From assembly GCA_021399395.1 (NCBI GenBank), contig JAAFKJ010000110.1, positions 1 to 10,938 on the forward strand: a stretch of DNA of 10,938 nt, read 5' to 3'. The stretch comes from Candidatus Heimdallarchaeota archaeon. Lineage in GTDB: Archaea > Asgardarchaeota > Heimdallarchaeia > Heimdallarchaeales > Heimdallarchaeaceae. Both the position numbers and the translations under genes were made by a program. The notes under the pieces were generated by a model, which did no database searches, had not been told where the DNA came from, and saw only the letters and a list, made by a program, of their open reading frames with translations. Below are positions 1 through 10,938 of this stretch, piece by piece. Positions within the stretch are counted from its first letter, which is position 1; each line of letters starts with the position of its first letter.

Positions 1-535
1 ACAGAGAGGTAGTGCATGGCCGTCTCAAGCTCGTGCCGTGAGGTGTGCTCTTAAGTGAGTAAACGAGCGAGACCCGCGCCCCTATTTGCTAAGAGCAAGC
101 TTCGGCTTGGCTGAGGACAATAGGGGGATCGCCATCGATGAAGATGGATGAAAGGGCGGGCCACGGCAGGTCAGTATGCTCCAAATCCCCAGGGCCACAC
201 ACGCATCACAATGGACAGGACAATGAGAAGCGACTCCGAAAGGAGAAGCGGACCTCGAAACCTGTTCGCAGTTGGGATTGAGGTCTGTAACCGACCTCAT
301 GAACATGGAGCACCTAGTATCCGCGTGTCATCAGCGCGCGGAGAATACGTCCCCGCTTTTTGTACACACCGCCCGTCGTTGCAACGAAGTGAGGCTCGGT
401 TGAGGCTGAGGCGTTAACGGTTCAGTCGAAACTGGGTCTCGTGACGATGCAAAAGTCGTAACAAGGTATCCGTAAAATTGGTGAGAGGCAAGTCTCCCTT
501 TTCGGTAAGGGGAACCTGCGGATGGATCACCTCCT
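1..535 (+). rRNA. rrs: 16S rRNA gene, 3' portion (about E. coli 1040 to the 3' end), archaeal and divergent; 5' part lies outside the window
   Basis: Universal SSU motifs: GTGCATGGCCGTC, AACGAGCGAGACCC, TTGTACACACCGCCCGTC (1391 region), AAGTCGTAACAAGGTA (1492 region), GGGGAACCTGCGG (h45) and anti-SD GGATCACCTCCT ending at 535. GC content is much higher than in the flanking coding DNA. Confidence 0.98.
475..508 (+). other. 34-nt intervening sequence / putative BHB-type intron in 16S helix 45 (after the E. coli A1513 equivalent)
   Basis: Removing AAATTGGTGAGAGGCAAGTCTCCCTTTTCGGTAA restores canonical h45, UAUCCGUAGG-GGAA-CCUGCGGAUG. The insert folds into a hairpin (GAGA 483-486 / UCUC 493-496, GCAA loop), and its boundaries match BHB cleavage geometry. 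Confidence 0.8.
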
Positions 536-541
536 ACGTTG

Positions 542-619
542 GAATCCCTCAAGGGATTCTCTGATCATGCAGGGCCTGTTTTAGGCCTTGTTATGACCAA
601 TCTGACTTCGAAAGAAGTC
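542..619 (+). other. 16S 3' trailer with three consecutive hairpins
   Basis: GAATCCC-TCAA-GGGATTC (542-559); TCATGCAGGGCCT-GTTTT-AGGCCTTGTTATGA (565-596, long stem with wobbles and a bulge); GACTTC-GAAA-GAAGTC (604-619, GNRA loop). Confidence 0.7.
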
Positions 620-686
620 CCCTTATTCTCTTCATTCTTCTATGGACGAAGATGTCTCGGGGTTCCTGTATTCTTTGGAGGTTTTT
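620..686 (+). repeat. 67-bp direct repeat, copy 1 (identical to copy 3)
   Basis: CCCTTATTCTCTTCATTCTTCTATGGACGAAGATGTCTCGGGGTTCCTGTATTCTTTGGAGGTTTTT matches 8941-9007 base for base. Confidence 0.95.
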
Positions 687-706
687 GATTTCACTTAGAT
701 AGACTA

Positions 707-3700
707 TCAGAAGAAATAATTCTTCATTAATTCAAATTCCCTAAGCCAATTTTCTTCTAACCATCTCCTTAAATCTGAGATTTTGGTACAAGATGTTTTA
801 TTCTTCTGTAAAATTAAATCATATATTGAAGCATTAAGAATATCAATAATATTACGTATCTTATAATTATAAAATGGATAATACTTCCAATCTTCCTTAT
901 GTCTTATTAATCCTGTTTGAGTAACAGTAACTCTTGCTAGTTTGTAAGAATTATTTCTTTTGTCAAGAAGCAACGTAGAAATTTCATCAACTGCTATTTC
1001 TTTCTTGGAACAAGCTTCAATGAAAGCCTCGTCTGAGAGGATTCTAGTAATCACAAAATCTTCTTGTCGTTTCCACCATTCAAGAAACATCATAATTATA
1101 GAAATACTTGGAATTTTACCACTAGATCCGGATGGAATTGGAAGATTATTAGTTTTCAACCAATTGTACCAAGATTTAGAGATCTTACTCATAGTATTTC
1201 CTTTTTGAGTGAATGAGAAATATCTATAATTCGAATCCCATCTAAATGGGAAGTTAAGTAAAATATCATCGTCTTCGAGTTGAATACCTACGGTTTTTGA
1301 AGATGAAATTAGATCAACAACTCGGTTATTATTATCTATTAATAGTACTCCTGTTTTTGGTTTTGTATCTCTTCTAAAGGAGTAAGTTGGAGGTTTATAG
1401 ATTTCTTCTGTATCTTGATTGAGAAGAAAGAAATCAAATCCTTCACTCTGATAGATCTCAGTTGCTAAAGTAAATGGATCATCTTCATCTTCGAGGAAAA
1501 CCTCAAAATTTGTTAATAAGGAGGCTAATTTTGAAAATAGAGAATTCTTTTCCTTCTCCCCCAATATCTCTTTGAGTTTTTTATTGGTAAGAAAATCAAA
1601 AGTAATAACTTGTACTACATCATAAAAATAAGAAATTCCACGTTGATTTACAGGTTGTTCATCTAGTCTATCCATTTTAGAAAGAAAATCTGATGAAGTG
1701 ATGGTATCAAGCCCTAAATGGCACCTACCACCATACAGGATACTAAGGAGGTCCAATAATTCTGAGTTTAATAGACTCAAGATGAATTCTCTTTTCAAAC
1801 TAGCGTATCGAATAAGAATCTTATTAATTGATTCGTCTTGGGAAAACTGATTATGGTTTATTAATAAATTCAAGTGTTTGTGTACAGGGTCTGTTACTTC
1901 TTTAAAACCATTAAGACTTAACATAATTTTACCTTGTTTAATCTGAAAACTTGGTAAGAAGAAATCATGTGATATATCTATCTGTTTACCTTGTACCGTT
2001 ATTTTTACATTAGATTCTAGATGTGTTTTCTTAGAATTGTCAGAAAATCGAATAGCATGACCATTTTGTGCTAGACCCACCAATCGACTAAATTCTGAAA
2101 TTCCTTTTACAATTTGCCTTTTTTGTTTAACTGATAACATTCCTTGAGAGATTAAGTATGAAAGGGCATTAAGGAAATCACCGTTGAAGAATTTAATTAA
2201 CCAATCATTTCCAATAAGATGATATTGTCTGTTTCTATCATTGAATAATTTCTTAATAAACAATGGAACTTCTTTCTTTCCCAAATATGAAGGAATTGGA
2301 AAAAGAGATTCTATAATAGGGGTTTGTGTTAAATACTGAAAAAGTTGTTTCTTATTCAATTCTCTACGTTTTAAATGGTATCCAAATTTTGGGACATATT
2401 CCCAAGGATAATAAGTAGCATGATCACCTATTTTATAGTCCAAAAAAGTTATTTTGAACAATCCCTTTTCTTTCATTTCAAAAACAATATCATCAAAACC
2501 ATTATGAGCATCTGATATTTCATCATAAAATCCTCTCAGTAGATTAGTAGAACTATTCCTTTGAAAGATATCCTCTTGAACATGTATCTTCTTCCAGGCT
2601 CTCTGTAAAAACTCTCTTTCCGCATTTGTGAGAACTACACTCTTCACCCCTTTTCCTCTTTTTATGAAATTTAAATATACTTCTGCTTCCTTTTCTGTCA
2701 GTTTATTTGCATACTCTAATGTTTTCTTCTTCTCTTCTTCCGTTTCCCCCACTATCTCATCATACATCTCCTGAAATCTCTCAGATACAGACAGTTTCTC
2801 TTGTGTACTTTCCTTCATCTCTACCTTCTTTTCTTTAGTATCATATTTATCTGGAACAATTTTTTCTTTTAGGACCTTCTTTTCTGTTGTTAGTTTCCTG
2901 TTCTTTACATACACTCTTGAAATCGGATAATATGTCCCCAATTCAGGTACCTCTTCATGTAATTGTTGCAAGATCTTATCTGTAGTTTCTACGGGTATGT
3001 TTGCTAGTTCTGCTATTCTAGATGCAGGAGTCTGGATCTCAATTTGGGCTTGATTATTAGTTTCTTGTTCAAGTTTGTGAATGATTACCTCTCGCACCCG
3101 TTCTTTCTGCTTAGAAGTTACCACTTCTTTTCTCCATTTATCCCTAGTTCGAACATTTGCTTCAATAGCTTGGTGGATAGTTTTCCAGTTGGTCAGATAA
3201 GCTCCTCCATCAAAGAATGTCTCGGAAGTAATTCGTTCTTCCTTAGCATAGATCTTAGCTAACTCTTTTGATGGCTTGATCATCAAACCAAGAAAGAAAG
3301 GAGAGATGAAACCAAGGAGTAGAGTAAAGTCTTGACTACCGAGAATTAATGTTATATTAAGACTTAGAAGGAAAAAGGCTATAGGGACCATAAAAACTAC
3401 AATCAACACTCTTACTCGTTTGTAGTTATCTTCGAGAAAAGTCATCTCAGATGTAAATTGAAAGAGATAGAGGAAAGTTAGAGAAAAAACACCTATGCTA
3501 GCATAAAGTAGCAAGTAGATAGTTAAAGCAAGCTCTGGTAGATTAGAAAATAGGTTGAGTACTGGGTTTATCGCAGATATTTTCTTAGAAGCGAATAATA
3601 GGATAAGGAAGTTTGTTCCTGATACAATTAGAGCAAAGAGAATTAGACGAAACTTGAACTTCTTCTTTTTAATCCTAGTTTTATAATAATTGCTAAATTT

Positions 3701-3841
3701 AGAAAACAGGCACAAGATGGAATCTACATCAGCAAAGAATAACTTGATTTTACCACCTAGTTTCTTGAAAGAAAACAGACGAATGTCTGAATAGAATATA
3801 GTAAGCCAGATTACAATAGAGAAAATATTTGCAAAGATCAT
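707..3841 (-). CDS. Large hypothetical membrane protein: about 5-6 N-terminal TM helices, a charged/coiled region, a putative winged-helix (PCI-like) module and a large uncharacterised C-terminal cytoplasmic region; possibly the 3' part of a gene fused with 3838-5712
   Basis: 1044-codon ORF with hydrophobic segments in the first ~190 aa. An HTH-like segment SRIAELANIPVETTDKILQQL...GTYYPISRVYVK lies at ~aa 272-314. ATGA overlap with the upstream ORF at 3838-3841. Confidence 0.85.
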   Translation of the reverse strand: MIFANIFSIVIWLTIFYSDIRLFSFKKLGGKIKLFFADVDSILCLFSKFSNYYKTRIKKKKFKFRLILFALIVSGTNFLILLFASKKISAINPVLNLFSNLPELALTIYLLLYASIGVFSLTFLYLFQFTSEMTFLEDNYKRVRVLIVVFMVPIAFFLLSLNITLILGSQDFTLLLGFISPFFLGLMIKPSKELAKIYAKEERITSETFFDGGAYLTNWKTIHQAIEANVRTRDKWRKEVVTSKQKERVREVIIHKLEQETNNQAQIEIQTPASRIAELANIPVETTDKILQQLHEEVPELGTYYPISRVYVKNRKLTTEKKVLKEKIVPDKYDTKEKKVEMKESTQEKLSVSERFQEMYDEIVGETEEEKKKTLEYANKLTEKEAEVYLNFIKRGKGVKSVVLTNAEREFLQRAWKKIHVQEDIFQRNSSTNLLRGFYDEISDAHNGFDDIVFEMKEKGLFKITFLDYKIGDHATYYPWEYVPKFGYHLKRRELNKKQLFQYLTQTPIIESLFPIPSYLGKKEVPLFIKKLFNDRNRQYHLIGNDWLIKFFNGDFLNALSYLISQGMLSVKQKRQIVKGISEFSRLVGLAQNGHAIRFSDNSKKTHLESNVKITVQGKQIDISHDFFLPSFQIKQGKIMLSLNGFKEVTDPVHKHLNLLINHNQFSQDESINKILIRYASLKREFILSLLNSELLDLLSILYGGRCHLGLDTITSSDFLSKMDRLDEQPVNQRGISYFYDVVQVITFDFLTNKKLKEILGEKEKNSLFSKLASLLTNFEVFLEDEDDPFTLATEIYQSEGFDFFLLNQDTEEIYKPPTYSFRRDTKPKTGVLLIDNNNRVVDLISSSKTVGIQLEDDDILLNFPFRWDSNYRYFSFTQKGNTMSKISKSWYNWLKTNNLPIPSGSSGKIPSISIIMMFLEWWKRQEDFVITRILSDEAFIEACSKKEIAVDEISTLLLDKRNNSYKLARVTVTQTGLIRHKEDWKYYPFYNYKIRNIIDILNASIYDLILQKNKTSCTKISDLRRWLEENWLREFELMKNYFF

Positions 3842-5712
3842 TGCAATCCACGGTGAAATATCGAAGATAGATATAAGTGAATTAAGACCATAACTCGTAG
3901 ATAGAGCAATAACTGTAGCAAAAATAAGACGAATATTACATCTTTATCTTGCATCCTTTCAGAGGAATGCTCAGTAGAACTTGATGAAGCTCTTTGTTTT
4001 CTTTTATCTCTATATGTTTTTTTGTTGAAGAACCAAAAGAAGATGCAAACATATATCGCTAACATCCAGCTGGTAGAAAGTGGGGGAGTGGAGGTATGAG
4101 AGGAATCTCCTTCTACTGGTGGTTGAGTTATGGTTGCCTGATACTTAAGCTGCTGAATAGTAACAGGTGTATTTAGTTCATAGAAACCAAAAATAATCTT
4201 GATCTCATGGTAACCTTGTGCCAATTCAAAAGACTTGCTCAGATTTGCGAACCCAAGTTCATCTACTTCTTGAGTAAGTTGAGTAGTTCCATTAATCTTC
4301 ACTATAACGTCCAGCCTATCGAAGGGGTGCTCATAAGTGGAGGATAGAACAAAGTTTATAGCTAAGTTAACATAGGAAGAAGCGGTAGAAGTTCGAAATA
4401 CACTATAATAACTCAAGGAATAGAACATTGGTTGAGGATTAGCTGTTTCTTCTTCAGAGAGGAGAATGTCTAAGGAATTATCTTCGAGTTCCAAAATCGT
4501 GATTGCATCTATCCTACTAGAGTGCAAGATGATGAACTCCCCCGTACCTGTAGCAGAACCATGGATGGTAAATGAGAGTTCTTCATGGTATTCAGTTGTA
4601 AAAGTACGAATAACCAAACTATTCAGTTCATGAGATTGTTCTGAATAATCAAGTTGTCCTTCCTCTAGAATTGTTGAACCACTGCTCAAGAAGTAGGTTA
4701 GATAAGGGAAGATTTTCATCCCTAAGCATTGGTAATCAATAATCATATAGAGCACTTGATCTGAAAAGTACTTGGAAGGTTTAAGGGAGGAAAGATCAAA
4801 AGAATAGGTAAACTCATTTCCATCCCATTGAAAAGAATCTAGGACACTTTCCTCAAGAAAAGAACCAACTAATGAACCTTCTAAACTAATATCATTGATT
4901 TTTATGATTTCATAGGATACACTTACAGAGAAGTTAACATTTAGTAGATTAAAACCTGTATCAGGATCAATCATAAATTCCATAGAATTGGTTTTATTGG
5001 AGGTAAAACTCTTTTCTGCTACTAGTTTGTTATTAAGAGATACATAGACTACTCTGTCAAAAGATTGGAAATAGTTAGTAGTAAAGGAAAGTGAGAGATT
5101 CAGCAAAACTGTATCATTGTAATTATAGAATGCAGTAGATACTTGTCTTGATTCCCAATAATTTATTGTACCTTCAAAAGATAACCAATCTGGATAAACG
5201 GGAAGAATAGAATTTTCTTCATTCAGAACGGGGATATCTATCTTCTCGATTGTTGTTTCAAGGATGGTTAAAAAACCTACAGAACTAGAAGATTGACCAC
5301 TGCAAATCACATAAACATCTATATTACCAGCATAGGATGTAAAAAGAGTAAATGTCTCAGTTAAATTGTGAATTGTCCCATCCTGAAATAGCGTATCAAT
5401 AATGAATTCAGTAGAAGAGTTGTCGAAAATAAAAGTAACATTCAACCCATCTTGTGTGCTTGTTGTTCCGTTTACCATGAACAAGAGGTCTATTTTGTTA
5501 ATTCTATCTAGTTCAACATAATCAAAGTGTAGAAGAAATATCTTTTTCTGAAATGTGTTGTTGAAAGTAAAAAACAGTTCTTCTGAGGTAGAAAAAATTT
5601 TACGTTCATCCTGAGTGGGATCACAAGAGGATACATTGGTGTAAGTAGGAAAGATGCTACTAACTAAACAAACTAACAGAACTATCTTGATGTACCTGGA
5701 ATTGACTTTCAC
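3838..5712 (-). CDS. Secreted/cell-surface protein: signal peptide, about four beta-rich domains (internal duplication), Pro/Ser/Thr linker, TM helix and basic stop-transfer segment
   Basis: 624-codon ORF with GTG start. N-terminus MKVNSRYIKIVLLVCLVSSIFP is signal-like. Many N-x-S/T sequons. QPPVEGDSSHTSTPP linker, then WMLAIYVCIFFWFF-NKKTYRDKRKQR. Confidence 0.85.
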   Translation of the reverse strand: MKVNSRYIKIVLLVCLVSSIFPTYTNVSSCDPTQDERKIFSTSEELFFTFNNTFQKKIFLLHFDYVELDRINKIDLLFMVNGTTSTQDGLNVTFIFDNSSTEFIIDTLFQDGTIHNLTETFTLFTSYAGNIDVYVICSGQSSSSVGFLTILETTIEKIDIPVLNEENSILPVYPDWLSFEGTINYWESRQVSTAFYNYNDTVLLNLSLSFTTNYFQSFDRVVYVSLNNKLVAEKSFTSNKTNSMEFMIDPDTGFNLLNVNFSVSVSYEIIKINDISLEGSLVGSFLEESVLDSFQWDGNEFTYSFDLSSLKPSKYFSDQVLYMIIDYQCLGMKIFPYLTYFLSSGSTILEEGQLDYSEQSHELNSLVIRTFTTEYHEELSFTIHGSATGTGEFIILHSSRIDAITILELEDNSLDILLSEEETANPQPMFYSLSYYSVFRTSTASSYVNLAINFVLSSTYEHPFDRLDVIVKINGTTQLTQEVDELGFANLSKSFELAQGYHEIKIIFGFYELNTPVTIQQLKYQATITQPPVEGDSSHTSTPPLSTSWMLAIYVCIFFWFFNKKTYRDKRKQRASSSSTEHSSERMQDKDVIFVLFLLQLLLYLRVMVLIHLYLSSIFHRGLQ

Positions 5713-5732
5713 TTGCTTAATCTATAATGCTT

Positions 5733-5746
5733 AAATTCATTTAAAT
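5733..5746 (-). promoter_or_regulatory. Putative archaeal TATA box for 3838-5712 (near-leaderless)
   Basis: Minus-strand ATTTAAATGAATTT about 21-34 nt upstream of the GTG. The same 13-mer occurs upstream of the S9 gene. Confidence 0.5.
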
Positions 5747-5784
5747 ACGTGGTAAAATGATTAAGAGACTAAATTTCTTTTTGG

Positions 5785-5792
5785 TTTTTATA
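5785..5792 (+). promoter_or_regulatory. Putative TATA box for 5822-7000
   Basis: TTTTTATA about 30 nt upstream of the ATG at 5822, in the divergent intergenic region. Confidence 0.4.
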
Positions 5793-5821
5793 GAATATTG
5801 CAGTATTTTTATTGAAAGAGA

Positions 5822-7000
5822 ATGAGATTCTCAAAATATAGATTATTATTCCTAATCTCGATTACTGTTTTGCTTTTCAGTACAGTCAAGTATATTCATA
5901 CTAACAATAGAATTGACCCGGGGTCTATTCTACAACTTAATCTATTTGATTTAGAGGAACACGAACCAATAACGATTAGTACAAATGAGGATTTTCTCTC
6001 CTTCCCTGGCTCTGGAACTCTGGAAGATCCATATTTGTTTGAAAACTATAACATTACTTCTGACTACCCTTTTGGTATTCGCATAAGTTCGACTACCAAA
6101 CATTTTCTTATCAAAAATTGCTTTATTGATGTAACACTAACAGGCATCTTAATTGAAGACATTTTTGAAGGATCAGTAAGGATTGAAAATAATATAATAA
6201 CAGATAGTGATTATGAGAATGGAAAGGGAGTAGTAATATATTTTGCAACAGAGGTTGTTTTAGAGGAGAATGTTATTTGCAACCATAAAACATATGGACT
6301 CGTTATAGCAGGGGCAAATGCTTGTTACATTGTTAGGAACTCCTTTTCGAATAATGGTAAAACAGGAATGGCAACAGCATATGTTAATATATTGGGGATT
6401 TTCGAAAATGAATGCAATGAGAATGAAAACGGAGGGATGTATGTTTTTGAATCAGATTTAGCAATAATCAAGGAAAATGATTGCTCAAGTAATGGCGAGG
6501 AGGGGCTGCTCCTAGAGCAAATAGAGGGGTGTGTTGTTCAAAATAACACTATAGAAAGAAATAGAATATGGGGGATGAGAATGAAAGGAGCAGAAGGGAG
6601 TTTGTTAAACTATAATTTATTCAGAGATAATGAAGAGAGAGGATTGTATCTTGATGAAAATAGTAACAGAAATTGGATATATCAAAATGATTTCATAAAT
6701 AGCAGTAGAACAGGTTACTCACAAGGGAAAGATGAGGGGGAGGAGAATCGTTGGTGTGACGAGTTTATGAAAACAGGGAATTTTTGGGATGATCTTGGAG
6801 ATGAATTGGAATACACATTAGATGGAGATTCAAATTCAGTAGATTTATACCCATTAAGGCAAGGAAACGTTATACAAACTCAGCTGATTAATGAAACGAA
6901 TTTACTAAGCATTCCTTGTACAATTGGGTTTATGCTAATTGTTTTTGTTTTAACAGTGAAGAAGAAAATCCCACAACCCTTATTCTCTACTCTTCTATAG
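5822..7000 (+). CDS. Membrane-anchored right-handed parallel beta-helix (PbH1 / NosD-like) surface protein
   Basis: N-terminal hydrophobic signal; PITI...FPGSGTLEDPYLFENYNIT motif; ~22-residue repeats of the type GxxIxxxxxxxIxxNxxxxN; GNFWDD and DLYPL C-terminal motifs; C-terminal TM helix followed by KKK. The stop TAG (6998-7000) lies inside repeat copy 2. Confidence 0.9.
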   Translation: MRFSKYRLLFLISITVLLFSTVKYIHTNNRIDPGSILQLNLFDLEEHEPITISTNEDFLSFPGSGTLEDPYLFENYNITSDYPFGIRISSTTKHFLIKNCFIDVTLTGILIEDIFEGSVRIENNIITDSDYENGKGVVIYFATEVVLEENVICNHKTYGLVIAGANACYIVRNSFSNNGKTGMATAYVNILGIFENECNENENGGMYVFESDLAIIKENDCSSNGEEGLLLEQIEGCVVQNNTIERNRIWGMRMKGAEGSLLNYNLFRDNEERGLYLDENSNRNWIYQNDFINSSRTGYSQGKDEGEENRWCDEFMKTGNFWDDLGDELEYTLDGDSNSVDLYPLRQGNVIQTQLINETNLLSIPCTIGFMLIVFVLTVKKKIPQPLFSTLL

Positions 7001-7043
7001 ATGAAGATAGTCTCGGGGTTCCTGTATTCTTTGGGGGCTTTTT
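6977..7043 (+). repeat. 67-bp direct repeat, copy 2 (diverged variant)
   Basis: CCCTTATTCTCTACTCTTCTATAGATGAAGATAGTCTCGGGGTTCCTGTATTCTTTGGGGGCTTTTT differs from copies 1/3 by about 4 substitutions and 3 small indels. The GTCTCGGGGTTCCTGTATTCTTTGG block is identical. Confidence 0.92.
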
Positions 7044-7074
7044 ACTTTCTCACCATTTCTTCCTTCTTTACATA

Positions 7075-8871
7075 TTATAGATATTTCATAAAGAATTCCA
7101 GTATCATTTTATCAGTTCTTAACCTAGCCTCTTGTCCTACAGTCATATGACCTTCTTTTCCAATCTCAAAATACTCGAAGTCCACTCCTTCTTTCTTATC
7201 TAACTGAATTAATTTATCTCTAAATTGTCTTGATTCACCAATCGTGCAACGTGGATCATTAACAGCTTGAATCATTAAAATTGGTGCTTGAATATGTTCT
7301 ACGAAATTTAATGGGCTTCTATCTTCCCATAATTCTTTATTCTCTTCATATGTTCCAAACAAACCTTCTATCCAATTTTTATAAGCTGGCATTCCTGCAT
7401 CGTACATTGTTTTCCAACTTGTTATTCCTACGTAAGCTGCACCTGCATTCCAACCTGCATCTGCATACTTAGTCAATTGAAGGTAAGTCATATATCCTCC
7501 ATAAGAACCACCGAAAATACCAATCCTATTCATATCAACATATTCAAGAGATTCAAGATATTTTTTTGAATAAATATAATCTTTTGCATCTCCTCCCCCT
7601 ATATCAAAATTAATCAAATCCCTAAACTCTTTCCCATAACCAAATGATCCTCTAATATGGGGGGAAATCAAGACAAATCCTTGATTAACTGCTGCTTGTG
7701 CAAAATCATAAAAATCCCATTGAAGTCTTCCTCCAGGACCGCCTGGTGCTAAAACTAGAGCAGGATATTTTTTTCCTCTTTCTATATCAGGTTTATAGAC
7801 AACTGCTCCTATCTTTCTATTATCAAATGTAGTATAATGAATAAATTCAGGTTCATAAAAATCTTCTTTCACATATTCAGAATCAGGAATTACAATTGGA
7901 ATTTCAACATTTTTCGTTAAATCATATAGTGCCAGGACATTAGGTATTTGTGGATCAGAACGACTATAAAAAAGATATCTGTCTTTTCCTGCAAATTGTG
8001 CTCTACGAATTACACCAGGAATTTTTGGAATAAACTCTTCTTTAGTTTCAATGTTATAAATAACGGGATAAGATCTAACAGCTTCATCTCTTATAACCAA
8101 CAATTTACTTTTATCTTTACTAATTTGCATACCACGTTCTTGAAGCTGATCTCCGCCAAACCAACTGAGTTGATTAGTTTTAGTATTGTATATTAAAGTT
8201 TGATCTGCTCCTCTTGCATTTGTGCAGATAAGTAATAATTCTCCATCTTTTGACTTACCATAAATATAATCTAGTGAATCATTAGAGAGATGTAATAATT
8301 GTTTATTGTTTGAACCATCAGAGTGGACCATCCAAATATCAATGTTTCTTCTATTTTCTGTTGCTATTGCAGAATAATAAATGATGTTTTGTGAGGTCCA
8401 TACACCTCCTAAAGAGGGAGAATCATGAAAAGTTAGTTGGGTAAGTTCTTTTGTTTCTATATTCAGTTTAAAAAGATTATCAGTTTTATTTCTATTTGAA
8501 CGTATTAAGATGTATTTATTGTCAGGACTAATATCAGCTAATAATCCCTTATTATTTGGAGTATCAGTTAGTTTTATTTCCTTATTCTTTTCAAAATCAT
8601 ATAAATGAATATTAAATTGCTCATTACCCTCGTTATCTCTGTTTATTAACAGTTTCTTATTTTTTTCCAACCAAAGAAAGGGATTTAGATAGCCTAAACT
8701 CAAATTTTCATGAAATGGCTTATAAGAAAAATCTTCAAGGTTAACTTCAAAAGCTTTGTCTGGTCCCTCTATGTCACTAAAGAACCAAAGATCATCGTGT
8801 CTATTGAAATAAGCATGCTGTATAAAATAAGGAAATTTGACCATCTTTTCAAGTTCTAATTTCTTTCTCAT
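7075..8871 (-). CDS. S9 family serine peptidase (prolyl oligopeptidase / acylaminoacyl peptidase-like): beta-propeller plus alpha/beta hydrolase
   Basis: Nucleophile elbow GGSYGG; PALVLAPGGPG; RGSFGYGKEF; catalytic Asp in NDPRC and His in EGH; N-terminal WD/TolB-like blades (ISPDNKYILI). No signal peptide. Confidence 0.95.
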   Translation of the reverse strand: MRKKLELEKMVKFPYFIQHAYFNRHDDLWFFSDIEGPDKAFEVNLEDFSYKPFHENLSLGYLNPFLWLEKNKKLLINRDNEGNEQFNIHLYDFEKNKEIKLTDTPNNKGLLADISPDNKYILIRSNRNKTDNLFKLNIETKELTQLTFHDSPSLGGVWTSQNIIYYSAIATENRRNIDIWMVHSDGSNNKQLLHLSNDSLDYIYGKSKDGELLLICTNARGADQTLIYNTKTNQLSWFGGDQLQERGMQISKDKSKLLVIRDEAVRSYPVIYNIETKEEFIPKIPGVIRRAQFAGKDRYLFYSRSDPQIPNVLALYDLTKNVEIPIVIPDSEYVKEDFYEPEFIHYTTFDNRKIGAVVYKPDIERGKKYPALVLAPGGPGGRLQWDFYDFAQAAVNQGFVLISPHIRGSFGYGKEFRDLINFDIGGGDAKDYIYSKKYLESLEYVDMNRIGIFGGSYGGYMTYLQLTKYADAGWNAGAAYVGITSWKTMYDAGMPAYKNWIEGLFGTYEENKELWEDRSPLNFVEHIQAPILMIQAVNDPRCTIGESRQFRDKLIQLDKKEGVDFEYFEIGKEGHMTVGQEARLRTDKMILEFFMKYL

Positions 8872-8886
8872 AAAGAGTAAGTTAGA

Positions 8887-8900
8887 AAATTCATTTAAAA
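8887..8900 (-). promoter_or_regulatory. Putative archaeal TATA box for the S9 peptidase gene (near-leaderless)
   Basis: Minus-strand TTTTAAATGAATTT 16-29 nt upstream of the ATG at 8871. Confidence 0.5.
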
Positions 8901-8940
8901 CATTTATGTCAAAAAAGGTAAAATATCTCTTTCTTTAACT

Positions 8941-9007
8941 CCCTTATTCTCTTCATTCTTCTATGGACGAAGATGTCTCGGGGTTCCTGTATTCTTTGGA
9001 GGTTTTT
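8941..9007 (+). repeat. 67-bp direct repeat, copy 3 (identical to copy 1)
   Basis: Exact match to 620-686. Confidence 0.95.
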
Positions 9008-9093
9008 AGTTTACAGTTAATATTTGTATCACCTGTAATGCCCTGTTGTCTTTCTTCTTTGAACAATTTCCGTCGTCTATCTATTCATACTTA

Positions 9094-9292
9094 TCTTACC
9101 ACACACATCATATTACGTGGTAAGACTACTTCTGGTCTTATCGAGCTTCGAAGAGGTTTATTCCGAGCTTACAAAAATAATACATAGATACTACAGACCT
9201 GGAGTCTGTAAGAAGGATTTCAACTATACTGTTTGTCATCTTCTTCCTTGAGGGGTTTTAATAGTTTACTTCTACTATAATGGTAACCCTTT
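9094..9292. ncRNA. Candidate structured non-coding RNA / leader (cluster of hairpins)
   Basis: Inverted repeats: TCTTACCAC/GTGGTAAGA (9094-9125), TAAGACTA/TGGTCTTA (9121-9140), GAGCTTC/GAGGTTT (9143-9159), TACAGAC/GTCTGTA (9192-9210), GAGGGGTT/AACCCTTT (9250-9292). No family recognised. Confidence 0.3.
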
Positions 9293-9309
9293 CCAACGAG
9301 TGAATAACA

Positions 9310-9381
9310 ATGTACAAGGAAAAATATGATCCAGAAGACGGAGACGAGAGTATAACTCCACCATTATGGTGCCCTGCTTAA
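9310..9381 (+). CDS. Putative small peptide MYKEKYDPEDGDESITPPLWCPA (23 aa)
   Basis: ATG at 9310 to TAA at 9381; purine-rich, coding-like composition; followed by a pyrimidine/T tract (9382-9406). Confidence 0.3.
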   Translation: MYKEKYDPEDGDESITPPLWCPA

Positions 9382-9438
9382 CCTCTCTTCTCTCACTTCT
9401 ATTTTTAAGAGAATTCATAACATATAGTGTTTCTCGAG

Positions 9439-9446
9439 TTTATAAA
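9439..9446 (+). promoter_or_regulatory. Putative TATA box for the 9470 ORF
   Basis: TTTATAAA(TGAA) about 24 nt upstream of the ATG at 9470. Confidence 0.55.
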
Positions 9447-9469
9447 TGAAAGTGCTGATTAAAAGGTAG

Positions 9470-10938
9470 ATGAGTTATTTCAAAGAAATAAAGAAGAAGA
9501 TGCTTATTGTCAAAAGCAAAGAAGATTTGAGAGAATTGTTAAATATTTTGAAGGTAATATCATCAAACCATAAAGACAAATTAATTCTTGAAATTATTGA
9601 CAAAGCTCTTCAGAAATCTAGAATGCTAAATGACGTAAATTCGGAAATAATTTTATTGGGTCTCAAAATAGCTCAAATCTATCATTTTAAGGAAAATAAG
9701 CAGCTGTGTTTTGATCTTCTACAAAAAATGAAATTATGTTCAGAAATTTCCAACAACATGAACGGATTAGCTTTCTCTCATATGTTTGAGTGGTTACTAG
9801 AAAGAATTGCAGGCAACAAAGAAAGGAGCTCATGTGCAATTCAAATGGCAATATCAATTCTAGAGAATAATGGGGAGTATGATCAGTACATAATAAACAT
9901 GTGTTATTATTCTTATGCTCTAGAACTCTGGTTAGAACATCATGATTTTTCCGCTATTTCAATTCTTGAAGATTGTATAAAATACTTTTACACTAATGGG
10001 TTTTATCGGAGTTTAGCTCAATCTCTAAGTATTCTGAGTGTAATCTATGTAAGAATGCAATCACATGAAAGTGTATTAAAACTCAGTGGGGAAATGTATA
10101 GTAAGAAGTATGTTTTTGAAAAACTACCCAGAGACATACAAGCCATATTACACTATTTCACAGGCTTAGGATTTATGCTTGAAATGAAACTTGATCATGC
10201 TGAAACATGGTTTGAGGAATCTTATAATGTTCTCAAACCCATATACAAAAAAAGCATATATTTCAGCAATTATCTGACTCTTCACTCCTATATTGTTACT
10301 GTAAAAGCTCTTCAAGGTAAACTTGAACAAACTCGGGAGATGATAAGTGATGTTGAAAACCTCCTTCAAGAGGAGTTCTTTCAAAAGAATCTTGATTCAG
10401 AAACAAAGAAGCAAATACATCATACACTCAATCTAAACAAGTTTTATGTTTATTCACGTTCGAAGAACTTTGATACTGAAAAGATGTGTGAATTGATAAC
10501 AGAAATATTCGAGGGGAGTAAAACACTTTACAGTGATTTTATGCTCCTAAGTGAGTTTGTTCTTAATGCAAATCTCAAACCAAATAAATTGAGGGAACTA
10601 CTGAAAGCAGATAATTTCAGCACAAATAGGATTAAGCATCTAATTTCCTTCGTTCTTCTTGCTAAGAATGAAGAGAATCTTTCAAAGAAGAATCTATTGA
10701 ATAGAATAAAGGCTTTAGAGAAGGGAGAGCAAACTAGTAAAACTTCTTTTATTGAGTATGTATTAACAGATTTGCTAATTGCTCAGCAATTGTACTCACT
10801 CAGGAGATTCGCAGAAATCTCCATTCTATTAAGAAAATACGAGAAGAAACTTGATCGAATTCAAGTTCTCGAATTGCGACTCTTCATGGAAGCTTTCATC
10901 CAAGTTGGAGCTTACAAGAATGGTGATCCGTTGGGACC
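9470..10938 (+). CDS. All-alpha TPR-like helical repeat protein, 3'-truncated by the window edge (at least 489 aa)
   Basis: Hand translation gives MSYFKEIKKKMLIVKSKEDLRELL... open to the end of the window (...QVGAYKNGDPLG). TPR-like helices include SLAQSLSILSVIYVRMQSHE and AILHYFTGLGFMLEMKLDHAETWFEESY. Absent from the ORF track because it has no stop in the window. Confidence 0.85.
   Translation, partial: MSYFKEIKKKMLIVKSKEDLRELLNILKVISSNHKDKLILEIIDKALQKSRMLNDVNSEIILLGLKIAQIYHFKENKQLCFDLLQKMKLCSEISNNMNGLAFSHMFEWLLERIAGNKERSSCAIQMAISILENNGEYDQYIINMCYYSYALELWLEHHDFSAISILEDCIKYFYTNGFYRSLAQSLSILSVIYVRMQSHESVLKLSGEMYSKKYVFEKLPRDIQAILHYFTGLGFMLEMKLDHAETWFEESYNVLKPIYKKSIYFSNYLTLHSYIVTVKALQGKLEQTREMISDVENLLQEEFFQKNLDSETKKQIHHTLNLNKFYVYSRSKNFDTEKMCELITEIFEGSKTLYSDFMLLSEFVLNANLKPNKLRELLKADNFSTNRIKHLISFVLLAKNEENLSKKNLLNRIKALEKGEQTSKTSFIEYVLTDLLIAQQLYSLRRFAEISILLRKYEKKLDRIQVLELRLFMEAFIQVGAYKNGDPLG

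Follow-up and report, generated by a model that had tools for sequence, protein, structure and literature searches.

The 34 nucleotides at positions 475 to 508 of the window (the whole 10,938-nucleotide stretch of DNA analyzed here) are most probably, judging from comparative sequence analysis, a BHB intron in helix 45 (h45) of an archaeal 16S rRNA gene, which would give the known archaeal BHB rRNA introns both a new site and a new lineage. That 34 extra bases at these positions interrupt h45 is confirmed. The archaeal SSU rRNA model RF01959 matched window positions 1 to 535 on the forward strand (cmscan; model positions 979-1478, 404.3 bits, E = 5.6 × 10−117), and the gap between the two strands of h45 measured 42 nt against 8 in the model, leaving 34 nt extra exactly where a prior sequence-only reading had placed a split. 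SSU_rRNA_archaea was the only Rfam family detected in the window at gathering thresholds, and the remainder of the 16S gene scored as intact SSU. The features referred to below are as follows:

Positions 1 to 535, forward strand: 3' third of the archaeal 16S rRNA gene (RF01959 match), its 5' side cut by the contig end.
Positions 466 to 474, forward strand: exonic 5' half of helix 45, which ends with UCCGUA (cmscan structure line; identical to intronless relatives).
Positions 469 to 472, forward strand: exon strand UCCG of the putative 4-nt central helix, pairing with 503-506 (three Watson-Crick pairs plus U/U).
Positions 473 to 475, forward strand: 5' bulge UAA, with the EndA cut predicted at 474/475 (from geometry; the same rule recovers the tRNA introns at position 37/38 in the genome).
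Positions 475 to 508, forward strand: candidate 34-nt ORF-less intron (cmscan gap, h45 restoration and BHB geometry); the register 474-507 leads to the same product.
Positions 476 to 502, forward strand: intron hairpin (outer helix h'), pairing 476-477 with 501-502, 480-481 with 497-498 and 483-486 with 493-496 around a 6-nt loop (487-492).
Positions 503 to 506, forward strand: intron strand CGGU of the central helix; CGGU in five of the six introns at this site (site A) and CGGA in one, despite differing hairpins.
Positions 507 to 509, forward strand: 3' bulge AAG, with the EndA cut predicted at 508/509 (from geometry), without a closing exon-side helix (H1 = 0).
Positions 509 to 524, forward strand: 3' exon half of helix 45, GGGGAACCUGCGGAUG (cmscan).

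Deletion of 475-508 (or 474-507) produced the 46-nt anchor-to-anchor string of an uninterrupted member of the same genus (G009) and of five genomes of the same family. Predicted cuts at 474/475 and 508/509 (UA/A and AA/G) thus regenerate the exact h45 of intronless relatives, as had been proposed. Counting back from the 3' end, we take the insert to follow the equivalent of A1513 in E. coli, in agreement with the position assigned previously, and positions A513 and A514 presumably correspond to the dimethylated A1518 and A1519. The letters following the AAG bulge at 507-509, read directly from the sequence, are GGGGAACCUGCGGAUGGAUCACCUCCU. The insert is ORF-less, as was stated earlier, and at 34 nt it is too short to hold the ribozyme core of a group I or group II intron; in the window cmscan detected SSU only. 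The gene is the sole assembled 16S copy in the genome (blastn of positions 1-474 against the whole genome matched only contig C9). A search for a second copy of the intron in the genome returned only chance matches of ≤14 nt, and the idea that the insert is a repeat element was rejected on the lack of such a copy. A separate RF01959 search of the window's own genome gave no match although cmscan detects the gene, which was treated as a search quirk.

The precursor can pair exon UCCG with intron CGGU (C470-G505, C471-G504 and G472-C503, with U469 and U506 opposed), and a 3-nt bulge (UAA, AAG) follows each strand of this central helix, all of which can be read directly from the sequence and bears out the original description. 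Three of four central pairs are likewise found in the genome's own tRNA-Trp and tRNA-Ala introns. The intron-side stem that had been described stands pair for pair (A476-U502, A477-U501, G480-C498, G481-C497 and GAGA at 483-486 with UCUC at 493-496), but its GCAA tetraloop does not: G487 and G492 cannot pair, so the loop comprises the six nucleotides GGCAAG (487-492). This outer helix h' contains eight pairs, interrupted by two U/U mismatches and one bulged U, and flanks the 5' bulge on the side opposite the central helix. The exon-side outer helix h has 0 contiguous pairs, consistent with the weak stem expected there. Because h is absent, the motif falls into the relaxed HBh' class and not the canonical hBHBh' class, in which both outer helices are present. 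The BHB-enforced fold (−8.9 kcal/mol) lies 0.9 kcal/mol above the free local minimum (−9.8 kcal/mol), which has a 1-nt and not a 3-nt bulge. The unconstrained fold of positions 455-535 prefers the native lower stem of h45 over the BHB, with the insert as an appendage, and is no better than those of shuffled sequences (z = −0.26; equalled or surpassed by 74 of 200 shuffles). At least three of four central pairs together with at least two contiguous intron-stem pairs arose in 2.6% of 20,000 shuffles of the intron. Taken alone, the motif of the window is only weakly better than chance; its significance lies in the homologous and analogous inserts of relatives.

Inserts were surveyed in 400 Asgard species genomes, together with one scan each of genome contigs and metagenome contigs, and 14 distinct interrupted h45 segments carrying 16 inserts of 31-39 nt each were recovered. 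By approximate E. coli numbering, six lie at 1513/14 (site A), one at 1512/13, two at 1519/20 (site C) and seven at 1527/28 (site B), and two genomes (G010 and G017) carry two introns in one h45. Each of the 16 has a register that brings back canonical h45 and at the same time forms a central helix with 3-4 pairs, the strands of which lead into 3-nt bulges. Exon tetranucleotides differ by site (UCCG, GCCC, GGGG and UGCG) and the intron complements change in step (CGGU/CGGA, GGGU, CCCU/CUGC and CGCA). Site-A homologues of the window insert occur in five other species of its genus (G010, G017, G014, G005 and G004); per-sequence constrained folds gave a hairpin stem in all six site-A introns with differing sequences, and CGG(U/A)-AA before the 3' junction is kept across these unrelated hairpins. 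CGGA in G004 raises the central helix to four of four pairs, the U/U opposition becoming U-A. A site-C insert in Freyarchaeia has a poor motif, with three of four central pairs and an internal G/G; Hermodarchaeum also carries a site-C insert. Named carriers of the same inserts are Heimdallarchaeota MAGs, in line with the Asgard host that had been suspected. Seven further distinct segments with anchors 40-110 nt apart (L038, L042 [two], L047, L065/L069, L066/L067 and L070) were left out of the 16; they are irreducible to canonical h45 and look like bacterial-type sequences or assembly oddities. No other internal inserts of ≥12 nt were found in the full-length 16S genes of 11 aligned family members. 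A 2-kb gap after the 16S gene of G001 was rejected as an intron, being a duplicated spacer around a 530-amino-acid ORF without a significant Pfam match.

To gauge chance pairing, the joint frequency at which the central helix and intron stem reached their observed values was calculated over 20,000 shuffles of each intron. The following values were obtained:

G005, G041, Hermodarchaeum and all seven site-B introns: printed as 0.00000 (<5 × 10−5).
G004: 0.0004.
G014: 0.0006.
G017: 0.003.
The window insert (G000): 0.026.
G010: 0.027.
Freyarchaeia: 0.028.

At site B, 98.2% of cells were paired across seven sequences and 16 pairs, and three pairs were changed on both sides (seven cells); this score was reached by 0 of 500 shuffles, and slid registers were only 16-52% paired. 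Covariation at site A was not counted, the MAFFT alignment of the six introns being not structure-aware for G014, G005 and G004. In the genus of the window's organism, eight of nine assessable species were interrupted in h45, as were 12 of 166 assessable species in the phylum sample (400 genomes: 12 interrupted, 154 uninterrupted, none with both forms). Eight of the 12 inner branches of the 16S tree were open and its bootstrap had not converged (G017, a short piece only, was excluded), and only its two supported sister pairs were used: G014 (site A) against G009 (none), with support of 96/93, and G025 (site B) against G029 (none), with support of 99/100. Compensatory change at site B, differing hairpins with one junction motif at site A and clean presence or absence between sister species are the pattern expected of BHB introns, and they provide the check in related genomes that had been recommended. 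They also extend the picture beyond the original observation, by five same-genus homologues, three further h45 sites and the contrast between sister species.

Sequencing runs were compared with window positions 1-700 at a minimum likeness of 93 (runs X1, X7, X11 and X15). X1 is probably DNA and holds the flanks best (0.77 of sampled words); X7 and X15 are RNA; X11 is a synthetic long-read library labeled metatranscriptomic; its assignment to RNA is a guess. In this rRNA-derived run, poly(A)-tailed loose ends at 535/536 mark the 3' end of mature 16S. The intron interior (481-504) was uncovered in all four runs, X1 included, so the reads do not confirm the insert, and its absence from the RNA runs is uninformative. 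Joints from 473 to 508, skipping 34 nt, were found in two contigs of X1, one of X7 and two of X11, with sides of only 21 nt; at this length and likeness, joints often come from other organisms. One X7 contig agrees with 292-474 at every position and continues with the eight letters GGGGAACC; its exact upstream exon was found in the window's genome only, among the loci compared, and the joined form also occurs in the probable-DNA run X1. In X11 and X1, one 148-nt contig each is identical to 335-474 and ends in eight unplaced letters, those of X1 misfitting the intron. With the joined form apparently present in X1 too, an intronless near-identical strain accounts for the RNA contigs as well as splicing does. 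An assembly artefact (a mis-join in a fragmented MAG) or a non-expressed pseudogene copy would account for the lack of intron coverage in the run that best holds the flanks, for the X1 contig that leaves the window sequence at 474 and for a contig that begins inside the 16S gene. However, variant homologous inserts stand in the same place in the assemblies of five other species, several of them separately deposited (records DXJF01, JABCTC01 and JABLTJ01), the rest of the gene scores as intact, this is the only 16S copy assembled in the genome and an uninterrupted h45 is missing from all 12 interrupted genomes, so that an artefact or dead copy is extremely improbable.

If the insert were retained in the mature rRNA, it would form a side hairpin on h45 and hence an expansion segment without precedent in the dimethyl-A helix. 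The reads, which leave the intron interior bare, are compatible with this, and the free fold of 455-535 with its native lower stem would accommodate it. Nonetheless, retention offers no reason why inserts at four different positions in h45 should carry a 3' segment that complements the four bases of the exon found two bases upstream of the junction. With sites within the strands of the stem and immediately after the dimethylated pair of adenines, retained inserts would disrupt the helix or its GGAA loop. KsgA is kept in the genome. Expansion segments are expected at peripheral, variable sites with graded length; here the insert lies in the conserved core of h45, and relatives either have one or lack it entirely, with exact restoration on removal. 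SSU expansion segments were also not found in Lokiarchaeota, as far as the accessible part of PMC7594248 reports. On balance, a retained expansion appears very unlikely, and the BHB intron is the better account of the insert.

The genome encodes the proteins that such an intron would need. Two EndA paralogues are present (183 amino acids on C31 and 180 on C43), both containing an N-terminal and a catalytic domain. One of them is a match to the alpha subunit from A. pernix (3p1z_B; E = 8.3 × 10−37), and its K39 aligns with A. pernix Lys44, in the specificity loop, which gives EndA the ability to cut relaxed motifs (PMC3241643 and PMC6379350, in the portions available). The EndA of the window's organism is probably a two-paralogue (alpha-beta)2 enzyme, and the window insert combines a central helix and one closed bulge, as in relaxed HBh' and BHL motifs, with a host whose EndA (a putative heterotetramer) bears the lysine. 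The accessible part of a preprint (10.64898/2026.10.13.758758) states that no Asgard EndA has been assayed so far. RtcB (E = 1 × 10−163) and KsgA/RrnaAD (E = 4.6 × 10−52) are also encoded. The rule that cleavage follows the second base of each 3-nt bulge after a 4-nt central-helix strand, on which the original prediction had relied, holds for the genome's own canonical tRNA introns: it recovers the position-37/38 introns of tRNA-Leu, tRNA-Trp and tRNA-Ala, two of them with three of four central pairs, like site A. ARAGORN also called introns in tRNA-Asn and tRNA-Ser; these gave no clear BHB and were excluded from the controls.

In the proposed pathway, exon UCCG (469-472) of the precursor would pair with intron CGGU (503-506) instead of its mature h45 partner, leaving a 3-nt bulge after each strand, and the intron hairpin would close the far side of the 5' bulge. 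EndA would cut after the second base of each bulge (474/475 and 508/509), RtcB would join the exons and probably circularize the intron, and canonical h45 could then fold and be dimethylated by KsgA. Cleavage and ligation, formation of the circle and the timing with respect to KsgA are all steps that we infer. The BHB evidence speaks for cleavage, not ligation, and excision by EndA or another RNase might leave the exons unjoined, with 16S rRNA functioning in two pieces, a long one on the 5' side and one of ∼27 nt at the 3' end that stays attached through h45 pairing, much as with bacterial intervening sequences; fragmented rRNAs are known in other lineages. RtcB in the genome argues against this, as does the fact that after a cut at site A only seven h45 pairs would hold the anti-Shine-Dalgarno tail. 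The X7 (292-474) and X11 (335-474) contigs that continue for eight letters past 474 also argue against it, weakly, an intronless strain being a possible source. An unjoined 16S rRNA seems highly improbable.

If these inserts are indeed spliced, the range of BHB rRNA introns widens to include Asgard archaea and a new cluster of closely spaced sites, Asgard EndA has a natural rRNA substrate, and the timing of h45 folding, KsgA action and 3'-end maturation with respect to splicing becomes a question. Carrying the two universally dimethylated adenines and lying beside the anti-Shine-Dalgarno tail, h45 is about the last place where an interruption would be expected. One speculative and rather unlikely possibility is that h45 mini-introns are not just tolerated parasites and act as a lock on the last small-subunit helix to fold: as long as the intron remains, its imitation of the mature partner of UCCG (CGGU for CGGA) would occupy that strand, and EndA and RtcB would have to act before h45 could fold, KsgA could dimethylate it and the 3' end could receive its final trimming. 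The presence of at least one intron in eight of nine assessable species of the genus, the restriction of 16S interruptions to h45 and the colonization of four sites are consistent with a lock but do not prove it. Through such a lock, completion of the small subunit would be coupled to the splicing machinery, and this in the archaeal lineage closest to eukaryotes. On the practical side, amplicon surveys, which usually end at 1492R, cannot see these more distal sites, annotation of rRNA may go wrong over the 3' end or length of interrupted 16S genes, and genomic DNA of this genus, in which eight of nine assessable species are interrupted, would defeat probes or primers directed to the 3' terminal region.

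Eukaryotic SSU group I introns occur at S1506, S1512 and S1516, and h45 is a known hotspot for them, which invites comparison and shows no common descent. Archaeal group I introns have been described at SSU/1498 in DPANN (available text of PMC6125680); they and their eukaryotic counterparts share with the window insert the small 3' region of the SSU as insertion site, beyond the usual 1492R amplicon end, but are self-splicing ribozymes of hundreds of bases, whereas the insert here has 34 nt and no ribozyme. Closely comparable are relaxed-motif tRNA introns (hBH, HBh' and BHL), cut by (alpha-beta)2 or epsilon2 EndA (PMC6379350 and PMC3241643, in part), and Asgard tRNA genes are heavily interrupted (accessible parts of PMC11291895 and preprint 10.64898/2026.10.13.758758). 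The predicted enzyme, the cut geometry, the single well-formed bulge and the two EndA paralogues with their loop lysine are shared with these systems as the available texts describe them; the substrate here, however, is rRNA, and the strong outer helix lies on the intron side (h'), the reverse of the genome's own tRNA introns.

A literature search with subscription journals and paper supplements outside its scope found no prior report of BHB introns in h45; intron tables belonging to PMC11291895 and to the preprint could mention rRNA. The nearest published relatives are the 16S BHB introns of Thermoproteales, Desulfurococcales and Aigarchaeota, which include a small (<50 nt) hairpin-forming class (Jay & Inskeep 2015, PMC4496867). 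With these, as far as the accessible text goes, the window insert shares an archaeal 16S host, the lack of an ORF, a length of <50 nt, a hairpin, a BHB-type motif across the junctions, a patchy distribution among close relatives and an intron G+C content (15/34, by hand count) below that of the host rRNA (0.55). It differs in position: the loci given there are 374, 548, 722, 781, 803, 901, 907, 908, 919, 978, 1093, 1205, 1213 and 1391, none of them in h45, which agrees with the sequence-only reading that known archaeal 16S introns sit elsewhere. In contrast to the thermophilic TACK hosts of that account, the host here is a mesophilic sediment Asgard archaeon of the Heimdallarchaeota type, its group carries introns at four sites within ∼16 nt of one helix, with two per h45 in G010 and G017, and among the 11 aligned family members h45 is the sole place of insertion (≥12 nt) in the 16S gene.

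The window opens with part of a 16S rRNA gene and continues into protein genes, arranged as follows:

1 to 535, forward strand: archaeal 16S rRNA gene, 3' third (cmscan, Rfam RF01959, model positions 979-1478, 404.3 bits, E = 5.6e-117)
707 to 3841, reverse strand: ORF of 1044 aa immediately downstream of the 16S gene, without Pfam or PADLOC match
3838 to 5712, reverse strand: ORF of 624 aa overlapping the 1044-aa ORF, without Pfam or PADLOC match

By cmscan, 42 nt lie within helix 45 (h45) here versus 8 in the model, and the sequence runs ..GGUAUCCGUA, then 34 nt, then GGGGAACCUGCGGAUGGAUCACCUCCU; on these two grounds, the 34-nt insert that the sequence-only reading had placed at 475-508 was confirmed at those coordinates. 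The source genome (G000), whose contig C9 begins with the window, is metagenome-assembled and fragmented (2.82 Mb in 201 contigs, 81.8% complete); the 3' part of its 16S gene is single-copy, and the intron has no second copy in the genome. A profile search of the G000 genome with RF01959 gave no match (8 candidates scored), and cmscan of the window scored the 16S gene at 404 bits. Contig ends at 535/536 in X11, a synthetic long-read library labelled metatranscriptomic whose assignment as RNA is a guess, run into poly(A), placing the mature 16S 3' end at 535/536 (..CCUCCU(A)). No 23S gene was found 3' of the 16S gene in the window, where protein genes lie instead in DNA of ∼32% G+C. In one published Heimdallarchaeum genome, a mobile element is reported directly 3' of the 16S gene (PMC8813620). 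In the closest relative, G001 (98.5% identity over 1-474), locus L071 (G001:C8:7700-10700) carries the first ∼115 nt 3' of the 16S gene plus a degenerate copy of the gene's last 12 nt twice (locus positions 234-351 and 2340-2399, ∼2 kb apart), on both sides of an ORF of 530 aa for which Pfam gave no significant match.

Of 61 related genomes searched at the DNA level, 35 gave a match; both h45 anchors were found in 27 of 30 loci (17 uninterrupted, 10 interrupted). Across 400 species genomes of the phylum, a pattern search for the anchors (40-110 nt apart to register h45 as interrupted) returned 12 interrupted genomes and 154 with normal spacing; the lists did not overlap, so that 12/166 assessable genomes are interrupted. 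Within the window's genus the figure was 8/9 (G009 being the sole exception), and in other genera of the family 1/6. Further copies came from one scan each of a named genome collection (16 loci) and a metagenome collection (9 loci). As the sequence-only reading had supposed, the host is an Asgard archaeon: named carriers of the same or similar inserts are Heimdallarchaeota MAGs, with farther carriers in Candidatus Hermodarchaeum yapensis and a complete Freyarchaeia chromosome. An exon-only tree showed differing states within two supported sister pairs (remaining branches were poorly resolved), and intron loss among relatives was exact every time. In 13 full-length 16S sequences (11 of this family), h45 was the sole internal place with an insert of at least 12 nt in a minority of the family members.

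Deleting one or two blocks restored canonical h45 in 14 distinct interrupted segments, which together contain 16 inserts of 31-39 nt at four sites. Positions are in E. coli numbering, counted backwards from the 3' end:

Insertion sites in h45 (presumed E. coli equivalents)
Site A', 1512/1513: 1 insert (G041, another family)
Site A, 1513/1514: 6 inserts (G000, G010, G017, G014, G005, G004)
Site C, 1519/1520, just after the two KsgA-methylated adenines: 2 inserts (Hermodarchaeum, Freyarchaeia)
Site B, 1527/1528: 7 inserts (G010, G001, G022, G025, G017, two metagenome contigs)

G000 carries site A and not site B, and G001 the reverse; in G010 and G017 both introns share one h45, 14 nt apart. Site B introns (L003 of G010, L023 of G017, L006, L009, L010, L064, L068) are 31 nt long, lie in the 3' strand of h45 and form a near-canonical BHB (central helix UGCG/CGCA, intron stem 9-10 bp, 2 exon-side pairs). 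The 32-nt site C inserts fall within the h45 GGAA loop, the two methylated adenines forming the 5' bulge of the predicted BHB; the motif is clean in Hermodarchaeum (L033/L059/L062, including a metagenome contig) and weak in Freyarchaeia (L045/L060, CP147778.1, locus 6457-6500; 3/4 with an internal G/G). The 39-nt site A' insert (L025/L034/L058; G041 is of the same order) sits one base upstream of site A; its central helix has four pairs (GCCC/GGGU), its stem is 10 bp long, and the insert looks like an independent colonization of h45. Bacterial-type SSU 3' ends terminating in CCTCCTTTCT (metagenome contigs L065-L069 and L070; L042 of a Fimbriimonadales MAG) are longer by 24-49 nt within or close to h45, and no deletion of the additional sequence yields canonical h45; they may represent genuine expansions of h45 or else bacterial intervening sequences.

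BHB geometry was scored by pairing four exon bases ending 2 before the 5' junction with four intron bases ending 2 before the 3' junction, a 3-nt bulge being required after each strand. For all 16 inserts, some h45-restoring register also yielded 3-4 central pairs. Exon tetranucleotides are site-specific and the intron complement changes in step (UCCG with CGGU or CGGA; GCCC with GGGU; GGGG with CCCU or CUGC; UGCG with CGCA). Were the insert instead an expansion segment retained in the rRNA, there would be no reason for the intron complement to track the exon site by site. The rule was also applied to tRNAs of G000 as a positive control and recovered canonical 37/38 introns (tRNA-Leu: 4/4 central pairs, anticodon stem 6 bp; tRNA-Trp and tRNA-Ala: 3/4 each). 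ARAGORN found only 17 tRNA genes in this 82% complete genome, 5 with introns (two calls apparently wrong); many tRNA genes are probably interrupted beyond its models, as reported for other Asgard archaea.

Within the family, the motif of G000 lies at the weak end. Scoring upheld the proposed central helix of 3 Watson-Crick pairs plus U/U (469-472 against 503-506) and the relaxed HBh'-type assignment, the intron stem being present and no exon-side helix being found by scoring or folding; the suggested GCAA tetraloop gave way to a 6-nt loop on a stem of 2+2+4 pairs with two U/U mismatches and a bulged U. In energy, the BHB conformer exceeds the local minimum, a structure with a 1-nt bulge, by 0.9 kcal/mol. 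Folding of 455-535 favours the native lower stem of h45, and the fold does not outperform those of shuffled sequences. With 20,000 shuffles per intron, the joint frequency of a central helix and contiguous intron stem at least as good as observed was below 5e-5 for G005, G041, Hermodarchaeum and all seven site B introns, 0.0004 for G004, 0.0006 for G014, 0.003 for G017, 0.026 for G000, 0.027 for G010 and 0.028 for Freyarchaeia. At site A, G005, with a 10-bp hairpin, and G004 both depart from the hairpin of G000; CGG(U/A)-AA precedes the junction in 6/6, the CGGA of G004 supplying a fourth central pair. At site B, unconstrained folding gives the BHB with its exon-side pairs as the minimum-energy structure or places it no more than 0.6 kcal/mol higher. 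The ungapped alignment of its seven sequences is paired in 98.2% of cells, with double-sided changes at three pairs (G-C/A-U, U-A/C-G, G-C/A-U; 7 cells); the covariation score was reached by 0/500 shuffles, and slid registers paired only 16-52%. Coming from seven related sequences, this apparent covariation is supportive and not a probability.

G000 encodes RtcB, KsgA and two EndA paralogues (183 and 180 aa), each with N-terminal and catalytic domains. The 183-aa protein matches catalytic alpha subunits of A. pernix (E = 8.3e-37), S. tokodaii and P. aerophilum, the alignment spanning the Crenarchaea-specific loop region with a lysine opposite Lys44; the 180-aa protein has its nearest matches in the enzymes of M. 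kandleri, ARMAN and M. jannaschii, with further matches to beta subunits. According to PMC3241643 and PMC6379350, only (alpha-beta)2 and epsilon2 EndA cut relaxed motifs efficiently, and the loop Lys44 is required. A preprint counts two paralogues in 44/60 Asgard genomes and notes no Asgard EndA assays to date (10.64898/2026.10.13.758758). The insert itself is real; its most likely identity is a relaxed BHB mini-intron, with predicted removal by EndA and RtcB.

Archaeal 16S BHB introns, among them hairpin introns of <50 nt, are reported from loci 374 to 1391 in Thermoproteales and their relatives (PMC4496867). The nearest published archaeal intron site is SSU/1498, occupied in DPANN archaea by a group I intron (PMC6125680). 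The literature searched (main texts outside subscription journals, in part) did not describe rRNA BHB introns for Asgard archaea, nor an intron of any type in the h45 of archaea. BHB introns in 16S rRNA are therefore already known as a kind, and what is new is the h45 site, the Asgard lineage and the unusual clustering.

Follow-up and report, generated by a model that had tools for sequence, protein, structure and literature searches.

Duplicated 16S rRNA trailer sequences as probable boundaries of gene blocks in the 16S-23S spacer of a heimdallarchaeial genus

Introduction

Leader-trailer processing helices flank the 16S rRNA in bacteria and archaea, and trailers in several copies are not mentioned in the available part of the literature on them (Gemler et al., 2024, PMC11404451). 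In Asgard archaea, including Heimdallarchaeota, unlinked rRNA genes have been described, and the accessible sections of the same article mention degeneration of the processing stem for organisms with unlinked rRNA genes and discuss unlinking as bearing on the origin of eukaryotes (Juttner and Ferreira-Cerca, 2022, PMC8997704). In Ca. Heimdallarchaeum, a mobile element, HeimM2, has been found adjoining the 16S gene (Wu et al., 2022, PMC8813620).

The window analyzed here is a 10,938-nt stretch of DNA (contig JAAFKJ010000110.1, C9) from the assembly GCA_021399395.1 of a Candidatus Heimdallarchaeota archaeon. A preliminary description had noted 67-bp direct repeats around gene cassettes downstream of the 16S gene and proposed an integron-like or att-site array. 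Integron arrays comprise attI, the integrase IntI, and attC, an imperfect palindrome that folds on one strand. The present locus is similar to the known leader-trailer helices in that its first repeat copy lies in the 16S trailer and that the counterpart in relatives pairs over ~60 bp with covariation. It differs from them in that 3-7 direct trailer copies are spread over 8-17 kb, whereas the leader strand is a single inverted copy per locus.

Results

[quoted passage not shown] It is followed by a 'long form' trailer (536-619, plus strand) in which sequence and fold indicate three hairpins (541-559, 562-599, and 604-619). The first repeat copy, R1 (C9:620-686, plus strand, 100%), starts 85 nt past the 16S 3' end at 535 and directly 3' of the last hairpin, GACTTCGAAAGAAGTC (604-619), which agrees with its earlier placement at the last trailer hairpin. 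R1 lies on the 16S trailer strand and ends in a T5 run (682-686), and the fold of 545-691 has a z-score of -3.6. The second copy, R2 (6977-7043, plus strand), is 88% identical to R1 (BLAST span C9:6977-7042), carries T5 at 7039-7043, and has before it what is left of a short-form trailer, TCCCACAA (6969-6976). The third copy, R3 (C9:8941-9007, plus strand), matches R1 at 67/67 positions, likewise ends in T5, and opens a peptide/TPR array as its first unit boundary. The three co-oriented plus-strand copies, the identity of R1 and R3 over 67 nt, and the spacings of 6357 and 1964 had all been given correctly. A repeat search within the window returned a 72-nt pair (620-691 and 8941-9012, 97% identity) and a 38-nt core in three copies (654-691, 7010-7047, and 8975-9012).

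When the 67-mer was compared with the whole 2.8-Mb assembly (BLAST, E ≤ 0.001), five matches were obtained in total, the further copies being located at C22:253-319 (100%) and C6:3982-3916 (99%). No additional match longer than 18 nt came from a short-word BLAST of the same query. Exact repetition of a 67-mer within 2.8 Mb cannot be of chance origin. The contigs C22 and C6 prolong the window via exact 83-nt overlaps and reach 46 nt into the 23S gene, so all five copies lie within one ~17-kb 16S-23S spacer. The genome-wide search that had been suggested therefore placed the copies in one cluster downstream of 16S and in one orientation. The alternative of a dispersed REP/MITE-like element was refuted by this single locus and orientation of 5/5 copies, and likewise by 50 copies in 14 genomes. 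Misassembly at the repeats is also unlikely, because the overlaps of 83 nt at the contig ends exceed the 72-nt repeat stretch and the gene orders recur independently. The order 16S, repeat, giant gene (minus strand), NosD-like gene (plus strand), repeat was seen again in independent contigs, and R2 beside the S9 gene was found again in G006. R2 was bridged by Logan contigs from three of four sequencing runs (X4, X5, and X6); these contigs are built at k=31 and are unable to bridge R1 and R3. Neither a circle nor a deletion junction appeared in the Logan contigs, which would not have revealed one. In practical terms, short-read assembly of these MAGs breaks at the rRNA locus because of such repeats.

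In 10 relatives, the repeat copy next to 16S has one inverted counterpart, located ~150 nt upstream of the gene. In G001, G010, and G014, this segment (~95-190 nt upstream of the 16S 5' end) and the repeat fold together into an interrupted helix of ~60 bp that spans all 67 nt. The duplex between the leader and the 16S-adjacent copy reached -62 to -79 kcal/mol in 10/10 genomes having both, compared with a mean of about -30 kcal/mol for 100 dinucleotide shuffles per genome (observed z -8.4 to -13), and it was weaker by 10-25 kcal/mol when leaders and repeats were mixed across clades. Among 40 column pairs, 26 belong to the outer helix, with one clean C-G/U-A swap (7 vs 3 genomes), and the inner half shows up to 6 further compensatory pairs, a count that depends on the alignment. 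In the MFE duplexes, the outer and inner stems are separated by an asymmetric internal loop and a short central helix, and no canonical 3-4-3 BHB is evident. The position of the core is kept at 72-136 nt past the 16S end in the true 16S contexts compared. The pairing of the exact copies of this genome is deduced from these relatives, because its 16S 5' part and leader are not assembled. Taken together, the comparisons show R1 as the predicted 3' (trailer) strand of the processing helix of pre-16S rRNA, with an oligo-T run behind it, and not as the dedicated att or attC site that had been proposed.

Across the genus, 50 direct copies were found in 14 genomes, with a single orientation per contig that equals the 16S orientation wherever 16S is on the contig, and the order 16S-copies-23S was present on single contigs in G001 and G014. 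An oligo-T run (T≥5) directly follows 46/50 copies and is absent in the other four, and some cores are degenerate. Comparison of the locus downstream of 16S among relatives confirmed that the gene content between repeats differs and that co-oriented copies stand at the boundaries of variable blocks throughout the genus. The blocks are mostly tandem units of a small peptide and a TPR protein. Other blocks hold single accessory genes, such as the S9 peptidase gene here and, in relatives, a 348-aa ORF (G004), an alpha/beta hydrolase (G010), a STAND NTPase, and a Schlafen-like gene; cassettes occur on both strands. In G001, G009, and G010, the 16S-repeat pair is directly followed by peptide/TPR genes, and a membrane-protein block is present in G000, G014, G023, and G017-like contigs.

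Block A of this genome, between R1 and R2, had been described as surface and membrane genes, which is consistent with predicted signal or membrane segments in its three ORFs (crude hydropathy). Two minus-strand ORFs at 707-3841 (1044 aa) and 3838-5712 (624 aa), with no Pfam family, correspond to one membrane protein of ~1650-1700 aa in relatives, fused in G014 and in metagenome contigs, and one additional A after 3931, present in runs X4 and X5, merges the two into a frame of 1671 aa. The third ORF (5822-7000, plus strand) codes for a NosD/beta-helix surface protein (Pfam Beta_helix 6.7e-25, NosD 2.2e-24) with a predicted signal peptide and C-terminal anchor (hydropathy). Its final 8 codons overlap R2, and the identical overlap with the repeat was seen in G017. 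The homologs of block A share 39-66% amino-acid identity between species; this block is old and vertically inherited and thus not recent cargo. Block B, between R2 and R3, holds one gene only, as had been stated, coding for an S9 prolyl-oligopeptidase-family protein (7075-8871, minus strand; Pfam Peptidase_S9 1.3e-38). The gene has flanking repeats in G000 and G006, whereas its orthologs in G014 and G008 are repeat-free, in two other contexts (72-85% identity for the orthologs in G006, G014, and G008).

Downstream of R3, a conserved hairpin TCTTACCAC-N14-GTGGTAAGA (9084-9115, plus strand) was found, as it was after R4 and R5 and downstream of repeat-free TPR paralogs (C126 and C170); it is part of the peptide/TPR module and not of the repeat. 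A conserved TATA-like box TTTTAATAG (9256-9264, plus strand) precedes a conserved 23-codon ORF, MYKEKYDPEDGDESITPPLWCPA (9310-9381, plus strand), for which six aligned paralogous upstream regions gave a third-position substitution pattern. Among 43 motif-selected small ORFs in 12 genomes, about 40 fit YDPxxGDxxxxPPxWxP. The first of three tandem ~530-aa TPR-solenoid genes (9470-10936, plus strand) continues into contig C22. AlphaFold2 predicted an all-helical structure for the TPR3 paralog (pLDDT 88.5) with TPR proteins as its Foldseek matches, Rap proteins being among the many TPR matches (TM to target 0.56-0.60). Four array proteins belong to no known family.

The 82%-complete genome gave no match to PF00589 (Phage_integrase; tyrosine recombinase), and none of 20 different proteins scanned, including array-encoded ones (the 6 window ORFs; TPR3, a TPR paralog outside the array, and a deaminase; and 10 ORFs of relatives, one of them outside an array), carried a recombinase domain according to Pfam. 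The earlier statement that the window lacks a recombinase gene thus agrees with the Pfam result for its 6 ORFs. The recombinase supposed to act from elsewhere did not emerge, either as PF00589 in the genome or among the 20 proteins scanned. Such a gene could be absent through the 82% completeness or belong to an unknown family. The repeat did not fold like attC (z +0.25 on the plus strand and -1.9 on the minus strand, against shuffles), and 0/7 pattern matches on viral contigs had repeat-like flanks.

These results bear on the integron-like or att model, according to which a recombinase encoded elsewhere inserts gene-plus-repeat circles beside 16S and duplicates the site each time. Each spacer block, whichever its strand, is bracketed by co-oriented copies, single-gene blocks exist (S9, the G004 ORF, the G010 hydrolase), and the S9 ortholog stands in three different genomic contexts. 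In addition, distal pseudo 3' ends of an RNA gene resemble the attL/attR duplications at tRNA genes, and a mobile element directly beside a single 16S gene is reported for Ca. Heimdallarchaeum (PMC8813620). However, besides the negative searches above for a recombinase, for the repeat on viral contigs, and for an attC-like fold, the differing left boundaries of the copies are better accounted for by duplication with decay than by a single fixed crossover point, and block A is old and vertical. We therefore consider this model very unlikely. The preliminary description holds for clustered, co-oriented copies bracketing variable gene cassettes; its att/attC mechanism is unsupported.

Pseudo-16S 3' ends (12-mer, ≤1 mismatch) precede secondary copies located behind protein genes in at least six genomes, including C22 of this genome, G001 (two), G014, G023, G017, and G018; none precedes R2 or R3 in the window. 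Some copies retain the last 12 to ~50 nt of 16S together with the first trailer hairpin, and in pseudo positions the 12-mer GGATCACCTCCT has at most one mismatch, whereas the sequence preceding it has decayed. The copies also differ in their left boundary, which is a full 16S end, a hairpin remnant, the repeat only, or a 30-nt core only. The long-form trailer adjoins 16S also in G010 and G014 and is placed after a TPR gene instead in G001; the exchange of long and short forms between true and pseudo positions in G000 and G001 is a trace of recombination. Identity in the 5' half of the repeat is 60% within genomes and 37% between them. Core position 10 (A or G) matches the leader variant of the same genome and not the phylogeny of the adjacent gene: the TPR genes beside copies in 'A-leader' genomes fall in at least three separate places of the TPR tree (4 changes, of which starred branches force 3). 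The 5'-half identities and the core variant show concerted evolution of the repeat copies within genomes. As a further recombination trace, TPR1 and TPR2 are otherwise 73-76% identical at the DNA level, yet have an exact 56-nt stretch in common near their 3' ends.

The extra copies might alternatively be functional RNA elements situated where transcripts of the spacer genes end; there they would base-pair in trans with the one 16S leader, or would recruit the nucleases of rRNA maturation, EndA through the helix or Nob1 through the pseudo-16S 3' end. Consistent with this, the copy boundaries coincide with the helix strand, what short copies retain is precisely the ~30-nt partner of the outer leader part (-40 to -51 kcal/mol), the 12-mer is kept despite the decay before it, and copies follow their own leader variant across TPR lineages that predate the leader change. 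In contrast, the copies in G001 differ and pair less well (-64.6 and -70.0 vs -78.4 kcal/mol), and a copy G opposite a leader U still pairs, so that pairing alone does not impose the observed A; the four copies without a T-run and the degenerate cores also argue against such elements. On sequence grounds we regard this role as rather unlikely; if it were true, the expression or processing of the cassettes would be coupled to ribosome biogenesis.

Repeated terminator elements occur in eukaryotic rDNA spacers, and by this likeness the ~26-bp core might be bound as DNA by a protein, such as a termination, insulator, or fork-barrier factor, with one inverted site upstream of 16S and several sites downstream. 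Core identity is 89% between genomes and 93% within them, the upstream inverted copy matches it at 19-20/23 positions, and a changed protein specificity would also shift all sites together. However, the leader and the 5' half of the repeat change together as the strands of RNA helices do, with sequences that differ by clade, the differences between leader site and repeat are of the G-U type predicted by RNA pairing, and no candidate protein is known. A DNA site of this kind is thus highly doubtful.

Discussion

We consider it probable that duplicated 16S 3'-flank trailer modules delimit the blocks in the 16S-23S spacer of one heimdallarchaeial genus, in an array driven by homologous recombination and with a transcript-end or insulator role. 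R1 would serve the 16S gene as its trailer strand, and R2, R3, and the C22 and C6 copies would be duplicates of the 16S 3'-flank module. The array might grow, shrink, and be reshuffled by homologous recombination between copies (unequal crossing-over, gene conversion, loop-out, and re-insertion), and the same recombination would keep the copies R1-like, with R1 itself constrained by leader pairing. A dedicated site-specific recombinase would be unnecessary, and, judged from sequence, homologous recombination between copies would be a likelier driver than an integron or att system. Once in place, the extra copies would most probably end transcripts or insulate the blocks from one another near a very strong promoter; archaeal transcripts end at oligo-T runs of this kind, and T≥5 follows 46/50 copies.

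Several observations sit less easily with this explanation. R3 has no co-directional upstream gene to terminate, and the repeat cannot be the own terminator of the minus-strand blocks (S9 and the giant gene). Gene conversion over 30-67-nt segments, across species whose neighboring proteins are 40-66% identical, is not an obvious expectation, and selection on the extra copies, through RNA pairing or protein binding, would explain the sharp, helix-sized boundaries better. Homologous recombination alone also leaves unexplained how S9 gained flanking repeats from a repeat-free locus. A bolder and rather improbable reading is that the extra copies, rather than being passive scars, are anti-leader RNA modules on the transcripts of the accessory genes, some mimicking the 16S 3' end, that pair with the leader or are cut by rRNA-maturation enzymes, the array being a recombinase-free, rDNA-anchored cassette platform for which an essential, genus-conserved rRNA flank serves as landing site. 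Ribosome production would then be wired to the expression of a variable, defense-like gene island.

This genus shows an intermediate state of unlinking, in which the order and strand of 16S and 23S are intact and the spacer holds repeat-delimited accessory blocks. This state offers a concrete, testable model of spacer invasion and a visible route to rRNA unlinking. A further question is whether such duplicated rRNA flanks have been put to new use as terminators, processing signals, or regulators.

The array resembles an integron in its co-oriented repeats around short blocks of varying content downstream of a fixed anchor. Unlike an integron, it has no IntI and no attC-type palindrome, its cassettes occupy either strand and have promoters of their own, and its repeat is a functional rRNA-flank sequence. 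With attL/attR elements at tRNA or tmRNA genes and with HeimM2, it shares the duplication of an RNA-gene 3' end and flank on the far side of the insert, and the 16S 3' flank is also the insertion site of HeimM2, there in another Heimdall genus (PMC8813620). In contrast to attL/attR elements, no integrase or homing endonuclease was recognized in its blocks, the copies are nested and variably truncated, and the blocks are partly ancient. The cargo is similar to the Rap/NprR/PlcR (RRNPP) systems in combining a TPR-solenoid gene with one to three adjoining conserved ORFs of ~20 codons. It differs in that the peptides lack a signal sequence, no sequence family matches, and the best structural matches are generic eukaryote-type TPR scaffolds; the pairing of peptide and TPR protein is putative. 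As in Asgard archaea with unlinked rRNA genes, protein-coding genes separate 16S and 23S. Here, by contrast with the stem degeneration mentioned in the accessible sections of PMC8997704, the stem is long and strong, and the two genes keep their order and strand at a distance of 8-17 kb, with copies of the 16S flank punctuating the blocks between them.

Five repeat copies in one 16S-23S spacer

The window, a complete contig (C9) of 10,938 bp, opens inside an archaeal 16S rRNA gene, of which it contains the 3' third (1-535). Behind this gene lie three + strand copies of a 67-nt repeat, R1 (620-686), R2 (6977-7043) and R3 (8941-9007). These same-orientation copies, already recognized in the preliminary description, are real: R1 and R3 are identical at 67/67 positions, and R2 is 88% identical to both. 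The source genome is a 2.8-Mb MAG of 201 contigs, 82% complete with 34% G+C. A BLAST search of the whole assembly found only two copies outside the window, on contigs C22 (253-319, 100% identity) and C6 (3982-3916, 99% identity), and a short-word BLAST of the genome gave no further match above 18 nt. The final 83 nt of the window contig are the initial 83 nt of C22, the final 83 nt of C22 are the end of C6, and the distal end of C6 matches, at 87%, the sequence preceding the 23S gene in the related genome G001 and extends 46 nt into the 23S gene. Thus, the genome's five copies are clustered and co-oriented in a single 16S-23S spacer, which measures about 16.8 kb if C22 occurs once.

From the 16S side, the order is R1, a giant membrane protein (-) and a NosD-like protein (+) (together block A), R2, an S9 peptidase (-) and R3. 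Toward the 23S gene follow a peptide and TPR1, the fourth copy (R4), peptides and TPR2, the fifth copy (R5), a peptide and TPR3, and a cytidine deaminase (-). The rRNA genes were placed by BLAST with a relative's rRNA locus; genome searches with RF01959 and RF02540 missed even the partial 16S gene of the window. Logan contigs from four DNA runs break at the identical copies; they leave R1 and R3 unbridged and show no deletion or circle joints. All joints reported from them fall within the 16S gene and were traced to the 16S of other organisms.

Several identities of the repeat were rejected. Neither the repeat nor 8872-9480 matched an Rfam family beyond chance level (all E>1). A tRNA-fragment att site was ruled out because ARAGORN gave no tRNA, and no boxes of C/D or H/ACA sRNAs were seen on reading the sequence by eye. 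A coding repeat was also dismissed: an ORF end overlaps R2 only, and the stops differ between copies.

The repeat as trailer strand of the pre-16S helix

In three relatives with a complete 16S gene (G001, G010, G014), a single inverted copy of the repeat core precedes the 16S 5' end by about 150 nt. This leader co-folds with the 16S-adjacent copy; the helix, about 60 bp long and interrupted by an internal loop, spans all 67 nt. Leaders were located in 14 of the 25 genomes of the genus. Both partners were available in 10 genomes; in these, the leader-repeat duplex is predicted at -62 to -79 kcal/mol, vs. about -30 in shuffles (z -8.4 to -13), and cross-clade pairing costs 10-25 kcal/mol. The outer helix contains a clean compensatory swap (leader C/repeat G in seven genomes, U/A in three), and the inner half differs almost totally in sequence between clades with complementarity kept. 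Taken together, the co-folds, duplex energies and compensatory changes indicate that R1 is the trailer strand of the pre-16S processing helix, with the pairing read from relatives and the genome's own leader unassembled. No canonical bulge-helix-bulge was found in the leader-repeat co-folds. At the end of R1 is an oligo-T run, a feature shared by 46 of the 50 copies catalogued.

Distribution and forms of the repeat

Of the 24 other genomes examined in the genus, 21 have the repeat (E<=0.1). It was detected in none of 12 genomes of family f3, and families f2 and f4 gave weak, short matches only. In one genome from each of three other Heimdall families (G030, G025, G027), the 16S trailer is unrepeated within 4-18 kb downstream. 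Our catalogue comprises 50 direct copies in 14 genomes. Orientation is uniform per contig and the same as that of the 16S wherever one is present, and in G001 and G014, where one contig covers the locus, the copies are situated between 16S and 23S. The same architecture recurs on metagenome contigs, among which 6 of 27 stretches were set aside as chance on their G+C (0.45-0.64) alone. All seven pattern matches on viral contigs lacked repeat-like flanks, as did 7 of the 9 genome-collection stretches inspected that carry a label other than Heimdall; these were therefore regarded as chance. Contigs labelled Woesearchaeota and Thorarchaeota (L046, L068) contain the genus-specific repeat, also with flanks that match, and probably represent Heimdall contigs that were mis-binned or mislabelled.

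The copies take nested forms with a common 3' end. The longest contains a pseudo-16S 3' end (GGATCACCTCCT, <=1 mismatch) and the trailer hairpin, and in G017 keeps up to about 50 nt of 16S. The others are a hairpin remnant only (R2, R5), the bare repeat (R3), and a core of about 30 nt located 14-19 nt beyond the stop codon of a TPR gene (G002, G005, G009, G010, G018, G023).

The true 16S 3' end also varies. In some relatives a hairpin of about 32 nt is inserted between ...CCTGCGGA and GGATCACCTCCT at the extreme end of the gene (L039 in G001, L041 in G010, L075 on C159 of G017, L049 in G018); this could represent an expansion segment or a mini-intron, and the window's 16S does not have it. Contigs C171 and C159 of G017 show two different true-looking 16S 3' ends, which differ in the presence of the insertion and in trailer length (short or long). 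This suggests two 16S copies in the bin or two strains in one MAG.

Block turnover and concerted evolution

Comparison of the 16S-downstream locus among relatives showed that block content varies. Block A is common to G014, G023 and the G017-like contigs (39-66% amino-acid identity). In G001, G004, G009 and G010 the 16S is not followed by this block. Past the NosD-repeat junction lies the S9 gene in the window genome vs. a 636-aa ORF in the G017-like contigs. The S9 orthologue is flanked by repeats in the window genome and G006; in G014 and G008 it occupies two different repeat-free contexts, where homology stops within 45 nt of the gene.

The 5' half of the repeat is 60% identical within genomes vs. 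37% between genomes. The core variant tracks the genome's own leader, although the TPR neighbours in 'A-leader' genomes are spread over at least three separate places in the TPR tree. Between the window genome and G001, the long and the short form of the trailer have changed places at the true and pseudo positions. The extra copies thus show concerted evolution with R1 and the leader. This might also be expected of a functional RNA element whose copies pair with the leader or undergo processing by rRNA nucleases, a reading that we consider unlikely.

The preliminary description had proposed an integron-like or att-site cassette array. This mechanism was not borne out: no tyrosine recombinase was found in the 82% complete genome, and the 20 array proteins scanned contained no recombinase domain. 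Structure prediction gave no attC-like fold for the repeat, and the viral contigs did not carry it. A site-specific system is therefore improbable, and homologous recombination is favoured. Duplicated 16S-flank modules would be substrates for recombination between copies, and we think it fairly probable that they recombine with each other in this way. They may double as transcript-end or insulator elements. This favoured reading has most difficulty with two features of the copies: their boundaries are sharp and helix-sized, and they have persisted for a long time. A further rival, a DNA site bound by a protein, also seems improbable.

Cargo of the spacer

The commonest unit consists of one to three ORFs of about 20 codons (consensus M..YDPxxGDxxxxPPxWxP; 43 ORFs picked by motif filter), followed by an all-helical protein of about 530 aa. 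In the window, these are a small ORF at 9310-9381, with its own TATA-like box upstream, and a TPR-solenoid gene at 9470-10936. The module also occurs on C22, C6, C126, C170 and C21 of the same genome and in 11 related genomes. The protein is predicted to be a TPR solenoid (model of the paralogue TPR3, pLDDT 88.5; Foldseek), and this was preferred to a weak DNA_ligase_A_M match that the ORF at 9470 gave below the cut-off (E 5e-4); a PDB sequence search gave no match. The family has 173 matches, nearly all in Heimdall MAGs, and the module is lineage-specific.

A conserved hairpin, TCTTACCAC-loop-GTGGTAAGA (9084-9115) with a variable loop, accompanies every peptide/TPR module, with or without the repeat, and may be a terminator or operator. 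On C126 and C170, outside the spacer, it is situated downstream of the TPR genes and retained where the repeat is absent, indicating that the repeat belongs to the locus and not to the module. A candidate pseudo-leader at about 1217 of C6, a 12-mer (TCACCTCCAAGG) downstream of the third TPR gene, was rejected. It aligns to a decayed small peptide gene (C6 ~1190-1240, minus strand, beyond the last TPR gene) that is kept in G001, and the 12-mer is a chance occurrence.

Other blocks, in addition to the S9 peptidase and the membrane/NosD block, encode an alpha/beta hydrolase, a novel-STAND NTPase (3190-6378 of L043, in G014) and a Schlafen AlbA_2 protein (5146-6132 of L044, in G023). STAND NTPase and Schlafen AlbA_2 families are common in conflict and defence systems, and the spacer may serve as a small island of defence or accessory genes. 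In the ESM Atlas, neither of the two large proteins of block A had a usable match. The 1044-aa and 624-aa ORFs of block A (junction 3838-3943) form a single ORF of 1647-1698 aa in relatives, and Logan contigs of two other runs have an extra A after 3931 that restores a 1671-aa frame. A 1-nt indel within an A-run accounts for the split, as a true frameshift or an assembly error.

Comparison with known systems

Unlinked rRNA genes have been documented in Heimdallarchaeota (PMC8997704), as has a mobile element adjoining the 16S gene of Ca. Heimdallarchaeum (PMC8813620). In the parts of the literature covered, there is no account of multiple trailer-strand copies bracketing gene blocks; the processing-stem figure and the rRNA organisation tables that supplement PMC8997704 fall outside this scope and may bear on novelty. 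In its layout the peptide/TPR module is reminiscent of RRNPP peptide-receptor pairs; however, the Heimdall peptide is without a signal sequence and looks cytosolic. Leader-trailer processing helices are described as ubiquitous in archaea (PMC11404451), and R1 itself is an ordinary member of this known kind.
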